DNA of 64,000 bases, from NCBI GenBank assembly GCA_018897195.1, contig JAHILH010000005.1, positions 64,745 to 128,744 on the forward strand, in the 5' to 3' direction. A program made the position numbers and the translations under genes. Positions 1-64,000 of the stretch are shown piece by piece. This stretch comes from Patescibacteria group bacterium. Lineage in GTDB: Bacteria; Patescibacteriota; Patescibacteriia; Patescibacteriales; UBA12075. Within the stretch, counting starts at the first letter, position 1; the number at the start of each line of letters is the position of its first letter. The notes under the pieces are model-generated. The model was given only the letters and a program-made list of their open reading frames with translations, made no database searches and was not told the DNA's origin.

Positions 1-473
1 TTTTCACGAGCACCTAGCTTGGTCGAAGTTAAATCCATATCATCAAACAAACCCTTAAAATCATCTTCACTTGCTGTGCCTGCTGATGTTTTCTCAATGT
101 CATTGAGAACATTTTTAAGATCCTCCAAGATAAATGTGTTCTCACCTTTTATCTCACCCTTGCCCTTTTTAACCAGATAAGAAAAAAGCTCGGTTGGCTT
201 TAAGAAAAAACCGAGATGACCGATACAGCCAGTTTTAACATGTTCCAAGTAAGTCTTTCCATCCTTAGTATTTTCTTTTATTTCCGCAAATTTAAAATCC
301 TCACTCGCCAAAAGTTTTTCATCAACATAACGCTCCAACTTCTCCGATAGATACTTGTAAAAAATAAAACCAAGAATATAATTCTTGTATTCATCAGCAT
401 TCATCTTACCACGGAGCACATTTGCCACGCCCCACAGTTGCTTTTCAAGTAGTCTTTTTTGTTCTTCTGACAT
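1..473 (-). CDS. hsdM: Type I restriction-modification methyltransferase subunit HsdM, N-terminal part (gene continues past the left edge)
   Basis: Not in the ORF track because it is open at the window edge. Hand translation from the ATG at 473-471 gives MSEEQKRLLEKQLWGVANVLRGKMNADEYKNYILGFIFYKYLSEKLE..., which matches the HsdM N-terminal domain signature (LW..A..LRG....EYK.YILG.IFYKYLS). Confidence 0.75.
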   Translation of the reverse strand, partial: MSEEQKRLLEKQLWGVANVLRGKMNADEYKNYILGFIFYKYLSEKLERYVDEKLLASEDFKFAEIKENTKDGKTYLEHVKTGCIGHLGFFLKPTELFSYLVKKGKGEIKGENTFILEDLKNVLNDIEKTSAGTASEDDFKGLFDDMDLTSTKLGARE

Positions 474-693
474 AGTTTATTAGTTAAAGTTAGAGATAAT
501 AAAACATTAACGATATATTAAAATTTTACTCCAGTATTAGAGTAAAGTCAATTTCTTATTTAACACTTATTTAATACTTATTGAACAAATAAAGAGCTAA
601 TAAATAAAAAAATAACACGAAATTTTACATGGTTCGTGCTATTATTAGTGCGAATAGAATATCCGAAGATGCATTCTTTTTTCGAATTGGTTT

Positions 694-1101
694 TTATACA
701 GAGGTCTTGCTTAGCAATACGGCATTAGTATCATAAGCATTCCAATAGAGATGGGTTGTAATAAGTACTAGCAGATCAAATCCCAAGGCTTCAAGTGAAA
801 ATAAATTAGTAGGATTGGTATATAAATCATAAAAACTATAGGCCATTAAAATTGGCATCGCACATAAAAAAAGCAAATTAAGCCATCGTCTCTTTGGTAA
901 TTTTTGAGCGACCATATAAGCAAGCATGGTTGATAATATTATAAACGATGACAATGACTCAATCTGTGCATCAAGACCATGTTGCTCAACGAGAGATAAT
1001 ATTAACAGAGATAATGATACAAGAACACCGCACGCTAAACACGAGGCAATAAAATAATAAGTTGTCCAAAAGCTTAATTCAGCTATTTTTTGTAGTTTCA
1101 T
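694..1101 (-). CDS. Hypothetical multi-pass membrane protein, paralog of 1120..1572
   Basis: ORF track. Mostly hydrophobic segments. The N-terminus MKLQKIAELSFW resembles MKLKKLWELNIW in the neighbour. A 26-nt 5' flank is 25/26 identical between the two genes (1096-1121 vs 1567-1592). Confidence 0.5.
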   Translation of the reverse strand: MKLQKIAELSFWTTYYFIASCLACGVLVSLSLLILSLVEQHGLDAQIESLSSFIILSTMLAYMVAQKLPKRRWLNLLFLCAMPILMAYSFYDLYTNPTNLFSLEALGFDLLVLITTHLYWNAYDTNAVLLSKTSV

Positions 1102-1119
1102 AATTTTTGTTTTAGCTAT

Positions 1120-1572
1120 TTAAATTTTAAATAAAAAGTCATCGCCATTTTCTATATATTGATATAACACAAAACCAATACCCAATAATACGGCAACACT
1201 ACTTATTGTAAGAATATTAAAACCAAGGTCAAAATAATAAACATAAGTAATAAAGTTAAACAAGATTACTGCCAAGGATATTGATAATACAAAGGCTATA
1301 CCAATAATTTTTCTAAACATTGGGGCTACTCGCAAACTAAGATACATGGCCAACGCACCTGATATACCTGGACCGAATAACTCTTTAAAGAAAATTCTAT
1401 TAAAATTCATGCCTTCCGTAATGAATAGATTTTGAATAAACATGAGAGCTGACGTCAATAAACCAATAACAAAAATACTAACAATAAAAACTACCACAAA
1501 CACTGGCAAAATGGCAATAAAGCGAAAAATTATTTTCCAAATATTTAATTCCCACAGTTTTTTTAATTTCAT
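1120..1572 (-). CDS. Hypothetical multi-pass membrane protein, paralog of 694..1101
   Basis: ORF track. Hydrophobic throughout. Shares its N-terminus and 5' flank with the neighbouring gene. Confidence 0.5.
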   Translation of the reverse strand: MKLKKLWELNIWKIIFRFIAILPVFVVVFIVSIFVIGLLTSALMFIQNLFITEGMNFNRIFFKELFGPGISGALAMYLSLRVAPMFRKIIGIAFVLSISLAVILFNFITYVYYFDLGFNILTISSVAVLLGIGFVLYQYIENGDDFLFKI

Positions 1573-1615
1573 AATTTTTGTTTTAGTTATTTGAATTAAT
1601 TTTATTATTTAATTA

Positions 1616-2161
1616 TCAGCTTTTTTTAATTTCATGATTTCGATTTAATGCAAATTTATTTACAAGAATGTAAAAAAATACAATTATCAAAAGCAACAAA
1701 AATTCATTTACTATTATATTGCCCCAGTTTTTTTTATATTCATACTCCACTCGCCAATTTTTCTCCCAAGGTTTATGAAGATATATAATATCGATATTAT
1801 TTACTGTTTTTAACAATATAGCCCCATATGATATATTATCAAAGTCGCTACATTCCTTGCTAATCTTTTGCTCCTCTAATTTCTGCATCTCCTTTGCCAT
1901 GTTATAACTATTTTTTCTAGGACTTCCACTTTCTTCAAGAAATTTTTCCCTAAAGAATTCTAGCATATATGAATATTTATATAATTTCTTTCCATTGTCG
2001 CAGGTAATATTTTCAAAATTATCAACGCTCTTAGCCATTTGTGTATATTTTTTAAATATATAGACAGTTCCTAATAAAAAAACAATGGCTAGCAATGCAA
2101 ATATCGACTTATTGATTATTTTATTTTTTTTCTTAATTTCTGTATTATCAAATATATACAT
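1616..2161 (-). CDS. Hypothetical membrane-anchored protein (N- and C-terminal hydrophobic segments)
   Basis: ORF track. Candidate TM segments are SIFALLAIVFLLGTVYIF and LLLLIIVFFYILV. No recognisable catalytic motif. Confidence 0.4.
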   Translation of the reverse strand: MYIFDNTEIKKKNKIINKSIFALLAIVFLLGTVYIFKKYTQMAKSVDNFENITCDNGKKLYKYSYMLEFFREKFLEESGSPRKNSYNMAKEMQKLEEQKISKECSDFDNISYGAILLKTVNNIDIIYLHKPWEKNWRVEYEYKKNWGNIIVNEFLLLLIIVFFYILVNKFALNRNHEIKKS

Positions 2162-2184
2162 GATTTTAATTTTATATATTTTTA

Positions 2185-2784
2185 TTATTTAGATTTTCTC
2201 CATCCAGCTTCAACCGCCTCATCTTCACCACAAAACCAACTCTCGCCCCTCAATTCATCAATTTTAGTTTTGCTATAATAATTGTCACCTATCAAATGGT
2301 AAATTTTTTCACCAGTCTTTGAAATGTTGCCCTTAATATTGCACCATGGCTTAAACCAAAAAACTTGAGCAGAAACAATTACAACCAAAACAAAAATACC
2401 AGCAAAAATATATTTCATTTTATTATTATAAAAAAAAGACCGTAATAAATCCGTATTACGGTTAGCCTGGCTTAATATTGGCAAAGATTCTTTTTCTATC
2501 TTTTTAACTACTCCATCAATTCGATAAATCTTATTTTCATATTTCACAATCTCAGCACCTATGATCGTATTGATTTTATATCTGTACTGTCGAATGTGAT
2601 CCTCGTCATAATCTTTCGCCCTATCTAGCTCGTCACCTATCTCAGAAATATTTGCCGATCCGTGTTTACACAAAAAAATTAGAACGCGAAAAGCATTGCC
2701 AGTTAAACAAAGCTCTTTGTCATTCTCGTCAACTATAGTTTTTAACACTTCATTTAGCGCAAAGTGCTTGTGCTTGTAGATCAT
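2185..2784 (-). CDS. ToxR/CadC-like membrane-anchored transcriptional regulator (N-terminal OmpR/PhoB-type winged helix, one TM, short extracytoplasmic C-terminal domain)
   Basis: The N-terminal stretch F.L.......LTGNAFRVLIFLCKHGSANISEIGDEL...IRQYRYKINTIIG..I.....YRI resembles trans_reg_C winged helices. A TM segment follows (YIFAGIFVLVVIVSAQVFWF). The C-terminal motif is CNIKGNIS..GEKIYH......Y..T.......WFC.EDEA.EAGWRKSK. Confidence 0.5.
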   Translation of the reverse strand: MIYKHKHFALNEVLKTIVDENDKELCLTGNAFRVLIFLCKHGSANISEIGDELDRAKDYDEDHIRQYRYKINTIIGAEIVKYENKIYRIDGVVKKIEKESLPILSQANRNTDLLRSFFYNNKMKYIFAGIFVLVVIVSAQVFWFKPWCNIKGNISKTGEKIYHLIGDNYYSKTKIDELRGESWFCGEDEAVEAGWRKSK

Positions 2785-2821
2785 TTATTGTGCATTATGT
2801 CGAGATAATTTTTGATAAAAA

Positions 2822-2989
2822 AACGGACACCCGACCTGCAAAAAAATACAATTGGTATCCGTGAAGATCCCGCATGCGTTTTTGGTCGGAGTGTCCGTTC
2901 CTGCGCGCATACGAAGAAATAATGCCAAAATGGCACTAATATTAAATCTTCACGATTATGAAATTGTATTTTTTTGCATTTTAATTATA
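2822..2989 (-). promoter_or_regulatory. Structured 5' leader of the ToxR-like gene: candidate terminator/antiterminator (riboswitch-like or attenuator) element with its own -10
   Basis: Three inverted-repeat pairs were read directly. IR-2: 2837-2853 tgcaaaaaaatacaatt pairs with 2962-2978 (17/17). IR-3: 2860-2868 cgtgaagat pairs with 2946-2954 (9/9). IR-1: 2822-2836 aacggacacccgacc pairs with 2884-2899 (one bulge). On the minus strand IR-1 is followed by a U7 run (2817-2823). A minus-strand TATAAT lies at 2989-2984. Confidence 0.4.
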
Positions 2990-3096
2990 CCATGACTACA
3001 AAAATTTACAATACACTTTGAGAGTTATTCATCACAATAACAAGACCAAAAAAATATTCATACCAATATCATTAAAAAACCCAGCAAATATACTAG

Positions 3097-3125
3097 TTGA
3101 CTTTCTATAAAATATGTGCTATAAT
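3097..3125 (+). promoter_or_regulatory. Strong sigma70-type promoter facing the recoded gene module
   Basis: TTGACT (3097-3102), a 17-nt spacer, then TATAAT (3120-3125) preceded by TGc (extended -10). Confidence 0.55.
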
Positions 3126-3200
3126 ATATAATATAAAATGATAGAATTCGCATCATATAGACTCAATTAAAAACATTTAGCATTAAATCTTATTTATCAA

Positions 3201-3410
3201 ATGAACAAACAGACAATTTCAAAATTTTGAACAGAGCACTCCAAGAACAGTTACCGTTCTGATTCTTACTTGTCCATCAACGATTGATCAATAACAAATC
3301 AAATTAATATACACATCCGATGATCCCCTCCCCGCGAGATTATGGATGTTTTTTTATATCCAAAAAATATCTTACCAGCAAATCCAACGAGGATACTGCA
3401 AATTAAATAA
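3201..3410 (+). CDS. Candidate small ORF, open only if three in-frame TGA codons are sense (weak call)
   Basis: Hand translation gives 69 codons with no TAA/TAG and TGA at 3228, 3285 and 3321. The product has no recognisable motif, and the ORF overlaps a weak hairpin plus T-run at 3313-3356. Confidence 0.2.
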
Positions 3411-3486
3411 ATTATAATTAATGGTTGGAGAATTTAAATATTTCCGACCACTGTTTTGCCACAAGCATAACTTGCAATAAAAATGT

Positions 3487-4050
3487 ATGTCCATGAAATT
3501 TAAACCGAAGTTTTTAATTATTCCTTTTCAAGTTTGTGAAAATGAAAATTTAAGAGCATCAGACAAACTTGTATATTGAATAATTCACTACTACAGCAAG
3601 ATGGGGAAGAAAAAATGCATCGCGTCAAATGAAAGTATTAGAGAGTTAGTCTGATTTAAAAACGAAAGAAATGTACAAGATGCTATTGTTCGTCTGGAGT
3701 CAGAATGATGGGTTGAGCGTACATTTAGGACGATCAGTAAATCTAGAAGAACTGGAATAATATGTTACGATTTTCAACAAATTGAAAAAATGAAAAAAAA
3801 CTTGATCGTGCTGGAGTGATCAATTAACCATCAGATCAGTAATAGTGATAAGGAAACAACTATATCTAAAGATATAGTTAGCGCCAATAAATTGTCGCTA
3901 GGTAATACAATTAATAATTGACCATTAACTAATAGATATAATGGTCAAGCTCTACACTGTTCCGAAAATTGCACCGAATTAATGAATAGCCAAATATCAT
4001 CTAGCGCGTTATACGATCTCCATGATCAATATAATAATTACAGTTATTAA
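3487..4050 (+). CDS. Winged-helix DNA-binding protein (phage/plasmid replication- or regulator-like), open only with five in-frame TGA read as sense (best fit Gly)
   Basis: Hand translation gives 188 codons with no TAA/TAG in very AT-rich DNA. TGA codons start at 3577, 3652, 3706, 3817 and 3919. The sequence ...FLIIPFQVCENENLRASDKLVY*IIHYYSKMGKKKCIASNESIRELV*FKNERNVQDAIVRLESE*WVERTF... places two of them at classic wHTH glycine positions. Ends with TAA at 4048-4050. Confidence 0.6.
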
Positions 4051-4189
4051 TATAGCTGCAAAAAGCGATTAAACAATCACACAGTAATCATAATTTCATA
4101 AGATGGCTAAAAAAAATAAGAACAGTCAAAAAATATAACTAATTATTTTACTATTTAACGACAAAAAATCGTTAAATTCAATTAACATT

Positions 4190-4570
4190 ATGCAAACTAT
4201 TGCAGAAAAAATTTGAGTTTTAACTCGAAGACACCAAGATTGGTCGAGTTATTTAGTATTAACTGAGTTCGTCAAAGACAAACAAATGACGGCAAAGAAA
4301 ATTAAAAAACTCTTTAACCGATTTGTAGATACAGAAGATTTTGACAAATCAGAAAAGAAATCCATATTAAGACATTTGTTCAACTTATCAAATGCCGTAT
4401 CAAAGGAAGATGAACATAGTGATCAAGGACAAATCCAACATCATAATAAGGAAATAAATCTGAATAAGCAAAATAATGAATATGCGTTACCAGTGACCAA
4501 TTTAAGACCACACATATCTGGGCGATTTTACCGCAAAAAAAATTCAAAATTGGTCGCAGGTGAAAAATAA
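4190..4570 (+). CDS. Hypothetical protein with an N-terminal HTH-like start, containing one in-frame TGA (extends track ORF 4286..4570 upstream)
   Basis: The frame is continuous from the ATG at 4190: MQTIAEKI*VLTRRHQDWSSYLVLTEFVKDKQ-MTAKKIKK.... TGA lies at 4214-4216 in an IAEKI[G]V context. An upstream in-frame TAA sits at 4157. Confidence 0.45.
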
Positions 4571-4696
4571 ATAACATCTTCGACCAAAGTCACCTTAATT
4601 GAATATACCGAGCTTAAATTGGTAATTTGGTATTAAAAAATGCACCTTTAAAAGAGGATTGCAATTAATAAATTTTAATCGTATGATGTTGATGTC

Positions 4697-4716
4697 ATTG
4701 TGGCAATTACCACAAT
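4697..4716. promoter_or_regulatory. Inverted repeat upstream of xis (possible operator)
   Basis: attgtgg-caatta-ccacaat, with 7-bp perfect arms, ends 24 nt upstream of the xis ATG. Confidence 0.3.
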
Positions 4717-4739
4717 CAATGTTGTACTTTAACAATTAA

Positions 4740-4937
4740 ATGAACAATTCAAAACACAACAAACTAATATCACCTAAAGAATTAGCGGATATCCTTGGCT
4801 TATCGCTCGCATCAATCTACAGATTAACCTGAGACAGACGAATACCTTTCTATCAGATTGGTTGAGTTCTAAGATTTAAGCAAGAGGATGTTGATAGTTA
4901 TCTAAGTGATACTAGAGTTGAAATGATGAGTCTATAA
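4740..4937 (+). CDS. xis: Excisionase / HTH_17-type DNA-binding protein with two in-frame TGA codons
   Basis: Hand translation: MNNSKHNKLISPKELADILGLSLASIYRLT*DRRIPFYQIG*VLRFKQEDVDSYLSDTRVEMMSL. This fits the excisionase-family pattern (L...E.A..LG.S..TIYR......IP....IG...RF...D...(W/Y)L). TGA codons at 4830 and 4863. TAA at 4935-4937 lies 5 nt before the int ATG. Confidence 0.65.
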
Positions 4938-4942
4938 ATTAT

Positions 4943-6085
4943 ATGAGTGCATACAAACGAAAAAACAAATGGTGGGTAGCGTTCATGATAGATGGTCATA
5001 GAATCAGACAATGCAGTCCTGATAACACCAAGGCTGGTGCGATAGTCTTTGAATCACAGCTAAGACAAAAAATAGCCAATGGGTCGCTAACGAGAGCGAA
5101 CAGTAAAGCTAAGTCCATGAGATACAAAGACTTTGTTCCAATGTGGCTAAAAGATTATGTGGAGGTGAATAGTAAGCCATCGGATATTGTCGCAAAGAAA
5201 ATGATTCTAAGAGTTCATTTACTGCCCTACTTTGGTGAAATGAAAATTGATCAAATTACCAATCGTATCATTGAGCAGTTCAAAGCCATACAGCAAAGAA
5301 ATAAAAAATCCCCTAAAACAATCAATAATCATTTAGGGGTATTGAGAAAATCTTTGGCAACTGCCGACGATTGGGGTCTACAGGTTACCATCCCAAAAAT
5401 AAAACCACTAAAAGTAATGCTTGCCGAAGTTAGCTTTCTAACAGTTGAAGAATGTGAAAATGTTTTACAATCAGCTGATGACATCTGGCATGATATGATT
5501 CTGTTGGTAATGAAAACTGGATTGCGTTTTGGTGAATTGGTTGCCCTAAACTGGCAGGATATCGATTTTGCAAATAAGCAAATAACCGTCTGTCGATCAA
5601 TCGTCAAGAACATTCCTCAAAACAGCACCAAGAGCAACAAGATTCGTCATGTGCCTTTTGGAAATGAGGTTGAACAAATGTTAATACTTCGCAAAAGTGC
5701 ATCAATCAATGAATATGTGTTTTCTAATAAACACGGTGAGTTTATGAAATCAGCCACTTGCAGAACTAATTTAATTAGAATCTGTAAGCAAGTCGGTGTA
5801 ACTAAAATTGGCTGGCATTTATTGAGGCATACATTCGCATCGCACCTATCGGAAAATAACATCTCACCAATTATCATTCAAAAGCTTCTTGGGCACAGCG
5901 ATATCAAGACAACAATGAGATATGCTCACCTAGGAAATGAAGTAACCAGAGAGGCGGTGAAGACGCTTGAAAGACCTATTATTTTAGAAGGTTGCCACAA
6001 TTTTGCCACAAAGGTAGATAATGACACAAAAACTGATAAAATAATAGAAAGATTTACTGCTAATATAAAACAAGAACAGGAATAA
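4943..6085 (+). CDS. int: Tyrosine recombinase / phage-type integrase
   Basis: ORF track, 380 aa. N-terminal SAM-like domain. Catalytic motifs TGLRFGEL (Arg), HLLRHTFASHL (H-x-x-R) and TTMRYAHL (Tyr). No in-frame TGA. Adjacent to a tRNA. Confidence 0.9.
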   Translation: MSAYKRKNKWWVAFMIDGHRIRQCSPDNTKAGAIVFESQLRQKIANGSLTRANSKAKSMRYKDFVPMWLKDYVEVNSKPSDIVAKKMILRVHLLPYFGEMKIDQITNRIIEQFKAIQQRNKKSPKTINNHLGVLRKSLATADDWGLQVTIPKIKPLKVMLAEVSFLTVEECENVLQSADDIWHDMILLVMKTGLRFGELVALNWQDIDFANKQITVCRSIVKNIPQNSTKSNKIRHVPFGNEVEQMLILRKSASINEYVFSNKHGEFMKSATCRTNLIRICKQVGVTKIGWHLLRHTFASHLSENNISPIIIQKLLGHSDIKTTMRYAHLGNEVTREAVKTLERPIILEGCHNFATKVDNDTKTDKIIERFTANIKQEQE

Positions 6086-6101
6086 AACCCTGCTCTTGTA
6101 C

Positions 6102-6192
6102 TGGCGGAGAAGGAGGGATTCGAACCCTCGGTCCGCTTTCACGGACAACGCTTTTCGAGAGCGTCGCCTTCAACCACTCGAGCCACTTCTCC
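6102..6192 (-). tRNA. tRNA-Ser (anticodon CGA), long variable arm, encoded CCA
   Basis: The reverse complement reads GGAGAAG-TG-GCTC..GAGTGGTTGAAGGCG-ACGCT-CTCGAAA-AGCGT-TGTCCGTGAAAGCGGACC-GAGGG-TTCGAAT-CCCTC-CTTCTCC-GCCA. It shows a 7-bp acceptor stem, the anticodon loop CT-CGA-AA, the T-loop TTCGAAT, and a class II variable arm. Confidence 0.9.
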
Positions 6193-6203
6193 AAATTTAT
6201 ATT

Positions 6204-6941
6204 TTATTTTTTTACCTTTTTCACAACCTCTTTCTTCTTCTCAACCATCAACCCCTTCACTTCCGCCTCACTCAAATATCGCCACTCTCCCACTTTCAAA
6301 TCACCCATCTCCAAACTCCCAATTTTTATCCTTGCCAATTCAAGCACATCACAACCTAGAACGCCGAACATTCTACGGATTTGTCTTTTCTTGCCCTGGG
6401 TTAAGATTATTTCAAACTTATCAGTGCCAACCGCTTTGATATTTTTGGCTTTAACAATGCCATCGCCATCACCGATGTCGACACCTTGCTTAAAATCGTT
6501 TTGAATAATACGTGCCTCAAGGCCTCGACTGACAATACTGACTAAATACTTTTTTTCATGCTCATATTTCGGATGCGTTATTTTCTGAGTTAAGGCGCCG
6601 TCGTTAGTCAACAAAACTAAGCCTTCGCTATTCTTATCTAAGCGACCAACCACAAATAAACGTTCTTTGGCGTTGACTAAGTCAAAAATATTTTTCTCAT
6701 CAACAAACTGGCGACTGGTACAGGTATAGCCTTTTGGTTTATTCAAAATAATATACACCAACTTTTCTTGTCTATAGATTTGCACACCATCAAGCAAAAC
6801 TTCGTCGTGTTCGTCGACGCGATCACCCAGTTTTGCCACCTTATCATTAATCATTACCAAACCATCCTTGATAAAATCTTCGGCCTTGCGACGTGAACAA
6901 ACTCCAGCTTCAGCGATAAATTTTTGTAATACTATTTTCAT
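6204..6941 (-). CDS. rRNA pseudouridine synthase, RsuA/RluB family (S4 domain + catalytic domain)
   Basis: N-terminal S4-like QKFIAEAGVCSRRKAEDFIKDGLVMINDK. Catalytic-Asp motif GRLDKNSEGLVLLTNDG. KKRQIRRM motif near the C-terminus. Confidence 0.85.
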   Translation of the reverse strand: MKIVLQKFIAEAGVCSRRKAEDFIKDGLVMINDKVAKLGDRVDEHDEVLLDGVQIYRQEKLVYIILNKPKGYTCTSRQFVDEKNIFDLVNAKERLFVVGRLDKNSEGLVLLTNDGALTQKITHPKYEHEKKYLVSIVSRGLEARIIQNDFKQGVDIGDGDGIVKAKNIKAVGTDKFEIILTQGKKRQIRRMFGVLGCDVLELARIKIGSLEMGDLKVGEWRYLSEAEVKGLMVEKKKEVVKKVKK

Positions 6942-6945
6942 ATCT

Positions 6946-8379
6946 TTATTTTTTATCTTCTTTATTAATCATTAAGTGCCCCATTCCCATTAAGGCTATT
7001 AATACCCAGAACATTATTGCCATATCATTCTTAAAGTACGGAACATCCACAGCTCCGTGAATTACGATTGCCGTCATTGCTGACAATAATGTAATTATTA
7101 TATAGTTTTCTTTTGTACTGGAGCCGTAATTTTGAATTTTATGTTTTGAATTTTGAAGCACCTGGCGGACGCCAATATAATAAAACTTAACAATTATCCA
7201 AGTCATCAACAATGCGCCAAGTAAGCCTAACTCTGACCAGAAATTTAAGAAAATATTGTGCGGGTAAAGATAGACTTCAACTGGTCGCCAATATTTCTTT
7301 TTGTAATCGTCACTAAACAAAACTAATTTACGATGAAAGTCTGGGTCATGATCTTCGTTAAAAAATATTCCTTCTTGATGATACGGCTTCACCGCTGTTT
7401 GATAATTAGCCAGGCCCGCTCCCAAAATAAAACGTTGCGGACTTTCGGTTAACATCATCCAGGTCTCTCGCCATTGTTGCTTGCGCACTTCGCCAGAAAA
7501 ATCACTTAGCGTTCCTTTTTCAACTATCTTATTGTGCACATTAACATTTACAAAAAACATAATCAGCGCAAATATTAAAACTCCCATAGTTGCTAAGCGC
7601 ATTCGTTTGCCGATTAATAGACCAAACAAAATTGTCCCCGCCACAACACCCACTATCGCTCCCTCGGAATGCGCAAAGTAAATTGACAATAAAGATAAGA
7701 TTATTATTACTGATAAAAATATAATTTTTAAAATTTTTTCTTTATTCAAAATTCGAAATTCGAAATTCGAAATTGCTAAGCCATGGCCTGTCATTAATAA
7801 AACTAACGGCGCCAAATAAAGACCGAGCGCATTGGGATAGGCAAAGACGGAAACTACTCTTCTTGTTTCTACAGCTGACCAAAATGGATTGGCGATAAAA
7901 TCACCGGTTATTTTTTGGTAGATTGCAAAGACGGAAATCAAAAAAGCTGCAATCGTCAATGGCCAAATTATTTTCTCAAATACGGAAACCCAGCCTTCGC
8001 CAAGACTACGGCGTGGCGAAGCAAAAACATTAAACAATAAAATATAAAACAACAATGGTTCAAAAAAATACGCTTTCCAGATTCCAAAGGCTTCATTGCT
8101 AAAGCCCGCAACACCAACGGAGATAAAAGAAATAATTAACAGCAACACCATCTCAATATCAAACGGATAACGACTCAGTCCTGCACCTCCGCTGCGTCGT
8201 GTTTTAATATTTTCAATGACCTGTTTATAGCCGTTCAAAAACCAGATTGCGAAAGTCGCCAAAATCATCACCTCCAACATTGTAATGGGAATACCAACTA
8301 TTTTAAATCTTAGGGTGTAGCTAGGCAACGCAAAAAGAATAAACATTATTGCCCACTGTAAATATTTTACATTTCTCAT
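6946..8379 (-). CDS. O-antigen ligase/polymerase-like (Wzy_C family) polytopic membrane protein
   Basis: 477 aa with more than 10 hydrophobic segments. The motif YPHNIFLNFWSELGLLGALL resembles the HN..L....E.G..G signature of O-antigen ligase-like proteins. Confidence 0.65.
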   Translation of the reverse strand: MRNVKYLQWAIMFILFALPSYTLRFKIVGIPITMLEVMILATFAIWFLNGYKQVIENIKTRRSGGAGLSRYPFDIEMVLLLIISFISVGVAGFSNEAFGIWKAYFFEPLLFYILLFNVFASPRRSLGEGWVSVFEKIIWPLTIAAFLISVFAIYQKITGDFIANPFWSAVETRRVVSVFAYPNALGLYLAPLVLLMTGHGLAISNFEFRILNKEKILKIIFLSVIIILSLLSIYFAHSEGAIVGVVAGTILFGLLIGKRMRLATMGVLIFALIMFFVNVNVHNKIVEKGTLSDFSGEVRKQQWRETWMMLTESPQRFILGAGLANYQTAVKPYHQEGIFFNEDHDPDFHRKLVLFSDDYKKKYWRPVEVYLYPHNIFLNFWSELGLLGALLMTWIIVKFYYIGVRQVLQNSKHKIQNYGSSTKENYIIITLLSAMTAIVIHGAVDVPYFKNDMAIMFWVLIALMGMGHLMINKEDKK

Positions 8380-8480
8380 ATGATTAGACTAATTCTTTAT
8401 CCCTATATCTTATCACCAATATCTAAAAATATAAAGACGCCAAATGGGGCGCCTTAAATATTTTTAAGATCTAGATGTCA

Positions 8481-10310
8481 TTAGTTGATATTTTTATTCA
8501 AGGGTCCGACGATAGCCTCAAACTCTTCCTTTTCCAAAGTCTCCTTCTCAACTAAAACCTTTACAATCGCTTCTAATTTTTCTCTTTGACCCTTGATAAT
8601 AGTCAATGCCATTTGTTTGCCTTTTTCAATAAAGGCCGCAATCTCGACATCAATCTGTTCCGCCATCTTCTCGCTATAATCTCTTTGCTCATGAATCTCA
8701 CGACCCAAGAAAATCATTTCTTCTTTTTCACCAAAAGTTCGGGGTCCAAGATTTTCAGACATACCATAATCAGTTACCAAGCGACGAGCCAGACTGGTGG
8801 CCTTACGCAAATCAGAGGTGGCACCGGTGGTAATTTCACCAAAAACTTCTTTCTCCGTTAGATAACCGGCTAACAACACTGCGATATCTTCCATAAACTC
8901 TGCCTTAGTGTGCATATGCTTATCTTCAGTCGGTAATTTAATCATATAACCGGCAGCTCGTCCACGAGAGATTACAGAAATCTTTTGCACTGGATCAGTG
9001 TTCGGAGAAAAATGCGCCACTAAAGCATGGCCCGCTTCATGATAGGCTGTTACCTTCTTTTCTCTCTCAGAGAAAACCTTGCTCTTGCGTTCCGGTCCAA
9101 GCATTACCTTCTCAATCGCTTCCAACAAGAATTCCATATCAATAATTTTATTATTTTTTCGTCCCGCCAAAATCGCACCCTCATTCAAAACATTGGCTAA
9201 GTCAGCGCCACTAAATCCAGGGGTACGTTCCGCAATTCTGCGCAAGCTCACATCCTTGGCTAATGGTTTTTCCTTAGCATGAATCTTCAAAATTTCTTCA
9301 CGATCTTTAATATCAGGATTATCCAAAACTACTTGACGATCAAAACGTCCTGGTCGAAGCAAAGCTGGATCAAGAACATCTGGTCTATTAGTTGCGGCCA
9401 TCACAATTACATTCGCACTTGGTTCAAAGCCGTCCATTTCAACCAAAATTTGATTCAAGGTTTGTTCACGTTCATCATGTGAACCACCCAAGCCAGCGCC
9501 ACGACGACGACCAACTGCATCAATTTCATCAATAAAGATAATACAAGGTGCACTTTTCTTTGCCTTTTTAAACAAATCACGAACACGGCTCGCGCCAACA
9601 CCAACAAACATTTCCACAAACTCAGAGCCGGAAATATGATAGAATGGCACATCCGCTTCACCTGCTACTGCTCGTGCCAACAAGGTCTTGCCAGTTCCCG
9701 GACTACCCAATAACAACACGCCACGCGGAATGCGCGCGCCTAATTCCAAAAACTTCTTCGGCTGTTTCAAAAAATCAACAACCTCTGACAATTCTTCTTT
9801 TGCTTCTTTTACACCCGCCACATCTTTAAACGAAACTTTATTCTTTGTATCTTTACCAAACTCTTTTGCCTGTGATTGTCCAAACATCATTGCCTTTGAG
9901 TTTGCTCCCTGCACTGAACGCATCATCATAAAGATAAAAACGCCGATTAGCAAAAATGGCAAAAGAATCGGCAATAAAGTTGCCATCCAGTAACCAGCCC
10001 CCTCTTCACTCTTCACAGCCACATCAATTCCGATAATTTTCTCCTTGGCAATACCGTAATTACTCATCAACTCAGAAAAAGTCGCTCCCATTTCTTTTTT
10101 AACCATTTCCTTAGCCCCATCTTTCAGTTCCACTTCCATTTCATCACCACGAATAATCACGCTTTTCACCTCGCCATTATCAACTTGCGAAATAAATTTG
10201 CCAATATTAGCATTTTCAATCTTCGTGCCTTGGCCATAAGCACTAAAAATAAGCGCAATTGCCAAAAACACCAAGATAAAAATGGAGAAATTTTTTAGTA
10301 AACTTTTCAT
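8481..10310 (-). CDS. ftsH: ATP-dependent zinc metalloprotease FtsH
   Basis: Walker A GSPGTGKT, Walker [12 protein letters not shown] region, Zn motif HEAGHAL. The start is probably the internal Met ([11 protein letters not shown]...) at 10310 rather than the track start at 10370. Confidence 0.95.
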
Positions 10311-10518
10311 GTAAATATATAGGCGACCGGCAACAAAATAAACAGCATCATTTTCTTTGCAAATAGCCAAAAAATCATTATTAATACCTAAATAGTGTAT
10401 AATAATCGAGGTTTTTAGTCAATACATCGCCCAATAATTGACTTTTTATCACAAGCCTGCTTAAATAGAGTATCAAAGTGATTACAAGTAAAAATAAATC
10501 CAAATAAGGAGGGCACAC

Positions 10519-10848
10519 ATGAACGATAAATATTGGACCTTTGAATTTTTACTGCACATCACTGGCAAAACATACGCAGACGAAAAGGTAGAGTTAGAAA
10601 AAACAATAAAAATTCCACTTCTAGTGACCACCGAAAAAGCCGCCGAAGAACATGCCGGGATGATGGTTAAATACTTCACAACAATGGCCAAAGTGTGTGA
10701 TACAAAGTATTTTAAAAAATATTGTAAATCCATTAATGACAAAGACGGTCTTTTGTTCAGTGACTTCAGAATATTCCATCAAGGAAAAAGAACCTTGCGT
10801 GAAAAAAAACTAGACCTTCACGTCCCAGAAATTACCGCCGGTCCGTGA
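10519..10848 (+). CDS. Hypothetical protein (109 aa)
   Basis: Strong SD (aaggaggg) 7 nt upstream. Ends with TGA at 10846-10848, followed by the hairpin agccccagcaac...gttgccggggct. Confidence 0.45.
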   Translation: MNDKYWTFEFLLHITGKTYADEKVELEKTIKIPLLVTTEKAAEEHAGMMVKYFTTMAKVCDTKYFKKYCKSINDKDGLLFSDFRIFHQGKRTLREKKLDLHVPEITAGP

Positions 10849-11093
10849 TTTCACCAAACCAGCCCCAGCAACCAGAAAGTTGCCGGGGCTTTTAATTTTA
10901 CAAAATAAAAAACCCGAGGAAGTATGAGCCTCCTCGGGGTGAAAATATTTTTTTTGTTGTGGTCAGTTTTTCAGGATACAGGTGTATCCATGCGCTTTTA
11001 ACCATGAGCGCTGATCAAGTCTTTTATTATTAATATCATAACAACACAAGCTAAACCAAATTATAATACATAACATGGCTACCCATTTTTCCG

Positions 11094-11531
11094 TCATTGT
11101 CCCATGAAATATAATAACCGGAAAAGTGCCAGCAATAAGCCAACAAAAAAAGGTAAAATAAATAAATTATGATATATGTCCACTATTTGTCGTTCTACGC
11201 CCTTGCTATGCATTACAACTTCTGCACCAAACATTCCCCCAGCAATTACACCAGAGACGAAACCACAAAGAAATTGAAATTTATTAGTCGCTATAAATCC
11301 GCTCAACTCTGGACATCTTTGCAAAATCGTAGAGCCAATAATGATAATAACCAATAGACCAATATCACCGTAGCGTGCCGCATGGGAAACATTATAAGAG
11401 AAACCTTCAAATCTTTCCCGACCGGCGTCCACAACGAATAAGGTCAATAGATAAAAAATCACAATCGTCGCCCAAATCGGCAACAACGCCAAAACTGCAT
11501 AAACACCATAATAATTGTTTTCCATGACCAT
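11094..11531 (-). CDS. Hypothetical membrane protein (4 TM)
   Basis: ORF track. Hydrophobic segments. No recognisable motif. Confidence 0.4.
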   Translation of the reverse strand: MVMENNYYGVYAVLALLPIWATIVIFYLLTLFVVDAGRERFEGFSYNVSHAARYGDIGLLVIIIIGSTILQRCPELSGFIATNKFQFLCGFVSGVIAGGMFGAEVVMHSKGVERQIVDIYHNLFILPFFVGLLLALFRLLYFMGQ

Positions 11532-11692
11532 CTCCTTTTGTGTGGTTTTTTATATAAAATGTACGAATACCAATTTAATTCGGCAATCTTGAATATTAGC
11601 AGAAAAGCACTGTAATGTCAAGATTACTTGTGTCATTCTCTGATTATGTTATATTCATATTATAAACAAACTCCTGAATCCACGCCTTCGCG

Positions 11693-12217
11693 ATGATAAC
11701 GGAAGAAGAAAAAAATATGCGCACCCCTCAACGGAAACCCGGCATCTACGCCGGACTTAAAGCTGATCAAAATATTACTGCTGAAAAATTCCACGAATTG
11801 ACGGCTAAATTAGAGAAGTTAAAAAAAGTTAGCCAACCGCGCGCGATTACCGAGATGAAGCACTCAGCTGCAGATGGCGACTTTTCCGAGAACGCCGCTT
11901 ACCAAATTGCCAAGGGACGTTTGCGTGGAATCAACCAACGCATCACCGACATCACCGACCACCTAAAACGCGCCGTTATCATTGAGCACAACCAAAACAA
12001 AGACCGCGTCGAGCTCGGTCATAAAGTAACCGTCGAAGTGAACGGCAAAGAAAAAACTTTTCTAATTCTTGGCTCGGCTGAGACCAATCCTGACAACAAT
12101 GTAATTTCAAATAATTCCCCCATCGGCTCCGCCTTGATGGGTAAAAAAATTGGCGACCGAGTGCAAGTGCACTTAGCCACCAAAATTGTGGAATACAAGA
12201 TTATTAAAATAGAATAG
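11693..12217 (+). CDS. greA: Transcription elongation factor GreA
   Basis: N-terminal coiled coil with the acidic tip AADGDFSENAAYQIAKGR. C-terminal NNSPIGSALMGKKIGDRV, typical of GreA/GreB. Confidence 0.85.
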   Translation: MITEEEKNMRTPQRKPGIYAGLKADQNITAEKFHELTAKLEKLKKVSQPRAITEMKHSAADGDFSENAAYQIAKGRLRGINQRITDITDHLKRAVIIEHNQNKDRVELGHKVTVEVNGKEKTFLILGSAETNPDNNVISNNSPIGSALMGKKIGDRVQVHLATKIVEYKIIKIE

Positions 12218-12449
12218 AACAAGCAAAAATCAAAAATAAGTAAAACATAAAAGGATACTCAAAATAACCCCGGGGGTTTGGGGGTGTGAACTAAACGCCA
12301 GCCTTAAAATAACAAAACTCTTGCATGTGATAGTGCATTGAACACCCCCAAGACTTTTGGTTACTTTTGGTCTCAAAAGTGACACAAGCGAGAGCGCGTC
12401 GCTTAAAACAAAAAAACTTAGCAATATACGCTAAGTTTTTTTAAAATTT

Positions 12450-12486
12450 CCCCTCACCCCAACCCTCTCCCGCCGGGGCGAGGGAG
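12450..12486 (+). repeat. GC-rich 37-nt intergenic repeat, copy A (REP-like)
   Basis: cccctcaccccaaccctctcccgccggggcgagggag is 36/37 identical to 42369-42405 in the same orientation. It is related in inverted orientation to 21827-21860. Confidence 0.7.
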
Positions 12487-12502
12487 TTTTTATGCAAAGT
12501 TT

Positions 12503-13081
12503 TTATTTTGTCATAATCTTATCAATAATACCGTACTTCTTCGCTTCTTCAGCCGACATGTAGTAATCACGATCAGTATCCTGTTCAATTTTGGCAATTT
12601 TTTGCCCAGTATGTTTCACTAAAATCTTGTTCAACTTATCTCTGGTTTTCAAAATATGTTCAGAACGAATTTTAATATCACTCGCCTGTCCTTCAGCCCC
12701 ACCCATTACTTGGTGAATCATCACTTCACTATTTGGCAAAGAAAAACGTTTGCCCGCTGCACCAGCTGATAAAAGAACTGCGCCCATGGAAGCGGCCATG
12801 CCCACGCAAATTGTTGAAACATCAGATTTTACATATTGCATCGTGTCATAGATGGCCATACCCGCAGATACTGATCCACCTGGGGAATTGATATAAAATT
12901 TGATATCCTTATCCTTACTTTCAGCGTCAAGAAATAAAAGTTGCGCGATAATAATGTTAGCCACGTGATCGTCAATCGCCTCGCCCAAAAAAATAATTCG
13001 ATCACGCAAAAGGCGTGAGTAAATATCGTAAGCACGCTCAACTTGACCTGATTTTTCAATAACTGTTGGTATTAATGTCAT
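12503..13081 (-). CDS. clpP: ATP-dependent Clp protease proteolytic subunit ClpP
   Basis: [19 protein letters not shown], the catalytic Ser context GMAASMGA, and the His context MIHQVMGG. Confidence 0.95.
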
Positions 13082-13101
13082 ATATTTTTTGTTTGTTTAT
13101 T

Positions 13102-13270
13102 CCGTCATCCCCGCGAAGGCGGGGATCCAGGTGCCTCGTATATCGTAATTAATATTAAGGAAAACTAAAATAAACAAATCGACGTTATTTATTAATATTT
13201 TTAAAAAAATTCTATATAATTATGTATTAAAAATCTGTGGCGCCTGGATTCCCGCCTTCGCGGGAATGAC
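13102..13270. repeat. MITE-like element: two GC-rich hairpin-forming terminal inverted repeats flanking an AT-rich ~100-bp core
   Basis: 13102-13135 ccgtcatccccgcgaaggcggggatccaggtgcc against the reverse complement of 13239-13270 (gtcattcccgcgaaggcgggaatccaggcgcc). Each arm also contains its own 8-bp palindrome (atccccgc/gcggggat). Confidence 0.5.
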
Positions 13271-13275
13271 AAGGA

Positions 13276-14265
13276 TTAAACAATTCTCCAATTCCCGTCC
13301 ACCTCTTCAAACTTGCCATCAACAACAAATCCCGACGCCCGCTTATGACCACCACCGCCCAAAACTTGAGCCAGCTTGGAAATATCAACATCAGGATGTG
13401 TGGTACGCAAACTACCCTTAATTTTACCACCCTCTTCTTCGCGCATAAAAACCAGCGCCTTAACACCGGCAAGATTACTGAGAAAGCCGGGAATTCCCTC
13501 TAATTCTTCTTCAGTTACCCCACTATTTTTGATATCATCTTTAGTTAAAAAAGAATAAGCGAAATTATAAAAACTATTTATTTTCAAATTACTCATCGCC
13601 CGACCCCAGACACGCATCGATAATAAACTTTTGTTGCGCCAAGTGTTTTCCAAAATCATCGGATAACGTGCTCCATAGACCAACATCTCCGAAGTAATCT
13701 TAATCGTTTTTTCCGAAGTTGATTCGTAGAGCAAATTACCTGTGTCCGTGAGAATACCTGTTAAAATGCAATTAGCAAAATTTTTATTAAAGCGCACTTT
13801 ATTAGCTTTAAGAAAAAAATACAACACCTCCGCGGTTGATGACGCCTTCGCATTACGTACTTCTATATTAGAATAGCTGTCAATCTTGGGATGATGATCA
13901 AATTCAATCGCGATTTGGTCTTTGTGACGATGGCCAATCTCTTTAGTTAAATTTGTCCGACTCAGACTGCCACAATCAAGCGCAATAAACAAATCGAAAT
14001 CGGCAAAATTTATTCCATCACGGTCAGATTTAATTTTTTCAACGTGAGGTAAAAAATTAAATTGAAAGGGCGGAGCATCACTGCAAAAAGCGTGATATTT
14101 TTTATGTAAAGATTCTAGTAACTCAATCATTATGCCCATCGAAGAAAGCGCATCGCCATCTGGTCGATAATGGGTTACCACCAAAACATTCCGTGCTCCT
14201 TTAATTTTTTCATACGCCTCTCGGTATTTCTCTTCTATCATACATTTACTTTCCTCTTTCATCAC
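13276..14265 (-). CDS. DHH/DHHA1-family phosphoesterase (NrnA-like oligoribonuclease/pAp phosphatase)
   Basis: Motifs HYRPDGDALSS, ALDCGS, EFDHHP, and GGGGHKRASG in the DHHA1 part. Confidence 0.8.
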   Translation of the reverse strand: MMKEESKCMIEEKYREAYEKIKGARNVLVVTHYRPDGDALSSMGIMIELLESLHKKYHAFCSDAPPFQFNFLPHVEKIKSDRDGINFADFDLFIALDCGSLSRTNLTKEIGHRHKDQIAIEFDHHPKIDSYSNIEVRNAKASSTAEVLYFFLKANKVRFNKNFANCILTGILTDTGNLLYESTSEKTIKITSEMLVYGARYPMILENTWRNKSLLSMRVWGRAMSNLKINSFYNFAYSFLTKDDIKNSGVTEEELEGIPGFLSNLAGVKALVFMREEEGGKIKGSLRTTHPDVDISKLAQVLGGGGHKRASGFVVDGKFEEVDGNWRIV

Positions 14266-14295
14266 GCCACAGCTTCAGCAACGGCGGACTCTAGA

Positions 14296-14694
14296 CTACT
14301 CTTTATCAATTTCCTCCTGTTTTTCCCCATCATCACGCCATAGTTTTCCTAAGTCGTTTTTCTCATCCATTCTAATCTCCGCAAAAACCTTGTCCATCTT
14401 AGCTACGTAGCGTTCTTGATTATCAATACCAAAAGTTAATCTTGGCACTTTACGCATCCGTGATTTCAAGCTTAGTTTGCGAGTAAAGGCACTGGCATTT
14501 TTGCGCAACAACTTCAAAGCTGTGCCTGATAAATTCTCTGGCAAAACTGAAATATTGACATTAGCATTACTCATATCAGGCGCACATTTCACGCGAATAA
14601 TCGTAATCAAGCCACCATCCAAATAGACGTCGCTATTTACAATAACCGCCAAGTCATCTTTTAATTGTTCATTTACTTTTTCAACTCGACTCAT
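14296..14694 (-). CDS. rbfA: Ribosome-binding factor A
   Basis: MSRVEKVNEQLKDDLAVIV...ITIIRVKCAPDMSNANV... fits the RbfA pattern. Sits in the conserved infB-rbfA-(truB) neighbourhood. Confidence 0.85.
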   Translation of the reverse strand: MSRVEKVNEQLKDDLAVIVNSDVYLDGGLITIIRVKCAPDMSNANVNISVLPENLSGTALKLLRKNASAFTRKLSLKSRMRKVPRLTFGIDNQERYVAKMDKVFAEIRMDEKNDLGKLWRDDGEKQEEIDKE

Positions 14695-14697
14695 ATA

Positions 14698-16665
14698 TTA
14701 GAAAGTTACTTTTACTTCATTATTTTTATAAAACACCAACACATCACCAACTTCAACCACTATATTACCGGCATAATGCAAGCCACACTCTTCGTCAGTC
14801 TCAACCTTGTTAACATTTTGTTTGCCCGCTTGTAGGTTAGTTAATTTACCCGTGCCTACTAATTCCTTATTACGCATTACCTCAATCAGGGCGTCAGATT
14901 CAATCACGCCATCAATCACTTTACCACCGACGATTTGCGCTTCTTTCTCGGTTCTAAAAATCGCCAAGACCTTCAAACGACCTAAATCTTCTCTTTCATA
15001 GGTCACCACAATACGAGAACGCATTTCAGCTTTAACATCATTTAATAAATCATAAATAACATTATAAGCCTTAATAGAAATATTTTTTTCACGCGCCATG
15101 TTTTCGATTGCAATTGGTGTTTTGACGTTAAAACCTAAAATCAAAGAGCCAGTTGCTTCCGCTCGCTTAATATCACCATCACTAATGTTACCCAAGCCGC
15201 GGTGTACAACTTTTACACTCACATCCTTGGTATTAATTTTTTCCAAAGATTCTTCAATTGCCTCAATCGAACCCAACAAATCACCCTTGATGATCAAATT
15301 AACTTTTTCAGAGGTAGTATTTTCATCGCGTTGGCTAGTCTTATTAAAACTCGCATCAGCCGCTGTTCGTAATTTTTTCTTTTTCACGCGTTCGCCCTCG
15401 CCCACTTCCAAAACATCACCAACATTCAACATCGCGCGCAAACCAATAATTTGCACCGGTGTTGCTGGTCCTACTGCCTTCACATTGCCCTCATTATAGG
15501 TAGTTAAATTACGAATCTTGCCCACGTCCTTACCATTCATCATCAAGCTATCACCTAAACGCAAAGTGCCGTTCTGCACTAAAATTGTTGCCACTGGCCC
15601 TGAGCCTTTGCTCAAATGTGATTCAATCACCGTGCCGGCCGCATCCGCATTGGGATTGGCTTTGACATTTTCCAATTCAGTCTCCGCGGTCAAAAGAATC
15701 ATATCCAATAAATCAGTAATACCGTCGCCCTTCTTCGCAGAAATCGGCACACAGGTAGTCTTACCGCCCCAATCAGTCGGGGTAATATTTAATTTACCTG
15801 ATAATTCTTGTTTAGTTTTATCAATATTGGCATCTACCTTATCAACCTTATTAATCGCCACCACAAACGGCAACTTAGCTGCTTGGATGATCTTGTACGC
15901 TTCAACAGTCTGAGGCATCACGCCATCGTCAGCGGCTACCACTAAAATCGCCACGTCAGCAATCTTGGCACCACGTGATCGCATGGCTGTAAACGCTTCA
16001 TGACCGGGAGTATCAATAAATGTAATAGTTTGGTTTCTGCGTACTACTTGATAAGCGCCAATATGTTGAGTAATACCACCGGCCTCACCGCCAATGACAT
16101 TTGTTTTACGAATAGCATCAAGTAAGCTAGTTTTACCATGATCAACATGTCCCATTACCACAATTACTGGTGGACGATCCAACATATCTACTGCTTGCTC
16201 TTTGGATAAAATATCATCGAGTTTATTTTCCTTAACAGCCGTCTCATCTTCACCTTCTTTTCTAATCACCTCAAAGCCAAGTTCAGAACCAACCAACCAA
16301 GCTGTTTCAAAATCAATGCGCTCATTCAGAGATGCGAAAATACCGTTCTTAATCAATTCTGCCAAAATCACGTTCACGGGACTTGCTACCAAGCCGGCAA
16401 AATCACGCACTGAAATAAAAGCAGGCACAAAAACTTTTTCATGAGTCTCAATACGTACTTTCTTCTCTCTTTCTACGCGCTCTTTTTCTTCTCTTTGTTT
16501 ATCTATTTTTCGCTTAATTTTTGGCCATTCTTTCAAAATCTTATTCGCGACACTTTTATTAATTTTAATCGCCCGGCCACCAATATCGAAACCTGCTTGC
16601 GATAAATAATATCTCAACTCTTGAGGTGTCACTTTTAATAATCTTGCTAGTTCTGTAATATTCAT
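14698..16665 (-). CDS. infB: Translation initiation factor IF-2
   Basis: GTPase motifs GHVDHGKTSLLD, DTPGHEAF and NKVD. The start is probably the Met at 16665 (MNITELARLLKV...) rather than the track start at 16704. Confidence 0.95.
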   Translation of the reverse strand: MNITELARLLKVTPQELRYYLSQAGFDIGGRAIKINKSVANKILKEWPKIKRKIDKQREEKERVEREKKVRIETHEKVFVPAFISVRDFAGLVASPVNVILAELIKNGIFASLNERIDFETAWLVGSELGFEVIRKEGEDETAVKENKLDDILSKEQAVDMLDRPPVIVVMGHVDHGKTSLLDAIRKTNVIGGEAGGITQHIGAYQVVRRNQTITFIDTPGHEAFTAMRSRGAKIADVAILVVAADDGVMPQTVEAYKIIQAAKLPFVVAINKVDKVDANIDKTKQELSGKLNITPTDWGGKTTCVPISAKKGDGITDLLDMILLTAETELENVKANPNADAAGTVIESHLSKGSGPVATILVQNGTLRLGDSLMMNGKDVGKIRNLTTYNEGNVKAVGPATPVQIIGLRAMLNVGDVLEVGEGERVKKKKLRTAADASFNKTSQRDENTTSEKVNLIIKGDLLGSIEAIEESLEKINTKDVSVKVVHRGLGNISDGDIKRAEATGSLILGFNVKTPIAIENMAREKNISIKAYNVIYDLLNDVKAEMRSRIVVTYEREDLGRLKVLAIFRTEKEAQIVGGKVIDGVIESDALIEVMRNKELVGTGKLTNLQAGKQNVNKVETDEECGLHYAGNIVVEVGDVLVFYKNNEVKVTF

Positions 16666-16832
16666 GTAGGATTGAACTAAATAATAAACTGATAAATGCG
16701 CCAAGGGGCAAATAGTTAATACTAAATAGTGAGAATTATAAAAGTCAAAGACTTTTTTGTATGGTCGGAATATTAAAATTCCTTGACCATAAAAAAGACG
16801 ATTAAGTCGCCTTATTTTTCTTTAACTCTACA

Positions 16833-17552
16833 ATGATAAACCAAAAAAGTCAAGAACAAAGCCTAAGTAGTGGATTTATTCTCATCAACAAGCCCGTAGG
16901 ACCAACTTCTCACACTATTGTCAATAAATTGCGTCGAATTACTAATATTAGAAAAATTGGACATGCTGGCACGCTGGACCCCTTCGCTGACGGTCTTTTA
17001 ATTTTAGCCATCGGCCGTGACAGCACCAAGAAAATTAGTCAGTTTGTCAAATTAGACAAAGAATACGTGGCCGATTTAATCCTGGGCGCCACCACAGACA
17101 CTTTTGACAATGAAGGCGTCATCACCCAACACATAACAGCTAACAAACAACAGGCACCGACGGAAAAACAGGTTTTAGAGGTTTTAAATAATTTTATTGG
17201 CAAACAGGAGCAAATTCCGCCGATGTTTAGTGCCAAGAAGGTGCAGGGACAAAAATTATATGAATTAGCACGTAAGGGTATTGAAATTGAACGGCAGCCT
17301 TGTTCGATTGAAATATTTTCGATTATTTTAAACGAATACACTTATCCACATTTACGCATTACCGTACACTGCTCCACCGGCACCTACATTCGCTCCCTCG
17401 GCCATGACATCGGTCAAAAACTTGGTTGTGGCGCTTATTTAAATAAATTAAGCCGAACTAAAATTGGCAAATTTGATATTAAAGATAGTGTTACTCTCGA
17501 AAAATTGAACTCGGATAATTGGGAAGAATATATATTTAACCCTGGTGAATAG
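16833..17552 (+). CDS. truB: tRNA pseudouridine(55) synthase TruB
   Basis: GFILINKPVGPTSH and GHAGTLDPFADGLL (catalytic Asp), with a TruB C-terminal region. Confidence 0.9.
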   Translation: MINQKSQEQSLSSGFILINKPVGPTSHTIVNKLRRITNIRKIGHAGTLDPFADGLLILAIGRDSTKKISQFVKLDKEYVADLILGATTDTFDNEGVITQHITANKQQAPTEKQVLEVLNNFIGKQEQIPPMFSAKKVQGQKLYELARKGIEIERQPCSIEIFSIILNEYTYPHLRITVHCSTGTYIRSLGHDIGQKLGCGAYLNKLSRTKIGKFDIKDSVTLEKLNSDNWEEYIFNPGE

Positions 17553-17562
17553 CCACTCAAAT

Positions 17563-17682
17563 GTTGGCTCCATAGTCCCGAATGGGCTGTGGAGCCGTCG
17601 TGCAATTATTTAAATTTCCACAATGAAGTATATTATTAATTGCACTAAGGCTCCACAGGGACGCGGCCACTATGGAGCCAAC
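17563..17682. repeat. Long imperfect inverted repeat / MITE-like element downstream of truB
   Basis: gttggctccatagt (17563-17576) is the perfect reverse complement of actatggagccaac (17669-17682). The arms extend imperfectly to about 48 nt (shared ctgtggagcc and gtgcaatta). Each arm also folds on itself (ggctcca.ag...ctgtggagcc). Confidence 0.5.
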
Positions 17683-17789
17683 TATTTATTTCCTCTTTTT
17701 CCCAAAATATGTTAAAATAAGATTAATGTTAATAACTAATCTGTAATAAATATTTCGATATTTATTTACAATAGAGAGGGGGTGAATTC

Positions 17790-18194
17790 ATGAAGAAAAA
17801 ATTATCAAATAAGGTTGCAACAATAGTTATCCTTTTCGTAACTATGTTATCCGCATCTGCCATTTTTGCATCATCAGCATTAGCGCTTGACCCTTGGGCT
17901 AGCGGTGGCGCTGGCGAACAAGCCGTAGCAGATATCGGTCTAGGCACAAAAAGTCCAGTGGACGTGGCTACCAACATAATCAACATTATGCTTGGTTTCC
18001 TTGGTATGATTGCTGTAGTAATCATCTTGCTAGGTGGATTCAAATGGATGACTGCCGCAGGTAACGAAGATAAAATCAGTGAAGCGAAAAAACTTCTAGC
18101 CGCTGGTTTAATCGGCTTAATCATTATCTTAATGTCTTACGGTTTGGCTAAGTTCGTTATTGAACAAATGATGAATGCGACTACTTCCGCATAA
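17790..18194 (+). CDS. VirB2/TrbC-like small pilin, paralog 1 of 7
   Basis: Strong SD (gggggtga). Signal peptide, then a variable region, then the conserved core LGFLGMIAVVIILLGGFKWMTAAGNEDKISEAKKLLAAGLIGLIIILMSYGLA (TM, charged loop, TM). Confidence 0.7.
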   Translation: MKKKLSNKVATIVILFVTMLSASAIFASSALALDPWASGGAGEQAVADIGLGTKSPVDVATNIINIMLGFLGMIAVVIILLGGFKWMTAAGNEDKISEAKKLLAAGLIGLIIILMSYGLAKFVIEQMMNATTSA

Positions 18195-18220
18195 ATTAGT
18201 TTCAAAAATTAGCTAATATT

Positions 18221-18283
18221 ATGAATCCGCCCTGGCGGGTTCATAACCGTGAACACAAGTTCGATTGTATTCACGGTTATGAA
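18221..18283 (+). terminator. Two overlapping strong hairpins after pilin gene 1 (terminator/attenuator candidate)
   Basis: Hairpin A spans 18221-18244 (atgaatccgcc..ggcgggttcat, ~10 bp). Hairpin B pairs 18240-18253 ttcataaccgtgaa with 18270-18283 ttcacggttatgaa (14/14). The two share ttcat (18240-18244). Confidence 0.45.
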
Positions 18284-18333
18284 TAAATTTAATTAATAAT
18301 TTATAAAATCATTTTTGATTTTAAAAAAACTCT

Positions 18334-18723
18334 ATGTTTAAAAAAATAAGTGCATTTTTCATGATCGCTTTCTCCCTTTTTATAATGAAAGCTTCCCCAT
18401 CATTAGCCGAGGTTAATATCTGGACAGGTCCGGATGGTGTTGACACTCAAGCAAGCATTGAAGGCATTGGCTTTGAAGCTAATGATCCACGAACAATGGT
18501 GGCCAACGGTATCAAGATTTTTCTTGGCTTCCTGGGCATGTTGGCCGTTATTTTAATTCTTTATGCTGGTTTTCTATGGATGACTGCTGCTGGCAATGAT
18601 GACAACATCAAAAAAGCTAAACAAATTTTATCCGCAGCTGTTGTTGGTTTAGTTATTATCTTAATGTCTTACGGTCTTGCTAGTTTTGTCCTAACTCAAA
18701 TCAAAACCGCAACTGGTTCATAA
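18334..18723 (+). CDS. VirB2/TrbC-like small pilin, paralog 2
   Basis: Signal peptide plus the core FLGFLGMLAVILILYAGFLWMTAAGNDDNIKKAKQILSAAVVGLVIILMSYGLA. Confidence 0.7.
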   Translation: MFKKISAFFMIAFSLFIMKASPSLAEVNIWTGPDGVDTQASIEGIGFEANDPRTMVANGIKIFLGFLGMLAVILILYAGFLWMTAAGNDDNIKKAKQILSAAVVGLVIILMSYGLASFVLTQIKTATGS

Positions 18724-18744
18724 ACTAATTCGAAAAATACACAG

Positions 18745-19164
18745 ATGACTAAAAATACAATCATCAAAAAAATATTTATTTTCACCTTCTTATTAATGGT
18801 TGCTTTGGCAAATGTAAGCTTAGCAGCGACTGATAATACAGGCGATGATACTTTGAAAAATTTAAACAAAACTGCCAACAAAGCTTATACAGGGTCAGAA
18901 ACTGGAAGCATTACAGGCTCCGTTGGTCAATCATTACCAACTCTAGTTGGAAAAATCATCGGTACCGTTCTTTCTTTTCTGGGCGTCATCTTCATGGTTC
19001 TCATGATTTATGGTGGCTTCTTGTGGATGCTGGATCGCGGTGAAGGCTCGCATGCCAAAAAAGCTAAAGACTTAATCGAGGCTGCTATCATTGGACTAGT
19101 TATCGTCATGTCGGCTTACGCTATCACCGCCTGGATAGGACAAAAACTAACTACAGGTAATTAA
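18745..19164 (+). CDS. VirB2/TrbC-like small pilin, paralog 3
   Basis: Signal peptide plus the core LSFLGVIFMVLMIYGGFLWMLDRGEGSHAKKAKDLIEAAIIGLVIVMSAYAI. Confidence 0.7.
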   Translation: MTKNTIIKKIFIFTFLLMVALANVSLAATDNTGDDTLKNLNKTANKAYTGSETGSITGSVGQSLPTLVGKIIGTVLSFLGVIFMVLMIYGGFLWMLDRGEGSHAKKAKDLIEAAIIGLVIVMSAYAITAWIGQKLTTGN

Positions 19165-19182
19165 TTATTAAATTAATATAAA

Positions 19183-19602
19183 ATGTTAAAAAAAGCCTTA
19201 ACAATATTAAATACATTGCTCATTGTGATTATTTTTTCAGCAATGTTAATGCCCAGTATTGTTAGTGCCTTTAACGTTAACAACTTTGAAGAAAGTAGTA
19301 GTCTTAAAAAAACTGGCGACGAGACTGGTCACACCAGAATGAAGGTAACTGGCTCAAACTTAGAATATACAATCCCCTATATAATAAATTCTGCACTCTC
19401 ACTTGTCGGCGTTATTTTTCTAATTTTAATGCTTTACAGTGGCTTTCTCTGGATGACCGCCAAGGATGATAACAAGGCCATCGATAAAGCTAAAGAAAAT
19501 ATAAAAAGCGCTTTAATAGGTTTAATAATCGTTCTAGGGGCTTATGCAATCACCCAATTAGTACTTGAATTATTTAAATCAACAGTAAACACAACAGCAT
19601 GA
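19183..19602 (+). CDS. VirB2/TrbC-like small pilin, paralog 4
   Basis: Signal peptide plus the core LSLVGVIFLILMLYSGFLWMTAKDDNKAIDKAKENIKSALIGLIIVLGAYAI. Its stop overlaps the next start (ATGA at 19599-19602). Confidence 0.7.
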   Translation: MLKKALTILNTLLIVIIFSAMLMPSIVSAFNVNNFEESSSLKKTGDETGHTRMKVTGSNLEYTIPYIINSALSLVGVIFLILMLYSGFLWMTAKDDNKAIDKAKENIKSALIGLIIVLGAYAITQLVLELFKSTVNTTA

Positions 19603-20003
19603 TAAATATTAAAAAATACATTACAATAGTTATTCTGGCCATTATATTATTAGCTAACTCTTCTCATGTTTTAGCTCAAGGTTTAAGTAGTGCTTTTAGT
19701 GAAAGCAGCAAGCTAAAAGATATGGCTGGCGCTGGAGGCATGGGCTATAACACTGAAACCACTTCGGATATCTTAATCGGCACTATTATCAATGCCTTTT
19801 TATCTGTTCTTGGCATCATCTTCCTTGTCCTAATGCTCTATGGAGGCTATCTCTGGATGACTGACCGCGGTAACGATGACTCAGTTAAAAAAGCCAAGAA
19901 TGTTATTCAGGCAGCCATTATTGGCCTAGCCATCGTTCTTATTTCCTTTTCCATCTCCTACTTTGTAATTACTAAACTGGGAGACGCGACCTTAACTAAA
20001 TAA
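19599..20003 (+). CDS. VirB2/TrbC-like small pilin, paralog 5
   Basis: Signal peptide plus the core LSVLGIIFLVLMLYGGYLWMTDRGNDDSVKKAKNVIQAAIIGLAIVLISFSI. Confidence 0.7.
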   Translation: MINIKKYITIVILAIILLANSSHVLAQGLSSAFSESSKLKDMAGAGGMGYNTETTSDILIGTIINAFLSVLGIIFLVLMLYGGYLWMTDRGNDDSVKKAKNVIQAAIIGLAIVLISFSISYFVITKLGDATLTK

Positions 20004-20008
20004 ATCTT

Positions 20009-20383
20009 ATGAAAAAAATAAAAATCACACTGGTATCACTTTTCATGTCACTATCATTCGTCAATATTGCCTTTGCAATAACTGCTCCACTCGGCAACCT
20101 AGGAAAACTCAGAGAAAAAACTAGTTTTGCAGAGGGCGAAGGAACTGATACTGCTATGGCCGAAAATATCGGCATTGGCATCAATCTTTTTTTAAGTATC
20201 CTGGGCATCATCTTTGTTATTCTAATAATCTACGCCGGCTACAAATGGATGATGGCACAAGGAGACGACGGAGAAATTAAAAAAGCTAAAAGCACTATTA
20301 ATCGAGCTGTAATCGGCCTAATTATCATCATTGGCTCATTTGCCATTTGGAATTTAATCTCTAACAAACTACTTCCAGTTTAA
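20009..20383 (+). CDS. VirB2/TrbC-like small pilin, paralog 6
   Basis: Signal peptide plus the core LSILGIIFVILIIYAGYKWMMAQGDDGEIKKAKSTINRAVIGLIIIIGSFAI. Confidence 0.7.
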   Translation: MKKIKITLVSLFMSLSFVNIAFAITAPLGNLGKLREKTSFAEGEGTDTAMAENIGIGINLFLSILGIIFVILIIYAGYKWMMAQGDDGEIKKAKSTINRAVIGLIIIIGSFAIWNLISNKLLPV

Positions 20384-20390
20384 CAAAAAT

Positions 20391-20780
20391 ATGTATTCAC
20401 GTTTTGAAAAAATAATTACCCCCGTATTCATCTTCATCTTTGCGCAAGCAGCAAGTGCTACGGAAATAATAAATAAAACTGCTTCCACTGAAATTCGTAA
20501 ACAGACAGATGCGCTTAGTTACGGTGCTGGTTTTGATAAAAATTTACAAGTCGGCTCAGTCTTGGGCACTGTGATTAAATCTTTTTTTAGCATCATGGGT
20601 ATTGTTTTCTTAATACTTGTCCTTCATGCCGGCTACAAATGGATGATGGCTAATGGCAAAAAAGACGACGTTGAAGAAGCCAAGAATAGCATTACAAGAG
20701 CTGTTATCGGCTTAGCCGTTATGGTTGCCGCCTATGCGCTTACCGCCTTTATTTTCAACCAAATAGACCAAATACGTTAA
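20391..20780 (+). CDS. VirB2/TrbC-like small pilin, paralog 7
   Basis: Signal peptide plus the core FSIMGIVFLILVLHAGYKWMMANGKKDDVEEAKNSITRAVIGLAVMVAAYAL. Confidence 0.7.
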   Translation: MYSRFEKIITPVFIFIFAQAASATEIINKTASTEIRKQTDALSYGAGFDKNLQVGSVLGTVIKSFFSIMGIVFLILVLHAGYKWMMANGKKDDVEEAKNSITRAVIGLAVMVAAYALTAFIFNQIDQIR

Positions 20781-20799
20781 CAATATAGCCACTCAAACA

Positions 20800-20830
20800 A
20801 AAAAAGACGATTATAATAATCGTCTTTTTT
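20800..20830. terminator. Bidirectional intrinsic terminator between the pilin array and the convergent transporter gene
   Basis: aaaaaagacgattataataatcgtctttttt: a perfect hairpin (aagacgatta/taatcgtctt) flanked by A- and T-runs. Confidence 0.75.
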
Positions 20831-20847
20831 AATATCTAAAAAATATC

Positions 20848-21816
20848 TTACGTGATCAACATATACAAGCCTGCACTCACCAAAGTCGCGCCAATCACTT
20901 TTTGAATTAAGACTCCACCGCCCAATTCCTCTTCGCTGACTTTGGGATACTTGGCGGAAATAAAGAGCACCAGCAGAATTAAGAAAACATATTGTACGCC
21001 TTGTAAAGAATTAATCAAAGCGACATTGCCCTTGCTAATCGCCCAATTCAACATAATAAACGCGAAAGCAGCTAAAAGGCGAACAGAAAAAAAGAAAAAA
21101 AGATTACCTGATTGACCGCCACTATCACTGCGACTTTCTTTAATCGAATGACGCCAAGCTGGAATTAACAGAATGGATACAGAGGCAATAAAACTACCCA
21201 GTCGCGACCAGACAAAGGCGCCAACAAAGGGCTGGTGCATATAAATATACTTTATCAAAACGTAATAGGCGGCAAAAAATAATGCCGAGGTAACAGAATT
21301 TAGAATCAAGCGCTGCGTCGGACGATAAGCCGCGTGAATACCGCCCAAAATATCACCAAACACAAACCGTACCCGTTCCCGAACTTGCCTAAACAAATAA
21401 AACTTTGTTTGTTTAATTGAAATTAAAAGACCACCGCCAATCAAAATCAAAAAAGCTAATAATTCTCGCTCCGATAGCGATTGACCTAAAAAAATAAAGG
21501 ACAAGATAAAACTAAAAACCGGCACCAGTGCCCCCACGATTGGCACTACTCGAGTAGCCTCAGATTGATGAAGGGCTTTATACCAAAAAATTAAAGTAAC
21601 TAAAAAAAGAACGCCAGCTAGAATATCCAAGCCCAGCTCCTGCAAATTTGGAAGCCAAAAATCCAGTGGCAAAATAATGAAGTTAAAAATACTCCAAATG
21701 CCAACAAAAAAAGCATAAGAAATCGACGAGTGAATTTTTTTGGACAACAAAAACTTATCCGCCACATAAACACCGGCATTGATGAGATATGAAATTACTG
21801 CAATGATTAACCACAT
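20848..21816 (-). CDS. DMT-superfamily (EamA-like) membrane transporter
   Basis: 322 aa with about 10 TM segments arranged as two similar halves. Confidence 0.55.
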   Translation of the reverse strand: MWLIIAVISYLINAGVYVADKFLLSKKIHSSISYAFFVGIWSIFNFIILPLDFWLPNLQELGLDILAGVLFLVTLIFWYKALHQSEATRVVPIVGALVPVFSFILSFIFLGQSLSERELLAFLILIGGGLLISIKQTKFYLFRQVRERVRFVFGDILGGIHAAYRPTQRLILNSVTSALFFAAYYVLIKYIYMHQPFVGAFVWSRLGSFIASVSILLIPAWRHSIKESRSDSGGQSGNLFFFFSVRLLAAFAFIMLNWAISKGNVALINSLQGVQYVFLILLVLFISAKYPKVSEEELGGGVLIQKVIGATLVSAGLYMLIT

Positions 21817-21826
21817 AAACGTTGTT

Positions 21827-21860
21827 TCTCCCTCGCCCTGCCCTCTCCTATCCAGGAGAG
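21827..21860 (-). repeat. GC-rich REP-like repeat, inverted-orientation relative of 12450/42369
   Basis: tctccctcgccctgccctctcctatccaggagagg shares ctccctcgccc with the reverse complement of copies A and B. It contains the hairpin cctctcc/ggagagg. Confidence 0.45.
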
Positions 21861-21878
21861 GTAATTAATAAATATTTT

Positions 21879-23240
21879 TTACAGAGTAAGCTTATTTTCT
21901 TCACAAATTCTCTTATAAACAAACGCGCTCGGTTTTATTTTTCGTTCAAATGTTTTTCGATCAACAGTATACAAACCGAACTTTGGTCCAAAACCGTCTG
22001 CCCATTCAAAATTATCCAACAATGACCAGTGGAAATAACCACGCACATCGATTCCTTCTTGAATGGCGCGATGTACCCAATATAGGTGCTCTTTTATAAA
22101 GGCAGCACGATATTTATCATGTTCGTCAGCCAGGCCGTTTTCCATTACAATAATTGGCTTGCGAAAACGTCGCAAATATTTCAACACATTATAAATCCCC
22201 TTTGGATAAATCTCCCAACCCATATCGGTCATGCGTTCATTTTTATTTTTCTTGAAGGGTGGATAACAAATGATTCGATCATGGAAATAATAATCCAAGC
22301 CGACGTAATCCATATACTTCTTAATGCGTTTCAAAAAACGATGATTCCAAAAATAATGAAAGACTTTAGCTAGTAAATTATTCAAAGGGCCCCATTTTAA
22401 AGCTGGCTCAAAATCATTTATCAAACCTGTAATGCCAACCTTGGCTTTCGGAAATAATAAGTGAATATTTTTATAGGCACGCTTATGACCTTTAACCAGA
22501 TTATTAAAGGCTTTTCTGGCCTTGAAAATATTATGCCGATTCGGCGGAAACTTGCCAGACAAGTAACCATTGGCAATATGCACCATTGGCTCATTCAAAG
22601 TTACCCAGTAATCAATATAGCCGCCAAACTCTTTCACCACAAAGGCGCTATAGCGATCAAAATACATAACCGCATTCTTACCAGCCCAACCACCCTCAGC
22701 GGCAAACCAAGTCGGATTGGTCCAATGCCAGATTGTCAAAACAATTCTAAAACCCCTAAGACGTGCTTGTTCAAAAATCTCTCGATATTTCTTCACCGCT
22801 TCTACGTCCCAAACATCGTTTTCAGTCTCAATTCGCGCCCACTCAATACCAAAACGAATTGCATTGGTGTTCAAGTTCTTGGCCAAGTCAAAGTCATCGC
22901 CATAATGAGTCCAAAAATTACAAGCGGATCCGCAACTATAATCCTCTTTTTTTAATTTTTTACTTTCTAAAAATGTCTTTCTCTTCTCAGATGACTCCCA
23001 CTCACTCCAATCATTGGTTACACCGCCCTCAATCTGATAGGAACTAGTCGATGTCCCCCACAAAAAACCCTCAGGAAATTGAAATTCCCCAGACACACCA
23101 GCAGGAATCGATAACAAACGATCATCAACCTGGTTACTTAACTGAGAGCTTGTTTCTATTTTTTCCTCCTTGTCCGTCTCAACTTTTACAGACGGTATTA
23201 CTTTATCTTCTTCGGGCATAATTTTTAAAATTTTAATCAA
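21879..23240 (-). CDS. Glycoside hydrolase family 1 beta-glucosidase-like enzyme
   Basis: FPEGFLWGTSTSSYQIEG, acid/base motif TLNEP, nucleophile motif VMENGLAD, and SLLDNFEWADGF. The true start may be an internal Met (23219). Confidence 0.85.
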   Translation of the reverse strand: MIKILKIMPEEDKVIPSVKVETDKEEKIETSSQLSNQVDDRLLSIPAGVSGEFQFPEGFLWGTSTSSYQIEGGVTNDWSEWESSEKRKTFLESKKLKKEDYSCGSACNFWTHYGDDFDLAKNLNTNAIRFGIEWARIETENDVWDVEAVKKYREIFEQARLRGFRIVLTIWHWTNPTWFAAEGGWAGKNAVMYFDRYSAFVVKEFGGYIDYWVTLNEPMVHIANGYLSGKFPPNRHNIFKARKAFNNLVKGHKRAYKNIHLLFPKAKVGITGLINDFEPALKWGPLNNLLAKVFHYFWNHRFLKRIKKYMDYVGLDYYFHDRIICYPPFKKNKNERMTDMGWEIYPKGIYNVLKYLRRFRKPIIVMENGLADEHDKYRAAFIKEHLYWVHRAIQEGIDVRGYFHWSLLDNFEWADGFGPKFGLYTVDRKTFERKIKPSAFVYKRICEENKLTL

Positions 23241-23364
23241 AGCTTACTCTTATTATACCGAAAAAATACAAATAAAACAAAAACTTTGATATTTTCACCA
23301 AAAATAAACAAAAAACTGATAATAAGATTATCAGTTTTTTAAAATTATCAATATTTTGATGACA

Positions 23365-23934
23365 TTATTGTATCACTTCACCGTCAACTTCTTCTGGAGC
23401 ATCTACGGCACAGGTCTCAGCGTCAACGTCACAGACTGCAGCCTCATCACTAAGTTCCGTAGTATCATCTCCTGCTTCATCAATCGGACAAACATCGCCC
23501 TCGGCACATTCAACCTCCTCCTCAGTCTCTGGATTTGCTACCACGTACTCTTCAGGATTATTACATTCCACTTCCTGATCTTCTTTATTATCTTCATTAC
23601 AAAGAATTTCTTCGCATTCCGGCTCAGACTCACCACAAACCAAGGCGTCACAATCCTCATCGGCCGGGTCACAAAGAGGGATTCGACTAGCATTGCGTTT
23701 CACAATCTTGTAATACCAAATATCCGCATCAGCATCACCCGTGCAGGCCTCGCCCTCCTCCATTGACTCTGGGTCGCACTCCCAAACAAAACATTGCTCA
23801 GTCGTTGGATCACAGTCTGTCTGGGCTTCAATAATATAGTCTTTTTTAATCATTATCCGCCAATAAGTCACGGCCACCGAACCGACTATCAGTAATCCGA
23901 ATATTATGAAAAATATTTTTGATTTCTTATCCAT
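23365..23934 (-). CDS. Membrane-anchored, highly acidic Cys-rich protein (hypothetical)
   Basis: N-terminal TM IFFIIFGLLIVGSVAVTYW followed by about 150 aa rich in D/E with 14 Cys (hand count), for example CDPTTEQCFVWECDP and CDALVCGESEPECEEILC. Confidence 0.45.
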   Translation of the reverse strand: MDKKSKIFFIIFGLLIVGSVAVTYWRIMIKKDYIIEAQTDCDPTTEQCFVWECDPESMEEGEACTGDADADIWYYKIVKRNASRIPLCDPADEDCDALVCGESEPECEEILCNEDNKEDQEVECNNPEEYVVANPETEEEVECAEGDVCPIDEAGDDTTELSDEAAVCDVDAETCAVDAPEEVDGEVIQ

Positions 23935-23958
23935 TTATTTAGTTTAATTATAAATTTT

Positions 23959-24330
23959 TTATTTCACGCCCAAAAAAGCTTTTATCTTCTCCGCTAATTC
24001 ATGGGGCACAGTCTCTGATTTGATAATATATTCAACTACCCCTAATTCATTAGCCCGGTCACGAAAATCTTTTTTATTAGTATTGGTAAAAACAAAAACT
24101 GGAACATCCCTCATTCCCTCATCATTTTTTATTTTTTCAATAATATCCAAGCCATTTTCGCCCTTCAACATGATATCAGAAAGAATCAAATCGGGCTTAT
24201 CGTCAGCCAACGCTATTATCACCTCTGCGCTCGTCGAAGCCACCCTAGTCGACAAACCTCTCATGTCTAAAACAGTTTGAAAAATCATCAACTGTTCCTG
24301 TTCATCTTCAATGATTAAAACCTTGTTCAT
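23959..24330 (-). CDS. Single-domain response regulator (receiver only)
   Basis: VLIIEDE near the N-terminus, phospho-acceptor context PDLILSDIMLKGENG, and a conserved T/K region. No output domain. Confidence 0.85.
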   Translation of the reverse strand: MNKVLIIEDEQEQLMIFQTVLDMRGLSTRVASTSAEVIIALADDKPDLILSDIMLKGENGLDIIEKIKNDEGMRDVPVFVFTNTNKKDFRDRANELGVVEYIIKSETVPHELAEKIKAFLGVK

Positions 24331-24367
24331 ATTGGTAAAATTTGTAATTAGTAATAAATAATCAACC

Positions 24368-26140
24368 CTACATCTTCAAATTCGCCTGCGCTTCAATGAA
24401 TTTCTTTACATCCACCTTGCCGATTTGTTTGATTGGTAATTTGATAAAGAATTCAGTGCCTTTGCCGATTTCACTCTCTGCCCAAACATCACCACCATGA
24501 CCTTGAGCGATTTCCTTGATAATAAATAAGCCTAGACCGGTACCATCGACATACATTGCGGTCGCATTCTTAGCTCGGAAGAATTTTTGGAATAAGTGTG
24601 GAATTTCTTCGGCTGGAATACCGATACCGTTGTCCTTGACCGAGAAAATAACATTATCGCCATCGCGTTTGCTATTGATAGTAATCTTGGCATTATCACC
24701 CTCGCGCGTTTGCCGTATTTCTGCAGTTGCTTTGGATGATGGTGTATATTTGATCGCATTGGTAATAAGATTAGTAAACGCTTCTTCCAGATATCGACTC
24801 TGTCCCTGAATAATCGGCACGGTCTCATCCAAAGAACCAATACTCAAATCAATATTTCGACCCAAGGTTTCTACTTTGAAACCTTCAATCATCGTTTCAA
24901 AAAACTTCTTCACCTCAATATCCTCCGCCTGCTTATCCATTACATTAAATTTACTATTCGACAGCGAAGTCGCATTTAAAATATCATTAATAATCTCCTC
25001 CAGCTTATTACACTTCACCATCGCTCCATCAAAAAACTTCGTCTTTGTCTCCTGAGGTAACTTATCCATATCCCCCTGCTGAATCATCGACACCACGCCT
25101 TTGATTACCGTAATCGGTGTTCGCAGTTGGTGTGAGGCAATATTTATAAACTCATTCTTCGCTTTGTCTAATCTATCTAATTCTTTGTTTACAATTTCCA
25201 ATTCCTCTCTTTGTTCTACCTCTTTTTTAACCGATTGAATTAATTGCCAACCAAGAACAATCGCAGCAAATAAAGTAATTCCGGTTAGAATTCGATTAAT
25301 TGGTAACTGAATAAAGGCGAACTGCGAGGCGATAAGAATGATAATACTAACAACCAAGGCCTGCGCTGTCAAAAGTTTAATATTGAAAGCTTTATATTTA
25401 ACGATGAGGTACGCTAAAAATCCCATAAAAACAGACATACCAAAATAGCCATATTGCTCAATTTTAAAAACATCCACTGAGCCATTAAACAAATTTTCAA
25501 TACTCGCTATATATGTAGCAATAGAAAAGGAAAAAAGAAACAACCCCATGCCGATTGATACATACAAAATTTCACCTTTCTTTAGACTATCAGATTTTTT
25601 ATATTCAGATATGGAAAAATACAAAATGCTGGTGACCACCGCCGCTGATAAAATATACACATAATTTATCATTATTTCACCCTCCATCGCGTTGCAATTA
25701 GTCAAATCAAAATTTTTGAGATTAAATCGTGTTGATAAGAGGAAAAACACTGGTAAAGTCACAATCAACCACAACATTTTCCAAAAAAATGACACATCCT
25801 TTTTTTTGATAAACACATATAGAAAATAAAAACTAAGTATGAAAATAGTAGTTAAAAATAAAAACCAAAACGACCATAAAAACATGATCAATTTAGAATC
25901 TATTTGCGTCCAGATAAGTATATCTATCACAGACCAAAGGGAAAATAAAAAAGATAACACAACAAGAATAATAGCTGGGAGTGATTTCCTGGTTTTTAAC
26001 AATACAAAAATACTCAAAAACAAAGATGTTATTATTGCCGTAAAATGAGAATAGTAAATAAGAACTGGAACATTTTGGGAAAATAATCCAAATTTCAATG
26101 TACTAAATATTAATATTGATAATTCATCTGAACAATACAT
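24368..26140 (-). CDS. Sensor histidine kinase with a polytopic N-terminal membrane domain
   Basis: About 8 N-terminal TM segments. H-box FINIASHQLRTPIT, N-box LITNAIKYTP, and G-boxes VKDNGIGIP and GTGLGLFI. Confidence 0.9.
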   Translation of the reverse strand: MYCSDELSILIFSTLKFGLFSQNVPVLIYYSHFTAIITSLFLSIFVLLKTRKSLPAIILVVLSFLFSLWSVIDILIWTQIDSKLIMFLWSFWFLFLTTIFILSFYFLYVFIKKKDVSFFWKMLWLIVTLPVFFLLSTRFNLKNFDLTNCNAMEGEIMINYVYILSAAVVTSILYFSISEYKKSDSLKKGEILYVSIGMGLFLFSFSIATYIASIENLFNGSVDVFKIEQYGYFGMSVFMGFLAYLIVKYKAFNIKLLTAQALVVSIIILIASQFAFIQLPINRILTGITLFAAIVLGWQLIQSVKKEVEQREELEIVNKELDRLDKAKNEFINIASHQLRTPITVIKGVVSMIQQGDMDKLPQETKTKFFDGAMVKCNKLEEIINDILNATSLSNSKFNVMDKQAEDIEVKKFFETMIEGFKVETLGRNIDLSIGSLDETVPIIQGQSRYLEEAFTNLITNAIKYTPSSKATAEIRQTREGDNAKITINSKRDGDNVIFSVKDNGIGIPAEEIPHLFQKFFRAKNATAMYVDGTGLGLFIIKEIAQGHGGDVWAESEIGKGTEFFIKLPIKQIGKVDVKKFIEAQANLKM

Positions 26141-26193
26141 ATGACTTGCTTGTGATATTAATTTTTATACTAAAATATTATAAATTTTAAAAA

Positions 26194-27579
26194 TTAAAAT
26201 AAAAAATTTTTAAATTGCCACGGATCATTCTCATCAACATCTTCGGCAAAATGCTTAATACGCCCTTGTAGCGGTGTCCAATCACTATATTCACCAATCA
26301 TTATCCCAAGATATGGCTTCGCAATGCTTAAAATTTCTTCATGGGGAATTTCTTCTGGTTCGACAATTCCGCAATTTGGATTTTTTATTGCCCAGATCAT
26401 ACCAGCAAGAACTCCAGCAGATACCTGTAATGACGTTGCATTGTTATTTGGTGCTAGTTTACGCGCATCTTTTATTGAAAGCCGAGATCCGTACCAATAA
26501 GATTGTTTTTTATGACCCATCAAAAGTACCCCGAGCTCATCTACACCTTCAACCACATCCCCAATAATTACTCGTTGCTTATCTTGCTGCTTCCAGCCAC
26601 GAACATCAAATTCCTGCAAAGAACGCCTAGCATCATCACATGGAGTATAAGCAAAATGTACAGTGGGGCGATATTCAGGATTATCTCCACTTCCTATCGT
26701 TAAATAATCAGCAATGGATATAGATTCATTATGTGTGATTAGAAATCCAACTTGATTGCCACCAAGAGGTGTCCATGTGCGAACAAGAGTTGACATTCCT
26801 TTGCGCTTAAGGCTAATAGCAGCCTTACATCCAAAAGTAAATCGCTCTCCATCTGTAGGAAAATATTTTTCATGACTACCCCATCCCAATTCTGGCATTT
26901 GCAAGCTTTCAACAATAAAACTGTCTACCGACCATGAATTTACAAATTCACCATGATTTTTTGGAGAAATACAAACCTGTGTATCTTCCTCGGCAATATG
27001 AATTGATTTGATATTAAGTGTTTTAGCCAACATTGCCCATCCCTCTCGTGACACAGGAATCGACTCAAGCACGCCCGTATCACGAGCAATTTGAACAAGT
27101 GCTTCTTTAACAAAGCATGAAACCAATCCAGGATTCGCCCCAAGAGTAATGACCGCTGTCGTGCTATGTGCACCATATTTTTTTTTAAGATTTAGGGCAC
27201 CTTCACGAAGAGTATAGTTTAAATGTTCGTTTACGTTGCTAGCAGAATTACTCCACACCTCCGTACATGTATCGAGATAGATTACTTTTTTTTGTTGACA
27301 AAAATCAATAATATCATTACTTGAAACATCAACGGCGAGATGCAGCAGAACATCGCCCTTCTTTAAGAATGGCTTCAAAACTGATTTATAATTATCCTTC
27401 GTAAGAGGATTGACAAAAAAATTGACCCCATACTTCTTAGCAATTTTTTCTCCTCGCTTGTCACCCGTAATAATTGTAATTTGATCAGGATTTATTTCTA
27501 TATGGCGCAAAATTAAGGGAAGCACTCCTTGTCCAATAGATCCAAACCCAAGAATAACTAAACGATTTGTAAATATCAT
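26194..27579 (-). CDS. Homospermidine synthase-like / saccharopine dehydrogenase-family NAD-binding enzyme
   Basis: N-terminal Rossmann motif RLVILGFGSIGQGVLPLILRH and a length of ~460 aa match my recollection of bacterial homospermidine synthases. Not verified by search. Confidence 0.6.
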   Translation of the reverse strand: MIFTNRLVILGFGSIGQGVLPLILRHIEINPDQITIITGDKRGEKIAKKYGVNFFVNPLTKDNYKSVLKPFLKKGDVLLHLAVDVSSNDIIDFCQQKKVIYLDTCTEVWSNSASNVNEHLNYTLREGALNLKKKYGAHSTTAVITLGANPGLVSCFVKEALVQIARDTGVLESIPVSREGWAMLAKTLNIKSIHIAEEDTQVCISPKNHGEFVNSWSVDSFIVESLQMPELGWGSHEKYFPTDGERFTFGCKAAISLKRKGMSTLVRTWTPLGGNQVGFLITHNESISIADYLTIGSGDNPEYRPTVHFAYTPCDDARRSLQEFDVRGWKQQDKQRVIIGDVVEGVDELGVLLMGHKKQSYWYGSRLSIKDARKLAPNNNATSLQVSAGVLAGMIWAIKNPNCGIVEPEEIPHEEILSIAKPYLGIMIGEYSDWTPLQGRIKHFAEDVDENDPWQFKNFLF

Positions 27580-27727
27580 TTCTTTTCAAAAAAATTTATT
27601 AATTAATTTCAATACAATATTTAACACACTTCTTGCTATTATTATATAATTAAATATGAATTTAAGCAAACAAAAAAATCGCCATACGAATAAATTCGTA
27701 TGGCGATGACTGTACGCGTCAATGCAT

Positions 27728-28066
27728 TTAAATTGACAGCAGGAATACTGCAACAAAGGCAGCAATTATTCCACCCACATTGGCAGCACTGAGACTTTCT
27801 CCAAAAACTAATACGCCGATAGAAACTGTGGCCGCAAGACTCATAACCGACCAAATAGCGCCAACAATGGCTAAGTTGTTTTTTTGGAGCATTGCTGGCA
27901 ACCAGGCCATTGCGCCAAGCCCATAGGCGACGAGTATCAAGCCTACATAAATCCAGCTCGGTGAAAGAGCAAATTTCTTTGACAGAAACTCGCCTACTGC
28001 AAAGAACAAGGCAGAAATAACCAACCACCAAAAATAATGAATACAATTCAGTGAATTTAATAGCAT
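27728..28066 (-). CDS. SMR/half-DMT-type small membrane transporter (4 TM, 112 aa)
   Basis: Four hydrophobic helices, a conserved Glu in helix 1 (AVGEFLSKK), and small size. The overlapping track ORF 27642..28046 is an alternative frame. Confidence 0.55.
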   Translation of the reverse strand: MLLNSLNCIHYFWWLVISALFFAVGEFLSKKFALSPSWIYVGLILVAYGLGAMAWLPAMLQKNNLAIVGAIWSVMSLAATVSIGVLVFGESLSAANVGGIIAAFVAVFLLSI

Positions 28067-28253
28067 TGTCCTCTCCTTATATGATTGGGATTACTGTAAA
28101 GAACTATTCGATAATTTCTATAATAGCATAAATAAAGAAAATTGTCAATAGGTATATATTTATATAACTAATATTAAACAAAAAATTGCATAATTTAGGG
28201 AATAAAAATATAAAACATGAAGAAATGCCTATTTCTGGTATTTTAGGGATAAT

Positions 28254-29096
28254 TTACACCACTCCGAGAATTCGGACCAAGGAGCAATATTCTTCTATCT
28301 CCTTTTTTGCCTTGATGAAATTCGGGTCGCTCGGCAAAGATTCAATTTCAAGAAAAAAATAATAATCCCAGCCCTTGTCTATTCTTTTCCGAGAATGTAA
28401 CTTAACTAGGTTTAATTTTCTCCTGGTGAGAACATTAAGCACATCACTTAATAAGCCTAGACGATCACGAGAAGCAATAATCATTAAAGTATTTTCTTGT
28501 TTTAAATTTTTAACTAGATTGTTTTTTTCATTTTTTGACAAAACATAAAACTCGGTATAATTATCCTTATAGTCCTGGATATTTCTCGCCAAAATCTTCA
28601 ACCCATGTTTCTTAGCTGTTGTTTCATCGGCGATAAAAGCCACTTCCGGATCGGTTGTAGAAACAATTGCCTCAACTGAACTTGATTCAGACGCAAGAAT
28701 CGCCTCTGGCAAATTAGCACTCAACCACTCCTTGCATTGACTAAGTGGCTGAACGTGCGACTTAACCTGTTTTATCAATAACACATCATCAACTCGTGCT
28801 GCTAAGCAATGATGTATTTCCTTAATATAAGATCCAACCACATTAAGAGGATAATCCAGTAAAGAATCAATCGTTTCCTGGACTACACCTGCAATCGAAT
28901 TTTCCGCCGGCACAACCGCAAAATCAACCATTTCATTTTCAACATTATCAAAAACTTTTTTTATCGTGGGTGCCATTATGAAAGTTCCTGTTTTTGAAAA
29001 AATCTCTCGCGCGGCTAAATATGAATATGTCCCAACTGGGCCTAGACAAGAAATTTTGGCCACCTCCGTCTCAAGCACTGATTCATTTTCTTTCAT
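28254..29096 (-). CDS. pheA: Prephenate dehydratase (PDT + ACT domains)
   Basis: ISCLGPVGTYSYLAAREIF, VVPAENSIAGVV, and a C-terminal ACT-like region LMIIASRDRLGLLSDVLNVL. Confidence 0.8.
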   Translation of the reverse strand: MKENESVLETEVAKISCLGPVGTYSYLAAREIFSKTGTFIMAPTIKKVFDNVENEMVDFAVVPAENSIAGVVQETIDSLLDYPLNVVGSYIKEIHHCLAARVDDVLLIKQVKSHVQPLSQCKEWLSANLPEAILASESSSVEAIVSTTDPEVAFIADETTAKKHGLKILARNIQDYKDNYTEFYVLSKNEKNNLVKNLKQENTLMIIASRDRLGLLSDVLNVLTRRKLNLVKLHSRKRIDKGWDYYFFLEIESLPSDPNFIKAKKEIEEYCSLVRILGVV

Positions 29097-29110
29097 AATT
29101 CTTAAAGAAG

Positions 29111-30001
29111 TTAAACATTAATAAAATCTAGCCATTTGCGATATTTAGGGATTTTTCCTCTGACAATATCTGCATAGCTTTCTTTGATATCTTTAGCAAC
29201 GGTACCAATATTTCCCTTTCCAATCAATTTATTATCTATCTTTCCAATTGCGTTTATTTCTACGGCTGTTCCAGTAAAGAAAGCCTCTTCAAAATTCTTT
29301 ATTTCCGCTGGCCGAATATTTTTTTCAACCACTGCAAATTTCTTATCTTTTAAAATGCGGATAACGCTATCGCGAGTCAAGCCTGGCAAGATGCTATCTC
29401 GCTTAGGTGTAAATACTTTTTTGCCTTTTACAAAAAAAATATTTTCCCCGGGGCCTTCAGCAATATTTCCCTTGTAGTCCAAAAGCAAAGCCTCATCAAA
29501 ACCAGATTTTTTTGCATCCAACGCGGCGATTATCGAATTAGAATAATGGCCGGAAATCTTAGCTCCCATCACACTTGACTGCGGATGAATCCTGACATAT
29601 GGAGAAATCTTTATTGACACACTATCCTTTTCCAAATACTTTCCCCATGACCAGGCCGCAATCGCGAAATGAACTGGTGCGCCAACCGGCAAAAGACCCA
29701 TCTTTTCTCCGTAGAAAATTATCGGCCGAATATAACACTCCTTGAGTTTATTTTTTTTAATCAAAACTTTGGTCGCTTCCAAAATATCCCCCTTTGAATA
29801 TGGAACTTCCATGCCTATAGTTTTCGCGGAATAAAAAAGTCGATCAATATGATCCTTTAATCGAAAGATGGCTGGACCATCTGCGGTGTCATAACAACGA
29901 ATACCCTCAAAAACGGCGGAGCCATAATGAAGGCTGTGATTCAAAATCGGCACAGTTGCCTTTGACGAATCAATAAATTTTCCATTTAGCCAAATAAACA
30001 T
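29111..30001 (-). CDS. ilvE: Branched-chain amino acid aminotransferase (class IV)
   Basis: LHYGSAVFEGIRCY, YIRPIIFYG and the E..G.NIFFVK pattern typical of IlvE/DAAT-fold enzymes. Confidence 0.85.
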   Translation of the reverse strand: MFIWLNGKFIDSSKATVPILNHSLHYGSAVFEGIRCYDTADGPAIFRLKDHIDRLFYSAKTIGMEVPYSKGDILEATKVLIKKNKLKECYIRPIIFYGEKMGLLPVGAPVHFAIAAWSWGKYLEKDSVSIKISPYVRIHPQSSVMGAKISGHYSNSIIAALDAKKSGFDEALLLDYKGNIAEGPGENIFFVKGKKVFTPKRDSILPGLTRDSVIRILKDKKFAVVEKNIRPAEIKNFEEAFFTGTAVEINAIGKIDNKLIGKGNIGTVAKDIKESYADIVRGKIPKYRKWLDFINV

Positions 30002-30075
30002 ATAATTGATATTTAATTTTAAAAAAAGCCAATTGCAGTCTTTACAATTGGCTTTTCATCTTACTTTTTCTAAAT

Positions 30076-31323
30076 TTATTTCTTCAATTTCTGCGCCAAT
30101 TGATCCAATGGAATTATTTCACTTTCTTTCGTTGCACGATGAGAGAATTCCCCACCACCAGCAGCTAAAGACTTATTACTGATAATAAAACGTGCGCTAA
30201 TTCCGATCAAGTCTGCGTCGGCAAATTTTTCTCCCGCCATGGCATCACGATCATCATAGAGTACTTCGATATTATTTCTTCGCAATTCATTGTAAAGTGC
30301 TTCGGCTTCTTCATTCTTACCTAAACTAATCAAGTGCACGGCAAATGGTGAGACTGCTTCTGGCCACATAATGCCTTTGTCGTCATTATTCAACTCCACA
30401 ATCGCACCCATCAATCTCGACGGACTCATGCCATATGAACCCATGACCACCAATTCTTCTTTTCCTTCTTCATTTTTATAAGTGAGATTAAAGGCTTCGG
30501 AAAATCTGTGTCCCAAATTATAAATGTCACCAACCTCGATTGATTTGTGCCCCACCAATTCTTCCTGTTTCAAAGTTACGCCAAAGTCTTTCAACACCTC
30601 TTCATTAAAATCATCTTTGTTAATGGCGATTCTTTTTTCTTCATCAATAATATACACGACATCTTCACCTGCCTCAGAAAGAGTTTGGAATTCGTAAGAA
30701 TATTTTGAAAATGAACCACCGGAAGAAATTGTGATGTAAGTCTTATCACCCATACCCAAGCGATCAAAAACGCGCATGTAAACATCTTTCATTTTTTCGT
30801 AAAACAATTCGTGTTCTTCGTGACTGCGAGAAAAAGAATACAAATCCTTCATCAAGAATTCACGACCGCGCATCAAGCCTGATTTTGCACGTGACTCATT
30901 GCGAAATTTTGTTTGGATTTGATATGGATAAACCGGCAAATCCTTGTAAGAACTAGTATGATTTTTCATCATTCTTGTTATTGCCTCTTCATGCGTAAAA
31001 CCCAGTCCTAATTCTGTGCCATTTTTCAATTTTGTCTTGAACCAATTATCAACAACATCATCGCTCCAACGATTCGTCTTTTCCCAAATTTCTTTTTCTT
31101 GCAAGGCCGTCATAGTTAATTCCTGTCCACCAGCCGCATCCATTTCCTCACGAATAATATTTGAAATCTTATTAATTACTTTAATCCCTAATGGCAAATA
31201 AGCATAAGCGCCGGCTAACTCCTTGTTCACAAAACCACCACGAATTAATAATTGGGCATTCTTGCTCACCTCATCCTTTGGCGCCTCTCTTCTTGTCTTG
31301 GTAAATAAGTGTGACTGTTTCAT
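30076..31323 (-). CDS. proS: Proline--tRNA ligase, short form (no large insertion/editing domain)
   Basis: The N-terminus MKQSHLFTKTRREAPKDEVSKNAQLLIRGGFVNKELAGAYAYLPLG matches the bacterial ProRS pattern. Class II motifs FRNESRAKSGLMRGREFLMKD. Anticodon-binding C-terminus. Only 415 aa. Confidence 0.8.
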   Translation of the reverse strand: MKQSHLFTKTRREAPKDEVSKNAQLLIRGGFVNKELAGAYAYLPLGIKVINKISNIIREEMDAAGGQELTMTALQEKEIWEKTNRWSDDVVDNWFKTKLKNGTELGLGFTHEEAITRMMKNHTSSYKDLPVYPYQIQTKFRNESRAKSGLMRGREFLMKDLYSFSRSHEEHELFYEKMKDVYMRVFDRLGMGDKTYITISSGGSFSKYSYEFQTLSEAGEDVVYIIDEEKRIAINKDDFNEEVLKDFGVTLKQEELVGHKSIEVGDIYNLGHRFSEAFNLTYKNEEGKEELVVMGSYGMSPSRLMGAIVELNNDDKGIMWPEAVSPFAVHLISLGKNEEAEALYNELRRNNIEVLYDDRDAMAGEKFADADLIGISARFIISNKSLAAGGGEFSHRATKESEIIPLDQLAQKLKK

Positions 31324-31520
31324 ATTATTTGAAATTTAATTATCTTTAAATTATAAGCTAATTTTACCAAGAAATTATGCCATTTGTCAATCCCCAACCA
31401 CAACCAATAAAAACAAAAATATTTATAAACATTTGACAAAAAACAAAATAAATCGTAACTTATAATATCGAACTTTAACAATTTAATAAAAATTATCCAA
31501 TCTCTATATGGAGAAATATC

Positions 31521-32210
31521 ATGCTTAAATTTAAAAGACGCACATACGATAATGCCAGACAAGTTTCGCGCAGAGCCAAGGAGTTAAGAAACTTTAAATT
31601 AATTAAAGAAGCGGACATTCTTTTGCGTGCCGCCATTATTGAGTGGCCGAATAATCTATTTCTCTATAACCAACTCTTATGTTGTCAAAAAGATACCAGT
31701 GAAGCTTGGCGAATTTTCTTGCGAATTAAACGAAGTGGACTAATCGCAGATCGCTATACCTACGGAACTTTAATTAATATTTATTTTTTAGCCAGAAAGG
31801 AAAAGCATATTGTTGAAAGGCTTGACCCAGGTAACATACCTATTGACGCCCTACCGACTTATGCTGAAGCACTCAGAAAAATCAAGAGCTACGAAGATTG
31901 TATCAAATGGTGCGATGTCGCCTTGTCTCATTCTGACAAAAAAGAAATTCGCGAGCATGCCTGGATCAATAAGCTTTATTGCTATATGCACATTGACGGA
32001 AAAGAATTTCTACAAGCCATCGCCAATCCGCTACTATCATTAAATAGCCCATATTATTATCGTTATATAGCCGCGAAGGTTTATGGTGGTGCCTACGAAG
32101 ATTGGGAAAAATCTGAAATTGAAGATATACTCAAAAAAGCATTAGAAAACAAAACTCACAAAAACTTGGGGACTGACATCAGCCATGCCTTAAGCATAAT
32201 TCAATCATGA
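31521..32210 (+). CDS. Helical-repeat protein with PPR/TPR-like repeats (hypothetical)
   Basis: AWRIFLRIKRSGLIADRYTYGTLINIY resembles a pentatricopeptide repeat (A...F..M...G..PD..TY..LI..Y). The rest appears helical. Ends with TGA. Confidence 0.4.
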   Translation: MLKFKRRTYDNARQVSRRAKELRNFKLIKEADILLRAAIIEWPNNLFLYNQLLCCQKDTSEAWRIFLRIKRSGLIADRYTYGTLINIYFLARKEKHIVERLDPGNIPIDALPTYAEALRKIKSYEDCIKWCDVALSHSDKKEIREHAWINKLYCYMHIDGKEFLQAIANPLLSLNSPYYYRYIAAKVYGGAYEDWEKSEIEDILKKALENKTHKNLGTDISHALSIIQS

Positions 32211-32289
32211 ATCAACCAAGCCAGGTCTAGATATAAAGACCTGGTTTTTTTATTATTGATTTATCTATTTATTCTGCTACAATAGTCAC

Positions 32290-32862
32290 ATGATTTTACT
32301 CACCAGAAAAGACATCCTAGAAAACAAAGATTTTTACATTGACGAAATAAAAAACGGCAAAGTTTTTATTTATCCGACCGATACATTGTTCGGCCTCGGC
32401 ATTGATGCCACAAATCAAAACGGCGTAGAGAGAATTTTCCAAATCAAAAATCGCAACGCCAAGCCCATGCTCATCATTGCACCTTCTTGGCAATGGCTTA
32501 AAACTAATTGCGTGCTTACCAAAGAGAATTATTCAACCCTAAAACAAAAACTCCCTGGTGCTTATTCGTTTGTCGTGAACTTAAAAAACAAAACCGCTAT
32601 TTACGAAAAGGTAAATAACGGTCAAGACAGCCTTGGTGTTAGAATTCCCGATTGTTGGTTTACTGAATTAATCCAGCAAGCCAAAGTCCCCTTCGTCACC
32701 ACCTCAGTAAATCTCTCCGGACAAGCATCAGCTTTGAAAATAAGCGAGATTCCGGAAAAAATATTAGCGCAAGTTGATTATGTCATTGACGACGAAACGT
32801 CATTGAGCGGTAAGGCTAGTACGATTATTGATTTACGTGGTGAAGAGAGAGTATTGCGATAA
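32290..32862 (+). CDS. tsaC: L-threonylcarbamoyladenylate synthase (TsaC/YrdC family)
   Basis: FIYPTDTLFGLGIDATN, IFQIKNRNAKPMLI, LGVRIPD, TSVNLSG. Confidence 0.85.
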   Translation: MILLTRKDILENKDFYIDEIKNGKVFIYPTDTLFGLGIDATNQNGVERIFQIKNRNAKPMLIIAPSWQWLKTNCVLTKENYSTLKQKLPGAYSFVVNLKNKTAIYEKVNNGQDSLGVRIPDCWFTELIQQAKVPFVTTSVNLSGQASALKISEIPEKILAQVDYVIDDETSLSGKASTIIDLRGEERVLR

Positions 32863-32932
32863 AATTATTTTCACTTGTTGTAAAATTAATGCAGTCGCAC
32901 TTTTTTTTCACAACAATTAGTTCATGCGCATA

Positions 32933-33655
32933 TCACTCTACGTCAAGATGATAAGCGAGTTTAATTATTTTTTTAGCAACAATAATTAACGGATCAACAG
33001 TTTTGTTATTATCAATATTTAATAAAGATAATTCTGTGCAACCCAGAATAACCATATCCGCCCCTTTATCTAACAAACGTTCAACCAAAGCATTTAACAC
33101 ATAAGCATTTATTTTTGTTTCCACAAATCCTGACTTCAGGCCGGTGCTACTATAAATTAATTCCGTAACCACTTCCTGAGTTTCTTTGTCTGGCAAGATT
33201 TCCTCAAAATTATACTTCTCAAAATACTTGCGATACACGCCTGATTTGATTGTGCCGTCGGTGGCCAGGAGGCCAATTTTCTTTACATCCGGGAGACATA
33301 CCGACAAGTAATTTACTGTTTCTTCCACAAGATTAACAAGTGGTAAAGTCGACTGATTTTCTATTGCCTCGATTTGGGCATGCGCAGTATTGCACGCAAT
33401 AACGCCAATTGCGGCACCAAAATTTTTTAACTGATTTAACGAGGTAGCAATTGATAAACTAAAGTCCTCGCCGCTTTCGAGACAGGCTGTTCGATCATTA
33501 ATGTGCGGGTTGGTAAAACAAACCATTTTGATATGATCCTGGTCTTTTTGAGCCGGAGAAAATTTAATAATTTTTCTCTGTAACTCAACACCAGCCAACG
33601 GTCCCATGCCGCCAAGAATGCCCAGTGTAAAATTTTTATCAATCACTTGATTCAT
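32933..33655 (-). CDS. Aspartate/glutamate-family amino acid racemase
   Basis: ILGGMGPLAG, plus the two catalytic Cys contexts IACNTAH and LGCTELS. Confidence 0.8.
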   Translation of the reverse strand: MNQVIDKNFTLGILGGMGPLAGVELQRKIIKFSPAQKDQDHIKMVCFTNPHINDRTACLESGEDFSLSIATSLNQLKNFGAAIGVIACNTAHAQIEAIENQSTLPLVNLVEETVNYLSVCLPDVKKIGLLATDGTIKSGVYRKYFEKYNFEEILPDKETQEVVTELIYSSTGLKSGFVETKINAYVLNALVERLLDKGADMVILGCTELSLLNIDNNKTVDPLIIVAKKIIKLAYHLDVE

Positions 33656-34574
33656 AGAAATGTTTTTCTAAAAATGTTTTAAAGTTTTCATAGGCAATTT
33701 TATCCTTTGCCTTTGTGCCTAATTTTTCTTCAATCTTATCAAATAAATCAGGATATTTATCAATGCCCTCTAAGTCAACGGGGGTGCCGGTAGTAATACC
33801 TCCAAAATCACTACCGATCATAACCGCGTTAGGCGCTAATTTGTACAAATATTCTGCTTGCCTAAAGGCGTCTTCCAGACTTGCCCTCGAGTTTGTGGCC
33901 AAATATTTTTTAGAAAAAAATATTCCAATTACGCCATGCTTTTTATCCAACAAAGAAATTTGTTCATCTTTGAAATTTCTAGCACCTGGACAAATATTGT
34001 ATGCATTTCCGTGCGACACCATTACCGGTTTCTCACTTATCGCCATAACATCATAAAAGCTTGCCTCATTGGCATGTGCCAAATCAATTATGATTCCGAG
34101 TTTATTTATTTTTTTAATCAACTTTCGCCCAAAGTCACTCAATCCACCCTCATTATTAGCACTCGCCATAATAGCATTTCTTTTTCCCCAGACCAATCCT
34201 ACTGACCGCAATCCTAGCTCGTAAAATTCTGTTAAACAATTCTCATTCTCTGGCGTTAAAAAATCTAAACCCTCAATGTGCAAGAGTAGTCCATGCTGTT
34301 CAGATTCCAATAACGTAGTCAAATCCTTTTTACCCCTCACGATAATCATTTTGTTTTCCTGAGCCAATCTTTGGTATTCGTTCAACTCTGCTCTCACCAT
34401 CTCTATCAATTCTTCATTAGTCTTATTTTCACTATCAATAAAAACCGAAGCGACCACTAGCTTAACAGCTGAATCATTAATCACCTGAAATCCAGTTTGT
34501 AAAACCTCGTCCTCTTTTTTGTTTTGCTCATACCACAGTAAGTCCTGGTGAGCATCAAATACTTGTAAATTCAT
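33639..34574 (-). CDS. Membrane-dipeptidase family (M19) metallopeptidase
   Basis: VFDAHQDL, IIDLAHANE, MVSHGNA, IGSDFGG. Its TGA stop (33641-33639) lies inside the racemase start region (17-nt overlap). Confidence 0.75.
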   Translation of the reverse strand: MNLQVFDAHQDLLWYEQNKKEDEVLQTGFQVINDSAVKLVVASVFIDSENKTNEELIEMVRAELNEYQRLAQENKMIIVRGKKDLTTLLESEQHGLLLHIEGLDFLTPENENCLTEFYELGLRSVGLVWGKRNAIMASANNEGGLSDFGRKLIKKINKLGIIIDLAHANEASFYDVMAISEKPVMVSHGNAYNICPGARNFKDEQISLLDKKHGVIGIFFSKKYLATNSRASLEDAFRQAEYLYKLAPNAVMIGSDFGGITTGTPVDLEGIDKYPDLFDKIEEKLGTKAKDKIAYENFKTFLEKHFYESSD

Positions 34575-34636
34575 ATATTTAAATTAATAATAAGTAAAAG
34601 ATTTGAGCTGCTGTTTTTGGCAACAGCTCAAATTAT

Positions 34637-35872
34637 CTAGGGCTTAAGTAGGCGTCGAGAATCTGCCAAAACTTTCAAAAGTGCCTGGCATTCATTCATG
34701 GAAAAATTCTCTGCCATTGCACTGACACATAGAGGTTCACCGGCCTTCAAAATGTCATAATGAGAAAAGAAGTGGCCTTCAAGAAAATCATCTTGTCCAA
34801 GAATCCTCTTGGACAGTTCATTGCCGTCGTGCATCTCGCGGGCAAGATTAAGCATCTTGCCACTAAACGGTTGACTGAGAATTTTCAACTCCTCCTGTAA
34901 TTCTGGTGTGTTTTGCCTGCCCTTTTTAACATCATTCAACAGCGCTCGTTTTTCGATTACAATTCTACGATATTGCAAAAGATTGACAATCAAATCATCA
35001 AGCGCTGGCATTTCACTTTGCAAAGCTGCAAAACGAAAATTAAACGTGGGCACTACAGTCAAGCGTAGCTTTTCAGGCAACCCCTTGAACTCCGAAACCA
35101 CCTTGGCATAAATCTCATTAATCTCCCTTTGCCGTGCATCGACTTTGATATAGCGCGCCATATCCGGACCAGCCAGTTCAAAAATGTCATCCCTGTCTGA
35201 TGCTAGTGCCGCCAGTGCACAGTTTATTACCAACACCGCATGCAATGTTGGCAAAACTCCGTGATGAAGCGGATCAAAGTTTTTACACATAGCCAAGTTA
35301 TGCAAGCTCTGCATGGTCAGACTATTTGTTTGACAAAAGAGAGACCCGATAAGACGACTATCACACTTCGAAGTATTCCCATCACGATCAACGCAACGAT
35401 TAAACAGTTCAGGATAGTAAAAATGCAAAATTGCTGACAACTCTTCAACCACCTCCTCTTGTCCGAGATAAAATTGCGATTCTGTGCCAACAAGAGTTGG
35501 ATACATTTTTCGCAGAACGCCGAGATGAAATTCAGCCAAATTACTATAACCATTTACCAAACCGACAGTCACGTCGCTTAAAACGCCTTGGGAAATAGGC
35601 GCGAACGGTGTTAAGACATTCCCCGCTTCACTGACTAAAAACCGTTGACCGCCCAAAATTACATGTGCCGGCCAATAATTCTTATCGTCCTGGGCTAAAT
35701 TACGATCGTACAGTTGCGCTGGAAAACCAGCAGCCAATAAGGCCATGTTGGATAAGTACTGGTTACCAATGTGACTAGTTCGTGCCACAAAATAACCAGC
35801 CTGCAAAGACAGATTTAGGTCCGCTACTGTTAAATCACCACCATCAACAACCTCAATACCGCAATTTCTCAT
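34637..35872 (-). CDS. Hypothetical protein (411 aa), no recognisable domain
   Basis: ORF track. Soluble. Visibly more GC-rich than the flanks. Has its own hairpin terminator (tttgagctgctg...cagctcaaa at ~34599-34630). Confidence 0.5.
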   Translation of the reverse strand: MRNCGIEVVDGGDLTVADLNLSLQAGYFVARTSHIGNQYLSNMALLAAGFPAQLYDRNLAQDDKNYWPAHVILGGQRFLVSEAGNVLTPFAPISQGVLSDVTVGLVNGYSNLAEFHLGVLRKMYPTLVGTESQFYLGQEEVVEELSAILHFYYPELFNRCVDRDGNTSKCDSRLIGSLFCQTNSLTMQSLHNLAMCKNFDPLHHGVLPTLHAVLVINCALAALASDRDDIFELAGPDMARYIKVDARQREINEIYAKVVSEFKGLPEKLRLTVVPTFNFRFAALQSEMPALDDLIVNLLQYRRIVIEKRALLNDVKKGRQNTPELQEELKILSQPFSGKMLNLAREMHDGNELSKRILGQDDFLEGHFFSHYDILKAGEPLCVSAMAENFSMNECQALLKVLADSRRLLKP

Positions 35873-36138
35873 TGTCTTCCTCCCCGAATAGTGTTTAGTG
35901 AAAGCCAGACTTAAGCTCTAAAATTATAAAGAACAAAAAAGCAGCTTATTTGTAAGCTGCTTTTTTATAGTTAAATAGAGAGAGTCGAAATATTTAAACA
36001 CGGAAAAACAGCCTAAAAGATGCTTGCAAATGCAAGGGCAAAGTTCTCCATGTAAAGCTGTTTATGTTTAAATAATTCATATTGATATCAATATAGCAAA
36101 AAATATTTTTTTCGTCAATGGGGTTAAAAATTTCTGTT

Positions 36139-37920
36139 TTAATTTTTAAAAATGTGCAATTCACTCATAGCTCTCGTCATGGCTACATAATTCAAATCTC
36201 GTTGCACACGTTTTTTTTCATTAATCAATTCAGCGTCGCAATCAGCAAAATCAAGAGTGTGTTCGTAATTAAGGAAAATTACCACATCAAATTCGACACC
36301 TTGTGCTTCGTCAATAGATAAGATGTGAACTTTGTTGTTATCTTTATATTTTTCTTTATACGGTTTTAGATAATTTAAGTCGCGATGGATTAAGCCGATT
36401 ATCATGCCGTCGTTACTGCTGATTATATCATGAATGTATTTGGTTTCATCTAATTCAGAATTAATCACTTTCTCTATTACCGTCTTGCCCGATTTTATTT
36501 CCGCCGGAATAGTGACGTCATAGCCTTGGGTTCGAACATATTCCAAAATCTCTTTCGTATTGCGGTAGACCTTGAAGAGCTCCACTTTGCGGTTGCCGAC
36601 AAAGTCCTCACCCACCTCTTGCCAGTCTTTCAACGTGCAAAGTTTTGTTTGTTGCGCTAAATCGCCAACATAGAGAACGGCTTGATTTTTATTGGCACAA
36701 TTTTTAATCAAAGCGATTTGCTCGCTTAAATAATTTTCCGCTTCATCAATCACAATCAAGGAATATTCCACTGGCAATAAACCGCGTTTGATTTTTTCGC
36801 GACCATTTTTATCGACCGCTACATAGGTCTCCTGTCTTTTTAGGCCACCGTGTAATACGATAAACGATTTCAATAAAATCGTTAAATCAAAACGGTCCAG
36901 AACTTTTTGTGCCAGTTGTTTTTTAAACATATCCAATAAATCATCTTTGAAATATGACACATAAACTCTCGTCAAAGCCTCGGGAGAAGCGATTCCACCA
37001 GTCATCTCTTTCAAGGCTTTATTTTTTAAATATTCGTACTGATCTTTTTCTGATTCACTCTCACCAAAGCGATAAACATATTGGTAATTCATTAAGCCCA
37101 GAATCTCGCGGGCCCAATCGGAGAAAATTGTAATTGTCACATTGTTTATTCCTAATTGTGGCAGCAGATTGGAGAAATATTCTTTAGTCGAATTGTCATG
37201 CACAAAGACAATAATATTAGTGCCAGGAAAATGTTCGGCCGTATCTGGTGACTGCACTAGATAAGCAACGCGATGCAAGGCCAAGGTCGTCTTACCCGAG
37301 CCGGCCGGACCAGAGATGAGATACGAGCCATGATAATCTGCGCGAATCACCTCGTCCTGTTTTTTTTCCATTTGTTCAACAATCTCCGGCAAGACAAAAG
37401 AATTCTTACGCTGCATCAAATGCTCTTGATAAATCAATTGTCGCGAAGAGCCAATCGCCTCAGAGGCCATAAAGATAATCTTGCCATCGACAATCATAAA
37501 CTGATTCTTGCGCAACATCTTGCCATGCCGCATCGTGCCATCGGGCAACACATAGCTCACATCACCTGGTTGCTCATAACGAATTAGCGACGCTGGCGTT
37601 GTCCAAGAATAAATCTGTTCCTCGGAATAACTAAATTTCGAAAAAAAGATCTCCTCCCGCGCCTTCCCGGCAAACTCAATCTCACAACCAACAAAATACG
37701 GCGAGGACTGCAACTGCTCCAACTCACCCACCCGCTGTTCCGAATACTTCAAAACCTCCGCCTCCATAATCCGATCACCGCCAGAAGAATTTCGCAAACG
37801 AGTTTTAATTTTTTTCACAGATTCCTTAGTAGTAATAAAAGAAGCTTGAATCTTCTCCACTACTCCCGAAACATGCGCTTGAGCCTGCTCAAAGAGCATT
37901 TTTTTGTTTATTGTTGGCAT
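36139..37920 (-). CDS. HelD-like UvrD/Rep-superfamily helicase (RNA polymerase-associated helicase IV type)
   Basis: N-terminal coiled coil, then SPYFVGCEIEF...IYSWTTPAS...LRKNQFMIVDGKI, which parallels the HelD N-terminal region. Walker A GPAGSGKTT, Walker B VIDEAENY, and C-terminal DEAQGVEFDVVIF...YVAMTRA. Confidence 0.75.
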   Translation of the reverse strand: MPTINKKMLFEQAQAHVSGVVEKIQASFITTKESVKKIKTRLRNSSGGDRIMEAEVLKYSEQRVGELEQLQSSPYFVGCEIEFAGKAREEIFFSKFSYSEEQIYSWTTPASLIRYEQPGDVSYVLPDGTMRHGKMLRKNQFMIVDGKIIFMASEAIGSSRQLIYQEHLMQRKNSFVLPEIVEQMEKKQDEVIRADYHGSYLISGPAGSGKTTLALHRVAYLVQSPDTAEHFPGTNIIVFVHDNSTKEYFSNLLPQLGINNVTITIFSDWAREILGLMNYQYVYRFGESESEKDQYEYLKNKALKEMTGGIASPEALTRVYVSYFKDDLLDMFKKQLAQKVLDRFDLTILLKSFIVLHGGLKRQETYVAVDKNGREKIKRGLLPVEYSLIVIDEAENYLSEQIALIKNCANKNQAVLYVGDLAQQTKLCTLKDWQEVGEDFVGNRKVELFKVYRNTKEILEYVRTQGYDVTIPAEIKSGKTVIEKVINSELDETKYIHDIISSNDGMIIGLIHRDLNYLKPYKEKYKDNNKVHILSIDEAQGVEFDVVIFLNYEHTLDFADCDAELINEKKRVQRDLNYVAMTRAMSELHIFKN

Positions 37921-38184
37921 ATTTTTAGCATAAAAAAACTGCCCTATTTCTGGGGCAGATTTGTTGCGATTATATATAAAGTTATAATATTATCTTGTCT
38001 TATTTTATTCATAAAATTATTATAGAGTATATTTTTATAAGTGTCAATTATGTTCATGGTCTTGCGCACAAAGAGAGATTATTAAAAAAATAATTCTAGC
38101 GGACAATTATTTCACGCTTTATAAATAGTATCTTAAATAAAAAAGGCCTAGCATTGTGCTCAGGCCTTTGAAAACTTAATATAA

Positions 38185-39411
38185 TTAGATAAGCAGGAAT
38201 TCATGAGGTCTTCTCCCACTTTTTTCAAACTTGGGATGACCAATGAGGAACGGGATCCAGTAATCACAGCCGTATATCGAACCAGTCATCTTATAAGCTC
38301 GGGCACGACATCCTCCTGCACATACTTTTTTGAATAATTCACAATTGGAACATTCCGACAAAGTATTAAGATCGTGTAATGGATTTTCTGCAATGGCCCG
38401 TGCGTATATCGTAGCGATACTGTCTTTCTGCAGATTGCCGGTCGGCTTCTCCGCCAGAAAGACGCACCCGAAGACATTGGCATCGTGATCAATTATCAGA
38501 CCAGACTTGCAGGACGTACAGAAAGTTACTCCGTCTTCAATTTTGGCCATTTGTGATAAAAGCTCGTTTTGATGGATATCGCGAAGAAATTTTTCATCCG
38601 TTACCATTTTACCAGTAAGACAATGCGACGCTCTGCCGACCGGTCTAAGTGCCTGTATATTCAGACTACTTGCCCCAATGTCTTTTACAAACTCCGAGAA
38701 AGCATCTACATCTCCAACATTTTTATCATAGACGACCATGTTGACCTCAACCTCGAAGCCAGCATCGATGGCCATCTCAATATTTTTCTTGGTGCGAACG
38801 AAGGTGCCTTCTCCTCGCAAGTAATCATGCGAGGCCTCAAATCCATCGAGGCTGATGATAAAAGACATCCTGGCATTATTCATTGAACTCAGGAAGCGGT
38901 CCAGCAATAGACCATTTGTCACAATATTGGTACGCACATTCCTCATATTAAGAAAAGTCAGCAACCGTTCAACGGCGTAGTATGTCAGTATTTCACCACC
39001 TGACAACCTGAGACTATACATCCCCATCTTTTCCGCATCTATGATGGTTTTTTCCAGAAGATTGATATCAATGGAATGATCGCGCTTTGGATTATCTTCG
39101 TCAAAAACGCAGCAATGTCTACATAACAGGTTGCAAGAATCGGTCGGGCTAATTTCAAGGTTCTCAAAATCGCCTTCGCTAATAACGGGAGAACTGACGC
39201 CGTCTTCGGCGAAAATGGCGATACCCTCTTCCAGCGCTACCAATAAGGCAATTTCCTCTTCGGAACAAGTTACCCGAGAAGGCTTAAGACTCATTGAAAT
39301 TATAAGATTGAGAGCTTTCTGATCCGCAAGGGCTTCGTCCCCGTCGGCAAGATTAATGAGTTTTATTTTTCCGTCGCTATATTTTTTTATCAGTAATCCT
39401 GAAAAAATCAT
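38185..39411 (-). CDS. Radical SAM / SPASM-domain peptide maturase with an N-terminal RRE-like (PqqD-like) extension
   Basis: CNLLCRHC (C93-x3-C97-x2-C100) follows a ~90-aa N-terminal extension. C-terminal SPASM cysteines CTSCKSG...GCVF...CSNCELFKKVCAGGCRARAY. SD aaaaggag upstream. Confidence 0.85.
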   Translation of the reverse strand: MIFSGLLIKKYSDGKIKLINLADGDEALADQKALNLIISMSLKPSRVTCSEEEIALLVALEEGIAIFAEDGVSSPVISEGDFENLEISPTDSCNLLCRHCCVFDEDNPKRDHSIDINLLEKTIIDAEKMGMYSLRLSGGEILTYYAVERLLTFLNMRNVRTNIVTNGLLLDRFLSSMNNARMSFIISLDGFEASHDYLRGEGTFVRTKKNIEMAIDAGFEVEVNMVVYDKNVGDVDAFSEFVKDIGASSLNIQALRPVGRASHCLTGKMVTDEKFLRDIHQNELLSQMAKIEDGVTFCTSCKSGLIIDHDANVFGCVFLAEKPTGNLQKDSIATIYARAIAENPLHDLNTLSECSNCELFKKVCAGGCRARAYKMTGSIYGCDYWIPFLIGHPKFEKSGRRPHEFLLI

Positions 39412-39430
39412 TAGCTTCTCCTTTTAAAAA

Positions 39431-39455
39431 CGGCGGGAACTATCAGTTCCCGCCG
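39431..39455 (-). terminator. Hairpin plus U-run between precursor ORF and maturase (partial terminator / stoichiometry control)
   Basis: The minus strand reads ggcgggaac-tgata-gttcccgcc followed by gttttt (9-bp GC-rich stem). Confidence 0.6.
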
Positions 39456-39468
39456 CTCAGGTCATTGG

Positions 39469-39552
39469 TTAGCAGTTGGACCGCTGAGTTTTACCCAGGG
39501 AATTACCAGCCACAAAAGGTTTTTCCTTCTTGGACTTCAACACTGTAATCAT
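39469..39552 (-). CDS. Candidate RiPP precursor peptide, 27 aa: MITVLKSKKEKPFVAGNSLGKTQRSNC
   Basis: Not in the ORF track (too short). Strong SD taaggaggtg lies 8 nt before the ATG at 39552. TAA at 39471-39469. Sits directly upstream of the rSAM/SPASM gene on the same strand. Confidence 0.55.
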   Translation of the reverse strand: MITVLKSKKEKPFVAGNSLGKTQRSNC

Positions 39553-39608
39553 GCTTTTTTCACCTCCTTAATGAATATAAAATTTTATAAAGATCTACGA
39601 TTGTTTGA

Positions 39609-39637
39609 ACGTTAGCATCCAATTCGGAATTTGTCAA
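39609..39637 (-). promoter_or_regulatory. Candidate promoter of the RiPP cassette
   Basis: Minus strand: TTGACA (39637-39632), a 17-nt spacer, then TAACGT (39614-39609). Confidence 0.35.
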
Positions 39638-39666
39638 GGCTATACAAATACACAAAAACACCAAAA

Positions 39667-39688
39667 AACCGATGAAATTTCATCGGTT
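39667..39688. terminator. Bidirectional terminator after gyrA
   Basis: aaccgatgaaatttcatcggtt is a perfect palindrome flanked by an A-run and a T-run. Confidence 0.7.
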
Positions 39689-39711
39689 TTTTAAAATATC
39701 TAAATTCTATT

Positions 39712-42303
39712 TTACGCCCAAGTCACACAAGCGACTTTGTCGCCTTCCGACTTAAACCTCATCAATCTCACCCCTTGCGTATCACGTCCGGATTGGTTGA
39801 CTGATTTAAATGGCAATCTGATAACCTGACCTTTTTCAGAGATAATGACTACATCTTTATCTTTCATTAATTCTGTATTCACCACAAAGGCATTAACTAG
39901 TTCACCGGTCTTGGTGGTAACCTTAGAAGTCTTAATACCAGAACCACCTCTGCCTTGAACCTTGTAATCAGCTAACGGTGTGCGTTTGCCGTAACCGTTG
40001 GCCATGATGGATAATATTTGAATATCACTTTGCTTTTCTTTTTCTTTATTAATCACACCCATACCAACCACGATATCCTTGTCTTTCAGTCTAATACCAA
40101 AGACGCCAGCGGCACCACGGCCCATATCACGAACATCAGCTTCCTTGAAACGGATAGCTTGACCGCCAGCGGTGATTAGTTGGATATCATCCTTGCCACC
40201 AGTTGGCTTAGTCCAAATCAGTTTGTCATCTTCCTTGATCTTGATCGCAATCAAGCCGGAACGACGGACGTTATTGAATGAGTCTAGGGTTACCTTCTTC
40301 ACTAAACCTTTCTCTGTTGCGAAGAATAAGTATTTTGATTTCTTAATCTTATCTAATGGCAAGGTTGAAGTTACTTTTTCACCACCAGATAATTGCAAGA
40401 AGTTCACAATCGCTTGACCTTTGGCAATTCTCGATGCGACTGGGATTTCGTAAGCCTTCAATTGGAAGACACGACCTTTCGATGTGAACATTAAGAGGTC
40501 ATCGTGGGTCATGGTTGTGAACATAAATTCAACCATGTCTTCTTCTTTGGTCGTTAAACCAACGACACCCTTGCCACCTCGACCTTGAACCTTGAAAGTA
40601 TCTGGGTCCATCCGCTTGATGTAGCCATCACGAGTCATCATCACCATTGCTTCTTCGTTCGGCACCAAATCCTCCATAGAGAATTCACCAATCGCGTGAG
40701 AAACTACTTGAGTGCGACGATCATCGCCATATTTATCATTAATCTTGTTAATTTCTTCTTTGATAATATCACGAATCTTTAGTTTTGATTTCAAGATCGC
40801 TTCTAAGTCTTTGATGATTTTTAATTTCTCTTTTAATTCTTCATCAATCTTCAATCTTTCCAAGTTCGCCAAGTTCTGCAAACGCATTTCCAAAATAGCA
40901 ATTGTTTGTCTTTCAGATAATTTAAATTTTGCCATCAAACTTTGCTTAGCAACTTCCTTATCTTTGGAACCACGGATGATTTTGATGACCGCATCGATAT
41001 TATCTAAAGCAATTTTCAAACCTTCCAAAATGTGCGCTCTCTCTTTGGCTTTGTCTAAATCATACTGTGTCCGTCTACGAATCACCTCTTCACGATGTTT
41101 AATGTATTCTTCGAGCACCATTTTCAAAGTCAAAACTTTTGGCTGAATACCATCGACTAATGCCAACATGTTAACATGGAAAGTTTCTTGCAATTGCGTC
41201 ATCTTATAAAGCGCATTCAAAACTTTCTTTGGGTAAGAATCTTTTTTCAATTCTACCACTACACGCACACCTTCTTTGTCAGACTCATCACGTAAATCAC
41301 GAATACCTTCAATCTTTTTCTCCGTTACCAAGCTGGCGATCTTTTCAACTAAGGTCGCTTTATTTACTTGATATGGGATCTCCGTAATTACAATACTAAA
41401 TTTGCCAGACTTGTCCTCAACGATATCTGCCTTACCACGACAAACAATACCGCCACGACCAGTCGCATAGGCTTGCTTGATTGCATTCTTGTCATAAATA
41501 ATACCACCGGTTGGGAAATCAGGACCTTTCACAAAAACCATTAGGTCTTCAACAGTCGCCTCAGGATTGTCAATTAAATGATTAACGGCATTAATCAATT
41601 CACTCAAATTATGTGGTGGAATGTTTGTCGCCATACCAACGGCAATGCCCATCGTACCGTTCAAAAGCAAGTTTGGTAATTTCGCCGGCATCACGCGTGG
41701 CTCTTTGTGGGAACCGTCAAAGTTCGGCATAAAGTTCACCGTATTTTTTTCAATATCCAAAAGTAATTCTTCAGAAATGTGTGACATCTTGGCTTCGGTA
41801 TATCTCATCGCCGCCGCAGAGTCGCCGTCCATCGAACCAAAGTTACCTTGACCTTTTACCAATGGGTAACGAAGAGAAAATGTTTGCGCCAAACGAACCA
41901 TCGCATCATAAACAGAAGTATCGCCATGCGGATGATACTTACCCAAAACTTCACCGACTACGGTCGCTGATTTACGATACTTACCGCCAGCCCGAAGACC
42001 AACGCTCCACATCGCGTATAAGATACGACGATGCACCGGTTTCAAACCGTCACGCACATCCGGCAAAGCCCGTTGTACAATAACACTCATCGCGTAGTCA
42101 AGATAGGATTTTTCCATTTCATGACTGATTGACAAGGGTTGCACGATGCCGTAAGCGGTCATTTCTTTTTCCGCCGAAATATGATGAGACGGCTCAGCCA
42201 CCACACCATCAACCACCTCACCATCAATTAATTCACCCTCCTCTTTGTTGTCTCCATTCTCCTTTTTCCTTGGAGCATCTCTTTTTATAATCCTTTTTGC
42301 CAT
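39712..42303 (-). CDS. gyrA: DNA gyrase subunit A
   Basis: [20 protein letters not shown], active-site Tyr context [10 protein letters not shown], and C-terminal beta-pinwheel repeats. Confidence 0.95.
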
Positions 42304-42368
42304 ATACGTATTTTAATTTATATATAAATTTTTAATAATTTCTTTAATAATTTTAATACTCGCTTTTT

Positions 42369-42405
42369 CCCCTCACCCCGACCCTCTCCCGCCGGGGCGA
42401 GGGAG
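42369..42405 (+). repeat. GC-rich 37-nt intergenic repeat, copy B
   Basis: cccctcaccccgaccctctcccgccggggcgagggag is 36/37 identical to 12450-12486. Confidence 0.7.
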
Positions 42406-42412
42406 TTTAAAA

Positions 42413-43210
42413 CTATTTTTCTAATTTATTTTTTAATTCATTAATAATATCCCTTTCCTCGAAGACGCCTTTAACTGTGCCATCCTCTGTGGTGCTAGAC
42501 ATTAATTTCTCTTGCAATTCTTTCACTATTAATTCAGGCTTAGGGACGGTGGAGGTTGATACCATTTCAGCCTCAGTCACACCCACAACAAAATAAGTTG
42601 ATGATGCCGTTGTGCTCGCTAGATCAGTTAAATTTGTTGATGTAGTAGTGCTAGTAGCCAGACTCTGATCGATTGTTGTTGTAGCCAATGTTGAACTCGC
42701 CTTAGCTAATTCTTGCCTAAGCTCATCTATTCTACCAGACACATCTTTGACTGATTCTGTTAGCTTATCAAAGGAGAAATCAGCATTAGCGCTTGGCTCC
42801 AAACGACTTTCTTCAAAAATCTTTTTCGTATCATAAATCCAAAAACCGGCAATCAAAAACATAAACACTCCAACACCGGCCCACATTATCAAAATCTTCT
42901 TCCGTTCCTCCCTTTCATAAATAGCCAGTGAATTAAGTCTGCGACTAGACTGATTTTCAGCAGCTCTTTTAGCTTTATCTGCCTTTTCTTTCGCATGAGA
43001 AGATTTAATTTCTTCTAGAATGGCTGCCTTATCATCTTCTTGGCTTCGCACAAATGACTCTCTTCTCGTTGCGGTTTTAGTTACTTTTACTTTAATATCA
43101 GCCTTTTTATTTTGCAAAACTTCCTCTTTTTTAGGTCGACCAGCTTTTCGGACCGGTTTTTTAGCTGTCATTTCTTCTTGATTTTGAATTTTAGAACTCC
43201 TCCTGGTCAT
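42413..43210 (-). CDS. Hypothetical membrane-anchored protein (Lys-rich N-terminus, one TM, Ser/Thr-rich tail)
   Basis: ORF track. TM segment ILIMWAGVGVFMFLIAGFWIY. Confidence 0.4.
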   Translation of the reverse strand: MTRRSSKIQNQEEMTAKKPVRKAGRPKKEEVLQNKKADIKVKVTKTATRRESFVRSQEDDKAAILEEIKSSHAKEKADKAKRAAENQSSRRLNSLAIYEREERKKILIMWAGVGVFMFLIAGFWIYDTKKIFEESRLEPSANADFSFDKLTESVKDVSGRIDELRQELAKASSTLATTTIDQSLATSTTTSTNLTDLASTTASSTYFVVGVTEAEMVSTSTVPKPELIVKELQEKLMSSTTEDGTVKGVFEERDIINELKNKLEK

Positions 43211-43418
43211 AAAATTTTCTATTTAATATTATAAAAGCTAAAAATCTTTATATATAGTCGGGAATTCATCTTCCTTGACCGAAAAAACGACCCAAATTGA
43301 GTGTTTATTTATACTAATATTGTAACAAAAACAATCAAGAATGTAAAGCCAAATTCGCGAATGGAGCAATTGTCTGAATTTCACTAATTTCTGTAAAATT
43401 AGCTAAAAAATAAGAGCG

Positions 43419-44573
43419 CTAGTAAATGAATGTCTCTCTCATTTCACCAGAATAAAAGAATTCATAGGCTAGAGAGCCAAAACTATACTTAAGACCGTTA
43501 ATTTCCAACTCAGAGCCGCCCGCTTCAGCATTATTTTTGGGCTTGGAGTTCTTGAAGCCGATGTTAAAAAGAGTGGCCATTAGCTCAGGACGGTCACCGA
43601 TGGCAAAACCAGCCCCCTCCCACTGCTTTTCAAATTGCCTCACATACAATGAACCATATAGATAAGAATAGTAAGCATTTTTTTCATCAGACAAACGAGC
43701 ATAACGCTCAGCGGCGATATCAGAAGATTGGAAATTTAATAAATTTTCATAAGCTGCGCCTAGATAATAATCAGAACTAGGGTCCTTTAGATGATCCTCG
43801 ATATCAATCGCCGTCTTCTCTTTGATTGCCATCACACCCCAAGCCATCTTGTTGGCATTGGCTAGAATCGACAAAGGCTTGAAAAGTTTTTCATATAATT
43901 CACGTTGGGTAAAATACAGACGGAATTGTTCGACAATGCAAATGGAAACAAGCAAACGTGGATTGATGCCGGCAATCTCAGCCGCCTTTTTAATATTAGC
44001 TTCATCTTTAATAATTGCTTTCTTAATCACCTGCCACTCTTCAGAGTCAGCCCAATTGTACAGATTTGTACTAGAGGCGCTCACCATCGTAACCAAAATA
44101 TTTTCATCAATCTTTTTATCAGGCGCATATTCACACGCCACATATTCCTTATAAAGTTCAGCATTATTCTTAATACGAATCTCAGCCGCAACCAACATCT
44201 TACTCAATAAAACTTCAGAATTTTTTAATTCATAAACATCAGCAATCGCAGCCGCATTATCGGGATAAGAATTTTTTAATACCGCAATCTTGCAAAGATT
44301 AACTTGTTTAAATTTCTTAATACTCTCCAAGGAGGTAATCCGCTTCTCGATTTCCGATAAGGTCAAATCAGAACTTGTTGCTCGCTCCATTATCGGCTCA
44401 TAAAAACGTGCCGCTTTTTCGTAATAACTATTATTCAAGTCGACCCTGCCCGGAACATTGGTAATTTTAAATTTTACAGCCAAGTAGCCGCCAATCAATA
44501 CAAACCCTGCCGCAGCCAGGCCGTAAAGAAGGATATAATAAATAATTTTAAGAAGTTTTTTTAAGGTTTCCAT
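43419..44573 (-). CDS. Hypothetical membrane-anchored protein (384 aa)
   Basis: ORF track. N-terminal TM YYILLYGLAAAGFVLIGGYLAV. No confident domain. Confidence 0.4.
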   Translation of the reverse strand: METLKKLLKIIYYILLYGLAAAGFVLIGGYLAVKFKITNVPGRVDLNNSYYEKAARFYEPIMERATSSDLTLSEIEKRITSLESIKKFKQVNLCKIAVLKNSYPDNAAAIADVYELKNSEVLLSKMLVAAEIRIKNNAELYKEYVACEYAPDKKIDENILVTMVSASSTNLYNWADSEEWQVIKKAIIKDEANIKKAAEIAGINPRLLVSICIVEQFRLYFTQRELYEKLFKPLSILANANKMAWGVMAIKEKTAIDIEDHLKDPSSDYYLGAAYENLLNFQSSDIAAERYARLSDEKNAYYSYLYGSLYVRQFEKQWEGAGFAIGDRPELMATLFNIGFKNSKPKNNAEAGGSELEINGLKYSFGSLAYEFFYSGEMRETFIY

Positions 44574-44663
44574 ATCAACATTATATAGATTGTTTTGGAT
44601 TTAGGCAAACAAAAAACGAGAGAAATATCTTCTCTCGCTTTTTAGAATTTTTATCAAACCGTA

Positions 44664-45659
44664 TTAGTTTCCACAAGAAGCCGCTGCGGCAGCGTCTCCG
44701 CCTGATTCGTTAAAACCGAATCCAGCTGATGGAGATGCAGCTGACATTTCTTCTTTACAAGCATCGGGAGCATTTTCAAAACCAGAACAGATAGTATCCA
44801 TCAAAGTCTTAGAATCACGGCCGGAAGAAATCTTCTCGCCATTGATTACCAAAGTTGGGGATCCGCCAACGCCGTATTTTGCGTTATCTTCCTTGTAGAC
44901 ATCAAAAGTAGCAAAACTACCTTTATACGTAGACTTGTCCTTGAAATTTGCACTTACTTTATATTTGGTGTCAGTAGCTGCAACGCAAGATTTAATCTTG
45001 CCAGCATCAATACCGGTTGATTTGATACAAGCATCACTTTCAGCTGCTTCACCAGCCTTACCACCCAAGAAACATTTCAAATAAGGTAACAATTTTTTAG
45101 AGTCTTCTTTTTGCACGCAATATTGTGTCATTTGTTCGTTTAATTCCTTTTCACCATGCATTGCGTAATCACAGAATTTCAAAGTGAAATCAACTTTATC
45201 GCCCAAGGCATCAAGAACTGGCAACATGCCCTTTTCGATTTGAGTGCCAAATGGACAATGACTCATTACAAAAAGCTCAACACTTGCTTTTGCTTTTTTT
45301 GTTGTCACAGAAGTTTTTTCTGGTGCTGCCGCTGCATCACCGCCATTTTTAGCCTCAGCTTCTTTTTTGGTTTCTTCAATATCCATTACTTGTGGGAAAA
45401 ACTTCTTACCATCTTTTGATAAATAAGAATTAATCTCCTGACCATTTGGCATGCTTACTACCACCTTATACAGACCACCTTCTTCAGTTACTTCTTTGAT
45501 GTTAACAGTGTTACCTGGTTGCATCAAATTATTGTTGATAAAATCAGCAGTTAATTTCTTAGCGTCATCAACGCTAACAGTTGCTGCACTTTTGTTTTCA
45601 ATTTTGCAACCAGTAGTTACAAACACAGCCAAAAGGCTCAAAATAATGATTTTCTTCAT
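44664..45659 (-). CDS. Secreted/lipoprotein-like protein with a thioredoxin-fold-like region (hypothetical)
   Basis: Signal peptide ending VTTGC (lipobox-like). VELFVMSHCPFGTQ motif and multiple Cys. The function call is weak. Confidence 0.35.
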   Translation of the reverse strand: MKKIIILSLLAVFVTTGCKIENKSAATVSVDDAKKLTADFINNNLMQPGNTVNIKEVTEEGGLYKVVVSMPNGQEINSYLSKDGKKFFPQVMDIEETKKEAEAKNGGDAAAAPEKTSVTTKKAKASVELFVMSHCPFGTQIEKGMLPVLDALGDKVDFTLKFCDYAMHGEKELNEQMTQYCVQKEDSKKLLPYLKCFLGGKAGEAAESDACIKSTGIDAGKIKSCVAATDTKYKVSANFKDKSTYKGSFATFDVYKEDNAKYGVGGSPTLVINGEKISSGRDSKTLMDTICSGFENAPDACKEEMSAASPSAGFGFNESGGDAAAAASCGN

Positions 45660-45762
45660 AATAAAACATTACTCGAATATGCAAATATATTGCAATTCTT
45701 TATATTAATTAAATTAAATATCTTTTAGTATTTTACCAAAATGTGATTTAAATGTCAAAAGG

Positions 45763-47010
45763 TTATTTAATTAATTCCTTAAGTTTTTCCACCTCTTGCA
45801 TAAAACTATCCTTATTGCTAACTTTTGTCACTTGTTCTTGTGGCATTGTCTCGTTATATGGATTTATTTTAACGCCATTTTTGACCATTTCATAATGTAA
45901 ATGCGGTCCAGTTGAAAAACCAGTTGAACCAACATAGCCAATAATTTCACCTTGCTTTACCCTTTGGCCAACCTTAACAATTATCCTTGATTGATGTCCA
46001 TAGTTCGTTGAATAAGTTCCATTATGTCTGATACTGGTTAAATTACCATAAGGTCCGCCCCAGCCGGCCTTAGTCACTGTGCCATTACCAACAGCTCGAA
46101 TTGGTGTGCCCATACTTGCCGCGTAATCGATTGCCCTGTGACCTGTCGATACATTAAAAGCCTCAACATAGCGCCTACCCGTCGTAAACCCAGATGAAAT
46201 ATACCTAAACTCAACTGGCGCACGCAAGAACATTCTTTGTACCGAATTACCGTCCTGATCAAAATATCCATTATTCTCCCCGGAATAATACATGGCATAT
46301 TCTTTACCGCTATTAACATATTTACCAGCCAAAACCCGACCCGGCATAACGTATTCGCCATTCAAAAAGCGCTGTTCCCAGACGAAGGAAAAAATATCAT
46401 CTACACGTGGATCCATGGCAAAATCTATTGTCCATTGAAATACATCAGCCAAGGCCATAATCGCCCGCTCGTCAATATTATTATCCAAAGCGGCTTGATA
46501 CATTGATGACTTCACTACACCCTTGGAGGTGATAATTTTTATTTCATAAGGGATTGCCTCTTTCTTTGATTGCCATGCAGACATCTCCGGACTACTCGAG
46601 GCGACGCCCGGCGTAATCGTGCGCCAAATATGTAATTGATCCTCGGTGTCGATCTTGTAATAAAGCTCACGCAATTCATTAGTGTCTTTATCAAACGTCA
46701 ACTCGATAAATTTACCCAAACGCACCTTAGCCAAATCGTAAGATTTAAAAGCACTATCATAGATTGCCATTGCCGTAACATTGTCCACGCCTGAGCTAGC
46801 CATCAAGGCGCCGTAAGTTGCACCATCCACGATTTCAATTCTTTCCACACGGTCTTTTTTGTCTTCCGGGGCCTGAATATCAGCCTGCGCATTGCTCTCT
46901 TTGATAAGACTATTATCTATAGTATTGTTTTCTTTTTTAGATTGCCAATAAACACCGCTGACACCCAAAAATAGGAATATATATAAGATGATTTTGAATT
47001 TTTTAAACAT
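45763..47010 (-). CDS. M23-family peptidoglycan metalloendopeptidase
   Basis: HRAIDYAASMGTPI (H-x3-D), YGHQSRI, GSTGFSTGPHLHYEM (H-x-H). The start is probably the Met at 47010 (MFKKFKIILYIF...). Confidence 0.85.
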   Translation of the reverse strand: MFKKFKIILYIFLFLGVSGVYWQSKKENNTIDNSLIKESNAQADIQAPEDKKDRVERIEIVDGATYGALMASSGVDNVTAMAIYDSAFKSYDLAKVRLGKFIELTFDKDTNELRELYYKIDTEDQLHIWRTITPGVASSSPEMSAWQSKKEAIPYEIKIITSKGVVKSSMYQAALDNNIDERAIMALADVFQWTIDFAMDPRVDDIFSFVWEQRFLNGEYVMPGRVLAGKYVNSGKEYAMYYSGENNGYFDQDGNSVQRMFLRAPVEFRYISSGFTTGRRYVEAFNVSTGHRAIDYAASMGTPIRAVGNGTVTKAGWGGPYGNLTSIRHNGTYSTNYGHQSRIIVKVGQRVKQGEIIGYVGSTGFSTGPHLHYEMVKNGVKINPYNETMPQEQVTKVSNKDSFMQEVEKLKELIK

Positions 47011-47123
47011 AGAAGCATTATAGCACATTCCCCAATTCAGTATCAACCGAGAAAATATATGCCAAAAATAAACAAAAACCGCCTATCACTAGACGGTTAT
47101 TTTTTTATTTTTTCGAAAAAGCA

Positions 47124-47468
47124 CTACAGCGCGGCGGCGTCCCTTATTACCTCATCTTCATTACACACAGGGCAAAGTCCTGTCTCCAAGAATTCATAAA
47201 GCACATCGACAACTCTGTCGCTTACATCAACATTACAACTCCAACATTCACAGGTGTTATTCCTGATAACTGGTAAAATTGATTGACTAAAAATAACTGT
47301 CTCGTAAGTGTTAATGCTGTTCATCCCGGAAGCAATAATTTTTTTTAAAATAACCGCCTCCTTGGAACAATCAGGAAAATCCCTAGTCACTATTTCACTT
47401 AACAGCTTTAAAACATTACTAGTCATAAACCGCCCTCCTTTATTATTGCTTATTATCATAAAGAGCAA
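47124..47468 (-). CDS. Hypothetical small protein with two Cys pairs (possible Zn-binding)
   Basis: CECWSC ... CPVC. The start is uncertain (an internal Met at 47426 is possible). Confidence 0.35.
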   Translation of the reverse strand: MLFMIISNNKGGRFMTSNVLKLLSEIVTRDFPDCSKEAVILKKIIASGMNSINTYETVIFSQSILPVIRNNTCECWSCNVDVSDRVVDVLYEFLETGLCPVCNEDEVIRDAAAL

Positions 47469-47545
47469 AAAAAATTATGCACCTTTCTCCAAAAGTGCAT
47501 AAAATAAAAATACATTATTTGAGAAAAATAGTCAAACAAAAATAT

Positions 47546-48811
47546 TTATTTATAACGTAAAGCATCAAGCGGATTCAGCTTGGACGCGCGAATAGCTGGC
47601 CAAACACCGGTCAAAAGACCAACGATACTAGAAAAACCAATAATCAATAAAATAAACCAAGTCGGTGTATAAAAAATATCCATCGCGACTCCACCCAAAG
47701 TTTTAGCCAACAAGCCTAAAAGTAAATTAAAAATACCCTGCAAGAAAAAACCAATTGCCAACCCTGCACCACCACCTAAAGTTCCAATCAAAAAAGCTTC
47801 TGTCAAAAACAATTTCTTCACATCACGATTTTTGGCTCCAATTGACTTCATAATTCCAATTTCTCTTGTTCTCTGCAAAAGTGAAATTGTCATAGTGTTA
47901 AACATGCCGATTGCTGACACAATCAAAGCAACTACACCAAAAGCGGCCAAAATGATTTGGATAATCGCAAAAATCTTATTTGCCTGATCAATAGTTTCGC
48001 TAATCGAAGATACACCGTAGCCCATATCAAAAATTTCGCCACGCAATTTGTCAACATCTTTTTGAGTTTTAGCCTTCACTTTTAATTGATTAAATTCAGA
48101 AATGTTGAAATCCTTAATGTTGGCGATATTCAAAAAGATATACGGAGAATTATCATTTTTGACCACGCCGACTATTTTAAATTTTTGAGGCAACTCTTTT
48201 AGCTCCACCTCACCTTCAACATTTTTATTCTCATCCAAGGCCCGAGAGTCAACCTCCGTTGTTGTTGCCGATGATAAATTTTCATTCCCCCCCTTGGGCA
48301 CAATAATTGTCATCTTAATATCATTAACTCCTTTTGTGATATCAGTTTCAGATAAATTAAATAATTTCAAAATTGCCGTTGAGACAATAATCTCATTCTC
48401 AGTTTTATCGTCAAAGAATTTTCCCATTTCCAACTCCATGCCCGAAAGCGCAAAGAACGAACTTTTGACAAACTCCACCTCGGCGCCTCCGTTAAAATTA
48501 TTAACATCAATTAAAGAATTAAAACTAACCAAGGGGCTCACTTCTGAAACCAAAGGATTCTTCACCATTCTTTCAATCAAGGGTTGATCTAATTTTAACT
48601 CCTTCGAAGTTCCTGAAATAATATCCAAGGCCAACAAAGAGTCAGAGCTGGCAATTTTATCCAGAATAACTTTTTGCAGACCATAACCCAAGGACACCAA
48701 AAATAAAATCGCACCAATACCAACGCCAATACCAAGCACGGTTAAAATTGTTCTCATTTTATTCGTCTTAAAGATTCTAGTGGAAAGTTGTAAGATATCT
48801 AATATTTTCAT
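47546..48811 (-). CDS. FtsX/MacB-type ABC transporter permease
   Basis: N-terminal TM, a large extracytoplasmic domain, and a C-terminal 3-TM FtsX domain (REIGIMKSIGAKNRDV...). Confidence 0.8.
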   Translation of the reverse strand: MKILDILQLSTRIFKTNKMRTILTVLGIGVGIGAILFLVSLGYGLQKVILDKIASSDSLLALDIISGTSKELKLDQPLIERMVKNPLVSEVSPLVSFNSLIDVNNFNGGAEVEFVKSSFFALSGMELEMGKFFDDKTENEIIVSTAILKLFNLSETDITKGVNDIKMTIIVPKGGNENLSSATTTEVDSRALDENKNVEGEVELKELPQKFKIVGVVKNDNSPYIFLNIANIKDFNISEFNQLKVKAKTQKDVDKLRGEIFDMGYGVSSISETIDQANKIFAIIQIILAAFGVVALIVSAIGMFNTMTISLLQRTREIGIMKSIGAKNRDVKKLFLTEAFLIGTLGGGAGLAIGFFLQGIFNLLLGLLAKTLGGVAMDIFYTPTWFILLIIGFSSIVGLLTGVWPAIRASKLNPLDALRYK

Positions 48812-48822
48812 ATTTTATTTAT

Positions 48823-51195
48823 TTATTTCTTATACGGTTTCGATTCGGACTCTTCGCCAAACTTAATCAACATTAGTAACTCCAATTCTCTGGCGAATTT
48901 TTTGGCCACACTCTTGCCAAAACCAGCACCATTCAAGGCCAAGGGCTTGGACACCCCGTCGACAAATCCACCCTTATCAATTTTATTTTCCAAACGCATC
49001 CTAATAAACTTTTCCAAATTATCAATATTCTTCTGGATAATATGCGCTTCACTTTGTAATAATAATTGTTTTCTTATTTCGGTTACGGCATCCTCCTCTG
49101 CTAATGTACTCTCCTGCGGATTACTAACCTCTTTGTCTACATATTTCTTAATCATCTCCACCTCCAATAATATCATTTCAATCTTGTCAGCCAAAGTTTC
49201 GGCCGAACGCTTATCCAAACCAGCGCCTCCTTCCTCTATTGGCAAATCAATCAAACTAAAAACCTCTTCACGCGGAATAATTCCCATTAAGCGACGCTTA
49301 ATAACATTTTCAATAAATTCAATCTGTTCCCTGGTATATTTCTGCAAAATCTGATCCGTAATCATCTTGGCCTTTAGGGGAATCCACATTGAATTTAGCT
49401 GGCTAGACGTAATGCCACCATAGATTTTTAATAAATTTCTCAATTCGACAGGAATGTTTTGGTCATCCTTAACCTTTTCTTCTTCTTTTTCTTTTTTAAT
49501 CTCTGCCGGTCGCACATCATCATTCACCTCTTCTCTAATAATCACCCCATCCTTCATATAGACAATACGATTGGCAATACTTAATAATTCCGGATTATGC
49601 GTCACTAAAATAACAGTTTTGTTTTCTATCTTGCTTAAATCGCGGAAAATCTTCACTACGATATCAGCGCTAGCAGAATCCAAATTACCCATTGGCTCAT
49701 CTGCCAAAATAATCACTGGATCGTTTACCAGGGCTCGAGCAATACCAACCCTTTGTTGCTGTCCACCAGACAACATCACCGGTGACTTTTTGGCATGTCT
49801 TCTAATTTCAAATCTGTCTAACAAGTCCTGCGCTTTCTTCTTACGCTGAGACCGTGAAACATTACGAAACATTTGCGGGAAAATAATGTTGTCCTCCACC
49901 GACAATGATTCAATTAAATTATATGCCTGAAAAACGAAACCGATTGTATCGGCATGGTAGTCAGCCATCTGATCATAATTAAAATTTAAAATATTCTTAC
50001 CCATCACCTCAACCGTGCCCCCAACCGGTCTTTCTAGGCCGGCAATCGCGTTTACCAAGGTTGATTTACCACATCCAGATGGGCCAAAAAAAATAATTAA
50101 CTCACCGGCATAAATATCGACGCTCGCATTCTTGATTGCGTAGTACTCCGTCGGCTTACCAAAATTATATTTAATATCAATATTTTTTAAGGAAATAACC
50201 GGCTGAATTTTACTTTTCTCTTCCGCTTTTACCTCCGCCATTTCACGAAATGAGAGCTCCTTTTTTACAGGCTGCTCAACCGTCTTTTCAACCGAAGCTA
50301 GAATAACTGATTCTGGATCGGACTTAAGCACTTTTTTTGCCTCAGGGACAACCGGAATGATAACGGCTTCTTTGTTGTTTTTTTCTTGAATTATTTCTAA
50401 TTTCAAAATCTTTACAATTTTATCAAATTTTACCTCAACTGCATTTTCGACAGTTTTATTTGGCAAAGCAAAAGAGCTTAACCAATATAGAATATAAACT
50501 CTAATATTATCTGCTAATTTGTCATATTCCGCCTGAGAAAGTTTTTTATTTTCTGGATTTAATTCCAAAACTTTAGCCACTAAGGCATCACCGTTGCGAC
50601 TAATCTCTTTTCGACGCTCAATCCCAATTTTAAGATATTCTTCCCGTAAGCCTTCCTCGAAAACTTTTTGCACCCTCTTGACCAAGGGCAAACCATCATC
50701 ATCTTTATAATCACTCGATTTAGCATTAAAAAATTTACTTGCTAATTTCTTGAAAAAAGAGGTTTTTTTCTTGTCGACTGTAGCCATCTGCGCTACACCT
50801 GCCGAAACATCAATCTTTTTTTCGACTTTTTGCTCAACCGCCTTTTCAACTTCTCGTTCAACAGGCGGTTTATTTATTTTAATTTTAAGTACTGTTGGCT
50901 CCTGAACTGAATCCGCATCTTCAATTTTAATATGAACTAGCCTAATCTTTTCATCATCCTTTACCACGGTCTTAACAGGAGAAGCCTTCATGTTGTCATT
51001 GCCACCAATTCTTTTTATAATCTCTGCCTTATCTTCAGCGTTAATAATAAAATTATCCTCTTGCACAATTTGCTTATATGGCAATAATAACCGCTCTTCT
51101 TTTGGCAGCGAAAAACAGAGCTCATCATTTGTTAATGGCTCTTTTCCGGCTAAATCGGAAGTGTTATCTTGTGTTCCTCCTTGATTAGTCATCAA
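48823..51195 (-). CDS. ABC transporter ATP-binding protein with long N- and C-terminal extensions (790 aa)
   Basis: The central cassette has Walker A GPSGCGKST, Q-loop, signature LSGGQQQRV and Walker B ILADEPMGNLD. About 340 aa precede it and ~200 aa follow it, with no motif I recognise. Confidence 0.8.
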   Translation of the reverse strand: MMTNQGGTQDNTSDLAGKEPLTNDELCFSLPKEERLLLPYKQIVQEDNFIINAEDKAEIIKRIGGNDNMKASPVKTVVKDDEKIRLVHIKIEDADSVQEPTVLKIKINKPPVEREVEKAVEQKVEKKIDVSAGVAQMATVDKKKTSFFKKLASKFFNAKSSDYKDDDGLPLVKRVQKVFEEGLREEYLKIGIERRKEISRNGDALVAKVLELNPENKKLSQAEYDKLADNIRVYILYWLSSFALPNKTVENAVEVKFDKIVKILKLEIIQEKNNKEAVIIPVVPEAKKVLKSDPESVILASVEKTVEQPVKKELSFREMAEVKAEEKSKIQPVISLKNIDIKYNFGKPTEYYAIKNASVDIYAGELIIFFGPSGCGKSTLVNAIAGLERPVGGTVEVMGKNILNFNYDQMADYHADTIGFVFQAYNLIESLSVEDNIIFPQMFRNVSRSQRKKKAQDLLDRFEIRRHAKKSPVMLSGGQQQRVGIARALVNDPVIILADEPMGNLDSASADIVVKIFRDLSKIENKTVILVTHNPELLSIANRIVYMKDGVIIREEVNDDVRPAEIKKEKEEEKVKDDQNIPVELRNLLKIYGGITSSQLNSMWIPLKAKMITDQILQKYTREQIEFIENVIKRRLMGIIPREEVFSLIDLPIEEGGAGLDKRSAETLADKIEMILLEVEMIKKYVDKEVSNPQESTLAEEDAVTEIRKQLLLQSEAHIIQKNIDNLEKFIRMRLENKIDKGGFVDGVSKPLALNGAGFGKSVAKKFARELELLMLIKFGEESESKPYKK

Positions 51196-51326
51196 AGCTA
51201 AAATATAGTTTTAAAAACTGTGTATATCAGATTATATTATAACATTTTTTTCTTTTTTTACAAAATAAAACCCGGGACTTTGCCCGGATTTTATTCTTAA
51301 ATTATCTTATTTTTATTTCGCAAATT

Positions 51327-54300
51327 TTACTTCATCTTCAACCAGCCAAAGGTATCTTCAAAAGTCTTGATAATGATTTGCAGTACGGATTCCTCCTTAG
51401 ATGGAGCAAGGACAGTGTAGTCTTTGGAATAAGAGACGTTGCCAGCCTCATCAATACTTCGTGCCTTGAAGGTATAAACAGTGGATGGCTTGAAGTCGGT
51501 GATGACAAGAACATGCTTACTAGTTAGACTACCACCATCTTTAGCAATGGTAAATTTATCATTACCAACACTAACCTCTTCAGTGGAGACTTTCTTCCCT
51601 GTACTACTGGCGGCATTATCAGTTGAATCTAGAGTTGGTAAATTTTTTGCGCCCCCTTCGGCATAAATAATCTCACTCGTTGATGGCTCATTAGTTTTCC
51701 AAGTAACCACCGCCTGGACGCTGTTTTGATCACCCTTGCTAATCAAGGCCATGTCGGTTTGCACGTATTCAATAATTGGAGCCTGGGTATCGATTAAGGT
51801 TGAGAATTCAAAACCCTTACTTTCGGTAGCTTGATCGTGTTTATCTTTACCCTTGATTTTAAAGGTATACCTAGTACCAGGAAACAAGTTAACTAATTTG
51901 ATCTCATGGTCCTTGGTAAAATCACCTGACCTCATTGAATCAGTCACCTTGGAGGTAATATTGGTATATTCAATTTCCGAAGTAGACTCATTAGTTGTTT
52001 TCCAAGTGACATTTGCTGATTTATCGGTGATTTTATTAATACTATAAGTAAGGACATCAAATGAAGTTAGTGTCGTGAAAGTGTAGTCATCAGAAGAGAT
52101 AACATCACCCTTTCGACTCGCCCCCTTGGCTTTAAAGTGATAAGTTTGACCAGACTTCAAATCACTCAATCTCAGGCTATGATTAACAACGGAGTTATTT
52201 GAATCTGCTTTAGCAGTTTGACCATAAGCCGGCGTGGAGCCATAATCTAATTCCGAAGTAGTTTCCGTATTAGAGAGCCAAGAAATTTCGATACTCGTAT
52301 TAGTTATATTAGACATTGAAACTTCAGAAACAAACGGGATACCGGTAGTCTCAAATGATTTTTGATCAGAAGCACCAATATTACCAAGAGCATCGACACT
52401 TTGAGCCACAAAAACATATTTGCGTCCCGGCGCTAAGTTGGAAATATTAACAGTGTGATCCGTAACCAGGGCGGAATAATTACCAACTTGCTCCGCGCTA
52501 TCACGGCCCATTGATTCGATGTAATAGGAAATAATACTATTAGACTTGCGATTTGTCTTCCAGGCGATAGTCACTGACTTCGCGGTAACATTGCTAATCT
52601 CAGGTCCGGCGCCAGAAATCATTGGCGGCTCACCAGTTTTTTGAATTGCTGCCCGAATATCTTCAGGATTAACCTTACCGGATGACAACAACTCATTAAT
52701 CATTTCCTGAATCTTGGTTAAAGTATTTTCTGCATCCTTCTTTACTTCTGCCGCAACATCTTTCTTAGCCTCTTCGCCGGCCGCCAACGTAGTCAAGGCA
52801 AAGTCTGGTGATGCAGACATGTTACCCCAAGAGTCAGCAGAAACCGCCGAGAAATGATAAGTAGTATTTGGAGAAAGTTTTTTCAAATAAATTACATGAT
52901 TCTTAATTCTTTTTAGATAACTCTGATAATCAGATTCGGCCGAATCATAATCAGACGACAAGCCATAACCGACCATTGAGCTCGATTCTTCATTTGTGCT
53001 CCAAACTATCTTAGCATAGACATCTCCTTGCTCAACTATTTTAACATTAGAAATAACCGGTGCCGTCTTATCGGTTTTATCAATAATTAAAGCGCCACCA
53101 CCGCTCTTACTGTTAACAAGATTTAGTTGACTTTGCAACTCATTAATTTTGTTTATTTTTTCTTGTAATTCAGCATCTGTATGCATTCCAGCGGTAGCAT
53201 TAGACAATTGCTCGCTCAAACTATTAATCTCAGCAATCCTTGCCTGCATTTCCACCTCAGTATAAGCTTTGTCCTGCAAACTTAATAATTGCAACTCAAG
53301 ACTATCAATTAAATTTTGTTTTTCTGCCAAATCATCACCCGTGTATCTAATAGCTAATGTCTTAAAACTTACTTCATTTGATGTAAAATTCTTATTACCA
53401 TCCTCTGAATCAATTGTTTTAGTTTTAATATAATAAGTAGTGCTAGCAATTAAATTAGTTAAATAATAACTATGGGTTCTTGTCGGTGTAAGAATCGTTA
53501 GTCCAGTACAAGTGTCCATATTGATACCGACCAAGGTTGAGTAACAAATTTTCGAAGTGGCCGTAGTGTTAGTATTTGGAATACTAACAATTGCCTCCGT
53601 ATCTGATTGAATCACTGTCGGATCGCCAGGATTAACCAACTCTTCATGAGTTACTTGCGTGGCTAGCGTGGTAAAAGAATATTCTGAACTGGTAGCCAGA
53701 TTGCCTCCACCATCTTGTGATTTAGCATAGTAATAATAAGTTGTACTCGCAGTTAGTCCACTTAATTTCAAAAAGTGTAAAGTGCTTAAGCGACTTGAGT
53801 TTTCAGAGACATACGGACCACCAGTTGTTTCGCCATAATGAACAACTGAGTCAGAAGTTTCATTTGTTTCCCAAAATATGGTAGCCGTAGTATCGGTAAT
53901 TATAGAAACTTGCGGACTTGTTTCAATCACTGGCACAGTCTGGTCTGTTGTTGAAAATGTATAGACTGGTGATTCTTGCGAGTAGCCATCTTTAACAGAT
54001 CGCACTTTATAATAATACACTGTACCGTCACTCAAGCTAGAAAGTGTAATAATGTGCGTTGTTGTTGCTGTAGCATCGGTTGAGAAATTACTACCAATAA
54101 AATTAGCATTGGTTGTATATTCAACTTGCGAAGTAGCCGCTTGATCCGTGTCCCAAGAAATAATAGTTGTCGTTGTGGCTGCACTGGCAAAAACATTAGT
54201 AATTTTTAAGTTACTGGTCTTGAGAGAATACTCCGCGCTGGTGGTTGCATTGCTATTCGTATCAAATGAAGTAACTCGGAAGTAATAATCAGTAAAGGCA

Positions 54301-57300
54301 TTTAAACCGGAGATATTAACACTATGTGTTCTGGTCATAATATCGTCACTAGTGCTAGCAAGATAATTTGCCGTGCTCGTACCCCATTCCACTATCGAAT
54401 TAGCTGTTTCGTCGGTCTGCCAATTAATTGTCGCACCATTACTACTGACATTGATTGCAATCACTCCGGAAATGACCGGTGCGATTAGATCGCCGGAAGT
54501 GAAATAATAAAGTGGCGATTGAGTAGTATAATTATCGGCGGTAGTGGAAATAACGCGATAATAATATTTTGTAGACTGTACCAATCCACTAATTTCTATT
54601 TCATGATTCTTAGTTGAGTCACTAGGATACATTGGCTCAAATGCACTAGTCAATGTCGGAAAAGCTGGATCGGAATTATATTCCACCTGTGAACTTGTAT
54701 TCTCATTTGTACTCCAAGTAATTTTCACAGCCGTCTCGCTAGTTGTGGAGGCAATTACATCAGTCAAGCTGATTCCCTCGGTTGTAAATTCACCCGTTGT
54801 CGTCGCTGATACATTGCCACTGGCATCAACCGAGAATAATTGATAATAATAGGTAGTATCCGATTTCAAATTTGCAAGATCAACCAGATGTGTAGTCGTT
54901 AATATATCATTACTAATACCAATGGCGTAATCATTTGTACTGGTGCCATAACTAAATATCGATCTTGAAACTTCATCGGCTTGCCAAGTAACCACCGCAC
55001 TTGTTCGTTTAACTTGACTATTGATATTAGTATTGCCTGGCGGAGTGGCATCACTGGTTGTCATATCGGAATAGTATTGACCAAGGTTGTTATCCTTGCC
55101 TGTGCCCGATTTAACATAAAAATAATATCTAGTACCTTGCTTTAAACTATTTAAAGTAACTGAATGGCTAGTTTCGGAATCATCCTGTCCCACCTCCACT
55201 GGTGCCGGACTAATCATATTAGGATCAAGAGAATAGCCAACAAACGAATTCGCTGGTATATCCGTCGCCCAGACAATCGTCATGCTATTATTGGTTTTGC
55301 CAGTGACAATAATAGTACTGGAAGCAATTTTCGGACCATCGAGTGTGGTAAAATGATAGGTCTCATCAAGACTAGAGCCCTCAGTGCCATCAGCACTTGT
55401 TGATTTAACCCGGAAATAATATTCAGTATTAGAGTCCAGACCGTCAATAACAACTCGATGTTTGCCCAAGCCATTATTATCATTCAACATGGTGGCAATA
55501 CCTTTGAAAGGCGCATTGGCAAAACCAGCAAGCACTGGCACTGTGGTTGTAGCAATATATTCCACACTAGAATTAGACAAGACACTAGTATTCCAAACAA
55601 TCTCAGCCTGAGTCGTTAAAATTTCTATAATCTCCACGCTAGTGATTACTGGCGGAACACCAACTGAAGTACCGCCGCCGCCCTCGCCAAAATCCTGGAT
55701 TCCGTTTGGCACCCCGTGCATGACGATATTGGTATCGCTCTTACTGGTGTAGTATGAATAATTACCAACACCATCTTCGAGATAAACACGATAATAATAA
55801 TGATAATCTTTTACAACATTACTATCGGTGAAAAAATTAACATGCCGATCCGTACTGATTCCAAGCGGCGCAAAATCACTATTTAGTGGCGTAAAATTTA
55901 CTCCTGGGTCAGTCGCATACTCGGCTCGTTCCACGTGATAAGCTTTGAATTCGCCAACATTAACTCCCCCCACTGGCATCACTGACTCTTTCCAGGCTAG
56001 ATACAGATGAACATCACTTGGCGTAATGTAAGTATTGGTTACATCTTGAACCATAATAGAGGTTACCCTCGGCGGAATTATTGCGTCATAAAAATTCTGA
56101 TCAAAATTATTCAAACTATCTTTATATTGAATATAAACCGCTGTTGTGCTGGCTATAACCTTAATAGTCGTACTCGCTCCACTTTTAATACCATTATCCA
56201 AAATCCATTGACCGGAATCAATATTAAGACCATCCGCTAGCAATAAACCATTTACAGTTGAAGAGGATAAAGAATAACGATAATACGTATCAGAAATATC
56301 CGTCGCCTTAAACGTAATTTTCACTTCATCAGCAGCCATGGCTCCCGTTTGACGCGCGTCAACTTTGAGAACATTATATGAATCAGAATCAGTATCCACG
56401 GTTGGCGCCTTAGCATCAACTGGGAAAATTAGTGAACTGGAAGTGCCGATACTATTAGCTGCCTCTTTATCACTGGCCACAATTTGAATTTTAAAATCAA
56501 TATCATTTTCATGATTATTAAATCCATCACCGGGATTCCAGATTAAGTTAAACGTGTGTGGCGTTGAGGTACTCACCTGATCAAGATAGTGCGTGCTAAC
56601 AGAGTCACTAAGTAATCCCTGAACTGCCGAGGTGGCAATATCCGTCCAAACACCGGAATCATAATATTTCAAACTTACTTCAACCCTATTACGCATCGCT
56701 CCACCCGCATACGAGCCTTGGTCCGTATCGACATCAACAACGCTGGCATTTATAACCACAGAGCCTGCCGGCGCCAAAATATCTCCCTGTGGAGTCGTGG
56801 TTGTTGCGTTAGCAGTAAGCTGTTCAGCTGTAACACTAGACACCGTCGGTGCAGCATTAATAACATATATCATATTAACCGCTGAAATTGATGGTGCGCT
56901 AACACCGTCGGAAATTAAAGTAATCTTATACTGAAACCATTGATCATTGTCACCAGTTTGAAAATTAACTGGCATAATATCTAATCCATCATAATTAATA
57001 AAATAGGAGTCACTGGTTCCGTCCGGACCTTCCCAGCTTGTCCAAGTCCCAGGCACAATTCCGGAATTTGGAGCAGTTCGAATTTGAAATTTAATATCCG
57101 TCCCCGCCGGCTTACTGCCCTGTGCCCAAGTAATCTTACTTAACATATTCGTCGCATCAGAAGAGTTATATGGTGATGAAATTAAAGAGGCAGCTGTGGG
57201 GAAATTAATAAAGCCAATCGTCACATCATTTAAAATAGGTGTCGCCGTTTCGTCTGTCGATGAAAAAGCCGCTTGATATTGAATGTAGCGATCGCCACTA

Positions 57301-60300
57301 TTAACACAACCCCCTGTCGATAAATTTTGACCGTTAACTATAGACGTACAAGTAGTCCAAGCTGTCGCTCCAGCACAATCACTGGTCGCACACGATCTAG
57401 CCTTCATGGCAATAGTCTGACCATTCGGTGTCGCATTCCAACCAAGATTGCCCCAAGCATTGTTTTTTTGGCCAGTGTTAATAAAACCAGAAGTAAAAAT
57501 ACCAGAAGTTTGATATAAAATATCTAATAATGACGAAGCAATAACGGAATTAAGGGTGAAAATTTGACCATAATCACTCAGTGATAGTGCAGTTTGACGA
57601 GATCCGTCGGCGGACATAGCCACAGATTTCCAATTTCGAGCTGAATCTTTCGCGGTCCAAGTATTGCCATAATCTGTGGAGATATAAATTTGACCATTGT
57701 CAACGACTGCCGTTTGACGAGAGCCGTCGGCGGACATAGCCACGGAAGACCAATTTCGAGCTGAATCTTTCGCGGTCCAAGTATTGCCATAATCTGTGGA
57801 GATATAAATCTGACTACTCAAAGCAGTAGCCGTTTGGCGAGAACCGTCGGCAGACATGGCCACGGAAGACCAATTTCGAGCTGAATCTTTCGCGGTCCAA
57901 GTATTGCCATAATCTGTGGAGATATATATTTGACCACCATTAACGACTGCCGTTTGGCGAGAACCGTCGGCAGACATGGCCACGGAAGACCAATTTCGAG
58001 CTGAATCTTTCGCGGTCCAAGTATTGCCATAATCTGTGGAGATATAAATCTGACTACTTAAAGCAGTAGCCGTTTGACGAGAACCGTCGGCAGACATGGC
58101 CACGGAAGACCAAGCATTGGTAGCAATTTTTTCTATCCAGTTTTTGCCGTAATCAGCCGAAACATAAACTTTGTCGTTTGCGGCAACTGCAGTTTGATAA
58201 GATCCATTAGCAGACATTGCGCTGGCTTGCCAAGACTTGCCACCCTTTTTTACTGCCCACGTATTTCCATAATCAGCAGAAAAGAGAATGTTTTTATTAA
58301 ACATACTGCCAACCGTAACTTGCGTCGCCCCATCTGACGTCATAGATATTGATGTTAAATAGCTAATATTTTTTGTCGTCCAGGTGTTGCCATAATCAGT
58401 TGATATTTGCATTTGTGCCCCATAGCCCACTACAGTTTGACGAGAGCCGTCGGCAGATATATCAACAGAACGCCAAGTTCCGGATAAACCTTTCGCTGTC
58501 CAAGTATTACCAAAATCAGTGGAGATATAAATTTGACCATTGTCAACGACTGCCGTTTGACGAGAGCCGTCGGCGGACATAGCCACAGATTTCCAATTTC
58601 GAGCTGAATCTTTCGCGGTCCAAGTATTGCCATAATCTGTGGAGATATAAATTTGGCCATTCAAGGCAGTAGCCGTTTGACGAGAGCCGTCGGCGGACAT
58701 GGCCACGGAAGACCAATTTCTAACGGAATTTTTCGCAATCCAGGTGTTGCCAAAATCGGTGGAAATATAGACTTGACCATTGTTAACTACGGCCGTTTGC
58801 TTGGCACCATCTGCCGACATAGCAATAGCCGACCATTTATTTTTTAAGCCTTTAGCCGTCCAGGTATTACCATAATCATCAGAAATATAAATTTTATCAT
58901 CATATGTTACCGCTGTTTGGTAGGACCCATCAGCTGACATTGCCACAGAAGTCCAATATGCATTGACACCTCTTTTAGCCCACGTATTACCAAAATCACT
59001 AGACGTATAAATCTGACTTCCATAAGCCACTGCGATTTGGCGAGAACCATCACCGGAAATTGCAACCGAGGTCCAGTCAAAATTTGGCTCATTTGAGCTC
59101 AAATTATTAGTATAATTGCTAGTTCTATCATAATCTCCCGAAAAATTATTAGATTTTAAAAACACCCGACCGCTTCCGCCGGAACCATTTTTTATATGAT
59201 CACCAATACCGCCCGCAACATTGACACTGCTCACTGCTAAATTTAGCGAATTACCGGCTAAATAAATTGAACCGCCACCACCACCTGCACCTGTGGCTAG
59301 CGTTGTTCCATTGGCCGACACAGAACTAGTCAAAGAAATAGCATCTGCCATTATGTAAATAACTCCTCCACCGTTGCCACCGCTTGTTACTGGCGTACCG
59401 GAATTAAAACCTCCAGCACTTCCCAAATAAAGCTTGGTCAGACTATCATCTCCATAAACACCTCCACCGGTATATAAGGCATCACCAACAATCTCGCCAA
59501 CATTGCTATGACTACCGCCACCAGCCAAATAACTATACACCGTCCAGCAATCAAATTCGTCACACTCGATATAACTCTTATAATAACTTCCGCCACCGCC
59601 TAAATTATTGAAGCCATCTATGCCGCCGCCTAAACCGCTATAAGATTCTCCCTGTCTCGTTGTTAAATCACCACCTCGATATCCCTTTCCAGACATTGTA
59701 ATACTCCCGCCACCCTGGACGTTCACCGCCCCATTGGCAAAAAAAGTTAAAGCACCACCATTAACACCATTCCAATTATTAGCTGTCAAGCTACCACCGG
59801 ACTGAATAGTAACATTGGAATACTGCGGAATCCGCTGTACAATTAATTTTTGATTAGTAGTCGCTGTTCCAATATTCGTATCACCATTTATCTTATTGCC
59901 GTAATATTTCTTCTTATTACTAGTAAAGGTAATAATATTAGTCGATATTGATTGTATGCTAAGAATCTCATAATTTCCGACATTATCGATATTAACGCCA
60001 TCCCCTTGAATATTTAAAAGCATTATTTTATCACCAATGGCATAACAACCAGCCGTCGGCGTAGCAGAAAGCGTAACCGTCGTCGTTGACACAGCAACAG
60101 CATTATAGCTAACACCATCAGCACAGACTCTTCCCCCATTGCCATTGCTATCAACATTTATATTTTTTGCACTTAAAATTGTCCATGATCCATCCACGCC
60201 ATTTCCACTTTGCCCTGGTAAAACTGATAATTGTACACTACTTGTCGCACCCACGGTCCCCACCGGCAAAACACTAACCTTACCAGAATCAGTATCAACA

Positions 60301-60803
60301 CCCGCTAAATTAAATCCAGTAGTCGTCGTACTATTATTTGTCTGAGTTATCGAATTAGTCGAAGATGCTAAAGAAATCTGCCCTGCCCCAGCCATAATTC
60401 CCGCCTCCTTTGATGAATATTTTGTCCAGCCACTTTGACTAAGTGCATGACTAGCTAAAGCCGCTGGATCTTCAGTCAACCACCCACCCTGACTAAAATC
60501 ATAAGACGCCGCAAACGAGCTCAGCACCGGTCCGGTCGACAGATTAATAATCAGCGCTGCAATCACCGTTGTCGTCACTACCGTGCCTAAACCAAGAGAA
60601 ATCTTGCGTAATTTATCCTGAAATTGGCGCAAAGCAGAATAGGAATCAAAGGTAATATCGCAATGAATCTTACCGCTCTCGTCTTTTTTATAAGATTCAA
60701 TCCGGTAATAATTATAGTGTGTTGATTTAAAAATAAGATGAAAATAATCTACCATCTTGATTTTAAGCTTATTCAGCTTAAGCATTAAACTCTCCTTAGA
60801 CAT
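51327..60803 (-). CDS. Giant (3158 aa) membrane-anchored surface protein: Gly-rich beta-helix-like region, ~13 BNR/Asp-box-like 40-aa propeller repeats, ~13 FN3/PAP-N-like modules, and an internal coiled coil
   Basis: Single uninterrupted ORF. TM segment LGTVVTTTVIAALIINL. Repeats of the form SxDxGxTW (STDYGNTWTAKD...). Modules of the form V.W.T.E..(T/S)S.V.YG....H.V.L.(G/N)L...T.YYY.V.S.D..GN....F.T. Confidence 0.85.
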   Translation of the reverse strand: MSKESLMLKLNKLKIKMVDYFHLIFKSTHYNYYRIESYKKDESGKIHCDITFDSYSALRQFQDKLRKISLGLGTVVTTTVIAALIINLSTGPVLSSFAASYDFSQGGWLTEDPAALASHALSQSGWTKYSSKEAGIMAGAGQISLASSTNSITQTNNSTTTTGFNLAGVDTDSGKVSVLPVGTVGATSSVQLSVLPGQSGNGVDGSWTILSAKNINVDSNGNGGRVCADGVSYNAVAVSTTTVTLSATPTAGCYAIGDKIMLLNIQGDGVNIDNVGNYEILSIQSISTNIITFTSNKKKYYGNKINGDTNIGTATTNQKLIVQRIPQYSNVTIQSGGSLTANNWNGVNGGALTFFANGAVNVQGGGSITMSGKGYRGGDLTTRQGESYSGLGGGIDGFNNLGGGGSYYKSYIECDEFDCWTVYSYLAGGGSHSNVGEIVGDALYTGGGVYGDDSLTKLYLGSAGGFNSGTPVTSGGNGGGVIYIMADAISLTSSVSANGTTLATGAGGGGGSIYLAGNSLNLAVSSVNVAGGIGDHIKNGSGGSGRVFLKSNNFSGDYDRTSNYTNNLSSNEPNFDWTSVAISGDGSRQIAVAYGSQIYTSSDFGNTWAKRGVNAYWTSVAMSADGSYQTAVTYDDKIYISDDYGNTWTAKGLKNKWSAIAMSADGAKQTAVVNNGQVYISTDFGNTWIAKNSVRNWSSVAMSADGSRQTATALNGQIYISTDYGNTWTAKDSARNWKSVAMSADGSRQTAVVDNGQIYISTDFGNTWTAKGLSGTWRSVDISADGSRQTVVGYGAQMQISTDYGNTWTTKNISYLTSISMTSDGATQVTVGSMFNKNILFSADYGNTWAVKKGGKSWQASAMSANGSYQTAVAANDKVYVSADYGKNWIEKIATNAWSSVAMSADGSRQTATALSSQIYISTDYGNTWTAKDSARNWSSVAMSADGSRQTAVVNGGQIYISTDYGNTWTAKDSARNWSSVAMSADGSRQTATALSSQIYISTDYGNTWTAKDSARNWSSVAMSADGSRQTAVVDNGQIYISTDYGNTWTAKDSARNWKSVAMSADGSRQTALSLSDYGQIFTLNSVIASSLLDILYQTSGIFTSGFINTGQKNNAWGNLGWNATPNGQTIAMKARSCATSDCAGATAWTTCTSIVNGQNLSTGGCVNSGDRYIQYQAAFSSTDETATPILNDVTIGFINFPTAASLISSPYNSSDATNMLSKITWAQGSKPAGTDIKFQIRTAPNSGIVPGTWTSWEGPDGTSDSYFINYDGLDIMPVNFQTGDNDQWFQYKITLISDGVSAPSISAVNMIYVINAAPTVSSVTAEQLTANATTTTPQGDILAPAGSVVINASVVDVDTDQGSYAGGAMRNRVEVSLKYYDSGVWTDIATSAVQGLLSDSVSTHYLDQVSTSTPHTFNLIWNPGDGFNNHENDIDFKIQIVASDKEAANSIGTSSSLIFPVDAKAPTVDTDSDSYNVLKVDARQTGAMAADEVKITFKATDISDTYYRYSLSSSTVNGLLLADGLNIDSGQWILDNGIKSGASTTIKVIASTTAVYIQYKDSLNNFDQNFYDAIIPPRVTSIMVQDVTNTYITPSDVHLYLAWKESVMPVGGVNVGEFKAYHVERAEYATDPGVNFTPLNSDFAPLGISTDRHVNFFTDSNVVKDYHYYYRVYLEDGVGNYSYYTSKSDTNIVMHGVPNGIQDFGEGGGGTSVGVPPVITSVEIIEILTTQAEIVWNTSVLSNSSVEYIATTTVPVLAGFANAPFKGIATMLNDNNGLGKHRVVIDGLDSNTEYYFRVKSTSADGTEGSSLDETYHFTTLDGPKIASSTIIVTGKTNNSMTIVWATDIPANSFVGYSLDPNMISPAPVEVGQDDSETSHSVTLNSLKQGTRYYFYVKSGTGKDNNLGQYYSDMTTSDATPPGNTNINSQVKRTSAVVTWQADEVSRSIFSYGTSTNDYAIGISNDILTTTHLVDLANLKSDTTYYYQLFSVDASGNVSATTTGEFTTEGISLTDVIASTTSETAVKITWSTNENTSSQVEYNSDPAFPTLTSAFEPMYPSDSTKNHEIEISGLVQSTKYYYRVISTTADNYTTQSPLYYFTSGDLIAPVISGVIAINVSSNGATINWQTDETANSIVEWGTSTANYLASTSDDIMTRTHSVNISGLNAFTDYYFRVTSFDTNSNATTSAEYSLKTSNLKITNVFASAATTTTIISWDTDQAATSQVEYTTNANFIGSNFSTDATATTTHIITLSSLSDGTVYYYKVRSVKDGYSQESPVYTFSTTDQTVPVIETSPQVSIITDTTATIFWETNETSDSVVHYGETTGGPYVSENSSRLSTLHFLKLSGLTASTTYYYYAKSQDGGGNLATSSEYSFTTLATQVTHEELVNPGDPTVIQSDTEAIVSIPNTNTTATSKICYSTLVGINMDTCTGLTILTPTRTHSYYLTNLIASTTYYIKTKTIDSEDGNKNFTSNEVSFKTLAIRYTGDDLAEKQNLIDSLELQLLSLQDKAYTEVEMQARIAEINSLSEQLSNATAGMHTDAELQEKINKINELQSQLNLVNSKSGGGALIIDKTDKTAPVISNVKIVEQGDVYAKIVWSTNEESSSMVGYGLSSDYDSAESDYQSYLKRIKNHVIYLKKLSPNTTYHFSAVSADSWGNMSASPDFALTTLAAGEEAKKDVAAEVKKDAENTLTKIQEMINELLSSGKVNPEDIRAAIQKTGEPPMISGAGPEISNVTAKSVTIAWKTNRKSNSIISYYIESMGRDSAEQVGNYSALVTDHTVNISNLAPGRKYVFVAQSVDALGNIGASDQKSFETTGIPFVSEVSMSNITNTSIEISWLSNTETTSELDYGSTPAYGQTAKADSNNSVVNHSLRLSDLKSGQTYHFKAKGASRKGDVISSDDYTFTTLTSFDVLTYSINKITDKSANVTWKTTNESTSEIEYTNITSKVTDSMRSGDFTKDHEIKLVNLFPGTRYTFKIKGKDKHDQATESKGFEFSTLIDTQAPIIEYVQTDMALISKGDQNSVQAVVTWKTNEPSTSEIIYAEGGAKNLPTLDSTDNAASSTGKKVSTEEVSVGNDKFTIAKDGGSLTSKHVLVITDFKPSTVYTFKARSIDEAGNVSYSKDYTVLAPSKEESVLQIIIKTFEDTFGWLKMK
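57560..59090 (-). repeat. In-frame 120-bp tandem repeats (40-aa BNR-like blades) inside the giant gene, several nearly identical
   Basis: Units start at about 57601, 57721, 57841, 57961 and 58561. They share an identical block of about 55 nt (caatttcgagctgaatctttcgcggtccaagtattgccataatctgtggagata). Alternating variants give a 240-bp super-repeat. Confidence 0.85.
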
Positions 60804-60905
60804 AGGAATTGTCGCACAATCACGCCATCATTGCTCACCTGGGGAGGAGTGCCAATTTGCGAGTTGTGAAGGTTATGTTATTTTATATAAATTTTAAATT
60901 ATATT

Positions 60906-61319
60906 TTAAAGAAGTTTAACTACTCCTTTTTTCTGATTCAAGAAATCCTCAGCCTTACTAAAAACATCCTTCACCCAATTACAGTATTCACGTGCTTCTT
61001 TTTCTGAAACCACCAAGCCACCACTATACAAATCAAAGTTTCTTTTCTTTCTCATTTCATTACCGATAATGCTAACATCTGGCTCATGCAAAATTACCGC
61101 CAATTTATCAACCAACTCAATATGATGCCCAGCTTTTGACTTCACTCGCAAACCTTCGTGAGCGCAAACAGTAATCGCTAATTTCAATAATGCATCATAG
61201 CTAAATTTAAATTGCACATCAATAATATCAGAGCCAATGGCAATTTTTAAATCCCTTTTGGCCGAAAGAAAATATTTCTCGGTTTGACTTGGCTTAAATT
61301 CAAATTTCTCAAATGTCAT
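60906..61319 (-). CDS. HEPN-like small protein, putative partner of the upstream nucleotidyltransferase (toxin-antitoxin-like pair)
   Basis: 137 aa. Its start overlaps the upstream stop (ATGA at 61316-61319). The motif EMRKKRNFDLY resembles HEPN-type R..RN...Y signatures. The assignment is tentative. Confidence 0.45.
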   Translation of the reverse strand: MTFEKFEFKPSQTEKYFLSAKRDLKIAIGSDIIDVQFKFSYDALLKLAITVCAHEGLRVKSKAGHHIELVDKLAVILHEPDVSIIGNEMRKKRNFDLYSGGLVVSEKEAREYCNWVKDVFSKAEDFLNQKKGVVKLL

Positions 61320-61861
61320 AAGATTTTGATTATTTTATTTGCAAAAATATTGCTTATAAATTCATCTTTGTTGCTTTTTTTCTTAATCAACTCTTTCTTG
61401 GTTAAATTAACAATATTTATCTCCCGTCCAATCTGCTTTTCAATCTTGGCTAATTTTTTCCGCGCTCCGATTGCCGATTGATCACCGACCAATAATAAAT
61501 CAATATCACTCTCGTCGCCAAAGCCACCTTTGGCATAAGAACCAAAAATATAAACCTCTTTCACTCCATCAACCTCCATGATCGCATCGGCAATAATCTT
61601 GCCAAAGCCGTATTTAAAATTATAAAGCCGTTCGACTTCTTTCAGTAAGGAAAAATCTTTGTTTAAAAAGTAGTATTTCTGATTACCCCTTAATTCGCTA
61701 GCCAAAATACCCTCTCGCTCCAATTCCTTCAACTTCTTATCAATATTTCCCGGATCAATCTCTAATATTTTCGCCAATTCATTGATGTAATTCTGCTTAT
61801 TGCGATTCAAGAAGAAATAACCCAATATTTTGACCGTTACCTGTGATTTTATTTCAAACAT
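61316..61861 (-). CDS. wHTH-fused minimal nucleotidyltransferase (MNT family)
   Basis: N-terminal wHTH NYINELAKILEIDPGNIDKKLKELEREGIL. NTase motif YIFGSYAKGGFGDESDIDLLLV. Confidence 0.75.
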   Translation of the reverse strand: MFEIKSQVTVKILGYFFLNRNKQNYINELAKILEIDPGNIDKKLKELEREGILASELRGNQKYYFLNKDFSLLKEVERLYNFKYGFGKIIADAIMEVDGVKEVYIFGSYAKGGFGDESDIDLLLVGDQSAIGARKKLAKIEKQIGREINIVNLTKKELIKKKSNKDEFISNIFANKIIKIL

Positions 61862-61968
61862 ATTATTGTAATTGTTTACTATAATTATAGTTAAATCTTA
61901 CCATAATATTAATATTTGTCAATGGATTATGGGTGGTGATAAATTGTCATCTCCCTTCAGTATCAACC

Positions 61969-61985
61969 GGTCACAATTTGTGACC
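61969..61985. promoter_or_regulatory. Perfect palindrome ggtcacaa-t-ttgtgacc (possible operator)
   Basis: 8-bp arms. Shares the core acaatttgt with the palindrome at 62021-62041. Lies upstream of the MNT/HEPN operon. Confidence 0.4.
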
Positions 61986-62020
61986 ACTTCAGTTTCTATC
62001 AATTTTTTAGTCAGTTCTAT

Positions 62021-62041
62021 CTAGGGACAATTTGTCCCTAG
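62021..62041. promoter_or_regulatory. Perfect palindrome ctagggacaa-t-ttgtccctag (possible operator)
   Basis: 10-bp arms with the same acaatttgt core. Confidence 0.4.
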
Positions 62042-62136
62042 ATACTTATATGCAATAAAAAAACTAAAAACAATAATAAAATTTCTTTTGATAAAAATTT
62101 ACTTTTGTTTTTAGTTTTTATTTTTAGCTTTAGTTT

Positions 62137-62514
62137 TTACTTTAGTATTTCCTCTATTTTTTTCACCAAATCACTGGGCGTCATCGTTGTTTTCAATAGA
62201 AACAAATCTGCACCCAGTTCCATAGCTTCTTTTTTGTCCTCCTGACTATCCAGATTTGAAAAAGCAATCAAGGGAATTGCGGAAACATTTTTGTCTTTTT
62301 TGACTTTTTCAATCAAATAAAAACCATCATACCAAGGCATGACAATATCTGTGATAATCAAGTCTGGTCTCTGAGCTAGAATTTTTTTGTAGCCCTCCTT
62401 GCCATTATTTGCTGAGATTACTTGAAACCCGGCAAAAAATAATCCCTTTTTATACAAATCTACTATTAAAAGATCGTCATCAACGATAATAATCTTTTTT
62501 TCTCGATTGCTCAT
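62137..62514 (-). CDS. Single-domain response regulator (receiver only)
   Basis: KIIIVDDD, phospho-acceptor context PDLIITDIVMPWYDG. No output domain and no adjacent kinase. Confidence 0.8.
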   Translation of the reverse strand: MSNREKKIIIVDDDLLIVDLYKKGLFFAGFQVISANNGKEGYKKILAQRPDLIITDIVMPWYDGFYLIEKVKKDKNVSAIPLIAFSNLDSQEDKKEAMELGADLFLLKTTMTPSDLVKKIEEILK

Positions 62515-62678
62515 AGATTAGTATTTAAATAAGTTATTAACACTTTAGTATATTATAACATTTTTTCACTTTTTTTTGAAATTTTTTAAATCGGCAGAGC
62601 GCGCTCGCCCTTGCCTTATCCCTTTTTATTATGTATAATAATTTTGTTCTAAAAAATTTTATTCAATTACTATAAAAT

Positions 62679-64000
62679 ATGGCTAAGAAAACTATAAAAG
62701 AGACAGAAGTCGCTTTGACAAATAGCACACCAGGAAATTTTATTCGCGTCAAAGGTGCGCGTGTGCACAATCTCAAGAATATTGATATCAATATCCCCCG
62801 CGACAAATTTGTCGTAATTACCGGCCTATCCGGTTCGGGCAAGTCTTCTTTGGCCTTTGACACTATTTACGCCGAAGGACAGCGCCGTTATGTCGAGTCT
62901 TTATCTGCTTATGCCCGTCAATTTGTCGGTCTCATGGACAAACCTGATGCGGACTCTATCGAGGGTCTCTCCCCTGCGATTTCCATTGATCAAAAAACCG
63001 CCCCTCACAATCCTCGCTCAACCGTCGGCACCATTACCGAAATTTACGACTACTTACGCTTATTATACGCCCGCATCGGCGTCCCGCACTGTCCAGAATG
63101 CGGCAAAAAGATTGAGCAATTCACCATTGATGAAATCAACGAACAAATCACCAAAAATTATTTAGGCAAAAATATCATCATTTTAGCGCCGATTATTAAG
63201 GACAAAAAAGGCGAACACAAAAATCTTTTGACCAGCATTGAGAAAGCCGGCTACTCCAAGGTCCGTTTTGATAATGCTATTTATACTATTGAAGAATTTG
63301 CTGACAAAACAGTTGACAAGAATAAGAAACACACTCTGGAAATCGTCATTGACCGCCCGACCGTCTCCAAAGACAAGGAAGATAAGGCGCGTTTGGCGGA
63401 GGCAATTGAACATGCGACTAAATTCGGTGAGGGCTTGGTCAATGTTTTAGACGTTGATACTGACAAAACACGCACCTATTCTCAATTATATGCCTGCCCG
63501 ACTTGCGACATCAGCTTGCCAGAATTGGAACCCCGCAATTTCTCTTTCAATTCTCCCCATGGCGCATGTCCTGAATGTGGTGGCCTGGGCACAAAACTAG
63601 AAATCGAACAAAAACTGATTTTCAATCCCAATTTAACCATCGCCCAGGGCGGCATCAAACCTTGGTCGCACAATAGTGCTTCGAATCAAACCTGGCTCAT
63701 GCGCATCCTAGGCACTGTTGCCCAAAAGAATGGTTTTGATTTAAATACACCCATTAAAGATCTAACCAAAAAACAATTAGAAATCGTGATGTACGGCACC
63801 GGTGATAAAAATTATGATATTGAATACGAGAGTAACCGCTTCTCCGGCGAAATGGCAACTAGTTTTGAAGGTGTCATTCCTAATCTTGAACGACGTTACA
63901 AACAAACCGAATCGGATTACACTCGCAAGGAAATCGAGCAATATATGCGCGTCTTGAAATGTCCTGAGTGTAATGGCAAACGTTTGAAGCGCGAAATCCT
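62679..64000 (+). CDS. uvrA: Excinuclease ABC subunit A, N-terminal part (continues past the right edge)
   Basis: Not in the ORF track because it is open at the edge. Hand translation: MAKKTIKE...IRVKGARVHNLKNIDINIPRDKFVVITGLSGSGKSSLAFDTIYAEGQRRYVESLSAYARQF... with Zn-finger cysteines CPECG, CPTC and CPECGG. Confidence 0.95.
   Translation, partial: MAKKTIKETEVALTNSTPGNFIRVKGARVHNLKNIDINIPRDKFVVITGLSGSGKSSLAFDTIYAEGQRRYVESLSAYARQFVGLMDKPDADSIEGLSPAISIDQKTAPHNPRSTVGTITEIYDYLRLLYARIGVPHCPECGKKIEQFTIDEINEQITKNYLGKNIIILAPIIKDKKGEHKNLLTSIEKAGYSKVRFDNAIYTIEEFADKTVDKNKKHTLEIVIDRPTVSKDKEDKARLAEAIEHATKFGEGLVNVLDVDTDKTRTYSQLYACPTCDISLPELEPRNFSFNSPHGACPECGGLGTKLEIEQKLIFNPNLTIAQGGIKPWSHNSASNQTWLMRILGTVAQKNGFDLNTPIKDLTKKQLEIVMYGTGDKNYDIEYESNRFSGEMATSFEGVIPNLERRYKQTESDYTRKEIEQYMRVLKCPECNGKRLKREI

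Follow-up and report, generated by a model that had tools for sequence, protein, structure and literature searches.

The window (the whole stretch of DNA analysed, 64,000 nucleotides in length) contains, between positions 694 and 6192, what its gene content indicates to be a small integrative element lying against the 3′ end of a tRNA-Ser(CGA) gene in the chromosome of a standard-code Parcubacteria bacterium. The features assigned to it are collected in Table 1; related loci are referred to by L numbers.

Table 1. Predicted features of the element, with positions counted from the start of the window
Feature	Position	Strand	Details
Three small membrane-protein ORFs	1616–2161, 1120–1572, 694–1101	−	18 GGN, 0 TGA
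Leftward gene, 199 aa	2185–2784	−	N-terminal wHTH-like part, one transmembrane segment, C-terminal domain; 12 GGN, 0 TGA
Conserved structured leader	2811–2960	−	Long G+C-rich hairpin then U-run; directly upstream of first leftward gene
Promoter-like site, leftward	2984–3011	−	Faces cargo genes; divergent from rightward site
Promoter-like site, rightward	3097–3125	+	TTGACT, 17 nt, TG-TATAAT; faces orfA-orfB-xis-int
Candidate recoded small ORF, 69 codons	3201–3410	+	TGA at 3228, 3285, 3321; uncertain
orfA, 187 codons, winged-helix	3487–4050	+	TGA at 3577, 3652, 3706, 3817, 3919 (codons 31, 56, 74, 111, 145)
orfB, 126 codons	4190–4570	+	TGA at 4214–4216 (codon 9); family-specific core gene of the elements
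xis, Xis/AlpA-like HTH_17 gene, 65 codons	4740–4937	+	In-frame TGA at 4830–4832 (codon 31) and 4863–4865 (codon 42)
int, tyrosine integrase, 380 aa	4943–6085	+	ATG at 4943, TAA at 6083–6085
tRNA-Ser(CGA), integration site	6102–6192	−	3′ end 16 nt from int stop; ARAGORN and Rfam tRNA, 49 bits

The product of int matches the Pfam families Phage_integrase (PF00589, E=1e-33) and Phage_int_SAM_3 (PF14659, E=6e-11) and the integrases of PHROG 1 (E=3e-62). It has the R-K-H-R-H/W-Y residues of a tyrosine recombinase together with an N-terminal SAM-like core-binding domain, and residues R195, K230, H292, R295, H318 and Y327 were invariant in an alignment with eight homologues. Among deposited phages the best matches were Streptococcus satellite integrases, with only 27% identity, and IMG/VR contained no relative above 42% identity and no clearly recoded member. 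In L176, a relative from the IMG/VR search, the one TGA present lies at the very end of Xis and is probably the stop codon of that gene. All 15 glycine codons of int are GGN (GGA 3, GGC 1, GGG 3, GGT 8) and none of the 380 codons is TGA, with 13 and 19 TGAs in the two other frames. The gene is therefore readable under either genetic code.

The xis ATG lies 203 nt before that of int, and the xis TAA (4935–4937) is separated from the int ATG by a gap of 5 nt. This spacing, and termination after 30 residues in the standard code, had been given in a preliminary description of the DNA and were confirmed, the first TGA being codon 31. With TGA read as glycine, the product matches Pfam HTH_17 (PF12728) over residues 10–56, a region spanning both TGAs (E=3.5e-12, 46.8 bits); the cut-off of 27 bits is passed only when both are read in this way. 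An HTH_17 gene is found directly upstream of int in ∼50 relatives. On family, size and position, xis thus has the characteristics of the small HTH_17 excisionase/AlpA-like genes, and we regard it as a putative excisionase.

The product of orfA can be called initiator-like: it is similar to the N-terminal part of the replication initiators of phages and plasmids (replication initiation families PHROG 270/391/428, E=6e-8 to 4e-6; Pfam HTH_36, E=3.8e-5, slightly under the cut-off). No relative of it was found in 5.8 billion proteins or among deposited phages. A database search with orfB gave 96 relatives, those named coming only from Patescibacteria, Parcubacteria and one Sphingobacteriia MAG; the database record of orfB itself is a 94-aa fragment only. 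Key genes of recoded elements are thus hidden by standard-code gene calling. The candidate small ORF downstream of the rightward promoter-like site is free of TAA and TAG in AT-rich DNA, and it gave no family match and no visible homologue.

The two promoter-like sites were assigned by consensus match alone, the rightward one agreeing at 11/12 positions with an extended −10 and the leftward one at 10/12 positions with a TG ahead of the −10. Blocks of the leader sequence and its stem are kept in L010, L032 and L101; RNAalifold predicts 35 pairs, with compensatory changes in 8, and a search of Rfam gave no match. A CTTCACG motif in the leader was considered as an anticodon loop containing UCA and rejected, as it is part of a long helix and there is no cloverleaf. 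The first leftward gene matches PHROG 21287 ‘membrane associated protein’ (E=1e-8). In the recoded L010, which lies at a different tRNA, a homologous gene is found at the equivalent place (1883–2728, 11 glycine codons, no TGA), and the gene therefore appears to travel with the element. The three small membrane ORFs are probably cargo of the same leftward operon, and we infer that they belong to the element: they share the strand and tight spacing of the first gene, are of low G+C (0.26–0.34), and have counterparts at the same place, downstream of the leader, in L101. Pfam and PHROG searches of the other genes of L004 and L010 gave nothing informative, and no phage structural, packaging or lysis gene was matched in the window element, L004 or L010.

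Every contig with the element carries the integrated form. Searches for a distal att repeat of the window element, covering the window and 15 kb to its left, found none (exact matches of at least 12 nt; approximate matches of at least 16/25 nt). The same was true of the recoded L004 (10 kb) and L010 (6 kb). Direct repeats of the tRNA 3′ end, of 21–30 bp, were present in the standard-code relatives L006, L009, L014 and L019. The tRNA core sequence had no match in IMG/VR. Logan contigs break at window positions 6131 and 6151, either side of the tRNA, which hints that the samples may contain a second copy.

Reading of TGA in the upstream genes and in the host

Taken together, orfA, orfB and xis contain 9 GGN codons and 8 in-frame TGAs; this count and that of 15 GGN and no TGA for int had both been made by hand in the preliminary description, and both were reproduced exactly. 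The eight in-frame stops are all TGA, with no TAA or TAG in DNA of ∼30% G+C. At that composition the chance of a frame free of TAA and TAG is ∼3e-4 for 126 codons, and for 187 codons such a frame was never obtained in 20,000 trials.

Across the ∼310 residues aligned to TGA columns, glycine was by far the commonest (94). Glycines encoded by GGN align to Xis codon 42, to orfA codons 56 and 74, and to four of the six informative sites of the HTH protein of L010 and L018. Codon 42 of Xis is TGA in 5/5 recoded relatives and a GGN glycine in the standard-code ones, and codon 31 is a GGN glycine in L167. In the orfA homologue of L004, codons 56 and 74 are GGN glycines and codon 31 is TGA; codon 9 of orfB is TGA in L167 also. 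These alignments indicate that UGA specifies glycine in the orfA-orfB-xis module, and the recoding put forward in the preliminary description, UGA as glycine, therefore holds. TGA as tryptophan (code 4) was rejected because only 2 of the ∼310 aligned residues are tryptophan, and selenocysteine because the aligned residue is glycine rather than cysteine and no hairpin lies downstream.

The host was examined through 31 long ORFs (15,257 codons), which contain 1064 GGN codons and no in-frame TGA and which end in TAA (22), TAG (5) or TGA (4). It is a standard-code Parcubacteria bacterium. The flank of L167 has 84 GGN and no TGA, with 2/4 genes ending in TGA, and that of L010 has 38 GGN and no TGA. 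At least two of the hosts of recoded elements (those of the window and L167) thus use the standard code, and the L010 flank is TGA-free.

Neither a tRNA-Gly(UCA) nor an RF2 gene was found within the 64-kb window and its flanks, and the window contains no release-factor motif or gene. ARAGORN, at default and relaxed thresholds, gave no suppressor tRNA(UCA) in the recoded elements, its predictions in the window being confined to host tRNAs, and there was none among the 124 tRNAs of all loci.

The coding split in related elements

Within the window, TGA accounts for 0/15 glycine-type codons of int and 8/17 of those in the three upstream ORFs (Fisher p=0.003). Four diverged recoded relatives, L004, L167, L010 and L018, lie at tRNA-Pro, tRNA-Glu (two) and tRNA-Ser. 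For the five elements together (the window and these four), TGA made up 35/89 of the TGA plus GGN codons for the modules, 0/92 for the integrases and 0/98 for linked cargo genes; given the margins, five integrases without TGA would arise with a probability of 2.5e-12. The absence of TGA from int is therefore far outside expectation, in the window and in the four relatives. The integrases of the five are 42–60% identical, and none of the recoded ORFs has a TAA, a TAG or a frameshift. Pairs of elements have 14 TGA sites in common, where 7.4 would be expected from random placement among glycine sites (P=0.009). In the int frame of L018 the first TGA lies where the homologues end (373 aa against 373–380 aa), and it probably acts as a stop codon.

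The correlation of synonymous codon usage (RSCU) between int and the upstream module was 0.82, against 0.38 between int and the host; chunks of 380 host codons compared with the remaining host gave a mean of 0.74 and a 5th percentile of 0.57. The GC3 values in the window were 0.355 for int, 0.364–0.368 for the host and 0.283 for the module. In L010 and L018, the integrase GC3 is lower than that of the module, and base composition therefore does not explain the missing TGA. Int thus belongs with the module, from which it is set apart by TGA alone, the other codon usage being shared. The preliminary description had named two observations that together would count against it: shared codon usage between int and its neighbours apart from TGA, and a lack of TGA within expectation for the family. 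The first was seen and the second was not, so the finding survives.

The position upstream of xis-int is taken by an orfB homologue in L004, L167, L010 and L018, and by one free of TGA in L020, L101, L008, L012 and L016. The named relatives of int and orfB come from Patescibacteria, Parcubacteria, Falkowbacteria and Magasanikbacteria, with none from Gracilibacteria or Absconditabacteria. This distribution points to a family of orfB-Xis-Int mini-elements native to standard-code Patescibacteria. Relatives are placed in the same manner at tRNA genes for Pro, Glu, Leu, Ser, Gly and Asn. None of the ∼250 integrase-relative loci has two or more TGAs in the aligned integrase, in a collection made via the integrase, where TGA-containing members would score lower and might be missed. 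A comparison of coding density under code 11 and code 25 across the loci was too noisy at higher G+C. From the pattern in the five elements, the split looks selected rather than accidental.

A possible genetic-code gate and the alternatives

Two readings had been offered in the preliminary description: that the element is an immigrant from a UGA=Gly lineage, trapped in a standard-code host, or that recoding is used as a switch. The trapped-immigrant reading is disfavoured in its plain form. An element that evolved under code 25 should carry TGA in int and cargo, where 0/190 glycine codons are TGA; every named relative of int and orfB belongs to a standard-code bacterium, in most cases one of the Patescibacteria, and two or more of the hosts themselves use the standard code. 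The missing distal att and suppressor still speak for it. The switch is the best fit to the comparative data, and against it stands the lack of a suppressor tRNA on the element or in any retrieved sequence. The earlier interpretation as a whole is thus partly supported.

The reading that we prefer, at about even odds, is that the genetic code acts as a gate on recombination direction, with Int made by the host and with Xis and the replication genes dependent on a UGA-to-Gly decoder absent from the element. The genes form two coding classes, here and in at least four relatives: the initiator-like gene, orfB and xis need UGA to be read as glycine, and int and the leftward cargo are UGA-free. Ordinary host ribosomes would make Int and the cargo proteins and would terminate early on the others, on Xis after 30 residues, on orfB after 8 and on orfA after 30. 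The element would then integrate and stay in a standard-code cell, and excision and replication would occur only in a cell state in which UGA is decoded as glycine. We infer that the split is used as a switch with the decoder supplied in trans; since the element has no such tRNA, the decoder would have to come from elsewhere, for example from a co-infecting recoded phage or another element. The recoded copies may be unable to excise at all, given that the distal att seen in four standard-code relatives was not found for the three searched (the window, L004 and L010).

A more specific form of the gate, put forward tentatively as a possible but less than likely case, is that of a code-gated satellite, whose excision and replication genes would be silent in the standard-code cell until a UGA-to-Gly phage or a similar agent brings in tRNA-Gly(UCA). 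If this were true, one mobile element would induce another by way of a change of code, and CPR bacteria other than Gracilibacteria and Absconditabacteria would, at least for a time, decode UGA as glycine.

It is unlikely, in our judgement, that the element is instead bilingual and moves between code-25 CPR bacteria (Gracilibacteria/Absconditabacteria) and standard-code Patescibacteria. The UGA-free int would then work on arrival in either cell, Xis and the replication genes would be used in code-25 hosts only, and the copies in standard-code genomes would be dead ends unable to leave. UGA=Gly is indeed the code of those CPR lineages, which have a groundwater habitat in common with Parcubacteria, and no suppressor was found; the distal att is missing from three recoded copies and present in standard-code relatives, and it has been proposed that some phages avoid TGA and may function in either kind of host (PMC10746230). 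However, selection cannot hold int and cargo UGA-free on behalf of dead-end integrations. Moreover, no int relative (∼250 loci) or orfB relative (96 proteins) was in, or named from, a code-25 genome, within a biased sampling, and the recoded copies with informative flanks are all in TGA-free or standard-code contexts.

The split could also be a matter of history without function, if a UGA=Gly module (initiator-orfB-xis) from a code-25 setting had joined a resident int and cargo. In neighbour-joining trees the five recoded Xis proteins group together and their integrases are split between two clades that also contain standard-code relatives, and the GC3 of the window int is nearer to the host than to the module. 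Yet that difference in GC3 is reversed in L010 and L018, the synonymous codon usage of int follows the module (r=0.82) rather than the host (0.38), and the Xis tree is built on ∼60 residues without support values and goes with ambiguous pairwise identities, the Xis of L010 being 58% identical to that of L004 and 61% to that of L020. A mosaic origin would further need a junction within a few bases between xis and int (5 nt in the window) in each of five elements, and orfB, Xis and Int occur together in the standard-code relatives as well. We consider it improbable.

Leaky termination is more doubtful still. Here a low natural read-through of UGA in the host would make the in-frame UGAs attenuators that keep Xis and the replication proteins scarce. 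The modules of L004 and L167 have one to three TGAs, mostly at positions shared with the window, as would be expected of a conserved attenuator. However, the five TGAs of orfA, the L018 Xis in which 4/4 glycine codons are TGA, and the 13 TGAs of the L018 module would bring the yield effectively to nil. Natural read-through of UGA mainly inserts tryptophan, and the aligned residue here is glycine. No read-through signal, conserved context or downstream structure was found at the conserved Xis TGA, and the TGA-ending genes of the host have no nearby back-up stop, with extensions of 23–36 codons.

Decay of the recoded ORFs to pseudogenes, or a chimeric contig in which the conserved tRNA has linked a code-25 element with Parcubacteria chromosomal sequence, is hardly credible and was rejected: the Logan breaks at 6131/6151 do make the tRNA a branching node in those assemblies, but every in-frame stop is a TGA at a glycine-type position in intact ORFs of five diverged elements, the int-tRNA-host junction is present both in the 196-kb MAG contig and in the independent MEGAHIT contig L003 (identical over 3025–6250), the left side runs into TGA-free genes in three assemblies, and elements of the same layout are found at other tRNAs, again between standard-code flanks.

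Comparison with known systems

In lambda-type systems, Int alone integrates, Int with a small HTH directionality factor excises, and xis is just upstream of int. The difference here is that the genetic code, and not transcription or RNA decay, would keep the directionality factor from being made. Satellites of the PICI/PICMI type are small helper-dependent, tRNA-adjacent islands with int, an AlpA/Xis-like gene and a replication initiator; the window element is like them only in this layout and in its small size, and no packaging or helper-interference gene was recognised in it (Pfam, PHROG).

Standard-code sister elements of the family are found in Patescibacteria and other MAGs (L006, L009, L014, L019, L020 and L101). 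These also have orfB, an HTH_17 Xis and a tyrosine integrase abutting a tRNA 3′ end, with a variable initiator gene upstream, which in L006 is a rolling-circle Rep (REP_ORF2-G2P). The leader hairpin is shared by L032 and L101. The sister elements differ in having no in-frame TGA, and the four with clear repeats are delimited as elements of 4.1–7.5 kb.

The nearest precedent is that of Borges et al., who described stop-free integrases in standard-code hosts for recoded prophages, ‘Garnet’ (TAG to Gln) and ‘Topaz’ (TGA to Trp), with the proposal that the code separates lysogeny from other steps of the life cycle as a lysis-lysogeny switch (bioRxiv 10.1101/2021.08.26.457843). As in Garnet and Topaz, the element here is adjacent to a tRNA in a standard-code host, and an integrase that strongly avoids the reassigned stop lies among genes that need it. 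It differs in that TGA is read as glycine, in that the host is a CPR Parcubacteria bacterium and not a gut Firmicute or Bacteroidete, and in that the recoding is confined to a contiguous block of three or four genes, the excisionase included. Nor does it look like a phage: it is a few kilobases long, without structural genes and without a suppressor tRNA, release factor or aaRS gene of its own.

Reassignment of TGA to glycine has been attributed to phages of code-25 hosts only (bioRxiv 10.1101/2021.08.26.457843; PMC10746230), in which ∼90% of genes have dense in-frame TGA (bioRxiv 10.1101/2021.08.26.457843); for phages that avoid TGA, growth in hosts of both codes has been proposed as a possibility (Liu et al. 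2023, PMC10746230). The window element shares with the prophages and phages of code-25 Gracilibacteria and Absconditabacteria (PMC10746230) the use of TGA as a glycine codon in a CPR mobile element. Those elements share the code of their hosts and are dense in TGA, whereas in the present host TGA is a stop codon, and neither int nor the cargo contains it.

Codon reassignment is usually seen as a barrier to gene exchange; for gut phages, a role in timing has been proposed as well. Should the split be functional, the direction of recombination could be controlled purely by the genetic code, a UGA=Gly decoder would circulate among standard-code Patescibacteria, and the elements would offer a testable system, made up of int, xis and the att sites with or without a single tRNA, for code-dependent regulation and for how code 25 spreads or arose. 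What is new is the combination of reassignment as in code 25, a host from the CPR and a minimal element without a suppressor tRNA: the logic would be that of the gut prophages in a new setting, with UGA=Gly, in poorly understood CPR hosts, where the excisionase itself would be under the gate and the element brings no decoder of its own.

Glycine codons and TGA in the module and the host

The three genes upstream of the integrase gene (int), namely orfA, orfB and an Xis-like gene, together hold nine GGN codons and eight TGA codons, and all eight of their internal stops are TGA. Frames this long without TAA or TAG are very improbable by chance at ∼30% G+C. The counts for these genes and for int in the preliminary description were exact on recount, as were its spacings: the Xis-like gene starts 203 nt ahead of the ATG of int and stops 5 nt short of it. 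When TGA was read as glycine, the Xis-like ORF gave a Pfam HTH_17 match spanning both TGAs (E = 3.5e-12) and orfA matched phage replication initiators in their N-terminal winged helix.

When every TGA column of four gene families was counted, glycine was the residue most often aligned there (94), with tryptophan seen twice. The orfA homologue of the closest relative, locus L004 (integrase 56% identical), carries GGN glycine opposite TGA codons 56 and 74, at the winged-helix 'lG.s' and 'L.e.G' positions. Codon 42 of Xis is glycine in standard-code relatives (e.g. L006, L168 and L169), and codon 31 is GGN glycine in L167. Judged from these alignments, TGA is glycine in the upstream genes.

The host DNA at 6204–64000 has 31 long ORFs (15,257 codons) with 1064 GGN and no in-frame TGA; four of the 31 terminate with TGA, and the host uses TGA as a stop. 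A single 3166-aa ORF in this region (51327–60827, minus strand) is likewise free of in-frame TGA. Reading TGA as sense adds ORFs only in the block 3201/3487–4937, where a further 69-codon ORF is possible; no family match or homologue was seen for it. Ahead of orfA, the 350-nt leader that follows the rightward promoter-like site also contains the hairpin ACATCC...GGATGT with T7 after it, which might act as a terminator or an attenuator.

Features of the element and its tRNA site, with counterparts of the hairpin leader in related loci
Feature	Position	Strand	Remarks
Hairpin leader	2811–2960	−	L010 2705–2795; L032 about 1348–1440; L101 about 4038–4130
Leftward promoter-like site	3011–2984	−	divergent from rightward site
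Rightward promoter-like site	3097–3125	+	divergent from leftward site
Possible extra recoded ORF	3201–3410	+	69 codons; TGA at 3228, 3285, 3321; between rightward site and orfA
Hairpin and T7	3315–3357	+	
orfA	3487–4050	+	five in-frame TGA
orfB	4190–4570	+	one in-frame TGA
HTH_17 Xis-like gene	4740 to 4935–4937 (stop)	+	TGA at codons 31 and 42
Integrase	4943–6085	+	380 codons; 15 Gly codons, all GGN; no in-frame TGA
tRNA-Ser(CGA)	6102–6192	−	3′ end 16 nt from int stop

Composition and integration of the element

The integrase is free of TGA in its own frame; its two other frames contain 13 and 19. A protein identical throughout is encoded on JAHIQA010000007.1 (196 kb; GCA_018902835.1, 'Candidatus Parcubacteria bacterium') and on independent contigs of other runs, and L003, a MEGAHIT contig, matches window 3025–6250 exactly, so that it runs through int and the tRNA and 58 nt past the latter. 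Relatives number in the thousands across phyla, with none named Gracilibacteria or Absconditabacteria; 13 distant loci have one TGA each inside the aligned integrase region. The best matches among annotated deposited phages (∼27% identity) are mostly Streptococcus 'satellite phage Javan' integrases, a weak resemblance that database content alone may explain.

By gene content, orfB, Xis and Int are the core of a family that has many standard-code members too. All 96 database relatives of orfB are named from Patescibacteria/Parcubacteria except one Sphingobacteriia MAG. Four standard-code members are flanked by 21–30 bp repeats of tRNA 3′ ends, giving element sizes of 4.1–7.5 kb. The gene upstream of orfB varies, being a rolling-circle Rep (L006), an initiator-like wHTH (the window) or an unannotated HTH protein (L010, L018).

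Rightward and leftward genes lie on either side of the two promoter-like sites, and the leftward set opens with a conserved hairpin leader and a 199-aa gene (2185–2784). A TGA-free homologue of this gene sits at the corresponding place in L010, and we therefore consider the leftward genes to move together with the element. The leader, just upstream of the leftward cargo, is long, G+C-rich and followed by a U-run, and occurs in recoded and standard-code family members. RNAalifold predicts 35 pairs in it, eight with compensatory changes, and an Rfam search gave no match. It resembles a terminator or attenuator; a regulatory role as a leader is possible, as is a small RNA encoded by the element. 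Adjoining the leftward genes is a type I restriction-modification locus (window 1–473 and L170 10629–20329, to the left of the window) in the order HsdM, AAA_21 ATPase and RloB inserted before HsdS, two unknown genes and HsdR, all without TGA.

No phage structural or tRNA genes were found in the element, and no excised form or suppressor tRNA in any fetched DNA. Searches for a distal att repeat, which extended 15 kb in the case of the window, found none for the window element, L004 or L010. Towards the element, Logan contigs (L002, L171 and L254; SRR11548472 and SRR11548473) end at 6131, and towards the host at 6151. If they were built with k=31, as we assume, the 79 nt at 6102–6180 (tRNA-Ser 3′-terminal) are one graph node common to two contexts, with a second sequence adjoining them on either side. 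This second context could be an attR/attP copy, an empty site plus a variant, or a near-identical tRNA of a related strain.

The same division in four relatives

The integrase was searched at the DNA level in metagenomes and genomes, and the DNA around the closest protein hits was read. Four further elements have the window's layout and TGA split.

In-frame TGA codons in the four related elements
Element	tRNA	Upstream of int	int
L004/L005	tRNA-Pro	orfA 1, xis 1	0
L167	tRNA-Ser(GCT)	orfB 2, xis 1	0
L010	tRNA-Glu	HTH protein 4, orfB 3, xis 2	0
L018	tRNA-Glu	HTH protein 4, orfB 5, xis 4	0

As a fraction of TGA plus GGN over the five elements, TGA made up 35/89 in modules, 0/92 in integrases and 0/98 in the remaining linked genes. 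With the margins fixed, the probability of all five integrases being TGA-free is 2.5e-12. Collecting relatives through the integrase under-samples members with TGA-rich integrases, which weakens any claim that such members are absent but cannot produce the within-element contrast. The L167 flank (84 GGN, no in-frame TGA, two genes with TGA as stop) is standard-code, and the L010 flank likewise lacks TGA. TGA sites are common to elements more often than under random placement among glycine sites (P = 0.009), which common ancestry may partly explain; codon 42 of Xis is TGA in all five, and L018 xis has TGA at four of four Gly-type codons.

The int frame of L018 has its first TGA (about 3271–3273) exactly where homologues end, and runs without TAA or TAG across tRNA-Glu to the contig end. 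By this alignment the TGA probably serves as the int stop; if so, this one element would use TGA both to end int and to encode glycine in the upstream genes. Directly upstream of the recoded block, L004 (7572–8495) and L010 (2885–3910) encode a conserved TGA-free protein of 307–342 aa (motif 'W.EDI.I.FFD ... RKPN.QW'), absent from the window element.

Readings of the division

The preliminary description had proposed either an immigrant from a UGA=Gly lineage, trapped in its host, or recoding as a switch. The trapped immigrant, in plain form, accounts neither for TGA-free int and cargo sharing the module's codon usage nor for recurrence among five diverged elements whose hosts are standard-code. 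The switch, a two-class design, fits the pooled counts, and the data fit selection for such a design, with function, expression and mobility inferred from sequence. Int and cargo are host-readable, and Xis, orfB and the initiator depend on UGA=Gly decoding; a decoder supplied in trans is suggested because the element has none on board. We give this gating of Xis and replication genes an even chance of being correct.

A two-host model with a dead end appears unlikely. Mosaic origin, with int foreign to the module, is a minority rival of still lower standing. The window GC3 of int (0.355, against 0.283 in the module) does look host-like, but its synonymous codon usage follows the module (r = 0.82) and not the host (r = 0.38, under the 5th percentile of same-size host chunks), and in L010 and L018 the integrase GC3 is lower than that of the module. 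The five recoded copies group together in a Xis tree, which covers about 60 residues and has ambiguous identities, and the integrases split over two clades. Leaky read-through of the TGA codons we consider improbable, and artefact or decay very improbable.

According to the current literature, UGA=Gly phages and prophages are placed only in code-25 hosts (PMC10746230; bioRxiv 10.1101/2021.08.26.457843). In recoded prophages, as here, integrases avoid the reassigned stop, and the same logic was proposed (bioRxiv 10.1101/2021.08.26.457843); the window element differs from them in its reassignment, host group, minimal size and lack of an on-board decoder.

Follow-up and report, generated by a model that had tools for sequence, protein, structure and literature searches.

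A tandem array of seven VirB2-like pilin genes was located in the window (the whole 64,000-nucleotide stretch of DNA that was analyzed) and is probably a T4SS-type pilin operon with a major/minor subunit organisation. Gene 1 differs from the rest of the array in the strength of its Shine-Dalgarno (SD) sequence and in its rate of evolution, and is followed directly by an RNA element with covarying base pairs. Judged from sequence and gene neighbourhood, the locus appears to be a chromosomal, vertically inherited operon of PF18895 pilin-like genes that is unlinked to virB4. Coordinates are listed in Table 1.

Table 1. Features of the pilin array and its surroundings, with reciprocal best hits (RBH, number of loci) and protein identity to the relative L093
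Feature	Position	Strand	Description	RBH	Identity to L093
Integrase	4943-6192		adjoins tRNA-Ser; 12 kb from the array, beyond FtsH, GreA, ClpP and IF2
Gene-1 upstream region (putative promoter and 5' leader), conserved	17688..17789	+	near-identity to L093
Putative extended -10 promoter element	17710..17718	+	TGTTAAAAT; 71 nt before the start codon of gene 1
Leader box	17723-17736		TTAATGTTAATAAC
Leader palindrome/hairpin	about 17743-17769
Shine-Dalgarno of gene 1	17773-17784		GAGAGGGGGTGA
Gene 1, proposed major VirB2-like pilin	17790..18194	+	134 aa; PF18895 E 9.7e-9; TrbC E 4.5e-4	78	98%
Conserved multi-hairpin RNA element	18197..18286	+	~90 nt; directly 3' of gene 1
HP0	about 18195-18217		hairpin of the RNA element
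HP1	about 18220-18245		GC-rich hairpin of the RNA element
HP2	about 18239/18246-18284		long hairpin of the RNA element
Gene 2, recently duplicated from gene 1	18334..18723	+	129 aa; 44% identity to gene 1; PF18895 E 2.7e-7	6	92%
Gene 3, proposed minor pilin	18745..19164	+	139 aa; PF18895 24.7 bits, just under the 26.6 cut-off	54	67%
Gene 4, proposed minor pilin	19183..19602	+	139 aa; PF18895 E 2.1e-8; NF045849 40.1 bits	24	66%
Gene 5, proposed minor pilin	19599..20003	+	134 aa; PF18895 26.6 bits, equal to the cut-off; 4-nt overlap with gene 4	50	75%
Gene 6, proposed minor pilin	20009..20383	+	124 aa; PF18895 E 2.1e-7	39	69%
Gene 7, proposed minor pilin	20391..20780	+	129 aa; PF18895 E 1.4e-7	28	68%
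Likely bidirectional terminator	20800..20830		perfect 15-nt inverted repeat AAAAAAGACGATTAT / ATAATCGTCTTTTTT, 100% complementary

Array layout and family assignment

ORF listing of the window gave exactly seven plus-strand ORFs of 124-139 aa spanning positions 17790-20780, separated in order by 139, 21, 18, -4, 5 and 7 nt. Listing and alignment reproduced the gene count, shared plan and consensus of the preliminary description, and the measured gaps are close to those it quoted (spacers of 4 to 22 nt plus a 4-nt overlap and a 139-nt gap). In all seven proteins the signal peptide is followed by a divergent segment and then by a two-helix hairpin that is conserved. The array is flanked by truB and by a gene for an EamA transporter, among housekeeping genes, and its GC content is approximately that of the surroundings. 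The gene order ClpP-DHH-RbfA-IF2-TruB-array-EamA-GH1 is common to the window and the relative L093, and in the relative L091 synteny is kept for the part upstream of the array. GyrA from the window has 75-78% identity to Ca. Falkowbacteria proteins, placing it with the Falkowbacteria (class ABY1). The inverted repeat that separates gene 7 from the convergent EamA gene carries an A-run on one side and a T-run on the other, consistent with termination in both directions.

Profile matches were read against gathering scores of 26.6 bits for Pfam PF18895 (T4SS_pilin) and 27.9 bits for PF04956 (TrbC/VirB2). PF18895 matched all seven proteins, with genes 1, 2, 4, 6 and 7 at 31.0-35.6 bits and genes 5 and 3 at or just below the gathering score, and also matched 98/98 homologues. 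Matches to PF04956 were sub-threshold throughout; gene 1 was the best of the seven at 20.8 bits, and E <= 1e-3 was obtained for 20/98 homologues (best 1.6e-5), the curated threshold never being reached. Alignment of the pilin profile with seven annotated VirB2/TrbC proteins of MPF_T plasmids using hhalign gave a probability of 51% and an E-value of 1.5e-4 over 58 columns, the same-register alignment covering the mature N-terminus and both helices. Close relatives of the proteins are named 'pilin' by NCBI, and the profile searches returned no match to holin or immunity-protein families. The VirB2/TrbC-like assignment proposed earlier is supported. NF045849 (Mbov_0395 family pilin-like conjugal transfer protein, mycoplasma ICEs), an 80-residue hairpin profile, matched all seven at E 2e-10 to 5e-5 and likewise belongs to a monoderm host, but only gene 4 reached its cut-off of 40 bits, and barely; the other six scored 22.9-38.8 bits and ICE context is missing from the locus.

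Eight alignment columns are invariant in all seven proteins (G72, G83, W86, M87, A99, K100, G109 and L110). Identity between paralogues is 43% in the two-helix hairpin and 10.7% in the segment before it, and identity of the paralogues to gene 1 is 21-44%. Read by eye, all seven N-termini have a basic n-region that leads through a hydrophobic core to an AxA-type (small-x-small) site, with cleavage of gene 1 predicted after A32. The AlphaFold2 model of gene 1 has a mean pLDDT of 80.7 and helices at residues 3-31, 56-87 and 93-132, the latter two above 90; structure and alignment agree that the signal peptide precedes two hydrophobic helices joined by a short charged loop. A Foldseek search of the PDB found no significant match, with ATP synthase subunit c as the best (E 0.9) and no pilin in the top 50, a helical hairpin not being diagnostic, and a sequence-profile search of PDB sequences gave 0 matches.

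An identity as type IV pilins or pseudopilins was rejected: the leaders, with their AxA sites, are of Sec/SPase I type, and there are two hydrophobic helices in the mature protein instead of a single N-terminal one. The pilin N-methylation Pfam did not match any of the seven proteins.

VirB2/TrbC pilins (Agrobacterium T-pilus, RP4 TrbC) share with the window proteins a cleaved signal peptide, two helices, a short charged loop and the aligned motif G..DP...v.NI..fl.G..G..AV...G..WM. The window pilins differ in a loop about 7 residues longer, a mature N-terminus 25-40 residues longer and the sub-threshold Pfam match, as well as in the number of genes (seven paralogues vs one), the monoderm host and the lack of adjacent virB1, virB3 and virB4.

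The array very probably belongs to the published patescibacterial VirB2-like pilin arrays. PMC12102498 (Quinonero-Coronel et al. 2025, Microb Genom) describes 441 arrays of 2-11 pilin genes in Patescibacteria with a mean identity of 25% and a maximum of 54%, and whole arrays are also published in PMC10633639 (Wang et al. 2023, Cell) and PMC12857230. As in the arrays described in PMC12102498 and PMC10633639, the window has tandem PF18895/PF04956 genes with a conserved fold, low identity and no relaxase, and its seven genes fall within the 2-11 range of PMC12102498. The window array differs in lying neither inside nor next to a T4SS cluster, and in lineage, being from ABY1/Falkowbacteria whereas PMC12102498 stresses Microgenomatia and Saccharimonadia. 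The earlier remark that small pilins of this type are known from CPR genomes was correct but understated; tandem VirB2-like arrays in Patescibacteria were described in papers from 2023-2025, and the finding as first put forward is not new. New here are the conserved order of the paralogues, the privileged first gene, the covarying RNA element and the faster evolution of the proposed minor subunits; no mention of conserved order, a privileged first gene or an RNA element was found in the portions of PMC12102498 and PMC10633639 available.

Expression signals of gene 1 and the RNA element

Within the array, gene 1 alone carries a strong SD and a conserved, putative extended -10 element. This element is part of a 105-nt stretch upstream of gene 1 that matches L093 at 104/105 positions, while synonymous sites of neighbouring genes are near saturation. 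The motif TGnTAnAAT was found upstream of the gene-1 orthologue in 27/73 loci (background frequency 0.063 per 250 nt), and is followed by a GTTAATA box in 11 loci. The SD of gene 1 has a duplex energy of -12.4 kcal/mol, the strongest among 41 ORFs tested in the window. Across the related loci a strong SD precedes 76% of gene-1 orthologues, and for the remaining genes of the arrays the figure is 7% (p = 3e-28); none was found for gene 3.

The 139-nt gap after gene 1, noted earlier as structured, folds strongly (z = -6.7). The gap after gene-1 orthologues has a median length of 92 nt vs 9 nt for other gaps in the arrays (p = 1e-17). A covariance model (R1) scored 51 bits at the element in the window. 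Compensatory changes were found in 23/28 pairs (14 loci) and in 21/21 pairs (29 loci); 89.8% of cells were paired vs about 45% with the partners slid, and 0/500 shuffles reached the observed values. In a covariance search of 1.26 Mb, all plus-strand matches (E < 0.01) lay directly after a gene-1-type pilin gene. No Rfam family matched the element. A U-rich tail follows only 9/61 of the post-gene-1 hairpins, and the element is therefore not a canonical intrinsic terminator.

Conservation of the paralogues and proposed subunit roles

The comparison set consisted of 79 related loci, in which arrays have as a rule 5-14 genes, 6 being the commonest number. Paralogue order was strictly collinear with the window in 39/46 testable loci, defined as those with at least four reciprocal best hits. 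The paralogues are ancient, pre-dating speciation and keeping their order across species. Gene 2 finds its best matches elsewhere among rank-1 genes. Relative to L093, dN was 0.013 for gene 1 and 0.15-0.22 for genes 3-7 (66-75% identity), with flanking housekeeping genes at 0.01-0.09.

The preliminary description had called the N-terminal halves hypervariable. This is true among the paralogues and, in genes 3-7, also from species to species; in these five genes the N-terminal segment outpaces the hairpin among close relatives (dN 0.27-0.39 vs 0.05-0.18). Genes 1 and 2 are an exception, their N-terminal segments being 100% identical to the nearest relative. The diverged segments, between paralogues and in genes 3-7, would suit a repertoire in which the seven genes encode interchangeable forms of a single pilin, with exposed N-termini diversified for host binding or evasion, and this reading is suggested for Patescibacteria in PMC12102498. 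It is nevertheless unlikely for this array. The paralogues are older than the species, the N-terminal segments of genes 1 and 2 are unchanged in the nearest relative, a repeat search showed that the copies share neither repeats at the DNA level nor conserved tracts for recombination, and all copies are complete and on one strand in a tight single operon, with neither silent cassettes nor an invertible promoter. No region had dN/dS above 1, dS being saturated.

Tandem families of divergent virB2 genes occur also in Anaplasma phagocytophilum and Bartonella, likewise host-dependent, and have been interpreted there as antigenic or host-adaptive variation. The window paralogues differ from these in being old, order-conserved and equipped with unequal expression signals. 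The lineage-specific amplification and turnover of antigenic-variation families was not seen; orthologues are one-to-one and the loci largely collinear.

A major subunit with a fixed set of minor subunits is favoured over an antigenic-variation repertoire because array size and order are conserved and four independent signals centre on gene 1, namely the long gap after it, the RNA element, its SD and its slow evolution. The earlier interpretation is supported in part: the family assignment is borne out, and of its two functional ideas the major/minor pilin set is preferred to antigenic or host-range diversification. The layout resembles that of the major/minor (pseudo)pilin operons GspG-K and ComGC-GG, in which an abundant major subunit comes first and minors follow in conserved order within one operon. 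Those proteins belong to an unrelated family, with class III prepilin signal peptides that are processed by a prepilin peptidase and with only one helix, at the N-terminus.

Relation to type IV secretion and proposed assembly

The preliminary description had reported no T4SS ATPase, coupling protein or channel gene close to the array; by ORF reading, Pfam and phmmer none of these families was found in the whole 64-kb window, which is also free of detectable relaxase. Searches of the window by phmmer with VirB3/4/6/8/11 of the Ti plasmid gave no match, these queries being proteobacterial and CPR VirB4 divergent. Nor was VirB3/VirB4/VirB6 machinery found at a distance of up to 10 kb from any of the 79 related arrays, so that it is homology, together with the evidence from other lineages, that ties these pilins to a T4SS. 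GT-C-like polytopic membrane proteins were encoded within 3 kb of the array in 45/80 loci and GT2 enzymes in 21/80.

This neighbourhood, together with the non-diagnostic structure search, could be taken to mean that the proteins are T4SS-independent small membrane proteins which kept a VirB2-like hairpin, serving as an envelope or S-layer component or as substrate or partner of the flanking glycosyltransferase-like proteins. Such a role is rather improbable given the record in other genomes. In Saccharibacteria, homologous arrays form part of the T4SS cluster and share its essentiality (PMC10633639, PMC12857230); in Southlakia epibionticum, the only patescibacterium tested genetically, the array is essential for epibiotic life (PMC10633639). 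PMC12102498 places pilin genes near virB4 in 1135/1948 assemblies, and its Table S1 lists as VirB4-positive four Falkowbacteria genomes with equally unlinked arrays (loci L013, L023, L041 and L066).

Descent from an integrated conjugative element or a plasmid-derived mating apparatus for DNA transfer is extremely improbable: the NF045849 matches and the integrase adjoining tRNA-Ser would fit it, but the integrase is separated from the array by FtsH, GreA, ClpP and IF2, the window lacks detectable relaxase, coupling protein and VirB4, relaxases are rare in Patescibacteria (PMC12102498), and the array, with a GC content like its surroundings, occupies the same chromosomal site in a housekeeping neighbourhood across the whole family of genomes.

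For the T4SS-type pilin operon the following assembly is proposed. Each product would be inserted by Sec and its leader removed by signal peptidase I, leaving a two-helix hairpin whose K/E-rich loop is predicted to face the cytoplasm and whose divergent N-terminal segment would be exposed on the outer side. The pilin may then be extracted by a VirB4-type T4SS, the genes of which would lie elsewhere in the genome, into a filament or channel extension used for host-cell contact. The array would supply a fixed heteromeric set and not a repertoire of interchangeable variants, gene 1 together with its recent duplicate gene 2 providing the abundant major subunit and genes 3-7 low-abundance minor subunits in conserved order with fast-evolving exposed segments. 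The RNA element may attenuate read-through or stabilise the gene-1 message. Somewhat more speculatively, the product may be a heteromeric pilin structure of controlled stoichiometry, with gene 1 as abundant major subunit, about five minors in conserved order that specialise the filament, for example for priming, as tip subunits or for contact with the host, and the ratio set by the previously undescribed ~90-nt RNA element.

A T4SS pilus has yet to be seen in any patescibacterium, and a review treats it as a possibility (PMC12857230). If the proposal is correct, a minor-pilin set of the kind known from type II secretion and type IV pili would be seen for the first time in a T4SS-type pilus, and in this lineage the pilus genes would be encoded apart from the machine that assembles them. 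In roughly 80 species the arrays are ordered and ancient and are built around one first gene with its own expression signals and a covarying RNA element, so that 'several divergent pilins' becomes a testable model of major and minor subunits. The RNA element, the SD asymmetry and the orthologue groups provide handles for transcriptomics, proteomics and genetics in tractable Saccharibacteria.

Array layout and family assignment

The ORF listing returned seven consecutive ORFs (genes 1-7) exactly where the preliminary description had placed them, with products of 124-139 aa and intergenic gaps, in order, of 139, 21, 18, -4, 5 and 7 nt. The shared plan and consensus were reproduced by a MAFFT alignment. 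Each protein has an N-terminal leader (basic start, hydrophobic core, AxA-type site), a divergent segment and a hairpin of two hydrophobic helices flanking a charged loop, with G...G..WM......AK........GL invariant across the seven paralogues. Identity between paralogues is 43% in the hairpin and 10.7% in the mature segment before it. The 139-nt gap 3' of gene 1 folds far more strongly than shuffled sequence (z = -6.7). The array, its plan and the structured gap were confirmed as real.

Coordinates of the array, its flanking elements and other features (window positions unless a related locus, L-number, is given)
Feature	Position	Strand	Basis or context
Gene 1	17790-18194	+	ORF listing
Gene 2	18334-18723	+	ORF listing
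Gene 3	18745-19164	+	ORF listing
Gene 4	19183-19602	+	ORF listing
Gene 5	19599-20003	+	ORF listing
Gene 6	20009-20383	+	ORF listing
Gene 7	20391-20780	+	ORF listing
Putative extended -10 element, TGTTAAAAT	17710-17718		upstream of gene 1; motif enrichment
Nested hairpin, ~120 nt	17563-17683	+	between truB and pilin promoter
RNA element	18197-18286	+	covariance model, 51 bits
Tyrosine-recombinase-like integrase	4943-6085		by eye; at end of low-GC stretch
tRNA-Ser(CGA)	6102-6192		directly adjoins integrase
Wzy_C (O-antigen ligase-like)	6946-8379
Giant predicted surface protein, 3158 aa	51327-60803	-	domains by eye
Polytopic membrane protein, example	L019:4111-5676	-
Polytopic membrane protein, example	L091:8248-9837	+
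Polytopic membrane protein, example	L060:4469-5842	-
Solitary extra pilin, example	L021:2865-3269
Solitary extra pilin, example	L027:1588-1980
Solitary extra pilin, example	L043:4182-4577
Solitary extra pilin, example	L059:4602-5033

PF18895 (T4SS_pilin) matched all seven proteins: five score clearly over the curated cut-off, gene 5 equals it and gene 3 falls slightly short. The sole recurrent second Pfam match was TrbC/VirB2 (PF04956), below threshold. Among 98 homologues PF18895 was found in 98 and TrbC in 20, with no further recurrent Pfam family. NCBIfam gave sub-threshold matches to a pilin-like conjugal transfer protein of mycoplasma ICEs, and close homologues are named 'pilin' in NCBI annotation. 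Profile-profile comparison with seven annotated VirB2/TrbC genes from MPF_T plasmids aligned 58 columns in register (probability 51%, E 1.5e-4), among them the 'G..DP' motif of the mature N-terminus and helix 1 with its terminal 'WM'. The initial classification as VirB2/TrbC-like small pilins was right: assignment at the level of PF18895 is sound, and homology to classical VirB2 is probable. An AlphaFold2 model gave a confident helical hairpin (mean pLDDT 80.7, residues 60-120 above 90). Foldseek of this model against the PDB returned generic helical hairpins only (best ATP synthase subunit c, E 0.9); because the hairpin fold is too simple to discriminate, this result was uninformative, neither for nor against pilin identity. 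A sequence-profile search of the PDB gave no matches.

The array is an instance of a kind already described. In Quinonero-Coronel et al. 2025 (PMC12102498), 3,035 Patescibacteria genomes were searched with PF04956 and PF18895, giving 441 VirB2 arrays of 2-11 pilin genes each in 383 assemblies, with pilin identities of mean 25% and maximum 54%. That paper also refers to Southlakia epibionticum (Wang et al. 2023, PMC10633639), whose T4SS cluster contains a run of pilin genes that is essential. Strain ML1 of this species has six pilins (SEML1_0006-0019).

Gene 1 and the RNA element that follows it

Relatives were obtained from a one-genome-per-species scan (at least 582, of which 79 loci were kept), and array genes in these loci were called with an HMM built from the seven paralogues. 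After the gene-1 orthologue the median gap is 92 nt, compared with 9 nt elsewhere within the arrays (p = 1e-17), and this gap folded with z < -2 in 55/61 loci. In order, it contains a short hairpin whose loop region has a conserved TCGA, then a GC-rich hairpin and finally a long hairpin starting CCAYTG. Compensatory changes were present in 23 of 28 pairs (14 loci), and 89.8% of cells were paired, against ~45% with partners slid. The covariation score of 0.625, against 0.15-0.19, was reached by none of 500 shuffles. A covariance model run over 1.26 Mb located the element in ~36 loci; all + strand matches directly follow a gene-1-type pilin gene on its 3' side, and none lies elsewhere. In 29 species, 21/21 pairs covaried. 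Frequent G-U pairs argue for a structure in the sense-strand RNA. No Rfam family matched the spacer or leader at gathering or E-value thresholds, and the module is a candidate new cis-acting RNA element. A simple terminator scan of the 139-nt gap found nothing convincing. Since a U-rich tail follows only 9/61 of the post-gene-1 hairpins, the element is not a textbook intrinsic terminator, and the label 'canonical terminator' was dropped.

Signals upstream of gene 1 are also distinctive. Its SD (-12.4 kcal/mol) is the strongest among 41 window ORFs, and genes 2-7 have none. Strong SDs were found for 76% of gene-1 orthologues and 7% of other array genes (p = 3e-28). The SD of gene 1 stands out because the genome is largely SD-poor; a recognisable SD (duplex energy <= -6 kcal/mol) was present in only 4/34 longer window ORFs. 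The extended -10 motif occurs upstream of gene-1 orthologues in 27/73 loci, against a background of 0.063 per 250 nt. The 105 nt before the gene-1 start are identical at 104 positions to those of the nearest relative, L093, with synonymous sites in neighbouring genes near saturation. An anti-SD pairing in the upstream-region fold probably falls 5' of where the -10 element would start transcription.

The 243-nt region containing the long hairpin between truB and the promoter folds with z = -7.6. No further copies of this hairpin were found in the window. It is absent from L093, which has a different ~60-nt stretch instead, and two Logan contigs are interrupted precisely at the 5' edge of the hairpin, which may represent either a strain-specific insertion or the truB terminator.

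Genomic setting and secretion machinery

GyrA shares 75-78% identity with proteins annotated as Candidatus Falkowbacteria. The array lies downstream of housekeeping genes (FtsH, GreA, ClpP, DHH phosphoesterase, RbfA, IF2, TruB) and is followed by an EamA transporter, a GH1 glycosidase and a two-component system. The preliminary description had seen no T4SS ATPase, coupling protein or channel gene within ~15 kb; this holds further out, with no T4SS family detected in the whole 64 kb by ORF reading, Pfam or phmmer with Ti-plasmid VirB3/4/6/8/11. No VirB4-like ATPase was found within 10 kb in any related locus (Walker-A filter, then phmmer with the same queries). The flank screen of 79 loci and the window gave only housekeeping ATPases and one PilT/VirB11-like match (L016), and Pfam-labelled gene contexts agreed. 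This is weak negative evidence, as the Ti-plasmid VirB queries may miss divergent CPR VirB4. Table S1 of PMC12102498 lists four Falkowbacteria genomes (class ABY1) as VirB4-positive, and their arrays are among the related loci (L013, L023, L041, L066), so an unlinked array does not imply a missing machine.

GT-C-like polytopic membrane proteins (~460-530 aa) are encoded no more than 3 kb from the array in 45/80 related loci, most commonly ~92 nt upstream and divergently transcribed; their Pfam matches are none or weak (PMT_2, DUF7649). A GT2 glycosyltransferase is close to the array in 21 loci. These neighbours hint at glycosylation of the envelope or of the pilins, whose N-terminal segments are Ser/Thr-rich. 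The window array has no adjacent polytopic gene, the sole candidate being the Wzy_C gene.

A membrane role independent of any T4SS stays in play: linkage to T4SS genes is completely lacking in the lineage, and GT-C-like and GT2 neighbours are frequent.

Two other regions of the window were noted. Positions 1-6192 are of low GC (30-31% against ~38-40%), carry small membrane and unknown ORFs, and are probably an integrated element. The 3158-aa protein, with one N-terminal hydrophobic segment and, by eye, ~15 tandem 'S.D.G.TW' (BNR/Asp-box-like) repeats and a long fibronectin-III-like series, is a candidate epibiont adhesin.

Conserved order, unequal rates and a proposed major/minor pilin set

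Tandem same-strand arrays were present in nearly all related loci, with up to 14 genes; six was the commonest size (32/80), then seven (13/80). Strict collinearity with the window was seen in 39/46 loci having at least four reciprocal best hits to window genes, where chance would give ~1 in 24 or rarer. No DNA-level repeats are shared between copies in the window array. Gene 2 arose by recent duplication of gene 1. The three contigs with an identical gene 1 (L001-L003) were 100% identical to the window.

Relative to L093, dS was saturated (~1-3), which leaves dN and identity as the interpretable measures and makes dN/dS uninformative on positive selection. Identity is 98% for gene 1 (dN 0.013) and 92% for gene 2, and their N-terminal segments are 100% conserved. 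Genes 3-7 are 66-75% identical with dN of 0.15-0.22, exceeding all flanking housekeeping genes (0.01-0.09); their N-terminal segments are 53-60% identical, with dN of 0.27-0.39 against 0.05-0.18 in the hairpin.

Antigenic or host-range variation had been proposed in the preliminary description and is suggested in PMC12102498 by analogy with Bartonella and Anaplasma. Both the conserved order and the difference between gene 1 and the rest weaken the case for a variation repertoire of pilin paralogues; conserved order indicates a set that is old and fixed, as opposed to a repertoire with rapid turnover. Origin as a mobile-element relic is contradicted by synteny around the array shared with L093 (the upstream part also with the 904-kb contig L091), and was rejected on this synteny and on the unremarkable GC content at the array.

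In ~15 related genomes, a further PF18895-like pilin gene stands alone 5-8 kb upstream of the main array; the window lacks such a copy. In 8-11/80 loci (L038, L056, L064 and others) the array is ~5 kb downstream of dnaA and dnaN, echoing the published observation that patescibacterial T4SS genes are often near the replication origin. GC skew shows no turning point in the window, which places its array away from the origin.

The gap, RNA element, SD, promoter and rate all single out gene 1. The best-supported reading, already one of the options in the preliminary description, is an operon of one abundant, strongly constrained major VirB2-like subunit together with five minor subunits that keep their order and evolve faster. 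The ratio of major to minor subunits would be set by the multi-hairpin element, via attenuation or message stabilisation. From the family and the literature, the pilin-like proteins would be processed by Sec and SPase I, adopt a topology with the N-terminus out and the KKAK-type loop inside, be extracted by a distant VirB4 machine and form filaments. In its logic such an operon would resemble those encoding major and minor pseudopilins in type II secretion and type IV pili, whose protein family is unrelated.

As the kind of feature is already published, in the PMC12102498 arrays and the S. epibionticum series, the finding as first stated is of moderate to low interest. What is added is a concrete, testable array architecture and a candidate new cis-acting RNA element, and confirmation of the major/minor model and of the RNA element would raise that interest.
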